Shown here: piece after piece, positions 1-64,000 of the stretch | Layout: each line of letters opens with the position of its first letter | Position numbering within the stretch: the stretch's first letter is position 1 | Source: Eledone cirrhosa | Lineage: Eukaryota | Reading direction: 5' to 3' | Assembly: GCA_964016885.1 (NCBI GenBank) | Contig: OZ024743.1 | Span: 361,398,001-361,462,000, forward strand | DNA length: 64,000 nucleotides | The notes under the pieces: model-generated | What the model was told of the DNA's origin: nothing | Seen by the model: only the letters and a program-made list of their open reading frames with translations | The model's database searches: none | Position numbers and translations under genes: made by a program

Positions 1-1174
1 AGGGAAATCAAGTCGGTTCCTGTCAGTCAGTTGGAACTGGTTGATCAGGTACTCGAGGCTTTGCACACCCACCTCCCATTCGTGACCGACTAAAAGATTC
101 AATGATCTGAGAGTCATCAAAACGTCCATACTTAGAGATCTGAGGTAGTTGAGCAGGCGACCCTGCTTCCAGGAGGACCCCAGGCCACGCACGTTTACAC
201 ATCCTACTCTTAGGATTCTCCCGTTGGCAGGCTGAAAGAAAGAGAGAGAGAGGGGGGAAATGTACTTACTTCTCTGGGTTTTGCCGAGGTCGGGTGGTAC
301 AACCTCTATGGTTGGTTGTGTTTCCTTGGGGAACACCATTAAAAGTCTAGATGTGGGTTTCACGTTCGTGGTTCACACGTCTCGAGGAGAGCTCTTTCTT
401 ATTTCTTTGTAGGCACCGACCGACATGCGTATCGAAAGATCGTCCTGTAGGCGAAATGTGCTGGTGCCGAATATATCCCCCTCCATTTTTATATCTTTCC
501 TTCGTGCTATCAGCAGCATCAATTCCTCGTTGGCCCTTCTTAATAACACGAAGTTGTGTGTTTGTGTATTTTGTTATGTTCTTGGTATGGTTGATTGCGT
601 TCGTGGGATTTGGGTGGTGATGGTTTTGTTTGTGTTGTTTTGGGTGTGTCTGTGTTTGTTGTGGGTGCGTTGTCTTCGATTTCAGTTGTCTGTGTGTTTT
701 TTTCCTTGTGTCTGCTTTAGTTGTTTGCGTTTGGGGGATTATGGTGATGGTGGTGTTGGTGTTGATGGGGAAGTGTTTTAGTGGGCGTTGTTTGCATTTT
801 CTGTTGTGCTTTTTTTCTTTGTGCATCTTCTTTTTGTTTTTTGGCTGGGTTTGGTATTCCCTTGTCTTCACTAGTGGAAGACGAGGGGTCTGTGGCTGTA
901 AGTGTGTTTGTGTCTCTGTGTGGGTTTGTGTTTTTGTCCATGTGTATATTTTTGGTAGGAGGGTAAATGGGAGAGCCTTCTTCGTTTCCACCCCTGGGTG
1001 GGCGAATTTGGTGGTGACGTTTCCGCTGTTGCTGCTGTTATTGCCCGTGCTGGTTCTAGTGTTGGTGGTGGTTCTCGCCCCAGCGTCGGCAGCAGTGACG
1101 ACCTCTGTCCCTTTGCATTTTTCAATAGTTGAGGGCACAGGAATGGAATTTGGCATACAAATGTGAGGTTCCAC
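1..1174 (-). mobile_element. L1/Tx1-like LINE fragment: low-complexity ORF1 3' part (347-1174), then the start of the ORF2 APE endonuclease running off the window
   Basis: Minus strand from about 215 translates LRVGCVNVRGLGSSWKQGRLLNYLRSLSMDV, which matches the NVRGL start motif of APE endonucleases. It lies just downstream of a 275-aa T/K/Q-rich ORF. Confidence 0.55.
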
Positions 1175-1204
1175 TACTAAAGTGTGGTAGGATTAATACG
1201 ATGG

Positions 1205-1955
1205 AAGAAATTCGATTACCACATGGACAAGTTATGAAGGAAATTGATAAAAACGGCATTCTGGAAAAAAAAAACAAATTAAAGAGAAGTAAATGAAAGA
1301 TCGATATCTATTATCAAAGGAATATATACGAAGACTGAATTTGGTGTTAAAGACAAAGTTATGTGGTAGGAATATGATTCTGGCTATCAACACATGGGTT
1401 GTTGCAGTGCTAAGGTATATTGCTGGTGTGATAGTGTGGAGATATGCTGAACTTAAGGAGCTTGATAGAATAACCATGAAGATGATGACACTACAATGGG
1501 TTCTGTACCTGAAAAGAAGCGTAGGCAGATAGATATCTACCACGACAGAGAAGAGGGGGAGGTCTAATTAGCTGTGGAATATGTGTGAAGAAATTAATCT
1601 GGCATGGTATGTAAATAATTCAAAGAAGAGATTGATGACAGGAGTAAGAAAGATAAAGGTCCTAAATAGATATGAAGCAAAGGAAAAGGGAGAATCTAAA
1701 TCAGACAGACACAATGACACATTGAATTGATGGAATAAAGAATTATGTCTAGTCAATTCCTACGTGAAATGCCTTGGCAGTTGACAAAGATAGGAACTGA
1801 GAATGGACTAGGAAAATTGACTTAAAATTTGAAACTCATGCCCTTATTTTTGCAGCCCAGGAACAGGCACCGAGAACAAAGTATATCAAGTTCAATATTG
1901 AAAAGTCAGTGAGTCTCCCACTTTGTAGGCTGTGTGGTGAGGAAGGTGAGAAAAC
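1205..1955 (+). mobile_element. Degenerate R4/Dong-like (RLE-type) non-LTR retrotransposon fragment, RT thumb to CCHC region
   Basis: EYIRRLNLVLKTKLCGRNMILAINTWVVAVLRYIAGVIVW, a frameshifted RxYLPR..GGGL segment, then ETHALIFAAQEQAPRTKYIK and PLCRLCGEEGE. Confidence 0.75.
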
Positions 1956-1999
1956 GTAACTTTGACCAATTTCTCTATTATAGTAAAATATTCATTAGC

Positions 2000-3780
2000 T
2001 AAAATTAGCTAAAAAATATCCATAAGATCTGAGTGACATGTGTTGATAATAGACGTCCAATTACATTCTCCAATTTTATGGTTGAAAAGATTAAACTTTT
2101 CCTCTGTGAATATCTTCCTTTTAAGCATTCATGTCTTGGATACATTTTTAGGGATGCACAGAATGTCCACAATTACTAAGAAGATTGCATAATGATCACG
2201 GAATTTTGCATGTACCGTGTCAGATTTAGCATCCTGATAACTTAAATTATTAAAGAATATGTTGTCAATGCAAGTGTTTTCTGTGGTTTTTACACGGTTT
2301 GCATTAGTAACGAAGGCATAAAATAACTTTGACGCATTCCTTTTCGTCTTTCTAGCCTTTAGACGCGTTTCATACGCAAATACGTTGAGCTTAATATCAA
2401 GAGAAATAAATATTTGCTTCTGCAGTTATATTTTTGTTAAAATCTTTCATTTTCCCTTTGGGTGGTTGATATTCTTTTCCAAGTAACATTTTTTTCTTTT
2501 TGGGTCTTATTAGTTAAATGAATTGAGCTGCAAGGTCTTCATTGCAACTTTATGGTTCTTCTTTTCATAGCCGTCTAAATACTTCATTAAATACGCACAG
2601 AGTTCCACATCTCTCATACAGAATCCTCGAGGTACATGAATTCTGTTTATAATCAGGTTATTCATATTCTGAATCTAAATTTTCTTTTTCCTCATTCAGC
2701 CATGTTTCCTGAAGAATTTTCAACTCATCAACATTTTTGACAAAGGTCTTATGTTAAAACTTATAATTGACAGTGAAGTTTCAAATTTAAATGTGCATGA
2801 GATCTCATTAAATGGAGTGTCATAAAACGGAGAATCAACGACCCTTTCTAAACGTCAAGAATTCACGAAATTATCAGGAACTATTTCATCATGCAAGAGG
2901 AAATTATTGTTATTTCTAAAAATATTTAAAAACTCGGAACCATATTGTTTGTCAGATATATCAGTGCTATTCATTCAGATTTTTTAGGGAAATTCTAAAA
3001 CATGTTTATTGAGTCCATTAGGAGGTAAAAAGCTCACTTATTCCTTTCGTCAGATGTTTGCTTTTCGTTCAACATTTTCTTTATTATTTGGTTCTTTTAT
3101 CAAGTTCATATAAGAAACATGGACATAAAGTGTATTTATATTTCGTTCTTTCGTTTTAACGAATAACTTTCTCTTAATATCAACATTCTTTTTCGAGAAA
3201 TCCTCGTTTAAATTGATTCCATATTCCCACAATTTCAGGTATGTGATCAGTTCGAAGACTGATTTACGGAATCGAGGAACTTAGATACGATCATTTGCTT
3301 TTTACCGGCGTATTTTTCCACATACCGTGACCCCTCTCAAATTTTATTCCTGTATGTAGCCGCAATGTCTTTTAGAAAAAATCTCTCTTACTTGCTTTAG
3401 GACTCCACCCAAGTTTCATCGACATCCCTTTAGCTGCAGCCACAGAAACGGAGGTTATTTCGTCACAAACCATCCTCCAACTTCGAATGTCTTGTCTGCT
3501 GTTTCTCACATTTTTCCAATGCTCGTCTCTTTGTTTTGAAAAATCTTTCACATATTCATCAAAGGCGGCGCTATGCATCTGCGTTTTCTTTTAAATCCTT
3601 TAACTCAAGTTTCCTGCCTCAATGTATAGATCTTTGTCTCTAACCTATTTAGGGTTATGGTGACGAATTCCATAGCCACCGCTTTGTTTAATTCCATGTA
3701 TGTTTCTGCTGGCCCTGTCTGAATTGTTTAGCCATGCTAACGCCAATTATATCTTTTCTTGCGAAAGTAAATCCAGCAAT
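2000..3780 (-). mobile_element. Heavily decayed LINE-like sequence (possible ORF1/ORF2 remnants)
   Basis: Short ORF 3050-3232 contains INLNEDFSKK, resembling the C-terminus of L1-type/CR1 ORF1. No long intact frame is present. Confidence 0.3.
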
Positions 3781-5448
3781 AGCTGTAAGGTGTAATTTAA
3801 TGATATCAGTTAATTTTACTAAAAACGTAAACGTTCAATTACATGAATTATCTGAGTAGTTTCAGGTCGTGCGGGATATTATTATTATTAAGTTGACATT
3901 AAAAAAATAGAAATGTCTTTACTGTTTGGGAAATAAGTACTACATCGTAAATACAGTAACAAAAAATGGTGGGTAACAAAACATTGAAATGGGAGAAACT
4001 GTTAAATTAAAACATTTGCTGTTCTCTGAATCATCTCAGCTCCACAATGTAGATAACAGAAGTTATGAAGAACTATATTAATTCAGGACGATCTAGCACA
4101 CCCTCCAATCAAACTACATTGTAATACAAATCCTTAGATGAGTACAGATGTAATTCGATATTGGCTGCTGTAGCTGTAAGGTGTAATTTAGTGATATCAA
4201 CGTTATATCAGTTAATTTTAATAAAAATGAAAACGTTCAATACTCGTATCATAATTCTCAGAGCATTCAGATTATTAAGGATGGATGTGAATATTTGTTT
4301 TGTTGCTATTCATGACTTTTCTTCAATTATTAAGAGAGTTCTCACGTGATCTAATCCCATCCAATGCACATTCATTAAAAATATGCGACAGCTTGCGTAA
4401 GATAATTTCAGTAAACGTCATTATAGCAAACGAAAGAAGATATGGAATTTTTCAGGAATATATATATGTTAAGGAAGTTATGACAGGTAAATATATATGT
4501 TAAGGAAATTATGACAGGTAAATAATTAATAAACAATTAAACTGCTATTCATTTTTCTATTGTTGTATTGTATATAGTATAAAATGTAAATGTATGTAAA
4601 TGTGTCTATATTTATGGTAATGAAGAGTGTATTAATTTCTTTATTCAAAACTTGTAGCCGTTTGCAAATTATTAAAATGCTCACATTCTTTTACAATCCA
4701 ACAATTACTGATGACAATGCTTCACACTTTATAATCAAATTATATCGCTTTATCCTACAGTAACGATGAAATTTAAGTTGACAACAATGACATTAAAGCG
4801 GAATTGAAATTGTCGATAACCAGGTTGAGACTGACGATAATGAGATTAAGTTTGACGTTGATAACGAATTTTAGGTGAGAATCCAGAATATACATACGCA
4901 CATATAAGTTCAGTATAATTTCTTTTGGTAAAAACAGGAGTACATATGAGAAAGCTCTCTACATTTGTAGTGTGAAGTAACGTTGGATAATCAGTATAAG
5001 ACTAACATTAAGAAAGATGCTGATGTTACATAAATCGTTTATTCATTATAATTATTCCAACGGTTCCTTAATGTAATCCACGATGTAACGTATGCATTTG
5101 TTGATGGTGTAGGAACGGTTTCTTCAGATGAAAATCCGATTATGAGATATGCTACAGACAAAAAGAAACACGTCCTTCGTCTTGTGTACCGAGCCCACAG
5201 TGATAATTATCCCTCCCGATAATGTTTCACGGCCCTAGTGCACCTTCGTTGCATTACAGCTACATTCCAATCGGCGAAACTGTTGGCGGGAGATTGGAGA
5301 AAATATTAGGTTTTTATCTATTTTCACTTCACATTTATAATTAATAGATACCTATGATTAGCGAGACACCACACACACACCCACACACACACACACACAC
5401 ACATACACACACACACACACACACACATACACACACACACACACACAC

Positions 5449-5490
<42 letters not shown>

Positions 5491-5495
<5 letters not shown>

Positions 5496-6135
5496 AAAGA
5501 ATAGAGGTGTAACACACAAGTTATTATATATTGGTAAACGGAATAGAAAATGCTGACAAATTGTTCACAGTTGAAAAATGGTTTAATTAGGAATAAAAGA
5601 GTATTAGTGATTGTATGGGTTAGTATTCAGTTGTGGTTTTAAGTTTTTAAGTTTTTACCGGTTGCGCATTTCTAAATGCTTTTCAAAAATAATTTTGAGA
5701 TAGAGTGTCCGTGCTGTTTGCTCTGATCTGATTAGTTTTGGGAATTCTACCTGTTTTTATGTTAAAAAAGTGGCTCCAGCGTTACTTTGGTGTTGCAAAA
5801 TTCTTGTGGTCAAAACAATTTTGATTGATCGGTAGAGCTCATGTGAATGTAAAAAATTGATTTTGCGCCAAGACTGTTTTTATGTTAAAAAAGTGGCTCC
5901 AGCGCTACTTGGTGTTTGCAAAAATTCTTGTGGTCAAAACAATTTTGATTGGTCGGTAGAGGTCATGTGAATAAAAAATTGGTTTTGCGCCAAGATTGAG
6001 AAATGACTCTTTCACAACAAATATGTTTGTGCGTATGTGTGTGTGTGTGTGTGTAGTAGTAGTAGTAGTAAGGTGTTCGATGTTGTGATAATGGTTAGCA
6101 GGGATGTGTGTCAAATGGCTATTAAGATAAGTGTG

Positions 6136-6173
<38 letters not shown>

Positions 6174-6597
6174 GCAGAGTAATTCGTGGTAGCAGGGATG
6201 GTCAGTAAGAATGTGTCTGAAAGCAATGGGGGGTATTTTAGCATGTCAAAAGATATTTTTCAGCTTTTGTCCTATACGGAGAAGTCCGTGTGTGTGTGTG
6301 TGTGTGTGTATAAGTCTCTTTGTATGTTAATGTACGCGTGTGTATGTGTGTGTGTATATATATATGTGTGTGTGTGTGTGTGTGGGTGTGGGTGGACCAG
6401 TATTTGTTTCCCCCTGGTAAAATGGTGTACATTATTCGATTTTTTCAGTAAAATCGGTTCTCTTAATAGAACATCAAAAATCTTAACAATAAAAGGTGTG
6501 AAATGATATTCACTATATACATATACACATACATATATTCACCATATATACATATACATATACATACATATATATATATATGTATATATATATACAT

Positions 6598-6669
<72 letters not shown>

Positions 6670-6831
6670 ATATACACATATATTTTTTTGTGTTGCACCA
6701 TAGAGCATGTGTGTTTACGTATGTCATTGTGTTTATATGATGTTCTATTAAGAGAACCGATTTTACTGAAAAAATCGAATAATGTACACCATTTTACCAG
6801 GGGGAAAAAAATACTGGTCCACCCAGACACT

Positions 6832-6863
<32 letters not shown>

Positions 6864-7036
6864 TACACACGCGTACATTAACATACAAAGAGACTTATAC
6901 ACACACACACACACACACACACGCACTTCTCCGTATAAGACAAAAGCTGAAAAATATCTTTTGACATGCTAAAATACCCCCCATTGCTTTCAGACACATT
7001 CTTACTGACCATCCCTGCTACCACGAATTACTCTGC

Positions 7037-7073
<37 letters not shown>

Positions 7074-7151
7074 ATCTTAATAGCCATTTGACACACATCC
7101 CTTATGCTAACCATTATCACAACATCGAACACCTTACTACTACTACTACTA

Positions 7152-7223
<72 letters not shown>

Positions 7224-7710
7224 TTGTTGTGAAAGAGTCATTTCTCAATCTTGGTGCAAAACCAATTTTTTATTCACATGACCTCTACCGACCAATCAAA
7301 ATTGTTTTGACCAAAAGAATTTTTGCAAACACCAAGTAGCGCTGGAGCCACTTTTTTAACATAAAAACAGTCTTGGCGCAAAATCAATTTTTTACATTCA
7401 CATGACCTCTACCGACCAATCAAAATTGTTTTGACCACAAGAATTTTTGCAACACCAAAGTAACGCTGGAGCCACTTTTTTAACATAAAAACAAGTAGAA
7501 TTCCCAAAACTAATCAGATCAGAGCAAACAGCACGGACACTCTATCTCAAAATTATTTTTGAAAAGCATTTAGAAATGCGCAACCGATAAAAACTTAAAA
7601 ACTTAAAACCACAACTGAATACTAACCCATACAATCACTAATACTCTTTTATTCCTAATTAAACCATTTTTCAACTGTGAACAATTTGTCAGCATTTTCT
7701 ATTCCGTTTA

Positions 7711-7716
<6 letters not shown>
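5491..7716. repeat. About 950-bp inverted repeat (arms ~5532-6476 and ~6739-7716) of a PLE pseudo-LTR-like sequence, with a (TA)n-rich spacer
   Basis: The arms are near-perfect reverse complements. Each has an internal ~123-bp tandem duplication and an HHR-like motif. Only the left arm has the extra tail 5491-5531. A third partial copy is at 45130-45620. Confidence 0.9.
7555..7592 (+). ncRNA. Variant minimal hammerhead-like motif (U3-A8 core, GCAA in place of GAAA); other copies at 5652-5690(-) and 45457-45495(+)
   Basis: TTGAAAA, stem II GCATTT-AG-AAATGC, GCAA, CCGG (CCGA in this copy), TA, with a short T/A stem I. Confidence 0.5.
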
Positions 7717-7756
<40 letters not shown>

Positions 7757-7879
7757 AAAACATCACAAGCATACCACACAAAATTTGCAAATTTAAATAC
7801 CAACGGCTCAAAGTCCCACAGTGGCAAGACAAATAATAATACTGCAAATAAGAAAACACCAAGGTCCCGTACAAAATCA

Positions 7880-8680
7880 GACCTATGGTATAATCCCCCG
7901 CACAATGAGTTGGTATCTACTAAGCTATCCTATCTAATCTTCGCACTCATAGAAGAACACTTTCCTCCTACACAAAAATTCCATAGAATACTAAATGAGA
8001 CAAGATCTGACTATTCCATTCCACCACAGCTAACATGGGCAATTCCATCATGAAATTGAATAACAAACATCTCCGCAGTTATGGTAATACCAACAACCAA
8101 TGGAAACCCGGACGTAATCTTTAACCTCAGCAACATCCGCAGCGTTCAACACTGAACAGACAGGCACCCGCAAATACCAACGTCTCTTCCAGTTATGTGC
8201 ATATCCGGAGCAACAACAAAATACCCGGAATAACACCCCCAACACAGGAACCAGGGAAGAAACCTCACATTATACACGCATGAACTGCAACTGCAGAAAT
8301 TCCAGCAATTTCCCTCTATCATTTAAATGCTTGTACTAAAATATTATTTATCAATGTGTGGTAAAATCTAAACTGGGGATATATAAAAATGTGGGTTCCA
8401 CTTCGAATATTTTCAAGAAAAGATGGTATGTGCGCACCCACACATTTAATAACCCCAGTTTAGCAAGATCTACGGCCCTAGCGAAAAGAATCTGGGATGT
8501 GAAACGCGCTAATATTGATTTCACACTGCAATGGTCCGTGCTAAAACTCGCCCGTCCATAACGGAAAGAAAGACAACCCCGTGAACTATGTTTGGCGGAG
8601 GTAATTGAAACTGCGACCGGAACGGACCTTCTGAATTCCCGGCACGATATGATATTTACAAACACAAGGTTCTAAAACCT
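7880..8680 (+). mobile_element. Decayed Penelope-like element 3' coding part (linker plus GIY-YIG endonuclease)
   Basis: WYNPPHN, CNCRNSSNFPL, VGSTSNIFKKRWY..HTF, STAL..WDVK..LQWSVL. Homologous to the ORF at 42841-43910. Confidence 0.8.
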
Positions 8681-9271
8681 TCACTAAATACAAACTGGAC
8701 TAGATTCGATCCCTAATACCTAGGTTTTACTACATCTATTTTGTACATTTGCTGTGGCATTTGAACTTTTCACACCCAGTGGATTCAGTAATATTCGTAA
8801 CAATCCCATTTTCTTAATTCCTTTCCTCCTTACCCACTCCGGCCTACTCTTAATCACTACCCTGTGTTTTTCTGTCCCTCCCTCAGGTAAACATCACCAT
8901 CACCTATACCAATGGTCAAAGAATAATTCTTCCACATCGCATCACACAGATTGATAGTGTGACACACTTTACCCCCACTCTCTCTCTGCTCTCATCTATC
9001 ACACTAACTAATTGTATTTCATTCTATTTTTAACTTATTCTTAAACGAAAATCCCATTACTGAATTCTACCACATAGTGAATAGTTGATTTCCACTACTA
9101 TAGGTTTTCTGATGAAGTGCAATAAATAATTAAGTGTTGCATATGATTAAACAATATATATTGTAGTCAGCATATGTAGATAATTTACAATAGACACAGA
9201 TACATATGTCAAAGGAAATAAATTCATAATTTCTTCATACCGACGTTTTATTTTTCTTGGTGCAATACATG

Positions 9272-9387
<116 letters not shown>

Positions 9388-9451
9388 TGTGTGTGAGTGT
9401 GTGTGTGTGCGTGTGTGTGTGCGTATGTGTGTGTGCGTGCGTGTGTGTGTA

Positions 9452-9485
<34 letters not shown>

Positions 9486-9486
9486 G

Positions 9487-9527
<41 letters not shown>

Positions 9528-9581
9528 TATATATATATATATATACTATATATATATATATACTATATATATATATATATA

Positions 9582-9615
<34 letters not shown>

Positions 9616-9621
<6 letters not shown>

Positions 9622-9765
9622 ACTAGAAATTGATTAACATATAAATAAACATGAATAATCACAGGAGATAATTTTTACAAGCGTGTAAACATTTTACACT
9701 TGTAAAAATTATCTCCTGTGATTATTCATGTTTATTTATATGTTAATCAATTTCTAGTTATTATA
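9616..9765. repeat. About 70-bp-arm fold-back hairpin abutting (TA)n
   Basis: aactagaaattgattaac...tttttacaag pairs with cttgtaaaaa...gttaatcaatttctagtt. Confidence 0.9.
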
Positions 9766-9989
9766 AAATGCTCGGACCTACTCGTTAGAATCTTAGAGCT
9801 TATTTTGCGTGTGATATGGCGCATGCCTTTCTGGCATGACACCCATAATTTTGATTTAGGTTAAATTCATTTGATTTATCTTAATTTTGGATATATATTA
9901 ACTGGTTTTACAGTTAATATGGGGGCTTAGTTTACAGATTATGCATTTCTTATCTATACATTCTTATATATATACATACATATACATAT

Positions 9990-10190
9990 GAAGGCGTGTA
10001 GCTGAGTGGTTAGAGAATTAGATTCGCAATCGTGAGGTTGTGAGTTCGAGTCCTGGACCGGGCGATGCGTCATATCCTTTATTTCATATTGCTCCTTCTA
10101 CCTGAAGTTGCGACCGATAGATAGTAGCAATTGGAAAGACCAACGGAAACATTGTTTCCTTGGACCGATTTGACGAAAGTCGATCGACTG
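9990..10190 (+). mobile_element. tRNA-derived SINE
   Basis: A box TAGCTGAGTGG and B box GTTCGAGTCC at tRNA-like spacing, followed by a non-tRNA body. Confidence 0.7.
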
Positions 10191-10599
10191 TCTATATATA
10201 TATATATATATAGGGGGGGGTGTAATTTTATTTAACAATGATAACAAAGGAAACTTATATATATATAAAAGAAAGATGCTTATTGGCTGGTTGAATCACA
10301 AGTAAACCACACATACAAACACATTCATACATACACACACATCTAAAGAGTGAGAGACACACAGAGGGAGAGGCAGAAAGAGAGAGATAGGCGGTTATAC
10401 AGAGAGAGATACAATTAAAGTGTTAGATATTCAGAGATAGAGGGAGAGAGAGAAAGTAATGTCCCACGAAAGTGAAGAAACGGCTTAAACTACAGATCCT
10501 TTGATCTATCGGAAGGTTTAACAATATTGCGTTAGCTTTTATAAAGTCGTTTTACAATCTTTGATTTTACAGAACAAAGAAAAATTGATACTATTTGAA

Positions 10600-10808
10600 A
10601 TTAATCTACTCTCCAGCTTTTATCCATATACTACTTACAGACCGTACTAACGAAGCAATACTTCAGAAGCAATGTTATGCGGCATATTGGTGTGATTCAG
10701 ATGACGTCTGAAAAAGATCATACTGACTTTGGTTATTTCACAACATTTAAAATCCAAGGCCAATGCTACCATTTAACCGGTAGTTTACTCCCCCAGCCTA
10801 ATAAGGAA
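10600..10808 (+). mobile_element. Helitron RepHel N-terminal fragment
   Basis: Translates IQMTS...TFKIQGQCYHLTGSLLPQPN, matching the FQMTS...FKxQGQxYHxxGSLLP motif of Helitron proteins. Confidence 0.7.
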
Positions 10809-11249
10809 GTGTTATGATTGTTTTTGTTTATGTCTTCTCAGACACACTCACACACATTACGGTGTGACCTCATACCAGACAACACATCCAATACAGTCAT
10901 TTTCTCTGTTCTCCTGTGCGAAGTCTGGCACCTCAGCTAGTTTTATATATTTCATTCATTGTATTACGATTGTTTCGGAACGTTGATCATATCGATATAT
11001 TGATTGATCTATTGCAGTTATAGAACCGTATACTATCAGACATAATACATGGCTTCGGTTATACCGACTTCTTCGGAAACAATGATGTTAGAATCTTTAT
11101 TGGTAGTATATAATAATGGTAGGTACAAGAATAGACATACCATACAAATATATATTCCAGATTGTCTACTTTGAGTGGTAAAAATATTGGAAGGAATGTT
11201 CTAGTACCTCGCTCCCACTGTAGAACCTACCACGAAAGATAAATCACAT

Positions 11250-11383
<134 letters not shown>

Positions 11384-13453
11384 TGTGTGTGTAATATATA
11401 TATATATCTGTGTATTTTGCCCCATCTCCTTTATAATCAAGGAAAATAGGCTGGTACTAGCTGCTTTTTCTAGCAAATGTGTAACTCGCCGAAGGTCCAG
11501 CCTATACCTCCCTTCTGTGACTGATATACCACGTGATAATTCTCACTTGCAACGATCTGTGTGTATATATAAATGTGCGTGTGTTTGTGTATTACGTTGG
11601 TATACTTCACATTTCGTTTTACTTAAATAGATGTGAATTGTAAATGCTTGTATTTCTAGTCTATTGACATGTCCTACTGTTCGAGTTTTCGTTTGTCATA
11701 TGTACTTGATTTCAGATTTTATATATGCTGTCCATTTGTCTAAATGACTGATATTTTCTTTATTATCGAGTTTATTTTGGTATTTGAAATGGTTGATGTT
11801 TGAGTACTCTAGCTTTGTTGATATTTTAATTACTAATGTTTGTAGTGTTCACCACACTACAGTTATTTTGTTCAGAGAAAATAATCTGAAACACTACTGG
11901 AAAGGATCGAATGCTAGTAACTCGTAATAGAGATACTAGAGTTTTATTCGTATTCCTTACATTATATGATGTAAACACTATATATACGTCAGTGAAGCCT
12001 ATAAGATTTCAGCAAATGAATTGAAATTGCGTATTAAAACTATCCTTGTTTACTTACTCCATTCATTTCCGCCATGTTAAAATGACAATGCTAGAAGACT
12101 ATGTTTAAGATAACGAAAAGCAATCAGCTCTAACTACAATAATAACATTAAGTTGGGTTTGCAAACATTGGGACAATAATATACGTTTGTAGTGGTTGAG
12201 AGGTAATCATTGAAATAAGTTAATATTTCATTTTGGAAATTATTTCATTTAACTGAAAAGACGACAGGCATACAGAATCGTGGCAAGGTTTCAAGTCAGA
12301 GTGTACTGGAATTATTCTAAACAATGTATAGAATTATATTCTCTATTCCCTGCTGTTTGTTCCATCTGATTTAAATGATCCATTATTCTTGCAATAAGTC
12401 AATATTTTTGAACATTATACAATAGATAAACAGAATCATTAGAGCTTCTTGTGTTTAGTTGCAATTCTTTATGTTTTGATTTGAAATCCAAACTTCAGAA
12501 TTTTCATATTGACATAATAAGTGCCAGTCAAGTAATAGGGTCAATATTTTAAATTATATTTATTATGTATCTCTACTAGTGCTCGTTTTCTTAGCTGGTT
12601 GCTACGGAACAACATGCAATGAGCTGATTTGCATTAAGGATACTGGCCTTTCGATACAGGGATTACGGTGATGATAATCATTTAATAATTTAATCACCAT
12701 GCGCCTTCACAGTGGATTATACCTATCCTCAAATTTTAAGAATTATGCATACATTATAAATAGGTAAATCAATGTTTCAGTAATGTATAGTCATTCGGTT
12801 ATGACAAAGAGAATGGTAACATTTTGGTAGTACATTTTAAAATGTAAGAATTCTCGTTTATTCCTTGAGTGCTGTAACTTTATCTGTTAATTGATTGATT
12901 GGAAACATTTTTAAGTAGCGAAAAATTCTCCCAGTTCGTCTCTCTAAATGTCCATTCAGTTGAAATCTTCTTGTATTAATATGTCGATTTTATTTTTGGT
13001 AGAGGGACATCCTTTTCGTAAATTATTTCAACTTATTCCGATGTAATTTGCTCGATATTGGCAGCATGTTAAAGCATAGACATGATTAGCAGATGAATAT
13101 GTGAAACTGTTTTTAAGCTTAAAAGTTTGTACATCATTGAATCTAAATTCCGATCATTCCAGCGTATATTCACACATTCTGCAATTGGATCCTTCATATT
13201 CTGTTTGAGAATGTTTGCACATGTGAGTATTTTTTTCATATTTCTCGCTTGTCACATCCTTCGCTATTACATTCTTCTGGTCTTATCCGGTTTACTTATC
13301 TTTCTCCGTTTTCGATGTTCTTCACAATTCCCTCTACTCTCAGTTTTTATTTGTCGTCATCTATTACATCATCTGTCTCTCATCTGCTCTCCCTACTCTT
13401 TCTCTTTCTCCTTTTTTCTCTCTCTTACACTCACATTGCTTCCTTTCATCCAC

Positions 13454-13548
<95 letters not shown>

Positions 13549-13802
13549 TACGCTCTCTCTTTTTGTTTCTCTTTCCCTCAACGTCTTTCTTTTGCCTAAC
13601 TGTTTGACAATAAGAAACCGATATAATAAATAATAGATTGAAATATATTGCCCTAATATTATTGACAAATTGTCGAATCATTGAAGCGAGTGAAGGTTCT
13701 AAATAATGTTGTATTGTTTTCATTCATTAGTTTTCTCGAGTGTATAGCTGAATGAATTTAAACTCAGTATTTGTATGTATGTATGTATATATGTATGTAT
13801 GT

Positions 13803-15924
13803 TCTTCTGGTTTGATAATTTCACAAAGTTTTACCAATAGAGAGAGACGGTTTCTAACATAGACACAAGACTCTCTCATTGGAATTTACACATCAACTAG
13901 GTAGATTATGTATGCATGCATGCATGTTATTGTATATGGATGTTATTGTATGTGTGGATGTGGATGTTTTGAGTTGTATGTGTGCATGTGTATATGCTAT
14001 GTATCTGTACATGTGTATATGCAGTTATTAGATGCAACATTTTTGAAATGTTTTACATATTTTTACTTTTCCATTAATGGATTGTACTTGTAGTTTCCTA
14101 ACTAGTTGTGTTCTTTCTGTCCCTGTGAAACCTAGCTTCTCAAGATTTGTATTGAGGCTGTTACTAACATATCCCAGTGCCCCAATAATCACAGGCCTAA
14201 ATCTGAAGGTGTAATCAGGGTGGAGTATCTGCAGATTTTTCATCAGTTCTGCATAAATATTCTCCTTTTCACTAATCTTTGATTGGCATCTGCTGGGCAG
14301 CTAATTTCCACTTAATGTGCATGTTCTCTTCTCCCTGTCCCATATCATAATATCTGGTTTGTTATGCCTGCATTTTATTGGGGTTTTTACTGGAACATTC
14401 CACTAGTACTCTTTCGTATTATGTACATGGATGTCTTCCACATTGTTGGTCTGTTATGCCTGCATTTTATTAGGGTTTTTACTGGAACATTCCACTAGTA
14501 CTCTTTCATATTATGTACATGGATGTCTTCCACATTGTTGTAGCTTTTAATGTGTTTATTATCGGGGCTATCTTTTTTACGAACTGCATTGTACGGTGTT
14601 TTGGCCACTACATCATGCCTCATAGGTAGACAGTACCGCGATAACATCTATGGACAGCTGCTGATGACTTGGGTGACATCCTCGATGTTTGTTTTGCAGA
14701 GTTTGCACTTGCTATCACATCTAGGTGTTTTGCCTGCATCCCTATCTCTTTTGTGAATCAGGTATTTCGTGCTAATCTCCTGTTCCTGGATTGCAAAAGC
14801 GTATCCTTCAAAGTGGGAACCAATATAGCGGTTGTTGGTCCAAGATAGACTACTTTCCTTATCTATATTACTCTCACTCTGGAGCTTCCTGGCAACATAT
14901 CCATGCATGATTTTTTTGTAGATGGTGTCGGAGAGATATGATGCGACATTCAAATGTTGTCTGGACTGATGTCAGGCCTCTGCCTCCCTGCTTACGTTTC
15001 AAGTAAAGGCGGTCTATGTCACTGTTGATGGGGAACTTTCCGATGTTGTTCAGTATTTTTCGAGTTCCAACATCAACTGCTCGGATTTCGTCTATCGTCC
15101 AATTGAGTATTCCAAACGTTGGTGTTTGGACAGGCACAGCAAATACATTGTGATCCATTGATTTGTTTTGCGCAGAGAGATCCGATGACCAGATCTTTCT
15201 TAATCGGGTGTAGTATTCCCTGGTTACGCGTTCTTTATTACAGATACCATTATAGGATATGTTCTCATCTATCCCAAGGTATCTGTAGCAGTCCTCATCA
15301 GATATCGGTGAAACAGTTAGACCATTGATGACAATGTTGCTAGATTGGGTTGTTGTTTTTCCCTGCTTTACAGTCATGTATGAGCATTTATCTTGGCTAA
15401 ACTCCATTCCTATATCCTTTGAGAACGTTGTAACCAGGTCAATATTTTTCTTCATCCCATCCATGTTCTTGGCATAGAGTTTCAGATCGTCCACAAAGAA
15501 GTTATGGGTTAGGTTCGTATTTCTGTCCTCCTGTGAGCCAATGATGTATCCCTCACATTTCTTGAGCAGAAAGGACAAGGGGTTTAATGACAAGATGAAC
15601 AATATCACAGAGAGACTGTCCCCCTGAAATATACCCCTGCAATATTTTATTTTATCAGTGAAAATAGAGTCCTCCCTCTATGACTTTAACCTTAGGATAG
15701 TAGCCCAAGAAGAAGACAGCCTCTCTATGGCTCTGACAATAATGTCTGGGACTTTAGCAAATTGGAGGGCCTCTATCATCCAAGAGTGAGGAACAGAATC
15801 GAATGCTTTCCTGTAGTCCAGCCAGACTGTAGTCATATTCCTCCTAAGTTGTCGCACCTCCGATATCGCAGTTTTGTTGATTAGGAGTTGTTCAGCACAT
15901 CCCCAAACCTTTTTCTTTCCAGCT
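13803..15924 (-). mobile_element. 5'-truncated R4/Dong-like non-LTR retrotransposon (RT, CCHC, RLE endonuclease), frameshifted, inserted in (TACA)n
   Basis: HNFFVDDLKLYAK (RT active site), DRLYLKRKQGGRGL, AIQEQEISTKY, CKLCK..EDVTQVISSCP, KPDIMIWD, PVIIGALG. (GTAT)n lies on both sides, and there is an internal ~90-bp duplication at 14360-14540. Confidence 0.9.
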
Positions 15925-15993
15925 GTATGTATGTATGTATGTATGTATGTATGTATGTATGTATGTATGTATGTATGTATGTATGTATCTATG

Positions 15994-16600
15994 TCAGGTC
16001 ACCAGTTGGTGCTACTGGTAACATGTATCCCAGTACAACCTGTCTCATGGTCGGGTCGTTGGCGACTAAACTGGCAACCCCACCAAGGTTTCTTGGTGAG
16101 GAGGGTGACTGTGGACATCCTGCAGGACTAAAAACAAAACCTGTCAAAGGGCAAGGGAGCTCTTAAGAGTCAATAGCCATCCAAAATCACTGGGAGAGAT
16201 GACCCCTTAGCCTTTGTCAAGGCAGAATTCTAGGAGAAGGAAAACTCTGATATAACACCTGCAACCCTGATGGTATCCAATGATGTTGACTGGTTCTTCT
16301 TTTTGGTAAATATCATCTTGGTTAAGAGAGTGGGACTGGCTTTGTGCAGTGCCTTTGCTCACTATAAAAGCTTCACAGCACAGGCATTGCTTTATATCTG
16401 GAGATCTCTCTGCACTTGTCATCACATGGTACCATGGGCCCTGCACTATGTGTCAATAATGGTCACCAGTGTAGTCTTTGTACCAGAGTTTTCAAGTCGC
16501 TGGCTGGACTAAAAAGTCACATTCGTTCAGCGCATCGGTAGGGGTTCTCCTACATGGATATAAAGTAGTGGCCGTACTCGAAAACGAGTTGGCAGCCACC
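15994..16600 (+). mobile_element. Internally deleted RTE-like element (5' UTR joined to the zinc-finger 3' end)
   Basis: 16424-16600 closely matches 55806-55983. The 5' part resembles an RTE 5' UTR. Flanked by (GTAT)n. Confidence 0.65.
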
Positions 16601-18197
16601 ATGTATGTATGTATGTATGTATGTATGTATATACATCTGTGTGCGAGTTTACATACATACATGTGTATATATAAATACACTCATATGCCAGGTGGTGCTA
16701 TTAAGTTAGACATGGCATGGGTCAATACTGGCCGAAACCTATCAAATACACACTCACACTATGTAGCGAATCCCAGAATGCTGTTGTTTCTATTATTCTG
16801 TTTGTGTCTATATGACATTCTTATGTATCTGTCTTGTGTTGAGCGTCTGATATTGTAAATGTGTAAATATGCTATCTTTTGATTCTTCTTTTTATTGCAA
16901 GAAACATGAGCAGATTTTTTCAGTATGAATACAGTGACTGGCAATCCAATTTTATTAAATGCATCAATCAAAAACTTCATACATCAAAATAAATGTTACC
17001 ATTAAGTATCCTATCACCTAGAAAATAAAATATATATAGTTTCGTATGTGTTCCTTTTCTAATTTCTGACGGACACATACACAGATATATTTTATTTACG
17101 TATATAAATTATAAAGACTGTGCTGTATATTCGGTATAATGAAAATATACTTTTTTCTTCGAGAACCATTTGCTTTATAAATCCATGTTCTACCACGTAA
17201 TCTTCTATATCATATTTACTCATTAGTGGTGTTTCATGAGAAAATAGCTGTTTCAGAAATACCACTCTTAGCGCAATTCATTCTTCCTTCAAATCCCGAT
17301 TATTATTAAATATTCTGGGATTATTTTGTAAATTACTACAATAAATCATCTTAAAAACTTTTAGAAATTATCATACAATTTATTAATTGCAATATTTTAA
17401 ACATTTATATTTTTATTTTATTTTATTTTATTTTTGAGTTGTCCATTATCGAACAAATGTCGAGAATATTTTTCTTTATATCGAACATATATTTTCTCCC
17501 ATTAATTTCAATGGTTATGTGATGATGAAACACTACGCAGATGCATATTTAAATAACAATAGGACATTTCATTGATAATGCGTGTATATGAAAACAGAAT
17601 GTATAACACTTGAATGCATCTCCTGATACGCACAGAGTTACACACATATACACGGTCGTATATGTGTGCGTGTGACAGTGCGTGTGAGTTTGCATATATA
17701 ATTTTATGTATATGTGCGGCTTTGGAGAAGGATAGAGGCAAAGATATAGACAGAGAGAAAAAGAGCAAGAGAGAGAGATTAAGAAAAAAGTAAATAATGG
17801 GTACGAAATATGATTTCTCGGAAGTTTCCTTTGTTCTCCAAAAACTGTATTAATCACTCTTTGAAAGGGAATATATTGTGTTTTCTTTCAATTGTTAGTA
17901 TTAAGCATATTTTCATCGTCGTAAATTTCTCTTCATCAACTACTTGGCAAATAATGGATGTGGCAAATAACATTCGACTCAATTGCAATAAAACTTTACA
18001 CAGCCTAACCAGGAACCTCTAATATCATTCATGCGTTTCTCTTTTAAATTTGAGAGAATTAAGTATTCATATATGCCTCTTTGTTAAGATTCCAATATTG
18101 TAATCTATCTCGCTGTCTCTGTATTTAAATATCATCATTCATTTCTTGTATATTATTTTATATTTATCTACACACATACACACTCGCACGCACACAG

Positions 18198-18265
<68 letters not shown>

Positions 18266-20214
18266 AAGTTGGCCATGTCACTACACACAGTTCTCAGTTC
18301 AAAATTTATTATCTTATTTGAGAGAAAGATAATTTCGATGATTTATGATATATATAAGACTGGTGCATGTAATACTTGCATGGAAACCTTGGATAAGAAG
18401 GGAATTTCAGTGCGGTCTGTTGTTTAGTTCTGTGTTTATGGATGAGAAATTGAATGGGCGATGAAAATATCACGTGTTGATTTTATACAACCTGATAATT
18501 CGTTGAAAAGACGAGATTGTAGTAGCAGTTCAAAACAGGATTAAGAAAGAATGTGCGTAGGTAATTACTGTAGCAACAGGAAAGGGCATAGAGAGAGAGG
18601 TCAGCGAGAATATCCGTAGTTATATGGTATGAGGAGAATCCATCCAAGTACTAACTTGGAGAAAAGCAAAATAAACTTCAAAATTCTAGTCAACGCTCCA
18701 GTGACTTACTAAATCGTCGTTTTTCTTGGGTATGAAATGAATTTACTTCAGAGAAGAATCGAATTTGAAATCTGTTACCTGTCCAACTTCCTTTACTGTT
18801 ATTTATTTTTCGACTCAGAAAGGACAAAAAGGAAAGTTGGTCTCGATGGAATTTGATCTGAGAAAACAGAGAGCCGGAACAAATACCGGAAGGCATTTTA
18901 TTCGACGCTCTATTGAATCAGGCAATTTGTCTACACAGTTTACATATATGTTATATATATTTTCATACGATCTTTTTTATTCATCAGATTCATAATGTAT
19001 TTTTTTGCTCTTTCTGCTACAATATATTTCTTTATTAAACTGTAAGCTATTATAAACAGTAACATTCATAAAACACTAGGAAGAAAAGAAGAAACAACGA
19101 CTGAACAACGCCTAGATAAATATTAGAATTGTGTTGTGTATGTGTTTGTGTGTGTGTGCTTATCTTTGTATACAGGAGTATATGTTATATATATATATAT
19201 CGAAAAAAATAACGAGAGATAGATAGATATATAGATAGATAACATTGTTGATGGTTCCGCTAGATATTCAGACGATGTAAATATTTCATTCCACAAGAGA
19301 GAAACAAAAATTTTCTTTAGCAGCAGAATATTATTTTGTAACAAAAATAAAACCATATCAAATAGAATAATTCCCAGTTCTTATCAGTTAGATGTTAGGG
19401 TGTTATTTTCAGTGAGAATCTGAAAATTCGCCAAATAATTTCGAAAGGTGACGGAAAGATTAGAATTTGACGGATACGTTGACGAATGGAAAAGTAAAAC
19501 AAAGATACTATAAAACCAATTTTTTAAGCTTTACATGATTATACACTTTTTGGTATAATTTTTTTAGTAATTTTGTTTTATTTTTATCATCTCCAATTAT
19601 TGTATATTCGTCAGAAGCTGAATGTCTAAATATCACTGGCATATTTTTACTGGCTTCTCACTTGGTAGGGTCTTATTAAGTTGTTCAAGATATACATAGT
19701 TGTACTGATTTTGGATACTTTAATGACAGGGATTAACCTTTATAAATCGGCACCGGATCTGGCTGGTTTTTCTCTAACATGATTCCATAAAACTGCTCTT
19801 GAAAAGATGGTTCACCTTTTCCCTTCATATTTAAATGCCAATTTTACAGCTACCTTCTCAAAATTAAACACTCCATCGCAATAGATATATACATGTGAAT
19901 GAACATACCATAAGGTCGTACATTAGATTTCCGTTGGGTCGATACGGTTCGTCCTTGAGCAAGATATTTCATTTCCCGTTGCTTGATTCCAATTAACCGA
20001 AAATGAACAGGACTACATTATCTCCTGCGGAGTTAACATTGCGACCTGTACTCTCAGTTTTTTTACGCTTATGAAACCGGTATAAGCATGGACCGAGGGT
20101 TGGCACAGTCTATAAACTCAACAATTCCAAAATCAAACCTTCATACTCTTAGATTCCTGCAAAAGACCGCGCGCGGGCAGACAAACACACACAAACACAC
20201 ATGCATACGCACGT

Positions 20215-20299
<85 letters not shown>

Positions 20300-20616
20300 G
20301 ACATATACGCTCATATTAACTCGAAATAAACATGGATTATTTAAACCACTCAAAACTAAAATATATTCTGACCAGGACTTCCCAATATGGTTGATTAAAC
20401 ACATCCATGCTTTCCTCGGTTAACTGCGTTTTTTTTCCGTTCCGTTATTCTCTTACTCTCTTCTATCCTGTTATTCCTTCTATCTCTGAACTATGTGTTT
20501 GTCTGCTGCTTGGGCGTACATTGATCTAGCTGTGCGTATATCTGTATGCATGGGCGTATAAATAATTATATATGTGTATGTGTGTATATGAATACTTGGA
20601 CATTCGTATAGATACA

Positions 20617-21823
20617 TCAGGGCAGCAAAGAGCTGACCATTGATCCCATTCTCCTGCAGAACCTTCCACAGCAGATCCCGAGGAATGCGGTCATATGCCT
20701 TTTCAAAGTCGAGAAGACAAGAGTATACATCTTGGCAATACTCCCACGATTTCTCGTAGTCATGCCGCAGTGTGAATATATGGTCAGCAGTACTGAGTCC
20801 GGGGCGAAAACCACGCTGTTATTCAGCTAGCTTGGACTCGACAATCGCCTGGCATCTCTTTGCCAGGGGCTTAGCATAGACTTTACCGGGGAGGCTTAAC
20901 AAGAAGATTCCTCTGTGATTGGAACAAATGTCTTGTCTGCATAATTGAAAATTGGGATTATTACCCGCGATTGGTCAGCCGGCACACACAAGTTAGCCAG
21001 AGAACACCTTCTCTATTTAAGGCGTTTAACATCTCGGCCGGATTTCATCTCCCTCGGCTGACTTGCCACATCTGAGCTCATTAACTGCTCTTGTGGCTTC
21101 AAACTGCAAAAACCGAGACGCCCGTCCTCTCATGGAATCCTGCGCATTGCACGCTACATGTAAATGGAGCTCCACTGAAGCAAGTAGAAACATTCAAGTA
21201 TCTCGGGGCTGTGTTCACGAGTGAAGGAAGGCAGGAGGCTGAAATAAGTGCAATAATTGCAGGAGGTGGTGAAGTACTCCACCAGCTTCAGCATTTAGTA
21301 ATCAGACGAATGCAGGTGGGCGTAAAAGCCAAACTAGCTATCTTCAATTCGGTATCCGTACCAACCCTAACCTGTGGTTATGAAACTTAGGTAACGACCG
21401 ACAGAATACGATCAGGAATACAAGCGGCCGAAATGGGGTTGCTCCGAAGGGCCTTTGGAGTAACGTTACTCGATAGAGTGCGTAACTCGTAGATCAGAGA
21501 ATAACTCCGAATTGAGAGACCAAAGCTCGGACACTATAGCCATATGGTTAGAATGTCTCAGAAAAGAATCACTGGAGAGGGTTTACGGGCAAAACCGACC
21601 GGCACGAGATCCAGGGGAAGATTTTGAGGAAGATGGTTGCATAATATCCATGAGGTTGGCTCGTCTCGCTTAGGGATCCAGCCGGATCAGTTGGAGACGG
21701 TTACTTCTGACAGGACCGGCTGGAGGGAGTGTTTGAGGACTCGACCCCGCCACGACCCTCTCAGGAATAAACGAGCGAAGAAGAAGAAGAAGAAGAAGAA
21801 GAAGAAGAAGAAGAAGAAGAAGA
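20617..21823. mobile_element. RTE-like LINE with 5' inversion (RT N-half on minus 20617-~21075, C-half on plus ~21095-21780) and an (AAG)n tail
   Basis: Minus strand: NHRGIFLLSLPGKVYAK..QRGFRPG..DFEKAYDRIPR. Plus strand: LKQVETFKYLGAVF..PTLTCGYET. Tail at 21777-21823. Confidence 0.8.
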
Positions 21824-23066
21824 ATTACCCACGGTTGGTGACAGCGTGTCTAGCACATATTTATATCCCTGTTATGAAGGAGTAATGCGGTTAAACCTAT
21901 ACAAGGAACGACCTATTCGTTTGCTAATTATACGTCGTAAAATAATAATTTTCTCATGAAATTATTGAAAACATATAATAAACGTACAGCTATATATATA
22001 TATATATAGCAGAAAAGCATTCAATACAGTGTAATTTAATTGGCTCATGCAAAGGCCAATTAATTACAGTGTTGTCAAGCAATACGACATCTTACCCATA
22101 TAAAACACCACGGCTTGATCATATCCTAAATTACTACATGATTGCATGGTCCCACAGTTCATAAGGGAGTGGTAGGGGCGCCGTATTAACATACGGCGTT
22201 TCATAGGCATTTTGAAACCTATGAGAGCCCATCTCCCCTTCGAACCTGAATACAGCAGATTTCTCACAGACAAGAATAGAGAATAAGAGAATAGATATGA
22301 GAAAGAGACATATAGGAAGAATCGACCCCAGTACTGGGAAACTACATATTTTATCGACCTCCAATGGATGAAAGACAAAGATGATTTCGGCCCCATGATT
22401 ACCTTAAGAAAATATCAAGTTAGTAGAGTGTCTATAAAAGTAGATCGCATAAAGACAGTCAAATCTTTAACCGACACACAATCAAACTCGATTAGCAAAA
22501 GCGTAAATTAAAATATATTTTTTATATTTTTTATATTTAAAATTTTTATATTTTACTTTTTTAAGTTATGCCTATCTGGTTGTATATATACATGTAGTTA
22601 CTTCACAGTCCAGTTTTGCACACTTTTCTATTTACTTTTTATAACACTCTTTTTTATTTTTTATTTATGTCTATGTACGTATGTATTTTTACTTTTATGT
22701 GTGTACCCATGCCTATGATTGCTTTCAGACACATGCGTCATTGTATATGGCTTTATCTATGTACATGAACGTTTGTATGTATGATTGTATGGACTTACAT
22801 ATTCAAATAAGTGTGTTTATGTATGTATATATATTTATACACACACACACACACGCACATATATATATACTTTCATTTATAATAGATTTTCATTTTAATT
22901 TCATATGTTACATTCATATTAAATATACATATATAATATGTATATTTAATATGAATGTAAGATATGAAATTAAAATGAAAATCTATTATAAATGAAAGTG
23001 AGGCTCAAATAAAATAACGGGAAAAGATTATACACACAGAAACAGAACGTAAAATTAGGGGTAAAG

Positions 23067-23150
<84 letters not shown>

Positions 23151-23907
23151 AGTGTAATTTTCTACACAAAACGAAGGTTATAGAGAAAATTGAGGTTGGT
23201 ATTACCAATGGAATATTACATGGAATATTACATGGAATATATGAGACAGAATACTTTTTTGTGAAAAAACATATAATTTTATAAGGTAAGGAAATAATAA
23301 AGGGTATAAAAAATAACCGGTTTCGATGGGTCTGCAAAAGCCATCTTTTCAAATGTTGATTAATATTAAGAAAAATTAATAATAAGAAGAGTTAAAATTT
23401 GAGATTTGAAAATTCAAGTATAAAATTCATTGTGGAATTTCACAGTAGTTTTCATCTTGGTAGTAGCCAGTTGACTGCTGGGTGCCCTTTTGGTAGTGAA
23501 TGAGGAGTTATTTGGGGGTGTGGGTTATTTTATAAAGATCAGATTTAGCAATGGCCAGATGGCCAGCTGCTGGTCAGTGAGGGGGTGGAAGCAATATACA
23601 TACATATATCTTCCTGTGGTCGGTAGGAAAGGGATTTAGTGCACTTACACCTATATATACACACACATATATACCTTCATCCACACATACATATACATAT
23701 ACATACACACATATATATATATATATATACATATACACACATACATACACACACACATACATATACATACACACATACACACACATATATATACACATAC
23801 ACACACACATATATATATACACACACACACATATATATACATACACATACATCCTGATACACACATACATACACACACACACACATATATATATACATAC
23901 ACACATA

Positions 23908-23944
<37 letters not shown>

Positions 23945-24340
23945 ACACACATACATACACCCACACACATAGAGAAATGGCCTCCAAATATATATATATA
24001 CATACATACACATATTTTTTCCATAATATAAGAAGTTGGGACAGTGAAATTAAAATACAAGTCATTCTGATCACATTGAGTTCTTCATGTAGATTGGGCC
24101 CGGCAACCGACAGTGGTGAATTCTGTGTGCGCATATATATATATAGATATATGTGTGTGCACGTGCAGGGTTTAACATGGATGTGTTGGTCACACAAAGG
24201 CATGGTCTGTCAACGAATAAACCTGATTCTACAGAATTGGTCTCTGGTCTTTAATAGTAGTGATAATTATATACATGCACACATACAAACACATATATCT
24301 GTCACTCCGTGCGTATGTGAGTTTATATTTTATGATAATT

Positions 24341-24631
24341 CTATTGGGATGATAACCCGTTTAGTTTTGGTTTAAATTTGTTAAGGAATAGATTTTCTTT
24401 GTTTATTCTTTGTTGCTGTGTGAACGAATCTGAGCACTTGTAGAAGGGGAAGATTTTAAAGTTGGGTAGTGTCATTCCTGCGCAGTTCGCAATATGGCTG
24501 CTCAAGGGGATTTTTCTTGTGTTAGCGTCCCGGATTTGTTGGCGGTGGATGGTCATTCTTTTGCGTAATGAGGTGCCCGTCTGTCCTATGTAGTTGTGTT
24601 TGCACCCACCGCAAGTTATTGCGTAAATCAA
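24341..24631 (-). pseudogene. PLE GIY-YIG endonuclease domain (Neptune-like by its CxxC motif; clade assignment is inference)
   Basis: IY..CxxC..YIGQT..LRKRM..H motif in an intact 96-aa frame that is truncated at the 5' end. Confidence 0.85.
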
Positions 24632-25146
24632 GTGTGTGTATGTATGTGTGTATCAGGATGTATGTGTAAGTATATATATGTGTGTGTATATGTATGTGTG
24701 TGTATGTGTATATATATGTGTGTATGTGTGTATGTATATGTATGTGTGTGTGTATGTATGTGTGTATATGTATATATATATATATATATGTGTGTATGTA
24801 TATGTATATGTATGTATGTGTGGATGAAGGTATATATGTGTGTGTATATATAGGTGTAAGTGCACTAAATCCCTTTCCTACCGACCGCAGGAAGATATAT
24901 GTATGTATATTGCTTCCACCCCCTCACTGACCAGCAGCTGGCCATCTGGCCATTGCTAAATCTGACCTTTATAAAATAACCCACACCCCCAAATAACTCC
25001 TCATTCACTACCAAAAAGGCACCCAGCAGTCAACTGGCTACTACCAAGATGAAAACTACTGTGAAATCCCACAATGAATTTTATACTTGAATTTTCAAAT
25101 GTCAAATTTTAACTCTTCTTATTATTAATTTTTCTTAATACTAATC

Positions 25147-25194
25147 AACATTTGAAAAGATGGCTTTTGCAGACCCATCGAAACCGGTCATTTT
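25147..25194 (+). ncRNA. Minimal type I hammerhead, U3-A8 core variant; other copies at 23311-23357(-), 35529-35575(-) and 36448-36495(+)
   Basis: TTGAAAA (25152-58), stem II GATGG/CCATC, GAAA, palindromic CCGG, TC. Stem I is short with one mismatch. Confidence 0.75.
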
Positions 25195-25293
25195 TTATAC
25201 ACTTTATTATTTCCTTACCTTATAAAATTATATGTTTTTTCACAAAAAAGTATTCTGTCTCTTATATATTCCATGTGCCATTACCAACTTCAA

Positions 25294-25366
<73 letters not shown>

Positions 25367-25541
25367 CATACATATATATATATATACATATATACATATA
25401 TATATATCTTTACCCCTAATTTTACGTTCTGTTTCTGTGTGTATAATCTTTTCCCGTTATTTTATTTGAGCCTCACTTTCATTTATAATAGATTTTCATT
25501 TTAATTTCATATCTTACATTCATATTAAATATACATATTAA

Positions 25542-25617
<76 letters not shown>

Positions 25618-25639
25618 CATCACTATATATATATATATA

Positions 25640-25852
25640 TAGTGATGTAATAAACAAAATAAGATAATTATTTCATTTACCAAAGGTTTCACGAAGACGA
25701 TTGAATGCACACGTTTGTGCCAGGCTCGTCTGTCTTCCTGAGACATTTGGTAAATGAAATAATTATCTTATGTTGTTTATTACATAACTAACAAGTTCTG
25801 TAGCCGACATAGAGCACTCTCTTTTCCTTTACATTTCCTACGGAAATACTTC
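25640..25852 (+). mobile_element. Fold-back PLE terminus (HHR 3' half plus tail) in (TA)n; same family as 58150-58335, related to 48791-48990
   Basis: Arms 25646-25700 and 25732-25785 carry GAAACCTTTGGTA (mutated in the right arm). The tail matches 58236-58335. Confidence 0.7.
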
Positions 25853-26554
25853 ATATATATATATATATATATATACATATATGTATATATATGTAAGTAG
25901 AAGGGAATTTTAATTTGTTTGAAATACAACAAATATAAATGATTATATCTGATTCAGAGCACTGGACAGATTTTGGAGTAAATATTCAATGGTATTAAAT
26001 AAATGAATACAATATTTATAATACCATATTTATTCTATTATATATATTTCAAGGGTGCCAACATTTAGGTACGCTATCATCAGATAAAATACAAAATGTC
26101 TTATAAATATTTGACATAACCAAGGATAATATACCTTAACGGTTCAAGTTATCCCTGGAAAATGAGGGGAAGAGAAAAAAACGAGATATTGAAATTATTA
26201 ATATGAGTATGCAAATGAGGTTTATGTAAAAGGGGTGAAAAAAACGTTATTTTAGGTTTCTGTAAATTCTGTATTGAAGAAGATTCTGTAAATTGTGTAT
26301 TGAAGAAATATTTGATATAATTAATTGTAAAAACTCTATTAATCTCAGAAGAGAGATATTTAGTTCTTGCAGACATCGCCAAAATTCTACATTCAGAACA
26401 AATAACGATAAAAACAAATGACGAAACGAAATTAAATTTCGTTTCGTTTGTAACTCACTTTTGTATGACAGACGCTTACAAACGAAACGAAATTTAATTT
26501 CGTTTCGTTATTTGTTTTTATCGTCTCCGCTGAACCGGTACGTACTCATGCTCT

Positions 26555-26603
26555 ATGCAAATTAGTCTGCCCACTACTAATTTTCATAGAAAAAGCATAT
26601 AAC
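26555..26603 (+). promoter_or_regulatory. Octamer plus TATA-like box upstream of the HHR (also 27021; 37212 and 37657 on minus; 63478)
   Basis: ATGCAAAT lies 88-100 nt before the HHR core in all three arrays, with a TATA-like run ~45-57 nt before the core. Confidence 0.55.
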
Positions 26604-26647
26604 GATATGTGCTTTTACGATTCTCTAGAAAGGCCGGAAGATAGGTA

Positions 26648-26692
26648 AATATTGCTGATGAGATGTAACAACATCGAAACTAGTCCAATATT
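26648..26692 (+). ncRNA. Type I hammerhead ribozyme, canonical core
   Basis: AATATTG CTGATGA GATGT-AACA-ACATC GAAA CTAG TC CAATATT: 7-bp stem I, 5-bp stem II, palindromic minimal stem III, GUC cleavage site. Confidence 0.93.
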
Positions 26693-27113
26693 CCTTGTCT
26701 GGCTTTCTGGAGAATAGAGGAAAGGTGTTTCCTCGAAAACCAGTATGACTCTAAAAACCGGTTTGTCTGTGTGTTTACATACAGAATAGCTGGACACTCA
26801 CAGTAAAGTGACCAGTGAAAAACTCGGTACATCTACATATGTATACGTGTGTGTATTCATATGCATACTAGTATTTCAGTATACATATGTGGATGTACAT
26901 TTTTAACTTAATTGTTTAAGCGTCTGTCATACAAAAGTGAGTTACAAACGAAACGAAATTTAATTTCGTTTCGTTATTTGTTTTTATCGTCTCCGTTGAA
27001 CCGGTACGTACTCACGCTCTATGCAAATTAGTCTGCCCACTACTAATTTTCATAGAAAAAGCATATAACGATATGTGCTTTTACGATTCTCTAGAAAGGC
27101 CGGAAGATAGGTA

Positions 27114-27158
27114 AATATTGCTGATGAGTTGTAACAACAACGAAACTAGTTCAATATT
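27114..27158 (+). ncRNA. Type I hammerhead ribozyme, second unit of array 1
   Basis: AATATTG CTGATGA GTTGT-AACA-ACAAC GAAA CTAG TT CAATATT. Stem II has a compensatory A-U to U-A change relative to unit 1. Confidence 0.92.
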
Positions 27159-28201
27159 CCTTGTCTGGCTTTCTGGAGAATAGAGGAAAGGTGTTTCCTC
27201 AAAAACCAGTATGACTCTAAAAACCGGTTTGCCTGTGTGTTTACATACAGAATAGCTGGACACTCACAGTAAAGTGACCAGTGAAAACTCGGTACATCTA
27301 CATATGTATACATGTGTGTATTCATATGCATACTAGTATTTCAGTATACATATGTGGATGTACATTTTTAACTTAATTGTTTAAGCGTCTGTCATACAAA
27401 AGTGAGTTACAAACGAAACGAAATTTAATTTCGTTTCGTTATTTGTTTTTAAAATATATATATAGATATTTATATATTATTATAATAAGATAAAAAATTT
27501 CAAACATAATTCTCCATATAAATATATACATAATATAGACAAACATCTGAATATATTTCTCCCAAATTAACGTTTAAGTGGTCTTCCTTTTCCTTTTCCT
27601 TTTCCATTTCCTTCTTGTTATTTTTCCTTCTTCTTTAACGATTTTTTGTTTGATAATCTATATAGCTTCGTTAAACTAACAATATTCTGAAAACATTCTC
27701 ATTGTTGAACAACATTTTTGAATCCACAAATTATTCTACTCTCACAACATGAAAATACAATTTCAACTTCCTTCGTAACTCATATTTGATATATAAACAA
27801 TCAATACATACGCAAATTATTAATATATATATATATAGATATTTATATACATATAACCTATCCTAATGTAATAAGATAAAAATACTTGCAACCATAATTC
27901 TTCATATAATCTAATTGATTATACAATATTATAACTCATAATATAGGTAACAGACCTTTTAACCCAAATTATTCCTTACTCTTCCTTCCTACGCATACAG
28001 TAACTTATTATAATTATTTAAATTTTCCATAGCCTCTAAAATAACGTTTTTTTTCAATCCTTTAACATAAACCTCATTTGCATACTCATATTAATAATTT
28101 TAGATATCTGTTTTTCTTTTCTTCCCTTCACTTCCCAGGGATAACTTGTACCGTTAAGGTATATTATCCTTGGTTACGTCAAATATTTATGAAACATTTT
28201 G

Positions 28202-28262
28202 TATTTTATCTGATGATAGCGTACCAAAATGTTGGTACCCTTGAAATATATATAATAGAATA
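28202..28262 (+). ncRNA. Type I hammerhead in a PLE pseudo-LTR; inverted copy at 26031-26091(-)
   Basis: TATTTTAT CTGATGA ..GTACCAA-AATG-TTGGTAC.. GAAA TATATA TA ATAGAATA, with an 8-bp stem I. Confidence 0.82.
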
Positions 28263-28324
28263 AATATGGTTTTATAAATATTGTTTCTATTTATTTAATA
28301 TTATTGTGTATATATATATATGTA

Positions 28325-29042
28325 TATTTATTAAAATAACAGATTAAAGTTTAAGTAAAGAATCGCTGCTTTCACCCTTAACGGGATCTTCTGAAACTAA
28401 CAAAGTCAATTTGTAAACGCAGAAGTGGATATTTAAAAAAACGTTGCAACCGGAGGAAGACAGGAAGACGATACTTCAGTTCGTGGAATGGTTCGCTGGA
28501 AAAGAACGGGAAAAAACGAATATAATACGTCATTAATAGGAGCGGTGAAAAACAATTACGCGCAAAGACAGAACCACGTTTATGGTATAAAAGAGGTCGT
28601 AGACTAATGTTCTCTTAGGTGGTTCATAGAAACGTTCTCTGGCAATGAACGAAAAAAACGAAGATAATACGTCATATGTGGAGCGTGGAGAACAATAGCA
28701 CGCAAAGACAAAACCACGTAAATGGTATAGCAGAAGTCGTAGACTAAAATTCTAACTAGGAGACCGAATGAATCTCCGCTACAGAGTTAAGAACAAAGTA
28801 AATAAATACAATACAGAAGTAATAGAAATAAATAAATACATACACGCAAACAAATACGTACGTACGCAAGCATACGCAAAACACTTACCATAGGTATACA
28901 AAACCACGCACATATAAATATGTGTGTGTGTGTATGCGTGTATACAAAATAATAAATATTTGCTCTACGGTTCTTCTATATTTGATATATATTTATCCTT
29001 ATCGAGCCCTCTTTGGATTTTAGTCTTCAAATTTATTATTAT

Positions 29043-29047
<5 letters not shown>
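28325..29047. mobile_element. Solo pseudo-LTR of the 41.7-44.8 kb PLE family: ~620-bp inverted arm joined to a plus-strand 3' tail, in (TA)n
   Basis: 28325-28950 matches 41826-42450. 28950-29047 is the reverse complement of 41741-41835. HHR at 28348-28398(-). Confidence 0.88.
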
Positions 29048-29106
<59 letters not shown>

Positions 29107-29124
29107 AAGGCTGGTAAAATTCCC

Positions 29125-29277
29125 GAGATCCATGGACGAGTTCTCTCCAGCGGTCTCTGTCCCTCATTATCGCTGCCATGTCCTGCATCTCCAACAGACC
29201 AGTGTCTGTCCTTAGGGCATCAACATATGTTAACCTTGGTCTTCCTCTTCTAGTGTGTCCATGTAGGGGCTCCCATA
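29125..29277 (-). mobile_element. LINE ORF2 extreme 3' fragment
   Basis: Translates WEPLHGHTRRGRPRLTYVDALRTDTG...MRDRDRWRELV. Confidence 0.75.
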
Positions 29278-32200
29278 TTGAGTATATGTTGGTTGTATAC
29301 CAACACCTCAGTATGCATATTGGAGCACTCGACGAAGTGCGCAGGTTGGTTACTCCGGAGTAATGTAAAATAAACTAAAATAAATAAGTCAAATGTTTAA
29401 AATTTGGCTTCGTTTATTACTGCTATATATATTTCGGTGATACACATCTTCGGCTCTGATCTCTTCAGGTAGTCCTAATTAGTGTGGTAGAGACGAGTAC
29501 ACATGTTGTTGAGGTGTTCAAATTTGTCAAGTCTCTGATATGCCCAGTTCCTGGTTGGGTTGTTATTTCACTGAGGAACTGGAATCATATGAATTACAAC
29601 AAATGAATTTCAGCGTCAAAGGACATCTTCTCCTCCCATTGGTCAGTTGTCAGAACATTCCTCAGTCAAAAGTCTATAGAAATTCGTTCTGAGGCGAGGC
29701 AATCTGTAGTTGTTGTTCTTCTTATTGTTAGGTACATCTGACCTCTATCCTTATGTTGGTAGTGGTGTTGTTGTTGGGGTCAGCTAAAAAAAAGTGATAA
29801 AGTTGTAGAAGGAATAAGATGGTAAAGGAACAAAATAAAATAAGATAATCAAATAAAATGTGTGTGTGTTATACCCAATCTCACGCAGAAAAATCACGTG
29901 GTACATGCCACCCAACTCAGCGGCCATAAAGAACAGCTTGGCCCGATCATTCTTTGTGCACTTGATAAATGCCTCCCGAGGGACCATAGATACCACGAGA
30001 TCTTCAACAGACACACTGTGAAGCTTTCGTATTCCACCAGGAGAAATCTGGCCCAACACATAGCTAGCATCAACAGGAGATGGCTTAATAACCACACACA
30101 TCCAGAAGATGGCAATATAAGCGCCCAGAAGAACCATGTGGAAGGAGAGAAGGGGGGACCCAGTGCCCACCCAAGAAACTCAAACAGACCCGGGGACCTC
30201 CCACCGTTCCCGGGGGAGGACCCCATGTAACACGTAACGGGAACCCCACACTAGGCACGCAGAAGTGGACCATCCTCTGCAACTGCAGAAACCCCGAATC
30301 ATGCCCCCTTAGTAATGAATGCCTTAAGAAGAACCTAATATACGGATGTAGCGTTAAAACCCCCAACTCCGAACACCTCTACATAGGAGCCACATCAACG
30401 AGCTTTAAAGACCGTTGGTACAAACATCGCCATTCCTTCAATAAGGAGGCTAAAAAGAAAAGTACGGCTCTTTCCGACCTGATCTGGAAGCTTAAGCTGG
30501 ATAGGACCCCGTACTCCCTGGCCTGGTCCATAATCAGGAAATTACAATCCGATAAAGGATCTGGCTTATGCAAACTATGTCTGAACGAGACCCTCGAGAT
30601 ACTAAGAGGTGGAAGCCGCCTGATAAACCTCAGAACCGACTTCTTCGGGACATGCAGACACCTCAGGGCCGGTACCTTCCTCAAGCTATATGGACAGTAA
30701 CAACACACTGAGATGTGAACTCCCCTCAAGCTATAGGGACTTCTCCGGAACATGTAGACACCTCTTGGCCGGACCCCCCCTCAAGCTATATGGGCAGTAA
30801 CAACACCATAGGCTGGGAACTCCCCTCAAGCCATAGTGACCCTCCCAGGCTAAGCAAACCCCATGAAAGCCTAGAGATTGATTCTGACATAGCCTTTCTA
30901 ATTTGGCCAACATCTTTGTAACAAACACACATTTTATTTTACTTGAATTTTCATTTTTTTATTTTTCATTTGTTTTCTGTTTTCTTGACTTTATTGCCTT
31001 CTATGTCTTCCTATGCATGGCACAACCTCTCCCCCCCCCCCCCACACACACAACTACCACCACCACCACCACCACGAGATATGGTGGCAGGCGGATGAAA
31101 AACACACACAGATACTTCTTAATGTCAGCAGCAGCAAGACCTAGGCTGACCGCAGCACCAACACCACTACCAAAATAAGGGTAGAGGTCAGATGTACTTA
31201 AACAAACACTACAGGCAGCCTCACCCCAGAAAGAATTTCCATAGACTTTTGACTGAGAAATGCTCTCACAACTGACCAATGGGAGGAGTGAACTTGCAAA
31301 TCTTTCTAACGTTGAGATTGGTTATAACACACACATTTTATTTGATTATCTTATTTGTTTTATTATTTTACCACCTTTGTTCCTCCTGCCACTTAATCCA
31401 ACATCCTTCTGACTTTGAGATTGGTTATAGCACACACACATTTTATCTTATTTGAATCTTCATTTTTATTTTTCATTTTTCATTTATTTATATTTATTAT
31501 TTATTTTCCGTTTTCTTCATTTTATTGCCTTCTATTTCTTCATATGCATGGCACAGTCCCCACCACCACCATTACCACCACCACCTCCACCACCACGAGA
31601 AATGGTGGCACGATGGATGAAGAAACACACACACAGGTACTTTTAAATGTCAGCAGTAGCAAGAACTAGGCTGACCACAGCACCAACACCACTACCAAAA
31701 TAAGGGTAGAGGTCAGATGTACTTAACAATAGCAAGAACAAACACTACAGGTAGCCTCACCCCAGAAAGAATATCTATAGACTTTTGACTGAGGAATGCT
31801 CTCACAACTGACCAATGGGAGGAGTGACCTTACAAATCTTTCTAACATTGAGATTGGGTATAACACACATGTTTTATTTTATTATCTTATTTTATTTTGT
31901 TCCTTTACCATCTTATTCCTTCAACCACTTTATCATTTTTTTTAGCTGACTCCAACACCACTACCAACAAAAGAGTAGAGGTCAGATGTACTTAACAATA
32001 ACAAGAACAACCACTACCGGTTGCCTCGCCTCAGAACGAATTTCTATAGAATTTTGACTGAGGAATGTTCTCACAATTGACCAATGGGAGGAGATGTACT
32101 TTGACGCTGAAATTCATTTGTTAAATTCATATGATTTCAGTTCCTCAGTGAAATGACAACCCAACCAGGAACTGGGCATATCAGAGTATTGCCAAATTTA

Positions 32201-32440
32201 AACACCTCAACAACATGTGTACTCGTCTCTACCACACTAATTCGGACTGCCTGAAGAGGTCACAGCCAAAGATGGGTATCACCGAAATATATATAGCAGT
32301 AATAAACGAAGCCAAATTTCAAATATTTGACTTATTTATTTTAGTTTATTTTACATTACTCCGGAGTAACCAACCTGCGCACTTCGTCGAGTGCTCCAAT
32401 ATGCATACTGAGGTGTTGGTATACAACCAACATATACTCA

Positions 32441-32445
<5 letters not shown>
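29275..32445 (+). mobile_element. 5'-truncated PLE (linker plus GIY-YIG at ~29900-30700) with a long tandemly repeated 3' region and an inverted pseudo-LTR copy (29275-29885 vs ~31845-32445)
   Basis: LDKCLPRDHRYHEIFNRHTVKLSYST, CNCRNPESCPLSNECL..IYGC..YIGATSTSFKDRWYKHRHSF..STALS..CKLCLNE..CRH. Imperfect direct repeats at 30870-32100. Confidence 0.9.
32246..32300 (+). ncRNA. Type I hammerhead in a PLE pseudo-LTR; inverted copy at 29419-29473(-)
   Basis: ACTGC CTGAAGA GGT...ACC GAAA TATATA TA GCAGT. Confidence 0.85.
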
Positions 32446-32495
<50 letters not shown>

Positions 32496-32497
<2 letters not shown>

Positions 32498-32678
32498 TTT
32501 TAATATAGATGAGATTCTACAGGACTAGAACTGTTTCATTCTTTAGGAATCCTGATGATTTCTAAAGAATGAAACAGTTCTAGTCCTGTAGAATCTCGTC
32601 TATATTAAAACTTTTATACTCTGCAATGTATTGAGTACCTTCCTTACTGTGGTTAACTCCGATTCAACCCGGAATAAC

Positions 32679-32679
<1 letters not shown>
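32496..32679 (+). mobile_element. Fold-back PLE terminus with an HHR core at the hairpin centre, in (TA)n
   Basis: Arms 32496-32551 and 32557-32613. CTGATGA (32552), TTC-TAAA-GAA, GAAA, CAG..CTG, TA. The 5' strand of stem I is mostly lost at the inversion point. Confidence 0.8.
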
Positions 32680-32733
<54 letters not shown>

Positions 32734-33020
32734 ATGTTTGAGCTCATTATTGACAGGGAATAGCGAGAGTTAATCTATCGTGATATATATATATATATTT
32801 ATATATTTATATATATATAATTTCATTTCTCACTATTACTGCAGCACTTACTTAAATGTAAGTATGTATGTATGTATACGTACATACATATATGTATACA
32901 GACGTACAGTAGTATATATATATATACATACATGCACACATATATATGCACGTATCGGTTTACCGAACATTTATTATAATGCTCGGTTTGTTTCTTTGTA
33001 AACAAACAAACAACCCGAAT

Positions 33021-36640
<3,620 letters not shown>

Positions 36641-36647
36641 TATATAT

Positions 36648-36717
<70 letters not shown>

Positions 36718-36839
36718 CCCCCGAAAAAGATTTTCTTTTCATGCTACAGGGGGCCGATCTAACGTGTAGTGTTGTATGATCAACGGCCGGCCCCTGTATT
36801 ATTAGGAACTTTCAATGTTTATTTTAGGTTTTGCCGGCT

Positions 36840-37930
36840 GAAATTCTCACTCTTAGTACGGCACTTACTTAAATGTAAGTATGTATGTATGTATACGTAC
36901 ATACATATATGTATACAGACGTACAGTAGTATGTATATGTATACATACATGCACACATATATTTATGCACGTATCGGTTTACCGAACATTTATTATAATG
37001 CTCGGTTTGTTTCTTTGTAAACAAACAGAGGCCGAATTACGCCGTACGGTGTTTAGGCAACCACGTCACCTTTTTGTTCAACACTGACACAGGAACGATG
37101 TACTAGTTTCAAGCTTATAAGTTATGGTCAGCATCGTATACCTTCCTGCCAGTTGGTTGAACGTCTGAAAGTATATAATTTCCCTATGCATATTAACGGC
37201 TGAGCAGCCTAATTTGCATATCGTGTGAGTTCAGTCGGCCGGGCACACCGAAAACGATAAATGGAATAGAATGAAACAAAATTTCATTTTTCACTCTTAT
37301 ACGGCACTTACTTAAATGTAAGTATGTATGTTTGTATACGTACATACATATATGTATACCGACGTACAGTAGTATGTATATATATACATACCTGCACACA
37401 TTTATATATTCACGTATCGGTTTAGCGAACATTTATTATAATGCTCGGTTTGTTTTTTTGTAATCAAACAAACAGCCCGAATTACGTCGTAAAGTGTTTA
37501 GGCAACCACGTCCTTTTTTTGTTCAACACGGACAAAGGAACGATGTACTAGTTTCAAGCTTGTTAGCTATCGTCAGCATCGTATACCTTCCTGCCAGATG
37601 GTTGAACGTCTGAAAGTATATAATTTCCTTATGCATATTAACGGCTGAGCAGCCTAATTTGCATATCGAGTGAGTTCAGTCGGCCGTGCACACCGAAAAC
37701 TATAGATGGAATAGAATCAAACGAAATTTCATTTCTCACTCTTAGTACGGCGTAATTCGGGCTGTTTGTTTGTTTACAAACAAACAAATTGAGCATTATA
37801 ATAAATGTTCGGTAAACCGATACGTGCATATATATATATATATGTGTGCATGTATGTATATATATATATATATACTACTGTACGTCTGAATACATATATG
37901 TATGTACGTATACATACATACTTACATTTA
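36840..37930 (-). mobile_element. Retrozyme-like tandem array 2: about 2 units of 445 nt with an inverted 5' segment (37745-37930); partial copy at 32820-33020
   Basis: Period 445 (stem I at 37095 and 37540). One HHR and one octamer per unit. Ends in (TA)n. Confidence 0.85.
37540..37582 (-). ncRNA. Type I hammerhead ribozyme; the sister copy at 37095-37137(-) has a G8C core mutation
   Basis: Minus strand reads ACGATG CTGACGA T AGCT-AACA-AGCT T GAAA CTAG TA CATCGT. Stem I can extend through AGGAA/TTCCT. Confidence 0.9.
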
Positions 37931-37940
37931 TATATATTTA

Positions 37941-38028
<88 letters not shown>

Positions 38029-39165
38029 CTTTCGAAACATGCATGCCCTATATTCTTTTTGTTCACTCAGATAGCAAGATAGGTGCATTTGATCGCTAGG
38101 GAGTTTTAAACTTAGAATACAAAATCATATAACTAAATACTGAAATATATTTTTGATAAGAAACAGTGTATAGAGACTGCGTGTGCTCATTAAATTTGTA
38201 AGATAAAACTATTAACAAACAAGGCATATTTAGTTGGGTTTTTTAAATAGTAAACCTAAATAATGAAAGAAATGGAGTAGATGTTTCAGTTGTTTTTTAT
38301 ATTCAGATATAAATATCAGAATCCCAAATAAAGGCAAGTGAATAGTAGATTAGCAGCTATGTTTCTTACATTATTTCTCTTAGGTGTTTACCAAGTAAAT
38401 ACTATATATAGCAAGTATTTGAGACTGTAGTAGAAAACAGTGACTCCTAATACCTTATATCTATGGGAAGAATCAGCTAGAATAATTGCAGTTAAACTAA
38501 ATTATTTTCCTTTCGAGCGCCTTTGAAAATATGACAACTGGCGCACCAAGATCTTGAGAGCTATTTAAGGTATTCAACTGCCATTTGTTAGCTTGGCATT
38601 CTTTTATTGCAGCATCTCGCTATATCCAATTCATGTGAAGAAAGATACATTTCTTCCAATTCAAATTTAATAAACAATTTAATATCCCAACTGCATAACA
38701 AATAAACACTTCTACTTATCTTACAATAATTGATCATTTGCACAAACGGCTAGGGATAACAAGGAAATAATTCCGAATCACACATTGCCGTCTTGAAACC
38801 TGAATGTAGCACTGGAAAATGTATATCCGATATCAATGCTTCCCATTGAAGTACAGATATGTGCTATGAAAAATGCCGGCATACTCTATGTCATTAGTAA
38901 TATTCCATATAATTCGATCTAATATTAAGTCAGATTCACCGAGGTTAAATATGTGCAACTAAATCACCTTTTTCAGTTGAGTATTATAGGCGGTGAGATG
39001 TCATTCTATGTCTGAAGGTAGATACTTAACCTCTCTGAGATTACTTCAAACTAATATTATCATTGGTCTTACAAGGGTTGTAATTATAAAGAAAGTATAT
39101 AAATTAACTTTAAATTCATTACTGTCAGTGCACTTCACTCTGAAACATGTAGCATGTTGCCTGAA

Positions 39166-39262
<97 letters not shown>

Positions 39263-39920
39263 CCATATCCTCTCTCTCATATAACCACAAACACATTCAC
39301 GCGGGGGATACTGCAATTTTGCTTGAAAACAAAACTAAATACAATATCAATGACTGGGGAGGAAATTTCAGTAACCTACAACATTAAAATACACCATTGG
39401 CAAAAATTAAATGTGGTAGTGCCCTAATGTATATAAATGTCTGAAGCTCCTTGCTAGAATATTCCAACAGGACAAACAAAAAGCGAGAATTGTGAGGCCC
39501 TAAATTGTAGCTTCTTACGCTCATGCCTAAACCAAAGCATTGTTTTAGTGTGGAATTTGTGTAGGGATGAATAAAGACACAGACAGTTCAATATTTCTTC
39601 TATTGTAATCAGGACTAATACACAAATTGAACACGGCATCATACCCTTAAGGCATAGACGCAGAAATTATCATCAACCCTAATTCTGTCTGCATACCTCT
39701 ATATGACGCCAGGCATTATACACAGCAGTATCCAAATTTAACAAAGAGAACATTAAGATATCAAAGTGAAATAATATCACCAACAGCAAAAGGATGATAG
39801 TAAATTCTTTGATCTCTACCTAAGTGTCCCGGCAGTAACGAATGGCCATAAAACTTCCATTAACTTGATGAATCAATGACATCATACGCCAGCTGTGTTA
39901 GCCACACCTCTTGAATAAGA

Positions 39921-40006
<86 letters not shown>
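39921..40006. repeat. (TAG)n microsatellite
   Basis: Perfect trinucleotide run. Confidence 0.95.
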
Positions 40007-40163
40007 TTGATACCAAAGATATAGATAATCTTGTGGCAACGGTCATTGCCTACCAGTCGTCCCTATATACTCACTTCACATTATATATCATTCATTTCAA
40101 TACGACTACTATTTTACAACCTGGTATATGGCGACACGCCTTGGCTCTCCCCCTTCTCTCTCT

Positions 40164-40198
<35 letters not shown>

Positions 40199-40201
<3 letters not shown>

Positions 40202-40397
40202 ATAATAAAAAATGTGATGACTAAAATCCGAAGAGGGCGCTCGATGAGGATTATATATATATAAATATATATAAAAAACGTAGAGCAAATATTTAATAAA
40301 ATAGCAAATTAAAGTTTAAGCAAAGAATTGCTGCTCTCACCCTTAATTGGTTCTTCCCGTTAAGGGTGAAACATCGATTCTTTCCTTAAACTTTAAT
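40199..40397 (-). mobile_element. Diverged fold-back terminus of the 41.7-44.8 kb PLE family
   Basis: The tail resembles 41741-41850. Hairpin 40311-40397 is centred on HHR stem II (cccgttaagggtgaaa). Confidence 0.75.
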
Positions 40398-40401
40398 ATA
40401 T

Positions 40402-40433
<32 letters not shown>

Positions 40434-40820
40434 ATTTGTTTATTTTAAAGACACCCCATACAGATCAAAACATTGTGAAACTCTGAAGATGTCGATTTGT
40501 AACGGTGCTAACCAGAGGTATTGGAAATCGAATTTTCCGATAAAATCCCAACGGATTAACGACTCTAGATATTGCTCACCAGATTATTGGCGAAACACGT
40601 GTCAATTATGTAATAAATGTTAGTGATATAACTGCGAAATTGATGTATTCATGTGATCTACTATATTATATATAAACACTCCTGCAATTACCTTCATTGT
40701 ACCATGGTTGATCACCACAGAGACACTATGATAAGTGATTCACTTGTTGAGTTAAAAACCACACACAGTCTTCGATTTCCCCTAATGAAATCCCATCACT
40801 GCAATAATCTTTCTCTATAT

Positions 40821-40909
<89 letters not shown>

Positions 40910-40911
<2 letters not shown>

Positions 40912-41674
40912 ATAATACTATTTATAGTTATGTATATGCTATAAACAACTATAAATAGGAAAGGTCAGTAATTTTCTACTACCTTATTACCAGTAAGAGA
41001 AATAGCTCAATATAAGAATATCAGTTGTTTTACAGAGCAGGAAAATAAATAAATAAATTAGACAATTATCAAAGTTGTGTTCAAATCATTAATAACTGAC
41101 AATTGTTTCTTCCAAACACTCGTATGGATTTATCGGAGCATTATCAATGTTTGCTCATATAATTAACATCCTATTCAACTGAACAATAATATAGATACAT
41201 ATATATTGATGTTGTGAGCAACAGTTCGTATTTAGAGGGTGGAATGGATGTGACATATATTTTACGAGAATTGTACAAAAATTCAAATTAAAATCAAAAG
41301 CACGGAGTGGAATACACACAACAGATAAAACAAGAGAATAGTCCAATCATTAAAGAGGCATTGAGAAAGTAGTTTTGAGAAAGGGAGAGTACATTAACAA
41401 TACATATGCAGCCGTGTGGATAGTGCAACTGCGTTAGTCATATAAAATGAGAAAGAAAAAAGCAAAGTTATTATGCATATATAGATGAATAAATACTGCA
41501 CTTTAAGCAAATATGTTAATGTATTAGAATCTATGGTGGATGCTGTATGTTGATAGTGTTTGAATTTGTGTGTTGAGAAACATACAGTTTTTGATGATTC
41601 CAAAGGAGAGTTTCGAAGATTTGATTGTCAGCTATTAAATGATTTGAACACAACTTTTATAATTGTCTAATTTA

Positions 41675-41690
<16 letters not shown>
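40910..41690 (-). mobile_element. Old PLE pseudo-LTR pair (inverted arms ~41045-41135 and ~41590-41685) with a degenerate HHR; related to 52380-53395
   Basis: Minus strand TGCT CCGATAA ATCCATAC..GTTTGGAA GAAA CAATTG TC. Shares the tail tactaccttattaccagtaag with 52477. Confidence 0.65.
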
Positions 41691-41743
<53 letters not shown>

Positions 41744-42840
41744 ATAATAATAAATTTCAAGACTAAAATCCAAAGAGGGCTCGATAAGGATAAATATATA
41801 TCAAATATATAAGAGCCGTAGAGCAAATATTTATTAAAATAACAGATTAAAGTTTAAGCAAAGAATCGCTGCTTTCACCCTTAACGGGATCTTCTGAAAC
41901 TAACAAAGTCAATCTGTAAACGCAGAAGTGGATATTTAAAAAAACGTTGCAACCGGAGGAAGACAGGAAGACGATACTTTGGTTCTTGGAAACGTTCGCT
42001 GGCAAAGAACGGGAAAAAACGAATAAGATACGTGATTAATAGGAGCGGTGAAAAACAATTACGCGCAAAGGCAGAACCACGTTTATGGTATAAAAGTGGT
42101 CGTAGACTAATGTTCTCTTAGGTGGTTCATAGAGACGATTCTCCGGCAATGAACGAAAAAAACGAAGATAATACGTCATATGTGGAGCGTGGAGAACAAT
42201 AACACGCAAAGACAAAACCACGTAAATGGTATAGCAGAAGTCGTAGACTAAAATTCTAACTAGGAGACCGAATGAATCTCTGCTACAGAGTTAAGAACAA
42301 AGTAAATAAATACAATACAGAAGTAATAGAAATAAATAAATACATACCCGCTAACAAATACGTACATACACAAGCATACGCAAAACACTTACCAAAGGTA
42401 TACAAAACCACGCACATATAAATATGTATGTGTGTGTATGCGTGTATACAAATAAATAAATAATTAAATAAACGTAAATAAATACGTATATAACAAGCGC
42501 ACACACATACCTCCATGTAAATACACGAATGTTCGGAGACGTAAGTCAACCAAAACATGAAATACACATATACACGCACCCTACATACGTGCGAACCTGC
42601 ATACTCACACAGACGCAAAACTCCCGTATACACATAGCCAAACAATATGTACCAGAATAAAAAAAATTAAAAAATGTATACGCCATAATATAAACAATCA
42701 AATGTACGTACGGGAAGGTATACGTAACTTCACGAAACATACGGGTAATATATACTTACCTATGCAAATAATTAATTGTATAAACAAAACATATACTTAG
42801 CTCCCACATCGAGACGTAAAATATCCACGTATAGATCGAA

Positions 42841-43910
42841 CTATCCGTTAGGGTATAACGTGGGGCTGTAATACAGGAAAGTTTTGTGCAATTTATGTTT
42901 ACGAGCCGAAATTGTCTCAGATTTTTTGTTTAAGATGTGGTCTGTGGCGTAGAGTATTTCCAGGGCCTCAGCGGCGCAGAGGTCACATGGTCTTTTATTT
43001 CCGTTATACGATCTAGCCCTAGCTAGGATCTCCCAGTGTAACTTATATTGGGTGTGGTTGTCATTTAGACTCAAGATATAAGCTGAAAGTGACGTCATAT
43101 TCCTTCTTAGAGGGTAACGAAAAGAATGGGTATGCATGTAAAGACGCTGCTTGAATCTATTGGCGGTTAACCCTATGTAGGCCCTACGGGACGTGGGTGT
43201 TACAACCTTACATTTGTAGACAATGTTACTAGAGAGGCATTTCCCGGATAGGGGGCAATCAACCCGATTCCTACAATTACAGTTAGTACTAACTACAGGG
43301 TTGCACGTGTTCCTACGGCTAGGTAGTTTAGCTAAATTTGAAGCTGTGATGTTATGTGCAAGGTTAGGAGTCGTAGAGAAAGAAATTTTAATAGTATTTC
43401 TATTAAAAATTTTACTATATTTATGTGTAGGGGGAAAATGCTTCGTAATAAGGGAAAGAAAGATGTTAGCTATTGGTGTGGCCACCTCCATATTATATGG
43501 TGGGTTATACCAACAAATGCGACGGGATCTATTTCTTCTAGGTCTAATTTCGTACTCTGTAAATGCTACCTTATCGACAAATCCACTTCGAGCAAGAGCT
43601 TCATTGTAATAAGTGGAATGGTCGTTGAAAATACGCTCGTTGGTGAAAAGACGGGAGAGCCTCAACGAAACGTTTCTTACCAGGTTCTTGGTTATGCTGG
43701 CGGGATGGTTGGAATGCTTACTTATGTAATTAAGCGAATCATTCGGCTTTCTATACGGGTAATACAACCCATTCAATAAATTGAGGGTAACGTCAAGGTA
43801 ATTAACGACCGAGAGATTGGCCTCAACCTGTATAGAGAGGTTGAAGACTTTAAAGAAGGCTGTTAGTTCTTTTCTGAACCTGTCGCAAGCACGAGGTCCG
43901 CACTTAGTCA
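42841..43910 (-). CDS. PLE polyprotein C-terminal part: RT motif E/thumb, Cys-rich linker and GIY-YIG endonuclease (open frame, 5' truncated)
   Basis: NYLDVTLNL..YYPYRKPN..YI..SNHP, WYNPPY, LITKHFP, CNCRNRVDCPLSGKCL..IVYKC..YIGLT..FKQRL..H..SF, CDLCAAE. The first ~100 aa of ORF 42841-44205 come from the inverted pseudo-LTR and are not real coding sequence. Confidence 0.92.
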
Positions 43911-44756
43911 TAGGTAAGTATATATTACCCGTATATTTCGTGAAGTTACGTATACCTTCCCGTACGTATATTTGATTGTTTATGTTATGGCGTATACATT
44001 TTTTTATTTTTTTTATTCTGGTACATATGGTTTGGCTATGTGTATACGGGAGTTTTGCGTCTGTTTGAGTATGCAGGTTCGCACGTATGTAGGGTGTGTG
44101 TATATGTGTATTTCTTGTTTTGGTTAACTTACGTCTCCGAACATTCGTGTATTTACGTGGAGGTATGTGTGTGCGCTTGTTATATACGTATTTATTTACG
44201 TTCATTTAATTATTTATTTATTTGTACACACGCATACACACACACACATATTTATATGTGCGTGGTTTTGTATACCTATGGTAAGTGTTTTGCGTATGCT
44301 TGTGTATGTACGTATTTGTTAGCGGGTATGTATTTATTTATTTCTATTACTTCTGTATTGTATTTATTTACTTTGTTCTTAACTCTGTAGCGGAGATTCA
44401 TTCGGTCTCCTAGTTAGAATTTTAGTCTACGACTTCTGCTATACCATTTACGTGGTTTTGTCTTTGCGTGCTATTGTTCTCCATGCTCCACATATGACGT
44501 ATTATCTTCGTTTTTTTCGTTCATTGCCGGAGAACGTCTCTATGAACCACCTAAGAGAACATTAGTCTACGACCACTTTTATACCATAAACGTGGTTCTG
44601 CCTTTGCGCGTAATTGTTTTTCACCGCTCCTATTAATCACGTATCTTATTCGTTTTTGTCCCGTTCTTTGCCAGGGAACGTTTACACGAACCAAAGTATC
44701 GTCTTCCTGTCTTCCTCCGGTTGCAACGTTTTTTTAAATATCCACTTCTGCGTTTA

Positions 44757-44830
44757 CAGATTGACTTTGTTAGTTTCAGAAGATCCCGTTAAGGGTGAAA
44801 GCAGCGATTCTTTGCTTAAACTTTAATCTG
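44757..44830 (+). ncRNA. Extended type I hammerhead with a U4A core (CAGAAGA); other copies at 41843-41916(-), 28340-28413(-) and 53563-53616(-, partial)
   Basis: CAGATTGA-ctttgtt-AGTTT CAGAAGA T CCC-GTTAA-GGG T GAA AGCA..TGCT T AAACT TTAATCTG: all three stems plus a distal stem I extension. Confidence 0.8.
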
Positions 44831-44838
44831 TTATTTTA

Positions 44839-44909
<71 letters not shown>

Positions 44910-45129
44910 CAGTGTATTCGCGAAATTTGCCTTACATCTTGACTAATAATAGTTCGTAAAAACCTCTTTTTTATGTTTTTTTCGTGGTAATATATATATT
45001 TTTAACTCTAAACATATATATATATATATTAATAGAAGATCGAAGGCCATATTTAGTTAGTACGGGTTTATCTAAAACTCAGTTATACATATTTCACTAA
45101 GCACTATCAGTTTAGATTACCTGAGAACA

Positions 45130-45612
45130 CACACATTTGTTGTGAAAGAGTCATTTCTCAATCTTGGCGCAAAACCAATTTTTTATCCACATGACCTCTA
45201 CCGACCAATCAAAATTGTTTTGACCATAATTTTTGCTGGAGCCACTTTTCTAACATTTTAACATAAAAACAGTCTTGGCGCAAAATCAACTTTTTACATT
45301 CACATGACCTCTACCGACCAATCAAAATTGTTTTGACCACAAGCATTTTTACAACACAAAAATAACGCTGGAGCCATTTTTTTAACATAAAAACAGGTAG
45401 AATTCCCAAAACTAATCAGATCAGAGCAAACAGCACGGACACTCTATCTCAAAATTATTTTTGAAAAGCATTTAGAAATGCGCAACCGGTAAAAACTTAA
45501 AAACTTAAAACCACAACTGAATACTAACCCATACAATCACTAATACTCTTTTATTCCTAATTAAACCATTTTTCAACTGTGAACAATTTGTCAGCATTTT
45601 CTATTCCGTTTA

Positions 45613-45620
<8 letters not shown>
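45130..45620 (+). repeat. Third copy of the 5.5-7.7 kb pseudo-LTR (direct repeat of ~7215-7716)
   Basis: Near-identical sequence that ends at the same tttaccaa(TA)n junction. Confidence 0.9.
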
Positions 45621-45689
<69 letters not shown>

Positions 45690-47572
45690 CTGTCTGAGTT
45701 TGTTTATCGGTAAGCCCATATAAATATATGCCTATACGTATGTATCTGTATGAAAGATTGGCTATGTGTGGTAGGAACTTATAAATCTACACTCATTTCA
45801 ACCTTTATCAATCTTATCAAATAGCCAATGTGTATTACATAGAGTATTTAACACATCTCTACTTTACACTTGCCAATTCCATATCTTCAACTTTATCTGT
45901 AATAGGCCATCTGGATACAGCTTACACTAAATAGATGTATTAGCTGTCATCCGGCTTGGCTTTAATAAAGACTATCCCATTTATTCTATATATGATCACT
46001 TCTAAACGAATGGAAGCTAGCATTTATGTACTATATGAGCCTGTTGGATACCCATTGGTTAACATATTGGCCAGTCCTCCTTATCATCGCCAGTATCCAT
46101 ATATTACACATTTTCTGATGAATTGTTGACGTTAAAACTATTGCAATGCGGAAATGATTGGAATATCCTAACAAACCCGTAGACAGTGAGATAACTCAAA
46201 AATGAAACATGTAAAAATGTATAATGAAATAGTTTTTTTCTAATACCCCCTTGTATGTTTATCCTTAATACGTGAATTATATATATATACACTATTATAT
46301 TTTGGGATGGCCATGTTGTTAATATTGCCAAAAAATGAAACAAGCAACAAATGATTTGCTTTATTACTTGTTATTGGTTAGTTTGTCAGAGTCCTTTCGT
46401 CACACATTCTGTGACATCTTCAATGACTATCTATTATCGGTTGTACCTCCTCTGCTTTCTGGTCTTAATTCGTTTCTCCATTTTATCATTCGTTTCGTGG
46501 TGTGTTTTTCGTGATTCATGTCAATGAATGCTATTGTATCCACGCCTTCTCGTGTGTGTGAGTGTGACTTTGTATTTATCATGTGTATGTGCGTTTTATG
46601 TGTAGGCATGTATATTTCACTGCTTGTATCTTTTTTCTTCTTCCATATTCTGTCTTCAGTCGTGACGAGCTGTTTTTATATCGCTCGTGGTTTCTGTTCA
46701 TGCTAAATCTAGCAAATGTGTGTGGCCTCAATCACATATCATAATCGAGATGATCTTATATATATATATATATAAGAACCATTAACGCCGTTATTGGATG
46801 CATTCAACACAAATTATTTTAAAATTAAATTTATAAAGCCTATTAACACACATTTTACGATTTATAAATATCCATTATCGGTGACTAATTAGGAGAAAGA
46901 CTACATACACATACAAACACCGATACAAATACACGCGCGCGCGCCTATCACACACTCACACACACAAACATAAATATATGTGCTTGATATCCCCGTCAAC
47001 CCACAGGAGAGAATCCAGAGTAAAATAAAACCATTAAACTTTACTATGATATTTAACCTTTTCATATATAGAAACCTATACAAACACAATGAATCTCACA
47101 CCTTACATAAACCCACATGGTGTGACTACTTTCAAACCAAGGCAATCTTAATTATAATAAAGAAAGGAGTGCGGGACTGCATTCAGAATATATTTTACTG
47201 ATTACAGAAGACAGTGTAACATAACTTCGTTCAATTACTGTGTATATTGTCAATTACGATTTTATTTGATGTATCATATCTACATGCATATATATTTGTA
47301 TATAATATCAATATACACACTACACATGCTAGCAGAAAACCCTCTGAGGGTTGTTTTTCTGCTAGTATATATAAACAATAATGAACGACTATTCCGCTAG
47401 AAAAAGGTGCCGAAATATTAGTCTCGACAGCTCTACAAATTAAGTGAAATGGAGCTATAATAGAGAAAGGTGAGGAATCAAAACATATCAAATATGTTAG
47501 ATTTCCGTGCTTCTCAATAAACCAGCTCAATAGTCTTTATTCAAAGCCATACTAATTCAAATGTAAAAGATC

Positions 47573-47619
<47 letters not shown>

Positions 47620-48757
47620 AGAGAGAAAGGATCATATATCTGTGAGAAAACACAATATATATTATATATACTGAGCACATATTTCAAAGAAAAATAGGTA
47701 CTCTAGATGGAATCAAATGACGAGTATTCCCAATACTGGATTGGCATACATTATCGTTTTAACCACGAGCATAATATCCATATAATTTCTTGTTACATTC
47801 TCCATATAATCTTGTTTTTGCTTCTCCTCCTCCCCACTCTCGCTGTAGCACTGGGTTTCATATATTTTCTAATCCAATCAGCTATCTCCCAAAAAGAAAC
47901 TATTTTAATTCCGGGATTACACCTCTCTAACACTGATATGATTTCATTTTCCATTGTTCTTTCCCAGAAAGATATGTTTCTAAATTATTTAATCCGTTTA
48001 TTAAACATTTGTCTTAAGACATGACTAACAGACGTAGCTTACTCTAATGTATGATTGTTACTTGACAAAACATTTGATTACAATGAATTTTCTTGTGTGT
48101 GAATCATTTCACATCACACACACATTAATATATATGAAAAACGTAAAACAAGAAAATTATAGTAATTAGCTTACTTACTTAAATTTCACTCCAAATAATT
48201 AGTTTCTGAATGCTGGTAGATATACTAATTCTTTATAATTATCTCCAAATTATTTTGTTGAGCACAAATTTGCCCAAATTACTGCTATAGTTCATAGTAA
48301 CATCTTGGCTACTGTCTTTTTAACACCTCACTCCTCACTGATTAACCTCGATGTCACGTGATTGATTCTTTTGAATTTGCCACCGAGCAAGAAGGCAGTG
48401 ATTTTTTCAATGTCTTGGAATTTAGTCCCCGCTTTCTCTTTTCCATCCACTGAATATTTTTATATAAGTTCCCTGTGTCCGCGCATCACCAGGTATCTTA
48501 GCTGAGAATGACTCCCTGGTGACGAAAAGGTTTCTCCATAATCTCCATTTAGAGACTATGTATATTCCCTTTCAGAAACTAATTAGTTGGAGTGAAATTT
48601 AAGTAAGCTAATTACTATAATTTTCTTATTTTACGTTTTTCAGATAATTGTTCTGCATCCCCTTGCATTGAGCCACAACGTTACTAAGACAAAACCTATA
48701 TATTTGCTTGCATAGTTATTCATTTGTATATATACGTTGATAGATATACTAATTCTT

Positions 48758-48790
<33 letters not shown>

Positions 48791-48981
48791 TAGGTAATTC
48801 CGAAGGAAAAGCAAAGAAAAAAAGAGTGCACTATGTATAGAACAGAGCTATTTAATTAGAAAGTGAACAACACAAGATATAACTACTCCATTACCAAAGG
48901 TTTCTGGATCCCAGACAATAATAATATACGTCTGTGATCCAGAAACCTTTGGTAATGGAGTAGTTATATTTTGGGTTGTTC

Positions 48982-48990
<9 letters not shown>
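48791..48990 (-). mobile_element. Fold-back PLE terminus (HHR 3' half GAAACCTTTGGTA plus tail)
   Basis: Arms 48856-48921 and 48934-48990. The tail resembles those at 25790-25852 and 58270-58335. Confidence 0.7.
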
Positions 48991-49025
<35 letters not shown>

Positions 49026-49062
49026 TCACACACACACATACATATATATGTATATATATATA

Positions 49063-49250
49063 TAATTGTTTCTACTTTTGGCACAAGGCCAGCAATTACC
49101 CAGTAGATTACTGGTACTTTATTTTATCGACCCCGTAAGGATGAAAGTCAAAGTTAACCTCGGCGGGATTTGAACTCAGAATGGCCGTAACTCTATACGT
49201 CAAAGCATGGCGTCCGACGCTCTACCGATACTGCCAATTCACCGCCAATT
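49063..49250 (-). mobile_element. Octopus-type tRNA-derived SINE
   Basis: Reverse complement of the units at 51608-52200. B-box-like GAGTTCAAATCC and body GACTTT..CTTTCATCCTT.CGGGGTCGATAAAATAAAGTACCAG. Confidence 0.85.
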
Positions 49251-50350
49251 CACCGATATATATATATAATTGGGAGTGGTCAGGTTGCCAATATTGCCAA
49301 TATCGGAATCCCACATCATTCTCGCTGATTATCTCCCCACATTTCTCCACACCAAATTCAACGTTGATATAAGGATACTATATCCCTACTACCTATTATG
49401 CAGTTTTTCACATCGTGGATTTGGTTGTAAAATAGGGAAGTCCAAATCATGGTATGACAGAAAAAATTACCAGACTGTCATGTTCGTCGATGCTACCCTT
49501 AGATGCGATCAAGTGTATCGTTTTAGCAGAGCGTTAAAGAAAATGAACCTGGGGATTAAATTATAGAAATACCAGGAGCCACCATGAAATCCCGTTCTGT
49601 AGGACTTACCCTTTTAGGTACTTTAATGGTACTAATAGAAACTGTATAGTTTGCAAGATAAGCTCACAGATAAACTGTAAAACTGGAAATGTAGACTATA
49701 GGATAAGATGTAAAGAGGGGTGCTGCAGAAACAAGATAACGACATTCATGGGAAAGATAGCCCGTAATGTAGGAGAGGGATTAAAGGAACACTGGCGAAA
49801 AGTTAAGGAAGGGAAAAGCTCAACAGTGCTATACCAACATCAATAGATAACATAGAAAAAATGATCATAACATATAGAACTGACGCAACACTCAGACAAA
49901 TTTCGAAGGTCACACACATAATAGAAGATAGACATAGCCTGAACAGAAAACATAAGTGGATTAGTAACAGCCTGCAACTTAACTACTGAAGACAGAATAA
50001 TAGAAAAAAAGAAGACACCCCCAGCAAAACAGAAAACGAGCCCCCCCCCCCCCCCCCCACACACACACACATAAAACACACATAGGCATGCCAACACTAA
50101 AACACATACACATATACAGACGAACGCGCAGGTGCAAACGTATGCGCAGACATGAGACATGAAAAACGAACCATGAACCAAGTTTAAGAATAGAAAAAAG
50201 AGGAGATACGAATATGTATATAGTAAAAAGGGAAAGTGTGTGTGGTATATGTGTGTGATATATGTAGGTGTGTGTAATATATGTGTGTGATATATGTAGG
50301 TGTGTGTGTGGATCTAGAAACGGACCACTGGGATGTTGGAATACAGGCTT

Positions 50351-51200
50351 TTAAATTAGCCATTCTGGTGCACTTATTTCCATTCGATTATTAATCCAAG
50401 GTTTTAATTGCTTGATTAAGAGGGCTTCCTTAATTCTCAGCATGCTTATACTGCGTTCGGTAGCTAAGATTGTGGTGATAATGTTGTCCCGGTTTCCCTT
50501 TTTATTATATACACATTCGCATATGCCTTTCAATACATACATTTACTTACAAACATCCCAAGCACACATACATTCACGCACACACATGCATATCTCTTTT
50601 CTGCAGACATTTCACAACGAGCACGTTCGAAATCTTGACGTCATTTCATTTCATTTCCTTTAAAGCTACCTTCCAAACAAGTCAACTACGAATGATCCTT
50701 TAAGTTTCTCCTAACGATACTCCCTTAATAATAAGTTTTTAAACCCAAAGATATTTGTGATCATTAAATTTACTAATGTAAGATTCTTTTTTTATCTTAG
50801 CGTTTTAATTTTCTTTCTAATGCATTGTTTGGTTTTCAAAATAATTTAAATTTGTATTTCCTATTCAACATTGCTTCAAGAAGGCTACAAAACCCTGTTA
50901 TCATTACACCTGAGCTAGGACCAGTTTGCAACCGTAAAGGGACTTTTTAGATTATCGGAGAAACGAGCAAGGATTGGCTGCCAGCTTAATTTTCTTAAAC
51001 GCTGTCTGAAGAACGATGTAATCCCCAACACCATAAGAAATATCCGCCTCCCTCGAGGCTTCAATTCTTTAGGATTCATCAAATATACACACCATACCGC
51101 CATAAAGAAATTCACACGAAATTTAACTGCTATCTCCACATACACACACGGAAAATCTAAGAGCAGATGATTTTACTTAGAATATACTGCTCCATACTAC
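50351..51200. mobile_element. PLE scraps: GIY-YIG C-terminus on minus (50351-50490) and an ORF N-terminal region on plus (~50930-51170)
   Basis: ILATERS..LRIKEALLIKQLKPWIN on minus. QLNFLKRCLKNDVIPNTI on plus resembles the FL..C....IP motif of PLE N-termini. Confidence 0.6.
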
Positions 51201-51607
51201 TACAGCCGCTATCGACCAGTGCTACCATGCCCGGGTCTAATTTGAGAAAGAACGTCTCAAACATAAATTCAAATGGACCCTTATAAACAGGAATAGCGCT
51301 AAACGTGATGGCAATACACCTCCCTATAGGACCACCTCTAACCCTAATGGAATCGGATTCAACATGCTGAACGCCATAACCATGACAACACTAACCCCAC
51401 CGACCAATTTCTACAGAGCCGTCTACAAGCTAAAGTGGTTGTCTTTCACCGACACTTCCGAGACTTCCACAATGAATTCAAAATTCCCCACTTACCATCT
51501 CGATAACTTTCTACAATCTCGAAATGTTTTGTTTTTTTTCAACTTCATAGAACAAAGCTATCGACACAACGAAATTTAGTACATAGATTATGTAATATTC
51601 ATTCATT

Positions 51608-52203
51608 TTGGCAGTATCGGTAGAGGGTCGGACACCATGCTTTCCAGCATAGTTACGTCCCTTTACGATCTGAGTTCAAATCCCGTCGAGGTTGACTTTG
51701 CCTTTCATCCTTACGGCGTCGATGAAATAAAGTACCAGTAACGCACTGGGTAATTGCTGGCCTTGTGCCTAAAGTAGAAACAATTATTTATTCGAAGGGC
51801 GGTAGATTGGCAGTATCAGTAGAGGGTCGGACGCCATGCTTTCCAGCATAGTTACATCCCTTTACAATCTGAGTTCAAATCCCGCCGAGGTTGACTTTGC
51901 CTTTCATCCTTACGGGGTCGATAAAATAAAGTACCAGTAATGTACTGGGTAATTGCTGGCCTTGTGCCTAAAGTAGAAACAATTATTTATTCGAAGTATA
52001 TAGGGCGGTGGATTGGCTGTATCGGCAGAGACTCGGACACCATGCTTTGCAGGATAGTTACGGCCCTTTACGGTCTCAGTTCAAATCCCGCCGAGGTTAA
52101 CTTTGCCTTTCATCCTTACGGGCTCGATAAAATAAAGTACCAGTAATGTACTGAGATAATTGCTGGCCTTGTGCCAAAAGTAGAAACAATTATTTACTTG
52201 AAG
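51608..52203 (+). mobile_element. Three head-to-tail copies of the ~200-bp SINE
   Basis: Units start near 51608, 51797 and 52003, each with GTTCAAATCC and the same 3' end. Confidence 0.9.
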
Positions 52204-52304
52204 TAATCCAATTTATTTTACTAACGGGATAAAAATATATATTCTGGACGCAGCCTCTCACCTTCCTTTATTATATTTATATACATATAAATATATATAC
52301 ATAC

Positions 52305-52379
<75 letters not shown>

Positions 52380-53395
52380 ATTAATTATACTATTTATGGT
52401 TATGTAAATACAAAAACCTTTTGCAGTTATATATATTTTTATACAAACCCTAAATATTGGTAGGCAGTAATATATTACTACCTTATTACCAGTAAGTTAA
52501 GTAGCTCAATGTAAAAACATCAGATGATTTACAGAGCAGTTATATTAAATATAAGAATCAAAGAACTGTTCAAACCATTTTTATGCTTACAACTGTTTCC
52601 TCCAAACCGAGGTTTGGATTCTTCGGAGCAATTTATTATTGAATGAACACTTATATGACCTCCTTTTCACCCAAGAGACATACAGATACATATGCAAATA
52701 CTGTGGGTCAACATTCATTACAGCATTTAGAGTGGCAGTACACACTTATAGATTACATTCATATTAAAAGATACGATAAAAAATACAGGTTAAAATACAA
52801 CATGAAAATAAGCGGTTATATAGTGCAAGTGTTATGTTGTGGCAAGCACGTGCGTCTTGTTTATATAGTGTGGCAGGGAGTTACGTGTAGTAGAAGCACT
52901 TAAGTAGGTAAACAAGAGTGTTAGGTTGGTTGATCTGGTGGCAAATTCTTTATATGATTGTTATATCTGTGCATGGAGAAATAATATAAGCATTAAGAAT
53001 AGTGCAAGCATTAAAAATATTAAAAATATTGGAAATGCACAGCGAAGGGATGATATGGACTTCATGTACTTCGACATTTTCATAGTCTGGGGAGTTTATT
53101 TTTCAGATTATATGCCCCTCACATAATCCACGACAATTCGATATTAAGCGTTTGACAATCCAGTTAGAGAATCGTAGTCTGATGTTCTTCAGTTCAATAC
53201 AGGAGGATGTTACGTTTCGAGAATCGAATTCGATTCTCAATATTTTCATATGTATCTGTATGTCTTTTGGGTGAAAAGGAGGTCATATAAGTGTTCATTC
53301 AATAATAAATTGCTCCGAAGAATCCAAACCTCGGTTTGGAGGAAACAGTTGTAAGCATAAAAATGTTTTGAACAGTTCTTTCATTCTTATATTTC
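52380..53395 (-). mobile_element. PLE pseudo-LTR with inverted arms (~52548-52694 and ~53247-53395)
   Basis: Reverse-complement arms each carry an HHR. The tail is on the left arm only. Flanked by (TA)n. Confidence 0.82.
53311..53357 (+). ncRNA. Type I hammerhead with a U4C core (CCGAAGA); copy at 52584-52630(-)
   Basis: TGCT CCGAAGA A TCCAAAC-CTCG-GTTTGGA G GAAA CAGTTG TA AGCA. Confidence 0.8.
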
Positions 53396-53426
<31 letters not shown>

Positions 53427-53458
53427 CATATATATATGTATACATATATATATATATA

Positions 53459-53681
53459 GTAATAATAATAAATTTGAAGACTAAAATCCAAAGAGGGCTC
53501 GATAAGGATAAATATATATCAAATATATAAGAACCGTAGAGCAAATATTTATTAAAATAACAGATCAAAGTTTAAGCAAAGAATCGCTGCTTTCACCCTT
53601 AACGGGATCTTCTGAAGTTTCAGAAGATCCCGTTAAGCAGCGATTCTTTGCTTAAACTTTAATCTGTTATTTTAATAAATA
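53459..53681 (-). mobile_element. Fold-back terminus of the 41.7-44.8 kb PLE family, inverted at the HHR core
   Basis: ..gggatcttctgaa|gtttcagaagatccc.. at the hairpin centre. The tail is near-identical to 41741-41825. Confidence 0.88.
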
Positions 53682-53909
53682 TATATATATATATATATAA
53701 ATATTATATATATATAAAAATAAAAAGGTGGAAGGGGTAAACAAATAGTTGAGAATACGACAAATAATAAATAAATAATTAAATAAAGGTATAAATGTTT
53801 ATAGCTGATTTAGAGCACTCAACAAGTTCCTGGAGCAAATAATCAATGAAAATAAACATTAAATCACTCTGTATGTAAATATGCATATACATACACATAT
53901 ATACATACA

Positions 53910-55985
53910 CACCATGAGATGCTGCATATCAATCTCAGTGTGCGTTACCAGGTCACAGTCATCTGCATAAAGCAAATCCCTGATTAGTTACAAGTGAACC
54001 TTTGACTTAGTATTGAACCTCCTCATATTAAACAGCTTTCCAGTTGATCGATAGCGAACATATATACCATGATTGCAGTTCCCGAAGGCCTGTTTGAAGA
54101 TAATGGAGAAGTACAAAGCAAAGAGCGTTATAGCTGGAATGTCACCCTGTTGAACTCCATTCTCGACCGTCACCGGAACAGAAAGCTTTCCACCAACATT
54201 TACCCATGCCTTCATGGAACAAACGCAAAATGGAAACAAACTTCTCAGGGCACCCCAGCTTCCTCAAGATATCCCATAAAGCCTTTCTGGGGACAGTGTC
54301 AAACCCCTTTGTCAGATCAACCAACACCTGGTAGATATCCACATTCTGCTCAACACACTTTTCCTGCAGTTGTATGGCTGTAAAGATCATGTCCACAGTG
54401 CTACGCCCAGCCCGAAAGACGGATTGTGACTCTGGTAGAGCTTCATCAGCAATGTGGAGCAATAGACGGTCCAACAGAATTCTAAAGAGAACTTTGCCGA
54501 CAACAGACAACAGTGATATCCCACGATATTTTCCGCAGTCATCACTGTCTCCCTTCCCCTTGTACAAAACAACCATCACAGCATTCTTCCAGTCATCGGG
54601 AACATGATTGTTGTTCCAGGCATCCAGAACCAAAGTCGGTGCAAGAGATTCTCTCCACCGTGCGTCAAGATCTCAGCATACAGCCCATCCAATCCAGGCG
54701 ACTTCCCACCATTGAGTTTCCAGAGGGCACTTTTAACCTCCTCGATCGTTGGAGGATCAGCAAGGATTTCCTTTACTGGCTTATCAGGTGTGAACCTGAT
54801 AAACTCTTCGTCCACCTCTGAATTTTCTAATGCGTGTACTGCATTGGGACTTACCATAAGCCTGAAAAAGACAGTAACCATGTACCAACCAGCCCCTGGG
54901 AAGCCATGTGGTGAGCCCAACATCTTGGTTTATGGTGAACGGCTAAGGGTCGTTGGCAGTTTTTTTATATCATGCAAGCAGTCTGAGTATGTACTGCGAT
55001 CTTGATGGGGAAATATCAAACAGGATACAGAAAGCCAGTGAAGCTTTGGGAAAACTGAACAAGCGTCTCTGGTCTTAACACGGAATTTCGGTAAAGACAA
55101 AGCTCAAGGTGTATTATGCGTATGTGCTCGCGGCACATTTTTATGCTTGTGAGACGTGGGTGGTCTACCGCAGACAGATGAAGCGATTTGAGAGGTTCCA
55201 TCAGTACTGCTTACGTCGATTCCTCGGCATAACTTGGCAAATGTTTGTCAGTGGTCTGGACGTCGAGGTTCTGGACAGAAGTGGCTGTGACAGTGTCGAG
55301 TCCTTGATTTTGAAACATCAGCTGCGCTGGACAGGCCATCTTGTAGTGCTGAAGCAGCTGCTTTATGGCGAGCTCCAAATGGGAAAAAGAACGCGATTAA
55401 ACCCAAGATGCGTTTTAAGGACTGCATCAAGGGCGCACTCAAGAAAAGTAACATCCCTTGTGAGCCCTAGGAAGCATGCGCTAGCGACCGATCGCATTGG
55501 AGGAAAGCAGTGGCTAGTGGCAAGAGTCTATTTGAGGAAACAAGAAGGCACGCGACAAAAAAAAGAGATGTCCGGAAAGGAATCCATGTTGGCCTTCCCG
55601 AAGGCACTGACAGACGGCCTGACCTGACATGTGAGACCTGTAATAGGGTTTGTCTGAGCATGGCAGGTCTAAAGAGTCACCTGAGAGTGCACAAGAACAG
55701 GGAAGCAGGCACATGTGGAGCTATAAGTGTTCATCAGACGACGACATGTGATGTTTGTGGAAAAGGTATGCAGGTCGAGTAGTGATCTCACACGACACCT
55801 TGGGTCACATGGTACCATGGGCCCAGCACTAGGTGTCAATAATTGTCACAAGTGTAGTGTTTGTACCAGAGTTTTCAAGTCGCTGGCTGGACTAAAAAGC
55901 CATACTCGTTCAGCGCATCGGTAGGGGTTCTCCTACATGGATATAAAGTAGTGGCCGTACTCGAAAACGAGTTGGCAGCCACCAT
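53910..55985. mobile_element. RTE-like LINE with 5' inversion (RT N-half on minus 53910-~54820, remainder on plus) and three C-terminal C2H2 zinc fingers
   Basis: Minus strand: KSPGLDGL, YRGISLLSVVGK, DLTKGFDTV, GVQQGD, LLYADD. Plus strand: FSNACTALGLTISLKKT, YACETW, QLRWTGHL, QLLYGEL, then three CxxC..H..H motifs. Confidence 0.9.
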
Positions 55986-56027
55986 ACATACACACACGCA
56001 CACACACACACACACACACACAGCCAT

Positions 56028-56095
<68 letters not shown>

Positions 56096-56169
56096 CATTA
56101 ATATACACACACACATATATACAAAAAGTTACATCAACCACGATAATAAAAATACACACACACATATAA

Positions 56170-56208
<39 letters not shown>

Positions 56209-56536
56209 CACATACATATACATACAGATATATATAATTATATACACATATACACATACATATATATACACATATATACACATATACTCAATACATACAT
56301 ACACACAGAAATAAATATCCATAAATAAAAAAGGTGGGTATGTAAAGGGTAAGGTAGAAAGTAAGGGGGAATAAGGAAAATAAATAACATAGGAAAAAGT
56401 TTATATATATCTGTATGTACATGTATGTGTGTATATATATATATATATATATTTGTGTGTGTGGTTATATGTGTGTGTGTGTATTTTTATTATCGTGGGG
56501 ATGTAATTTTTAGTATATATGCGGGAGTGTATATTA

Positions 56537-56606
<70 letters not shown>

Positions 56607-56805
56607 ATACTTTGGCAGGGTCATGTTGCCAATAAGAAACACACGCACCAAGTGCTTTCACTTCAATTTATTATATATTTATAAATTTACAAATTTATGA
56701 ATCTATAAATTTCTGGTTGGTTGGTTGGTTCCACAACCAGATAGTTGTTTATATATAGTCATAGTCCTTTCAGATAAACAATCTTGCTAAACAAATTCAG
56801 AAACG

Positions 56806-56853
<48 letters not shown>

Positions 56854-57262
56854 AATAGGCGTCCAAACAGGTTGAGCTCTGCCGTCGGGGTCATACTTTT
56901 TCCTATATATATATATATATATATATATTTGTATGGCTCTGTGTGTGTGCGCGTGTGTGTGTGTATGTGTGTATGGGTGTGTGTGTTTGTGTGTGTCTGT
57001 GTGTGTGTGTATGTGTGTGTGTGTGTGTATGTATATGCATAATTACATACAGAGTGATTTAATATTTATTTTCATTGATTATTTGCTCCAGGAAATTGTT
57101 GAGTGTACTAAATCAGCTATAAACATTTATACCTTTATCTATTTAATTATTTATTTATTATTTGTCGTATTCCCAACTATTTGTTTACCCCATCCACCTT
57201 TTTTATTTTTATATATATATAATATTTATGTATATTCATATATATATATATATATATATGTT

Positions 57263-57299
<37 letters not shown>

Positions 57300-57741
57300 A
57301 TATATATGTGTGTATATATTTATATGTATGTATATGTATGTGTATATATGTGTGTATTGCTTACCCCGTGTGTTTGATTATTTATGTGTGTCCTTTCCTG
57401 TATCGCTGTCAACTTAATAATAATTTTTATTTTCTTAAGTCTTATTTTATATTTTTTTTATTTGTGTGTGACGGCCTATTGCATAATGTGGTTGTTCATG
57501 GTATTTTTATTTTTTCTTATAATTAATTGTGTGTGTGCGTATGTAGGTGTGTATATAAATCTATGCGTGTGCGTGTGTATGCGTGTATATATGTTTGCAT
57601 GTATGTGTGTGTATGCATGTGTGTGTATATATATATATGTGTGTGTTTGTGTATTTATGTGTATGTGTATGTATGTATATATATATATATGTATGTGTAT
57701 ATATATATGTGTATGTATATATATACATATATATATATGGG

Positions 57742-57811
<70 letters not shown>

Positions 57812-57815
<4 letters not shown>

Positions 57816-58003
57816 AACCAGTAAGATCCCGACAGCTGAGCTCAAGCCGTTTCGACGGCTAATTCTGGACCAGAATTAGCCGTCGAAACGGCTTGAGCTC
57901 AGCTGTCGGGGTCTTACTGGTTCCTATTACCCACTCTACTACCTCAAGTATTGAGTACTTTGGTGCGTTATGGTCCACCTGGTTCCTTACCACATTTCCT
58001 TCG

Positions 58004-58004
<1 letters not shown>
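57812..58004 (+). mobile_element. Fold-back PLE terminus (HHR 3' half plus tail) in (TA)n; second copy at 58378-58560, scrap at 56855-56905
   Basis: Near-perfect ~57-bp arms. GAA ACGGC-ttgagctca-GCTGT C forms stem III plus the GUC site. The CUGAnGA half is absent. Confidence 0.75.
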
Positions 58005-58041
<37 letters not shown>

Positions 58042-58181
58042 ATGTATCTGTGCGTGTGTGTGTGCGTGTGTGTTTACTTTTATATTTATTTTTTCCTTTC
58101 CTTCTTCCTTTTCCAGCCTCATTTTCATATATATTATATTTTTGTTTTTAAAATCCACTGTCAATAAATACACCAGGATTT

Positions 58182-58242
58182 TTTCATTCTGATGACTGAA
58201 AGGAAATTTTGTTTGCGTCCAAGAAACCACTGATAAATGAAA
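58182..58242 (+). ncRNA. Type I hammerhead with partly decayed stems II and III
   Basis: TTTCATT CTGATGA ... GAAA CCACTGA TA AATGAAA, with a perfect 7-bp stem I. Confidence 0.7.
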
Positions 58243-58334
58243 TAATTATCTTATGTTGTTTATTACATAACTAATAAGCTGTCTACCCTACATAGAGCAC
58301 TCTTTTTTCCTGGACCTTTCCGATGGAATTACTT

Positions 58335-58380
<46 letters not shown>

Positions 58381-58559
58381 AACAAGTATGTCCCCGACGG
58401 CAGATTTCAAGTGGTTTCGACGGCTGTTTCAAAAATAGCCGTCAAACGGCTTGAGCTCCCCGTCGGGGTCATACTTGTTCCTATTACCCACTCTACTACC
58501 CTAAGTATTGAGTACTTTGGTGCGTTATGGTCCATCTGGTTCCTTACACAATTCCTTTG

Positions 58560-58598
<39 letters not shown>

Positions 58599-58614
58599 CG
58601 TATACATACATACT

Positions 58615-58645
<31 letters not shown>

Positions 58646-58649
58646 GTAA

Positions 58650-58879
58650 ACATCTATGTATTTATCTATGCCGGTATGCATATATAATATATTGTCATAT
58701 TTACAAAAGTATTTTTCTAATATCGTGTTTAATATTTTATATTGTCGTCTGCTTCTCTTCTCACAACATATGTTAACTTACTGTCCCACTCTCTCTCTTT
58801 CTTTCCCCTCTCACACAGCCTTTTCTTTCTCTCTTTTTTGCCAGTCCTTTGTATCATACAGCCTTCTCTCTATCTCACC

Positions 58880-58931
<52 letters not shown>

Positions 58932-60105
58932 CTTCCTTTTTTGTCTCTTTCTTTCTGTCGCTGTTTCCCTCCTATAGACATTTCTCTCTCTTTATTTTTC
59001 TCTCTCTTCTACTCTGCACTTTCTACTTCCTCTTCTTTCTCAATGTACCCCATTTATCGGAGTTATGAGTAAAACATACACACGTATACGTACAGATATA
59101 AATATACATTTATATATTCATTTTTACCTTTATTGTATTACTTTATACCACCCCTGACTATTTTTACTGTATTTTAATTTTTTCATTTTTCATTTATATT
59201 TTATTCTTTATTTTTATTATTATATGTATCCATACCTTGTCTGACATTGTGTCTCGCTATATCACCAATTACCCCTGCTCATCTTTCAAATGTTCATGTC
59301 TGTATGTGTGTATATGTATATTTGTGTACGTCGCCTTATATGTATGTATGTATGGGTGTGTACTGCGTATGTTTAGCCCTAACTTTTTATGCTTTTCTCT
59401 GAGTGTGTTTTTTGTGTTTTAGTTTTAGTCTTTTTGTTTCTTCGCCTTTCGTTTGTTTTTTTTCTTTACGTCCGTAAGTGTGCATGCTTGTTTTTATTTA
59501 ATTTTTATTAATATATTTTTTTTCATAAGGTTTTTTATTTTTATTTTTAATTTTATTTTTATCTTTAATTTTTATTATATTATTTTACCATTGCATTTTT
59601 ATATTTTAATGTATGTATATATTCTTATTTATATGAGCGTATATAGTCGTCTATCAACTACTATATATGTATTTTACTTCTACCTTCATTTATGTATACG
59701 TGTCTTCATATGAGTACTTACACATATATTTTTACTATACACATGCAATTGTATATGTAGATTTATCTATGTATGTATATATAAAATATTGTCATATTTA
59801 CAAGAATATTTTACTAATATCGTGTTTAATATTTTATATTGTCTGCTTCTCTTCTCACAACTTGTTGTTACTTACTCTCTCACTCTCTCTTTCTTTCTCC
59901 TCTCACAGCCACTTCTTTCTCTCTCTTTTTGCCAGTCCCTTCTCTCACACAGCCTTCTCTCTCTCTCTCTCTTTCTCTCTCTTCCCCTTTTTTCTTTGTC
60001 TCTTTCTTTCTGTCGCTGTTTCCCTCCTATAGACATTATCTCTCTTTCTTTTTCTGTCCCTCTCTCTCTTCTACTCTGCACTTTCTATTTCCTTCTCTTT
60101 CTCAA
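58650..60105. repeat. Imperfect ~350-bp pyrimidine-rich direct repeat (58650-59043 and 59762-60105)
   Basis: Both copies share ttgtcatatttacaa..tctcacacagcc..ctgtcgctgtttccctcctatagacatt..ctactctgcactttcta. Confidence 0.8.
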
Positions 60106-60317
60106 CTGCGTTCCTGCTTACGGCAGTTCTAATGGAGATTTTTTTAACGCAGAGTCACACAAGGATTAGAAAAATGGCGATTATCACTATGCAATAAGTA
60201 GTTGTTATTGACACGTCTCGCATCCTCCTTTGGCAATGTGTAACATTTTAGCGAGATCGGGTGAACAATACGCAAGTTATAATACTTTACACACACAGAC
60301 AGAATGGGACTTATATA

Positions 60318-60376
<59 letters not shown>

Positions 60377-60503
60377 TATATTAGGTATAGGATTACCCAA
60401 GATGTAGTACTGTAGTACATTTGTAAGCACACGGAATAAATTACCTTATTTGATGTCTATCTGTTATTATTCATTCTTTAGATATATATATATATATATA
60501 AAT

Positions 60504-60534
<31 letters not shown>

Positions 60535-60539
60535 TCATT

Positions 60540-62822
60540 AGCTAAGAAAAACAAGACCACAAATTTCACAAGGTAGACAGTATTAAAAGATTGTCAACAT
60601 AGTTTTAGTTTGATGTAAGGAATGTAGAGAATAATAATAATAATATTAATAATAATAATGTATGTTTACAATTGTTTCGCTACTCCGTATTTCTGGATCA
60701 AATGGTTATAGATCATTATTGATCTGGTTTAGTTGAAAATAATTAACTTAGGTACAATTGAACAGCTCATTGGAACTTCAGAAGGAATATAAATTAAAAT
60801 AAGGAAAGAATGTTACATGAATGTAATGTTCCATATATTGGTATTTCACTATGGTGACCTGGGTATATCTATTGTCTGCCATAGTCGAGCAGTATTCTTC
60901 TGTCGAGGCTGCATTGTGTGAGATCTGCCTATGGGTAACAAGATGGCCGCCAATGGACATATTTACCTTACTAATTAGAGGGTGGTTTCAGGGGAAGTAA
61001 CTCCTCGAGAAATTAGAAATTGTGGGTAGTTTATAGTTAAGAAGTGCTAATTCTGTTCATTTTTTTTATAGAGAGACAATGTAAGGGAGGTAACTTATAA
61101 TTATCTAAGTTAGCTATAACTATTTAACGTATTAGCTATAAGTAAAAATGGGAATAGATGACTATGTTGGGTCAAATATTCTGTTGGCGAAGGAATTAGC
61201 CTTTCGATGTTGACAGCTAATAGTTACCTCCGTTCTATCGTTAATCTGTAGAGGTCACAAGAGTTTCTTTATTAATTGAACGGTTGGGCCCAAGCCAATA
61301 TATCCCATGTTAGTGAGTGTTCAATTTAAGGTTTTTAATGAGCCTAGCTAGAGATGTCGAACATCTGTTGTTAGGGTCTCGGAAGGAAAAAGAGTGCGCG
61401 TTATAGCGTACCTTAAAAGGGTTAGAGGTATAGCCGATATAGGAGCTGGTATGCGAAGCAGTTTTAACTGTGCACCTATAAACTATATTGGGTGTCAGGC
61501 AATGTCCGTTTAGTGGGCATGCATTAGGGTAATGGCAGTTGCAGTATTTTCTGCGGTTAGTGAGAGTACGGGTGTTTAAATTATGCGGTGGTCCGTGCTA
61601 GAAAGATTAGATGGGGGAGGTGTGCTACTAGAGTAAGTATTGGTGTAGTGGCGTGGTGTATTTGATGGGGGTGGTGGTACCGCGGTGTGGGAGTTATACT
61701 GTCTTAGTTTATGATGGTTACTGAATGCGATGTGGCTAGCTAGGTTAGGTGTTGTGGAGAATGAGAATTTAATGTTGTTTAAATATCTATGGTTGGGGGA
61801 AATGTTTAGATAGGATAGAGAAGAAGCGTTTAGAGATATTAGTGGCTAGATTAGATTAGATGAGAATGCGGGGTTAAGCCAGGTGATATTTCTAGGCCTA
61901 TTCCTTCTAAGGGTACTAGTGGAGTTGGTAGGGGCCTTCATATGGTTATTATTACCTGGACATTTGTTATTTGTCATCCCATTACTCATTCCTATTCTAG
62001 GGTTGATTTTTAGTTTGCTACTTGGAGTGGGAAGTAGGCCACTGCCACCATTAAGTTTCCCTATAGGTGCTGTTACTGCGAAAATTCCGGCGAATCTTGC
62101 TATATGCTAACGTATTTCTAGTTCTAGTGTTAAGTTTATTATGGTTGTGGTGAAATGCTGTGTTATGGCATTTAGGGATGTAGTAAATGGACTGTTCATA
62201 ACCAGATTCAGAAAGAGCCTTATTATAATATGCCGCATGGTTTATAAATATCTCCTCATTTGCTGATAGCATGGAGATCCTATACGAGATAGATTTGATT
62301 ACTGCTCTGATGACTGCCGGTGGGTGGTTAGAGTGTGGGCTAATATATGTAAGTATTTCACCTGGTTTATGATAAGGGTAATATAGGTTAATATTCTAGG
62401 GTAACGTCTAGGAAGTTTACTATTTTATGGTTATTTTAAAAGAATCTATGTAATTGTTTTTTGAGCAAGTCAATGCCTCGATTAGTCCAATTGTGAACTG
62501 CAAATAGAGCGTCGTCCCTATATATTCCGCCTTGCAAGGGATGGATTTCAGCTCTGATGTTATGTAATATGTAAATTCCAACTAAATCGGTGATTTGCGC
62601 AGAGTCACTTGAGCCCATAGTGATGTCAACATTGTCTGTTCTGTCTTTTCTAGTCCAGAGTGCTCCGTTGAATTCAATGATGGTCTGCCTAGCCATAAGT
62701 ATGATGTCAATCTCATTATTGGTTATATCAGAGTTGGTGCTGGCTAGGTTTAATGCTTTGTTGAGCAGTGCCGGGATTATTGAAGCGTAATAGCTGTCAA
62801 TGTCAAATTGGAGGAACCTCAT
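60540..62822 (-). mobile_element. Decayed 5'-truncated PLE (RT core 62436-62822, thumb, linker, GIY-YIG ~61200-61560, pseudo-LTR)
   Basis: LQFDIDSYYASI, MGSSDSAQITDLVG, GGIYRDDAL, WLNPAF, YCNCH..CPLNGHCL..IVY. An HHR 3' half GAAACAATTGTA lies at ~60666-60679(-). Confidence 0.88.
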
Positions 62823-62916
62823 AGATTCCTTGCAAATCAGGGACGATCAGTCACTGCGTATTTTTGAAAACAGCAGATATTTTCACTAGTTCTGACAGTT
62901 TGGCAGGTGAACAGTC

Positions 62917-62964
62917 AGCTGTACTGATGAACGGTGATACCCAGAAACATTAGTGTCTGCAGTT
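62917..62964 (+). ncRNA. Type I hammerhead ribozyme; sister copy at 63567-63608
   Basis: AGCTGTA CTGATGA A(C/G)GGT-GAT-ACCCA GAAA CA-TTAG-TG TC TGCAGTT, GUC site. Confidence 0.88.
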
Positions 62965-63083
62965 CTGATCACATGCCAACAGAAAAGCAAGAATGAAGGG
63001 TTCATTCTACTGACATAGCTATAAAATTTGGGCTTGCTTGCATAATTGCAACCAAATCGAATGCTATTATTAATATTCGAAAA

Positions 63084-63271
63084 TCAGGCGGTGGATTGGC
63101 AGTATCGGTAGAGGGTCGGACGCTATGCTTTCCTGCATAGTTACGTCCCTTTACGATCTGAGTTCAAATCCCGCCGAGGTTGACTTTTCCTTTCATCCTT
63201 ACGGGGTCGATAAAATAAAGTACCAGTAATGTACTGGGTAATTGCTGGCCTTGTGCCTAAAAGTAGAGACA
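63084..63271 (+). mobile_element. SINE inserted in array 3 with a probable 18-bp target-site duplication
   Basis: ATTATTAATATTCGAAAA at 63066-63083 and 63272-63289. The second unit has a single (empty) site near 63699. Confidence 0.85.
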
Positions 63272-63763
63272 ATTATTAATATTCGAAAAACTCAGATTAC
63301 ATTTATTGTGTTCAGCCATGTAGAGCGAAAACATTTTCTTTTTTATGTGAATTTGGCAAAGCCGGCCATTTATCGCTCGTATACAGGAAACTGACCGACC
63401 AGTCTGTTGCTATGCAAATCAGGCTGATCAGTGGATCTGATAATATGCAGATCTGACTGGTCAGCCAATCTGCTAATATGCAAATCAGGCCGATCAGTCA
63501 CTGTGTATTTTTGAAAATAGCATATATATTCACTAGTTCTGACGGTTTGGCAGGTGAACAGTGAGCTGTACTGATGAAGGGTGATACCCAGAAACATTAG
63601 TGTCTGCATACCAACACAAAGCAAGAATGAAGGGTTCATCTACTGACATGACCATAAAATTGAGGCTTGTTTGCATAATTGCAACCGAATCGAATGTTAT
63701 TATTAATAATCGAAAAACAGATTACATTTATTGTATTCAGCTATGTAGAGCAAAGAAATTTTC

Positions 63764-63804
<41 letters not shown>

Positions 63805-64000
63805 GTGGGCGAAGAAGAAGATTTTGTCAATTTACTTTTCAATTTACACGCCGAGGGGCGGTTTTTCTGCTATTATATTTAATTGGATGTGAAAAACGAT
63901 GAAATTGAACTCAATATAGCTATTAGAATTCATATATTTTTTCAAAGCATATAATATCAGCTAGAAACTTTTTTTTTTTTTTTTTTGTAGCAAAATAAAA

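Follow-up and report, generated by a model that had tools for sequence, protein, structure and literature searches.

In the genome of Eledone cirrhosa, PLE-type mobilization of retrozymes is well supported genome-wide: the (TA)n targets, the use of one end site per arm, the head-to-head inversion of the arms and the existence of rare age-matched insertions whose second arm belongs to another family (mixed arms) all argue for it, and the footprint and the mixed arms together point to a PLE enzyme as the agent. The reading that we prefer, and hold to be probable, is that hammerhead repeats are inserted as two arms into (TA)n by the RT/GIY-YIG machinery of PLEs, that the first of three arrays in the window (the whole 64-kb stretch analysed) was nested later in its PLE host and that the third may be a mixed insertion. 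A sequence-only reading of the window had proposed this mobilization, with template switching between PLE and retrozyme RNAs, and had taken the window junctions as direct evidence. The mobilization itself is upheld genome-wide by the end sites, the TA targets and loci L011, L204 and L119; as direct evidence array 1 falls away, and the age test of array 3 is split. The elements are thus of a known kind and the flagged junction is ordinary nesting, and it is likely the age-matched mixed arms found elsewhere that give the physical link. F1–F4, PLE1–PLE11 and the L-numbers are labels coined in this analysis for families and loci.

Three hammerhead arrays and their PLE neighbours

The three tandem arrays (Table 1) are built of units of 466, 445 and about 440 bp that carry a type I hammerhead motif in which stem III is short. 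The core and the three stems of this predicted motif are present in F1, F2 and F3, with cores at 26655 and 27121 (+) in array 1 and at 62924 and 63571 (+) in array 3. Rfam HH9 matches array 1 with E values of 2.5e-6 and 6.1e-6 (38.9 and 37.7 bits, below the gathering threshold of 52). Stem II shows a compensatory change both between the two array 1 units and among copies of F1, the counts of which are not independent events. The arrays are non-coding, without an RT or GIY-YIG ORF (no ORF of 100 codons was listed across array 1), and the ORF pieces are carried by the neighbouring PLEs. These PLE pieces were identified by tblastn among themselves and by GIY-YIG matches in two of them, most PLE pieces of the window being unrecognized by Pfam; a local PLE protein has one named match, from Octopus vulgaris (58% identity). 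Genome-wide, tandem arrays reach many units. Judged on sequence, the arrays would fit the metazoan non-LTR retrozyme kind: non-coding, tandem, dispersed and with a predicted hammerhead.

Table 1. Features of the three arrays and of the PLE insertions around them (window positions)
Feature	Positions	Strand
PLE1 inverted arm (pLTR, long end site), minimal hammerhead core at 26083	25890..26256	-
PLE1 5'-truncated main arm, last endonuclease ORF codons (FCKLCIEE...CRHRQN)	26280..26399	+
9-nt templated slip from the retrozyme unit, AAC overlap with the PLE; non-canonical left joint	26400..26408	-
Array 1 inverted arm, unit 397-466, 3-nt overlap with main arm	26409..26478	-
Array 1 main arm, family F1, 2.1 units of 466 bp	26476..27451	+
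Type I hammerhead motif, array 1 unit 1	26640..26705	+
Type I hammerhead motif, array 1 unit 2, compensatory stem II change	27103-27174	+
Remaining PLE1 3' UTR and pLTR, minimal hammerhead core at 28210, short end site terminus	27452..28306	+
Array 2 main arm, family F2, two 445-bp units, one intact hammerhead core (37576)	36844..37751	-
Array 2 inverted arm, F2 short end site, then (TA)n	37746..37930	+
PLE3, 5'-truncated (RT core to GIY-YIG, 3' UTR), short end site in (TA)n	60535..62832	-
Array 3, family F3, about 1.7 units of about 440 bp, long end site then (TA)n	62831..63768	+
SINE-like repeat of about 190 bp, later insert in array 3, 18-bp target duplication (63066, 63272)	63084..63271	+

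The region 25890-28300 is one complete two-armed PLE1 insertion with array 1 inside it. The own truncation/inversion joint of PLE1 lies at 26256/26280, and its two arms end at opposite end sites, one at the long and one at the short site (the opposite-end rule). Array 1 had been described as sitting at a PLE truncation point; it is instead nested in the 3' UTR of PLE1, approximately 130 bp away from that joint. In four paralogous copies (L032, L033, L041 and L044) the place of array 1 is taken by the own 3' UTR of the element (about 650-700 bp), as it is, with a further deletion, in L034 and L042; about 650 bp of PLE1 has been deleted in the window. The right end of array 1 is the F1 long end site, at a TA-rich spot of the PLE1 3' UTR, and this joint is co-linear with PLE1, with a TTA overlap, while the inverted arm is without the usual second F1 end site. 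We read the left joint, with its 9-nt slip and its overlap, as a probable deletion-repair scar. The F1 units of array 1 diverge from their nearest copy by 0.8-0.9%, compared with 5.0-5.5% for PLE1, and from the family majority at 14/931 positions, compared with 27/724 for PLE1 (P = 0.006). Array 1 is younger, its host is complete by itself and the paralogues keep their UTR; array 1 is therefore most likely a later insertion nested in an older, self-complete PLE1 copy, followed by a deletion. No target-site duplication was seen at array 1; inside (TA)n, duplications of this kind are unreadable. Array 1 was rejected as a template-switch product on its position in the 3' UTR and its lower age, and it was likewise rejected as a mixed-arm co-insertion, since the joint is not at the truncation, the ages are unequal and PLE1 already has two arms.

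Array 2 has a mutated core in its second unit (CTGACCA), and its main 3' end (36844) lies off any F2 end site, followed by 130 bp of other sequence without (TA)n. No PLE joint was found at array 2 against the PLE library built here. One canonical end is thus missing in each of arrays 1 and 2. The short inverted copies reported at the 5' ends of both arrays are indeed there (Table 1), whereas the statement that all three arrays end in TA holds for arrays 1 and 3 and for the inverted arm of array 2, not for its main 3' end. A short two-armed F2 fragment with TA on its flanks lies elsewhere in the window (32783-33021).

Array 3 and PLE3 meet head-to-head even more tightly than the proposed distance of about 10 bp, with a 2-nt overlap (TG, common to both) at 62831/62832. 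Among 19 sibling PLE3 copies, 18 extend well past 62832 and the remaining one stops only a few bases from it; the window PLE3 is hence 5'-truncated at this point. Array 3 ends at the F3 long site and PLE3 at the short site of its own family, both in TA. Array 3 was rejected as the own pLTR of PLE3, as it has no similarity with the PLE3 3' region. Compared with the family majorities, unit 1 of F3 shows 22/237 differences, unit 2 19/424 and PLE3 49/1569. Pooling the units (41/661) gives array 3 a higher divergence than PLE3 (P = 0.001), but no significant difference from PLE3 is left when unit 2 is taken by itself (P = 0.18), and unit 1 differs from unit 2 (P = 0.02). The geometry and the end sites fit a single-event mixed-arm insertion and the ages are split, and we consider the case for such an origin to be evenly balanced. 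No empty site for array 3 was seen among the examined loci, and no record bridging its joint was listed among the contigs and reads, which is uninformative.

The SINE-like insert of array 3 deserves a remark of its own. Its target duplication resembles the 3' end of the repeat itself (63066-63289), and this repeat is seen by eye in roughly eight of 29 F3 loci (L077, L080, L083, L085, L088, L093, L098 and L104), at the same F3 site or close to it, whereas a strict pattern recovered only two of the 29; homology-guided targeting is possible. A 199-bp SINE-like repeat is also present as three tandem copies at 51608-52206 of the window.

Two arms and two end sites genome-wide

The host genome (3.0 Gb) is rich in microsatellites and contains at least 1717 dispersed exact matches to the F1 long end followed by TA, together with 320 matches to one variant of the short end; the backwards control gave none. 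We examined the 34 top-scoring F1 insertions (set 1), 97 of the first 100 long ends listed (the remaining three being already in set 1) and 90 of the first 100 listed among the 320 short ends. L203 (at an edge) and L213 (a false inversion) were dropped from the long-end set before counting, and eight edge rows were dropped from the short-end set, two of which were later read as self-inverted and one of which stayed unread; ten loci of the short-end set duplicate earlier ones, and L214 and L215 are duplicates. Once edges and repeats had been removed, approximately 205 distinct readable F1 joints were left. On the PLE side, the samples comprised 19 PLE3 siblings, 11 PLE7 loci and 29 PLE2 loci.

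F1 insertions show a variable 5' truncation with an inverted copy adjoining it, and a tail on one side only. BLAST detects self-inversion in 70 of 96 loci of the long-end set (one false call removed) and in 63 of 82 of the short-end set, and further mini-arms of 7-20 nt are visible by eye. The two end sites are used reciprocally. Inverted arms facing the 466 end terminate at 392-399 in 64 of 67 cases, and none at 466; those facing the 393 end terminate at 462-467 in 57 of 59, and none at 393. This amounts to 121 of the 126 visible cases. The joints between arms mostly show an overlap or a gap of a few bases. F2 and F3 likewise show a pair of end sites each, and the opposite-end rule is followed by the local PLEs, namely by seven of eight PLE3 copies and by four of five PLE7 copies that are two-armed by eye (L154, L157, L184 and L389; L156 fails). 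Targets are (TA)n or AT-rich, as seen at unforced ends and at partner arms; pattern-anchored ends, which are forced to TA, were excluded from this evidence. Other two-armed, TA-flanked insertions of PLE type were noted in the window at 5415-7754, 22859-25615, 35320-36714 and 41690-44846.

Mixed-arm insertions and what chance would give

About 21 of the F1 joints have a foreign, non-simple partner. In five of them this partner is young and stands head-to-head with F1 (two PLEs and three other tandem families), no young foreign partner being in the same orientation. In L011, F1 (0/466) and PLE7 (0/593) are both identical to their nearest copies, and the PLE7 frame is open to its stop. In L204, a 39-nt F1 bridge is followed by PLE8, F1 and PLE8 both being 1.0% diverged. 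In the three others F1 is joined to an F2-related family with partner units 98.5% alike (L135), to F2b, which is also F2-related (L315; F1 0.5%, F2b 0.45%, with a 29-nt F1 bridge), and to a 613-bp tandem family with partner units 99% alike (L282). Three of the five (L204, L282 and L315) come from the position-ordered samples, and mixed arms with a PLE make up two of the approximately 205 F1 joints, only one of them from those samples. From the PLE side, one of the 19 PLE3 siblings (L119) carries an F2 arm as close to its family majority as PLE3 is to its own (10/384 versus 45/1628, P = 1); a retrozyme arm of equal age was found at none of the 11 PLE7 loci and at none of the 29 PLE2 loci. In L011, L204, L119, L315 and array 3 the two arms use opposite end sites, while in L135 both use the same one; the rule is followed in five of six testable cases, which is not significant alone (P = 0.11); the partner in L282 cannot be typed. 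No empty site was seen for any mixed insertion. These insertions are likely to show the PLE enzyme copying both RNAs in what would be a single event, and the bridges of L204 and L315, which are co-linear with the 5' end of the partner, suggest a short-lived switch to the partner RNA or to the new cDNA.

Several other loci were noted in the course of this survey. The 613-bp family (L282 and L080) ends in (TA)n and its units are 99% alike; no canonical hammerhead was found on its sense strand, and Rfam named no ribozyme in it. PLE7 (L147-L157) is very young, with at least 40 listed copies that share 99-100% identity over 594 bp, and L148 holds a PLE7 open frame of 716 codons, which makes PLE7 a candidate active enzyme. 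In L153 (2374 onward), a young PLE7 copy faces, head-to-head, the endonuclease end of another PLE family. A GC-rich foreign piece of 65 nt lies exactly at an F1 inversion joint in L253 (744-864; the same insertion as L312), for which Rfam returned nothing credible; it is possibly a captured cellular RNA. Finally, in L079 (1265-1456) the F3 long end directly adjoins a piece of PLE endonuclease that has the same orientation, with no TA between them; this is a candidate for a co-linear template switch.

PLE sequence occupies 20% of the window and 7-8% per strand of the 276 kb of flanks from 92 loci (11% of the non-simple sequence). With such a cover a PLE neighbour is expected often and is weak evidence by itself; in a PLE-rich genome, a neighbour like that of array 1 is expected by chance. 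With PLEs of any age counted, two of the seven joints that have a foreign partner in the position-ordered sample of 466 ends have a PLE there (P = 0.18). Copies within 2% of the library references cover only 0.15-0.37% of the flanks per strand, a lower bound with the incomplete PLE library built here, and at least five young partners in 25, PLEs and other tandem families together, have P = 1e-4 even at an assumed cover of 2%. For the two PLE cases alone, P ranges from 0.005 to 0.09 according to the young-PLE cover assumed, with n set to 25.

Insertion plus deletion does mimic the geometry of mixed arms, as shown by two rejected loci in which the PLE partner is older: L020, where F1 has 2/466 differences and the PLE 10/356 (P = 0.006) and which breaks the opposite-end rule, and L189, where the PLE is 93-94% identical to its nearest copy. 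PLE-type neighbours in the same orientation (L136, L310 and L317) are about as common; the PLE of L136 is also older (2.6% versus 0.2%). Five further loci (L183, L122, L199, L232 and L258), in which a PLE or another repeat is separated by TA or faces a canonical end, were read as common TA targets. L320, whose head-to-head partner is a short palindromic repeat that diverges by about 3% from the copy closest to it, was left out of the count. A repeat present twice in the window (33320-33365, -, and 47528-47573, +) matches the Rfam Histone3 stem-loop with 36.5 bits, compared with a gathering threshold of 34; this is probably a hairpin of the repeat.

We may wonder at this stage whether PLE machinery moves the retrozymes and yet every PLE/retrozyme joint is secondary, through sharing of TA targets or through nesting plus deletion of the inner arm. 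All of the families target (TA)n, often side by side, PLE cover is high, arm-removing deletions are visible in arrays 1 and 2 and in L136, L189, L020, L222 and L226, and pooled array 3 is more diverged than PLE3. We nevertheless consider this unlikely, as L011, with no difference in either arm, hardly allows the time needed for two insertions plus a deletion, young PLEs are present in only two of the 92 flanks, all five young partners are head-to-head, and the bridges of L204 and L315 are co-linear with the 5' end of the partner.

It is very improbable that a single RT switched from one template to the other, between PLE RNA and retrozyme RNA, and that all three window arrays record this. The co-linear right joint of array 1 at the F1 long end site, with its TTA overlap, the bridges of L204 and L315 and the joint of L079 would be expected from such a switch. 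However, array 1 is younger than PLE1, which already follows the opposite-end rule with its own two arms, no PLE joint was found at array 2 with the library built here, the head-to-head arrangement of array 3 is not what a simple co-linear switch produces, and the one co-linear neighbour that was dated (L136) has an older PLE. As a general route, template switching thus gives way to mixed arms that meet head-to-head, each with its own primed 3' end, and what is retained of it is the short bridge at the joint (39 nt in L204 and 29 nt in L315).

LINE mobilization or satellite recombination, with the PLE-like shape due to coincidence or to an assembly fold-back, is the least credible explanation: the enzyme is deduced from its footprint, clear pLTR homology was not seen in the library built here and array growth has been modelled by unequal crossover, according to the accessible text of a study on Xenopus (10.64898/2026.07.22.740005), but the two fixed end sites are reciprocal and common to the local PLEs, a fold-back artefact would not yield different fixed ends on the two arms, the F1 insertions are dispersed in large numbers and no poly(A) ends were seen in the flanks inspected.

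A proposed two-ended insertion model and its relatives

In the mechanism that we favour, a PLE protein, predicted to be a dimer, would cleave a TA tract on both strands. From one of the DNA ends, priming would take place at the long start site of an RNA and from the other at the short start site, and both cDNAs would halt at random points and be joined head-to-head through an overlap of a few nucleotides. The same RNA species would usually be copied into both arms; in about 2% of F1 insertions, the second end would be primed on a different RNA belonging to the system, that of a PLE or of a further tandem family, and synthesis would at times switch briefly to the template of the partner where the arms meet. 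Arms of several units would fit a template that is circular or multimeric. A more specific version is plausible, although we lean slightly against it: each insertion would be made by two RTs able to hold two different RNAs, and the start site would be set by the DNA end or the protomer rather than by the RNA. Mixed arms would then pair retrozyme families with the PLEs that move them, F1 depending on at least two PLE families.

In L1 twin priming, the two arms derive from non-overlapping stretches of one RNA and a fixed 3' end is found on one arm only, and the U6/L1 chimeras produced by template switching are co-linear. The likeness to the present insertions is that both strands prime, that microhomology joins the products and that chimeras of two RNAs mark a common enzyme. 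Here, in contrast, both arms have fixed 3' ends and overlapping sequence, and the mixed arms are head-to-head.

In the accessible part of the literature, PLEs are described with inverted 5' copies, a one-sided tail and a (TA)n bias (Craig et al., 2021; PMC8557442), and a PLE protein, predicted to form a dimer, cuts and extends both strands in vitro, with two internal start sites (Frangieh et al., 2024; PMC11167929). The retrozymes share with endonuclease-positive PLEs the 5' truncation, the inverted 5'-truncated copy, the tail at one end and the (TA)n or AT-rich target (PMC8557442), and the two end sites of F1 match the two PLE start sites and the one-sided tail, as far as the accessible text of both papers describes them (PMC11167929; PMC8557442). 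They differ in that they encode no protein and that the tails here measure about 37-135 nt depending on the family. The accessible text of the same two papers mentions no mixed arms drawn from two RNAs (PMC8557442; PMC11167929).

For metazoan non-LTR retrozymes, PLEs have been named as a strong candidate for mobilization (Cervera & de la Pena, 2020; PMC7229834), and in Xenopus the co-occurrence with PLEs and the kinship with pLTRs have led to the proposal of PLE mobilization, 24 of 57 retrozyme families matching known repeats, nearly all of them PLEs (Li, Clavereau & Pollet, 2026; 10.64898/2026.07.22.740005); the statement of the sequence-only reading that such a link had already been proposed is therefore correct, on the accessible portions of these texts. 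The present arrays resemble these retrozymes in their non-coding hammerhead units, which range from monomers to multimers beside autonomous PLEs, while the same portions mention no two-armed insertions, fixed end sites or PLE/retrozyme joints (PMC7229834; 10.64898/2026.07.22.740005). Unlike the Xenopus families, as far as the accessible account of them goes, F1-F4 have no clear sequence similarity to the pLTRs of the incomplete library built here. No report of PLE/retrozyme junctions or of mixed arms was found in the searchable full text, which leaves out most subscription and older Penelope work.

Age-matched mixed arms bear both on who moves animal retrozymes and on how the inverted ends of PLEs form. 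They would be physical evidence beyond co-occurrence and kinship, they name candidate pairs of enzyme and RNA, and they qualify the reading that both arms always derive from one RNA circle. If the version with two RTs is true, mixed arms are fossil records that pair retrozyme families with the PLE families that move them.

What the first reader, a model, noticed from the sequence alone, without database searches (positions are those of the whole stretch)
26555..26655. Conserved octamer plus TATA internal promoter placed to start transcription at the ribozyme
Seen: ATGCAAAT is 100, 88 and 93 nt upstream of C3 in arrays 1, 2 and 3. In arrays 1 and 2 it forms an imperfect inverted repeat with a second octamer-like half, and in array 3 it is triplicated at 33-nt spacing (63412, 63445, 63478). 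A TATA-like box lies ~27-32 nt before the shared GGC(A/C)GG that precedes stem I. Known: the octamer is the POU/Oct site of snRNA distal elements, and newt satellite 2, also an HHR tandem repeat, is transcribed from an snRNA-type promoter containing an octamer. Inference: each unit carries the promoter for its own HHR, a design shared or convergent between amphibian and mollusc elements.
Basis: partly seen in the sequence, partly recalled or inferred. Interest (0 to 1): 0.8.

Follow-up and report, generated by a model that had tools for sequence, protein, structure and literature searches.

The report
Retrozymes carrying host snRNA promoter parts
Tens of thousands of small, protein-free jumping repeats with a self-cutting RNA in this animal genome keep, just ahead of the ribozyme, the same short DNA words that stand before the host's own small nuclear RNA genes, which likely lets each repeat transcribe itself, although no transcription start has been measured.

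Summary
Observation confirmed: ATGCAAAT lies 100, 88 and 93 nt before hammerhead C3. The arrays are related non-LTR retrozyme families; the octamer-plus-core pattern occurs 33,174 times genome-wide. TATGCAAAT is the only 9-mer shared by five families in the 150 nt upstream. Host U6/U6atac genes carry the same word at -76 to -78 with TATA at -30. Host U1/U2 genes carry TCA(G/A)T at -56 to -58 plus a TATA-like word. A U1/U2 model built without the octamer places its box 16 nt after the octamer in 8 of 17 retrozyme clusters, implying a start about 73 nt after it, inside stem I. Array 1 itself fails that model and looks weakly U6-like. The 'second octamer half' is better read as an RNA hairpin arm. 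Best reading: a built-in snRNA-type promoter, likely Pol II. No RNA evidence was obtained. The idea is known for newt satellite 2, and this scan noted it before on other DNA of this genome.

The parts
26476..27451 (+). Array 1: about 2.1 tandem units (466 bp) of retrozyme family F1
   Evidence: self-BLAST 98% over 511 nt; 872 candidates genome-wide, the best 40 near-identical, many in tandem
26554..26565 (+). Extended octamer TATGCAAAT-N-AG, unit 1 (exact octamer 26555-26562; unit 2 at 27021)
   Evidence: invariant across six families in alignment A1; same word at -76 to -78 of host U6 genes
26570..26581 (+). Position of the PSE-like box in F1 (CCCAC...); fails the U1/U2 model, weakly resembles the U6 flank
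   Evidence: 3.6 bits, 0 of 10 copies p<0.05; 5.9 bits on a four-sequence U6 model, above 40 of 40 control octamers
26577..26588 (+). Inverted partner of the octamer; predicted 3' arm of an RNA hairpin
   Evidence: pairing probability of the octamer 0.86 in F1; partner differs in sequence and place between families
26598..26603 (+). TATA-like word TATAAC, 43 nt after the octamer start
   Evidence: modal +43 in 9 of 10 F1 copies; lies in a predicted hairpin arm
26626..26628 (+). Predicted transcription start (A at 26627, octamer +72, TATA +29); inferred, not measured
   Evidence: host spacing TATA to start about 30 nt; other F1 copies have CA here
26627..26716 (+). Type I hammerhead with extended stem I; core C3 at 26655, predicted cleavage after GUC at 26685 (unit 2: C3 27121, GUU)
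   Evidence: Rfam HH9 38.9 bits, E 2.5e-6, below gathering score; circular fold
36844..37751 (-). Array 2: two 445-bp units of family F2; octamers start at 37664 and 37219, TCAG box at +16, TATATA at +42, C3 at 37576 (intact) and 37131 (broken core)
63411..63504 (+). Three 33-nt copies of octamer plus TCAG box in family F3; GATCAGTGGAT and ATCAGTCACT are identical to words at -57 of host U2 genes
   Evidence: 20 bits on the U1/U2 model, 11 of 11 copies p<0.05
63523..63604 (+). F3 TATATA (63523), predicted start (63551-63552) and hammerhead (C3 63571, predicted cleavage after 63604)
62831..63087 (+). Second, 5'-truncated F3 copy (C3 62924), cut within the octamer and joined head to head to a Penelope-like RT fragment

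Best explanation
These arrays are non-LTR retrozymes (tandem 445-466-bp protein-free repeats with a type I hammerhead) that keep an octamer, a TCAG-type box and a TATA-like word at fixed spacing ahead of the ribozyme, and this block likely acts as a built-in promoter using the host's snRNA transcription factors, predicted to start RNA polymerase II about 72-74 nt after the octamer. Inferred mechanism: the transcript would begin inside stem I, about 45-60 nt before the cleavage site, so the first hammerhead would fold and cut off the short capped leader; the polymerase would run through the next unit's promoter to the next hammerhead, giving a unit-length RNA that contains the promoter sequence, would circularise and would be copied back into (TA)n sites by a Penelope-like reverse transcriptase. 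Shown: anatomy, conservation, likeness to host snRNA flanks. Inferred: factor binding, polymerase, start site, cleavage, circles, mobiliser.
For: TATGCAAAT is the only 9-mer common to families F1-F5 in the 150 nt before C3, and is invariant in a six-family alignment with 47% mean column identity; between octamer and C3 the 17 cluster representatives are only 47.8% alike against 44.4% for shuffles. Flanks follow the OCT1 consensus ATGCAAATNA (PMC2475627 table): A at +9 in 13 of 14 clusters, T at -1 in 14 of 14 against 24 of 40 control octamers. Features not used to select loci: YCAS at +16 in 9 of 14 against 6 of 40, TATA-like word at +41..46 in 8 of 14 against 6 of 40. Host U6 (three locus groups) and the best U6atac locus have the octamer or a one-base variant at -76 to -78 and TATA at -30; 9 of 9 non-redundant U1/U2 flanks have TCA(G/A)T at -56 to -58. 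A U1/U2 model puts its box at +16 in 8 of 17 clusters; F3 scores 20.0 bits and F5 14.8 bits (12 of 12 copies p<0.05), against 18-26 for left-out snRNA flanks and a 95th percentile of 10.4 for random DNA. [quoted passage not shown] The octamer-plus-box unit is duplicated in F3 (33 nt) and in F4 copies (41 nt).
Against: No RNA data: no start site, binding or polymerase was observed. F1, the array of this finding, fails the U1/U2 model (3.6 bits, 0 of 10 copies p<0.05), and F2 is placed at +19 in 6 of 12 copies. The reciprocal test is weak: the pooled retrozyme profile gives an implied start of +72..74 in 5 of 9 U1/U2 flanks, only 1 with p<0.05. The models rest on 9 and 4 host flanks; 11 other U6 copies and 5 of 6 U6atac loci had no such flank and were set aside as probable pseudogenes. 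Octamer, box and TATA word all fall in predicted hairpins of a highly paired RNA (-157 kcal/mol against -94 +/- 5 for mononucleotide shuffles), and predicted pairing extends upstream of the proposed start. Clusters share ancestry and most were found by searching for the octamer, so the counts are not independent. In F5 the octamer is no more conserved than neighbours (25 of 71 windows as high). 5' truncation points show no pile-up at the predicted start.
Confidence: 0.6

Rival explanations
1. The block is a U6-like (type 3) RNA polymerase III promoter, at least in F1, in which the octamer word is part of the host's Pol III upstream element.
For: The proximal octamer is seen in host U6/U6atac flanks and in none of 9 U1/U2 flanks; F1 scores above 40 of 40 control octamers on the U6 model; in vertebrates PSE plus TATA selects Pol III (PMC3499247 passages); F1 has no T4 run for 272 nt after the predicted start.
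Against: Octamer-to-TATA spacing is 3-5 nt shorter than in U6; host U1/U2 flanks also carry a TATA-like word; the lack of T4 runs is expected from composition (P 0.43-0.54) and F4 has a T4 at about 114 nt; a unit-length RNA must cross two T5 runs in F1.
Confidence: 0.15
2. The conserved words matter only in the RNA, as hairpin arms or a protein-binding site of the circular retrozyme RNA, and the arrays are transcribed by read-through from outside.
For: The octamer is paired in predicted hairpins in F1, F2, F3 and F5, with G-U pairs in F3 and F5; the TATA-like word also sits in hairpins; the unit is strongly self-paired.
Against: Only one arm is invariant: the partner changes sequence and place (+25..34, +18..29, +10..14 or upstream) and no fixed pairing register fits alignment A1; a structure-only role does not explain the same words at host-like distances in snRNA flanks, which are not transcribed.
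Confidence: 0.13
3. The block is an ordinary mRNA-type Pol II promoter (POU site plus TATA plus initiator) that does not use SNAPc; the likeness to the snRNA box is partial or chance.
For: Octamer and TATA-like word are kept in F1 while the TCAG box is not; C at +72 in 8 of 14 clusters gives an initiator-like CA; reciprocal test weak.
Against: 10- and 11-nt identities between F3 boxes and host U2 boxes at matching spacing; two octamer-less retrozyme-like families also place the box at -77 from C3 (p 0.03-0.07).
Confidence: 0.12

Closest known systems
Metazoan non-LTR retrozymes (Cervera and de la Pena 2020, PMC7229834, passages and Discussion read; Li, Clavereau and Pollet 2026, bioRxiv 10.64898/2026.07.22.740005, first part and passages read)
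   Same: Tandem protein-free units of a few hundred bases, one type I hammerhead per unit, high copy number, coexistence with Penelope-like elements.
   Different: Neither text names an internal promoter: 'promoter' occurs twice in the first (both T7) and not at all in the second. Expression and circles were not tested here.
Newt satellite 2 (Coats, Zhang and Epstein 1994; not held, known here only from its title and one sentence in PMC2220036)
   Same: Hammerhead tandem repeat reported to be transcribed by Pol II from an internal snRNA-type promoter.
   Different: Function was shown there and is only inferred here. That the newt promoter holds an octamer, and starts about 47 nt before the cleavage site, is recalled and comes from no call. 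Sequence homology was not tested.
SNAPc-dependent snRNA promoters (human, PMC3499247; insect PSEA/PSEB/TATA, PMC1761439; passages read)
   Same: Octamer, PSE-like box and TATA-like word in fixed order; spacing that may set the polymerase.
   Different: In humans the octamer is in a distal element and Pol II promoters lack TATA. In this host U6 has a proximal octamer and U1/U2 have a TATA-like word; the retrozyme block mixes the U6 octamer with the U1/U2 box and spacing.
Penelope pLTR promoter of Drosophila virilis (Schostak et al. 2008, PMC2377424, abstract read)
   Same: Internal promoter in a hammerhead-bearing terminal repeat of a related retroelement class.
   Different: Described as TATA-less and LINE-like; here the pLTR-type hammerheads (L033, L035, L059, L092, L097, L126) lack both octamer and box.

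Membership tests
Non-LTR retrozyme | Type I hammerhead in each unit | tested here: met
   Core, stems I-III in all three arrays; one F2 unit has a broken core; Rfam below gathering score
Non-LTR retrozyme | Tandem units of 150-1000 nt, many dispersed copies | tested here: met
   466 and 445 bp units; long tandem runs and 33,174 pattern matches
Non-LTR retrozyme | No protein-coding capacity | tested here: met
   No stop-to-stop frame of 100 aa or more within arrays 1 and 3 units or spanning array 2
Non-LTR retrozyme | Self-cleavage and circular RNA in vivo | not testable with these tools
   No RNA data obtained; only a predicted fold
snRNA-type (SNAPc) promoter | PSE resembling the host's snRNA genes | tested here: inconclusive
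   Met for F3, F5 and several small clusters, partly F2 and F4; not met for F1 under the U1/U2 model; reciprocal test weak
snRNA-type (SNAPc) promoter | Octamer in a distal element about 200 nt upstream (vertebrate form) | tested here: not met
   Octamer is about 72 nt before the predicted start; host U6 has it at -76 to -78, so the vertebrate position does not hold in this host either
snRNA-type (SNAPc) promoter | Binding of SNAPc, TBP and a POU factor; start site at the set distance | not testable with these tools
   Needs ChIP, gel shift or 5'-end data
snRNA-type (SNAPc) promoter | 3' box downstream of the RNA | not tested
   An A-rich CAGA word follows host U1/U2; not scored on retrozymes
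Type 3 Pol III promoter (host U6-like) | Octamer-to-TATA spacing of 46-48 nt | tested here: not met
   41-45 nt, mode 42-43, in retrozyme clusters
Type 3 Pol III promoter (host U6-like) | Transcribed region free of T runs | tested here: inconclusive
   First T4 at 223-355 nt in F1, F2, F3, F5 but not beyond chance; about 114 nt in F4
pLTR of an autonomous Penelope-like element | Contiguous with an RT-GIY-YIG frame in the same element | tested here: not met
   7 of 269 loci have a PLE frame nearby; the two read in full are separated from it by microsatellite; the PLE family beside array 3 ends in a different, octamer-less repeat
Newt satellite 2 | Sequence homology and shown snRNA-type promoter | not testable with these tools
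   Paper not held; no newt sequence at hand

The most novel reading that the evidence does not exclude
Animal retrozymes in general transcribe themselves by carrying a copy of their host's SNAPc core promoter set to fire inside hammerhead stem I; in this genome one clade has added the U6-type octamer to a U1/U2-type core, some families may have shifted towards Pol III, and unrelated octamer-less families use the same core at the same distance. Newt satellite 2 would then be one case of a general rule.
Probability: 0.3. Interest if true: 0.75.

Novelty: new variant of a known kind. Interest (0 to 1): 0.55.

Why it matters
Retrozyme RNAs are reported as abundant in many animals, but the two retrozyme papers read here do not say what drives their transcription. 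A promoter that travels inside each unit, built from host snRNA promoter words and kept over many diverged families, gives a direct test with a predicted start site and three mutable boxes. The comparison also lays out this host's U1, U2, U6 and U6atac flanks, which could serve as small-RNA expression promoters for the group; one literature search (listing only) showed no description of them.

Tried and rejected
RNA reads: none obtained, so starts and expression stay open. Within-family conservation was uninformative (40 near-identical copies). T-run depletion as a Pol III sign: not beyond composition. Pile-up of 5' truncations at the predicted start: none in F2, F4, F5. Array 3 as pLTR of the neighbouring Penelope-like element: rejected, 1 of 10 long copies and 1 of 11 short loci have F3 nearby and the element ends in another repeat. 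Autonomous parent for the octamer clade: not found. Same module in metagenome contigs: 35 matches, 1 of 35 passes a loose stem filter and none looks like the module; taken as chance. Fixed octamer hairpin register on alignment A1: uninformative, 30% of cells paired. Second half as a second Oct site: rejected as a general feature, since F3 and F5 have TGTGTA there. The built-in controls reverse the hammerhead too, so they do not test the octamer alone. Literature searches for an earlier report (listings only) showed none for octamer or PSE in invertebrate retrozymes; most subscription papers and the newt papers are not held, and bioRxiv supplements could not be seen.

Full report
Observation. 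The middle copy in array 3 has one mismatch, and one array-2 unit has a broken catalytic core.

What the arrays are. They are tandem, protein-free units of 466 and 445 bp with one type I hammerhead each. The genome (G000, 3.0 Gb) has 63,107 matches to a hammerhead core pattern against 811 for the reversed pattern, and 33,174 matches to octamer plus core at 70-100 nt gap (the listed rows are dominated by tandem copies of F1 and F2). This is the anatomy of metazoan non-LTR retrozymes (PMC7229834, passages and Discussion read; bioRxiv 10.64898/2026.07.22.740005, first part read). The three arrays are related, not independent. A Penelope-like RT-GIY-YIG element abuts array 3, but its family ends in a different, octamer-less repeat, and no autonomous parent was found: 7 of 269 loci have a PLE frame nearby, and the two read in full are separated from it by microsatellite.

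Is the octamer special? A search that excluded the common flanks gave 728 matches and showed further families. I fetched F4 (69 of 69 matches) and F5 (51 of 213) by hammerhead pattern alone, and F2 and F3 from core-pattern lists. Exact octamers were found in 21 of 26 F1, 16 of 24 F2, 5 of 8 F3, 22 of 67 F4 and 24 of 51 F5 regions, truncated copies included; TATGCAAAT was the only 9-mer present in at least a quarter of copies of all five, and no other 8-mer was shared by four. F5 was first seen through the octamer search, and F1 copies were fetched with a query that held the octamer. Between octamer and C3, 17 cluster representatives are 47.8% alike against 44.4% for shuffles. Within families the octamer ranks first in F4 (0 of 76 windows as high; the alignment filter may favour it), near the top in F2 (8 of 72) and average in F5 (25 of 71), as expected if most copies decay after insertion. 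Of 20 hammerhead loci used as controls none carried the octamer at this place, so it marks one clade and is not universal.

Features not selected for. In 14 clusters (three dropped: two deleted F4-type copies and one without stem I; three kept singletons also scored under 4 bp of stem I in the automatic check) T at -1 occurs in 14, A at +9 in 13, YCAS at +16 in 9 and a TATA-like word at +41..46 in 8, against 24, about 17, 6 and 6 of 40 control octamers. The flank fits the OCT1 consensus ATGCAAATNA listed in PMC2475627 (table passage).

Host snRNA genes. Three U6 locus groups have TATGC(A/T)AAT-N-AG at -76 to -78 and TATA at -30; the best U6atac locus has a one-base variant at -77 and TATA at -30. 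Eleven other U6 copies and five U6atac copies lack this flank and were set aside as probable pseudogenes, mostly 5'-truncated or next to microsatellites or repeats; this choice was mine. Nine non-redundant U1/U2 flanks have TCA(G/A)T at -56 to -58, a TATA-like word at -28 to -35 and no exact octamer in the 300 nt printed. A two-block model from these nine, blind to the octamer, places its box at +16 in 8 of 17 clusters and so predicts a start at +73. F3 scores 20.0 bits (11 of 11 copies p<0.05 against dinucleotide shuffles), F5 14.8 (12 of 12 tested), F4 9.7 (6 of 12), F2 9.5 (9 of 12, box mostly placed at +19) and F1 3.6 (0 of 10); left-out snRNA flanks score 18-26 and random DNA 10.4 at the 95th percentile. 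F3's 33-nt repeats hold GATCAGTGGAT and ATCAGTCACT, identical to host U2 boxes. The reverse test is weaker: 5 of 9 flanks imply +72..74, one with p<0.05. F1 instead scores above all 40 control octamers on a four-sequence U6 model, as do two other clusters nearly or fully. Four control loci from two octamer-less families place the box at -77 from C3 with p 0.03-0.07, while six pLTR-type hammerheads do not.

Which polymerase? Octamer-to-TATA is 41-45 nt in retrozymes and 46-48 in U6/U6atac; box-to-TATA matches U1/U2. In Drosophila the Pol II PSEB lies at 30-37 and the Pol III TATA at 34-41 from the PSEA start (PMC1761439 passages), so a 4-nt shift can mark the polymerase. Absence of T runs after the start is not beyond chance, and a unit-length F1 RNA must cross T5 runs. 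Pol II is therefore favoured by inference, least so for F1.

RNA structure. The F1 circle folds at -157 kcal/mol against -94 +/- 5 for mononucleotide shuffles. The octamer is usually paired, but its partner differs in sequence and place between families and uses G-U pairs in F3 and F5. GGC(A/C)GG is part of extended stem I, and predicted pairing continues upstream of the proposed start, which fits selection on multimeric or circular RNA that includes the promoter.

Mechanism (inferred). Host factors would start transcription about 72-74 nt after the octamer, at a pyrimidine-A step inside stem I, 45-60 nt before the cleavage site. The first hammerhead would release the capped leader; read-through to the next hammerhead would give a unit-length RNA carrying the promoter, which would circularise and be reverse-transcribed by a Penelope-like enzyme. 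No step after sequence anatomy was observed, and 5' truncations do not pile up at the predicted start.

Prior knowledge. An internal snRNA-type Pol II promoter is reported for newt satellite 2 (sentence and reference in PMC2220036; the paper was not held; its octamer is recalled). The retrozyme papers read give no internal promoter. Penelope's own promoter is described as TATA-less (PMC2377424 abstract). Searches (listings) showed no report for invertebrate retrozymes. This scan noted the module several times on other DNA of this genome, with readings from 'snRNA-type promoter' to 'hairpin only'; my host-promoter comparison was made before that look-up.

Verdict. A real, lineage-conserved block; a promoter of some kind is likely (about 0.85 over three readings), a SNAPc-type Pol II promoter about 0.6. 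New variant of a known kind; interest 0.55.

Noticed in passing
L292, L293, L294, L374 (U6, U6atac); L307-L310, L342, L354-L364 (U2, U1): This host's snRNA flanks differ from the vertebrate plan: U6/U6atac have a proximal octamer at about -77, and U1/U2 have AATTA at about -90, TCAGT at -57 and a TATA-like word at about -31.
   Followed up: partly
L038, L042, L091, L094: Two octamer-less hammerhead families (one in 311-bp tandem arrays) have a (T/C)CAG box at -77 from C3 and TTCTATAAG 27 nt later, the same geometry as F3.
   Followed up: partly
window 25979-26255 and 28036-28314: A 279-bp inverted repeat pair flanks array 1 and itself holds TATGCAAATGAG (26209, 28076); the same word and flank lie 275 nt upstream of U6 copy L306.
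   Followed up: no
window 51608-52206, 63087-63272, 49056-49246; L298, L299, L303: A 199-bp SINE-like repeat is inserted in array 3 and between the TATA region and the gene in several copies of the U6 tandem array on C19.
   Followed up: no
window 61170-62846 (minus): Broken, 5'-truncated Penelope-like RT-GIY-YIG element with a CxCx4CP linker; about 90% identical relatives with frames up to 727 aa end in a repeat with a degenerate hammerhead-like core (L282-L291).
   Followed up: partly
window 32495-32613 (C3 at 32552): Hammerhead of another very abundant family (core ending GAAACAGTTCTAGTC), present as a short inverted pair; no octamer in the one copy scored.
   Followed up: no
window 33320-33365 (minus): Rfam Histone3 stem-loop match at 36.5 bits, above the gathering score of 34, inside a 977-bp segment duplicated at 46903-47878.
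   Followed up: no
window 42841-44205 (minus), 30092-30700, 24341-24652 (minus): Further Penelope-like fragments; weak to clear GIY-YIG matches for the last two.
   Followed up: no
L141, L145, L067, L076: F4 copies carry the octamer-plus-box unit twice at 41-nt spacing, a duplication separate from the 33-nt repeats of F3.
   Followed up: partly
L378: A U6atac copy lies directly beside an inverted F3 promoter region.
   Followed up: no
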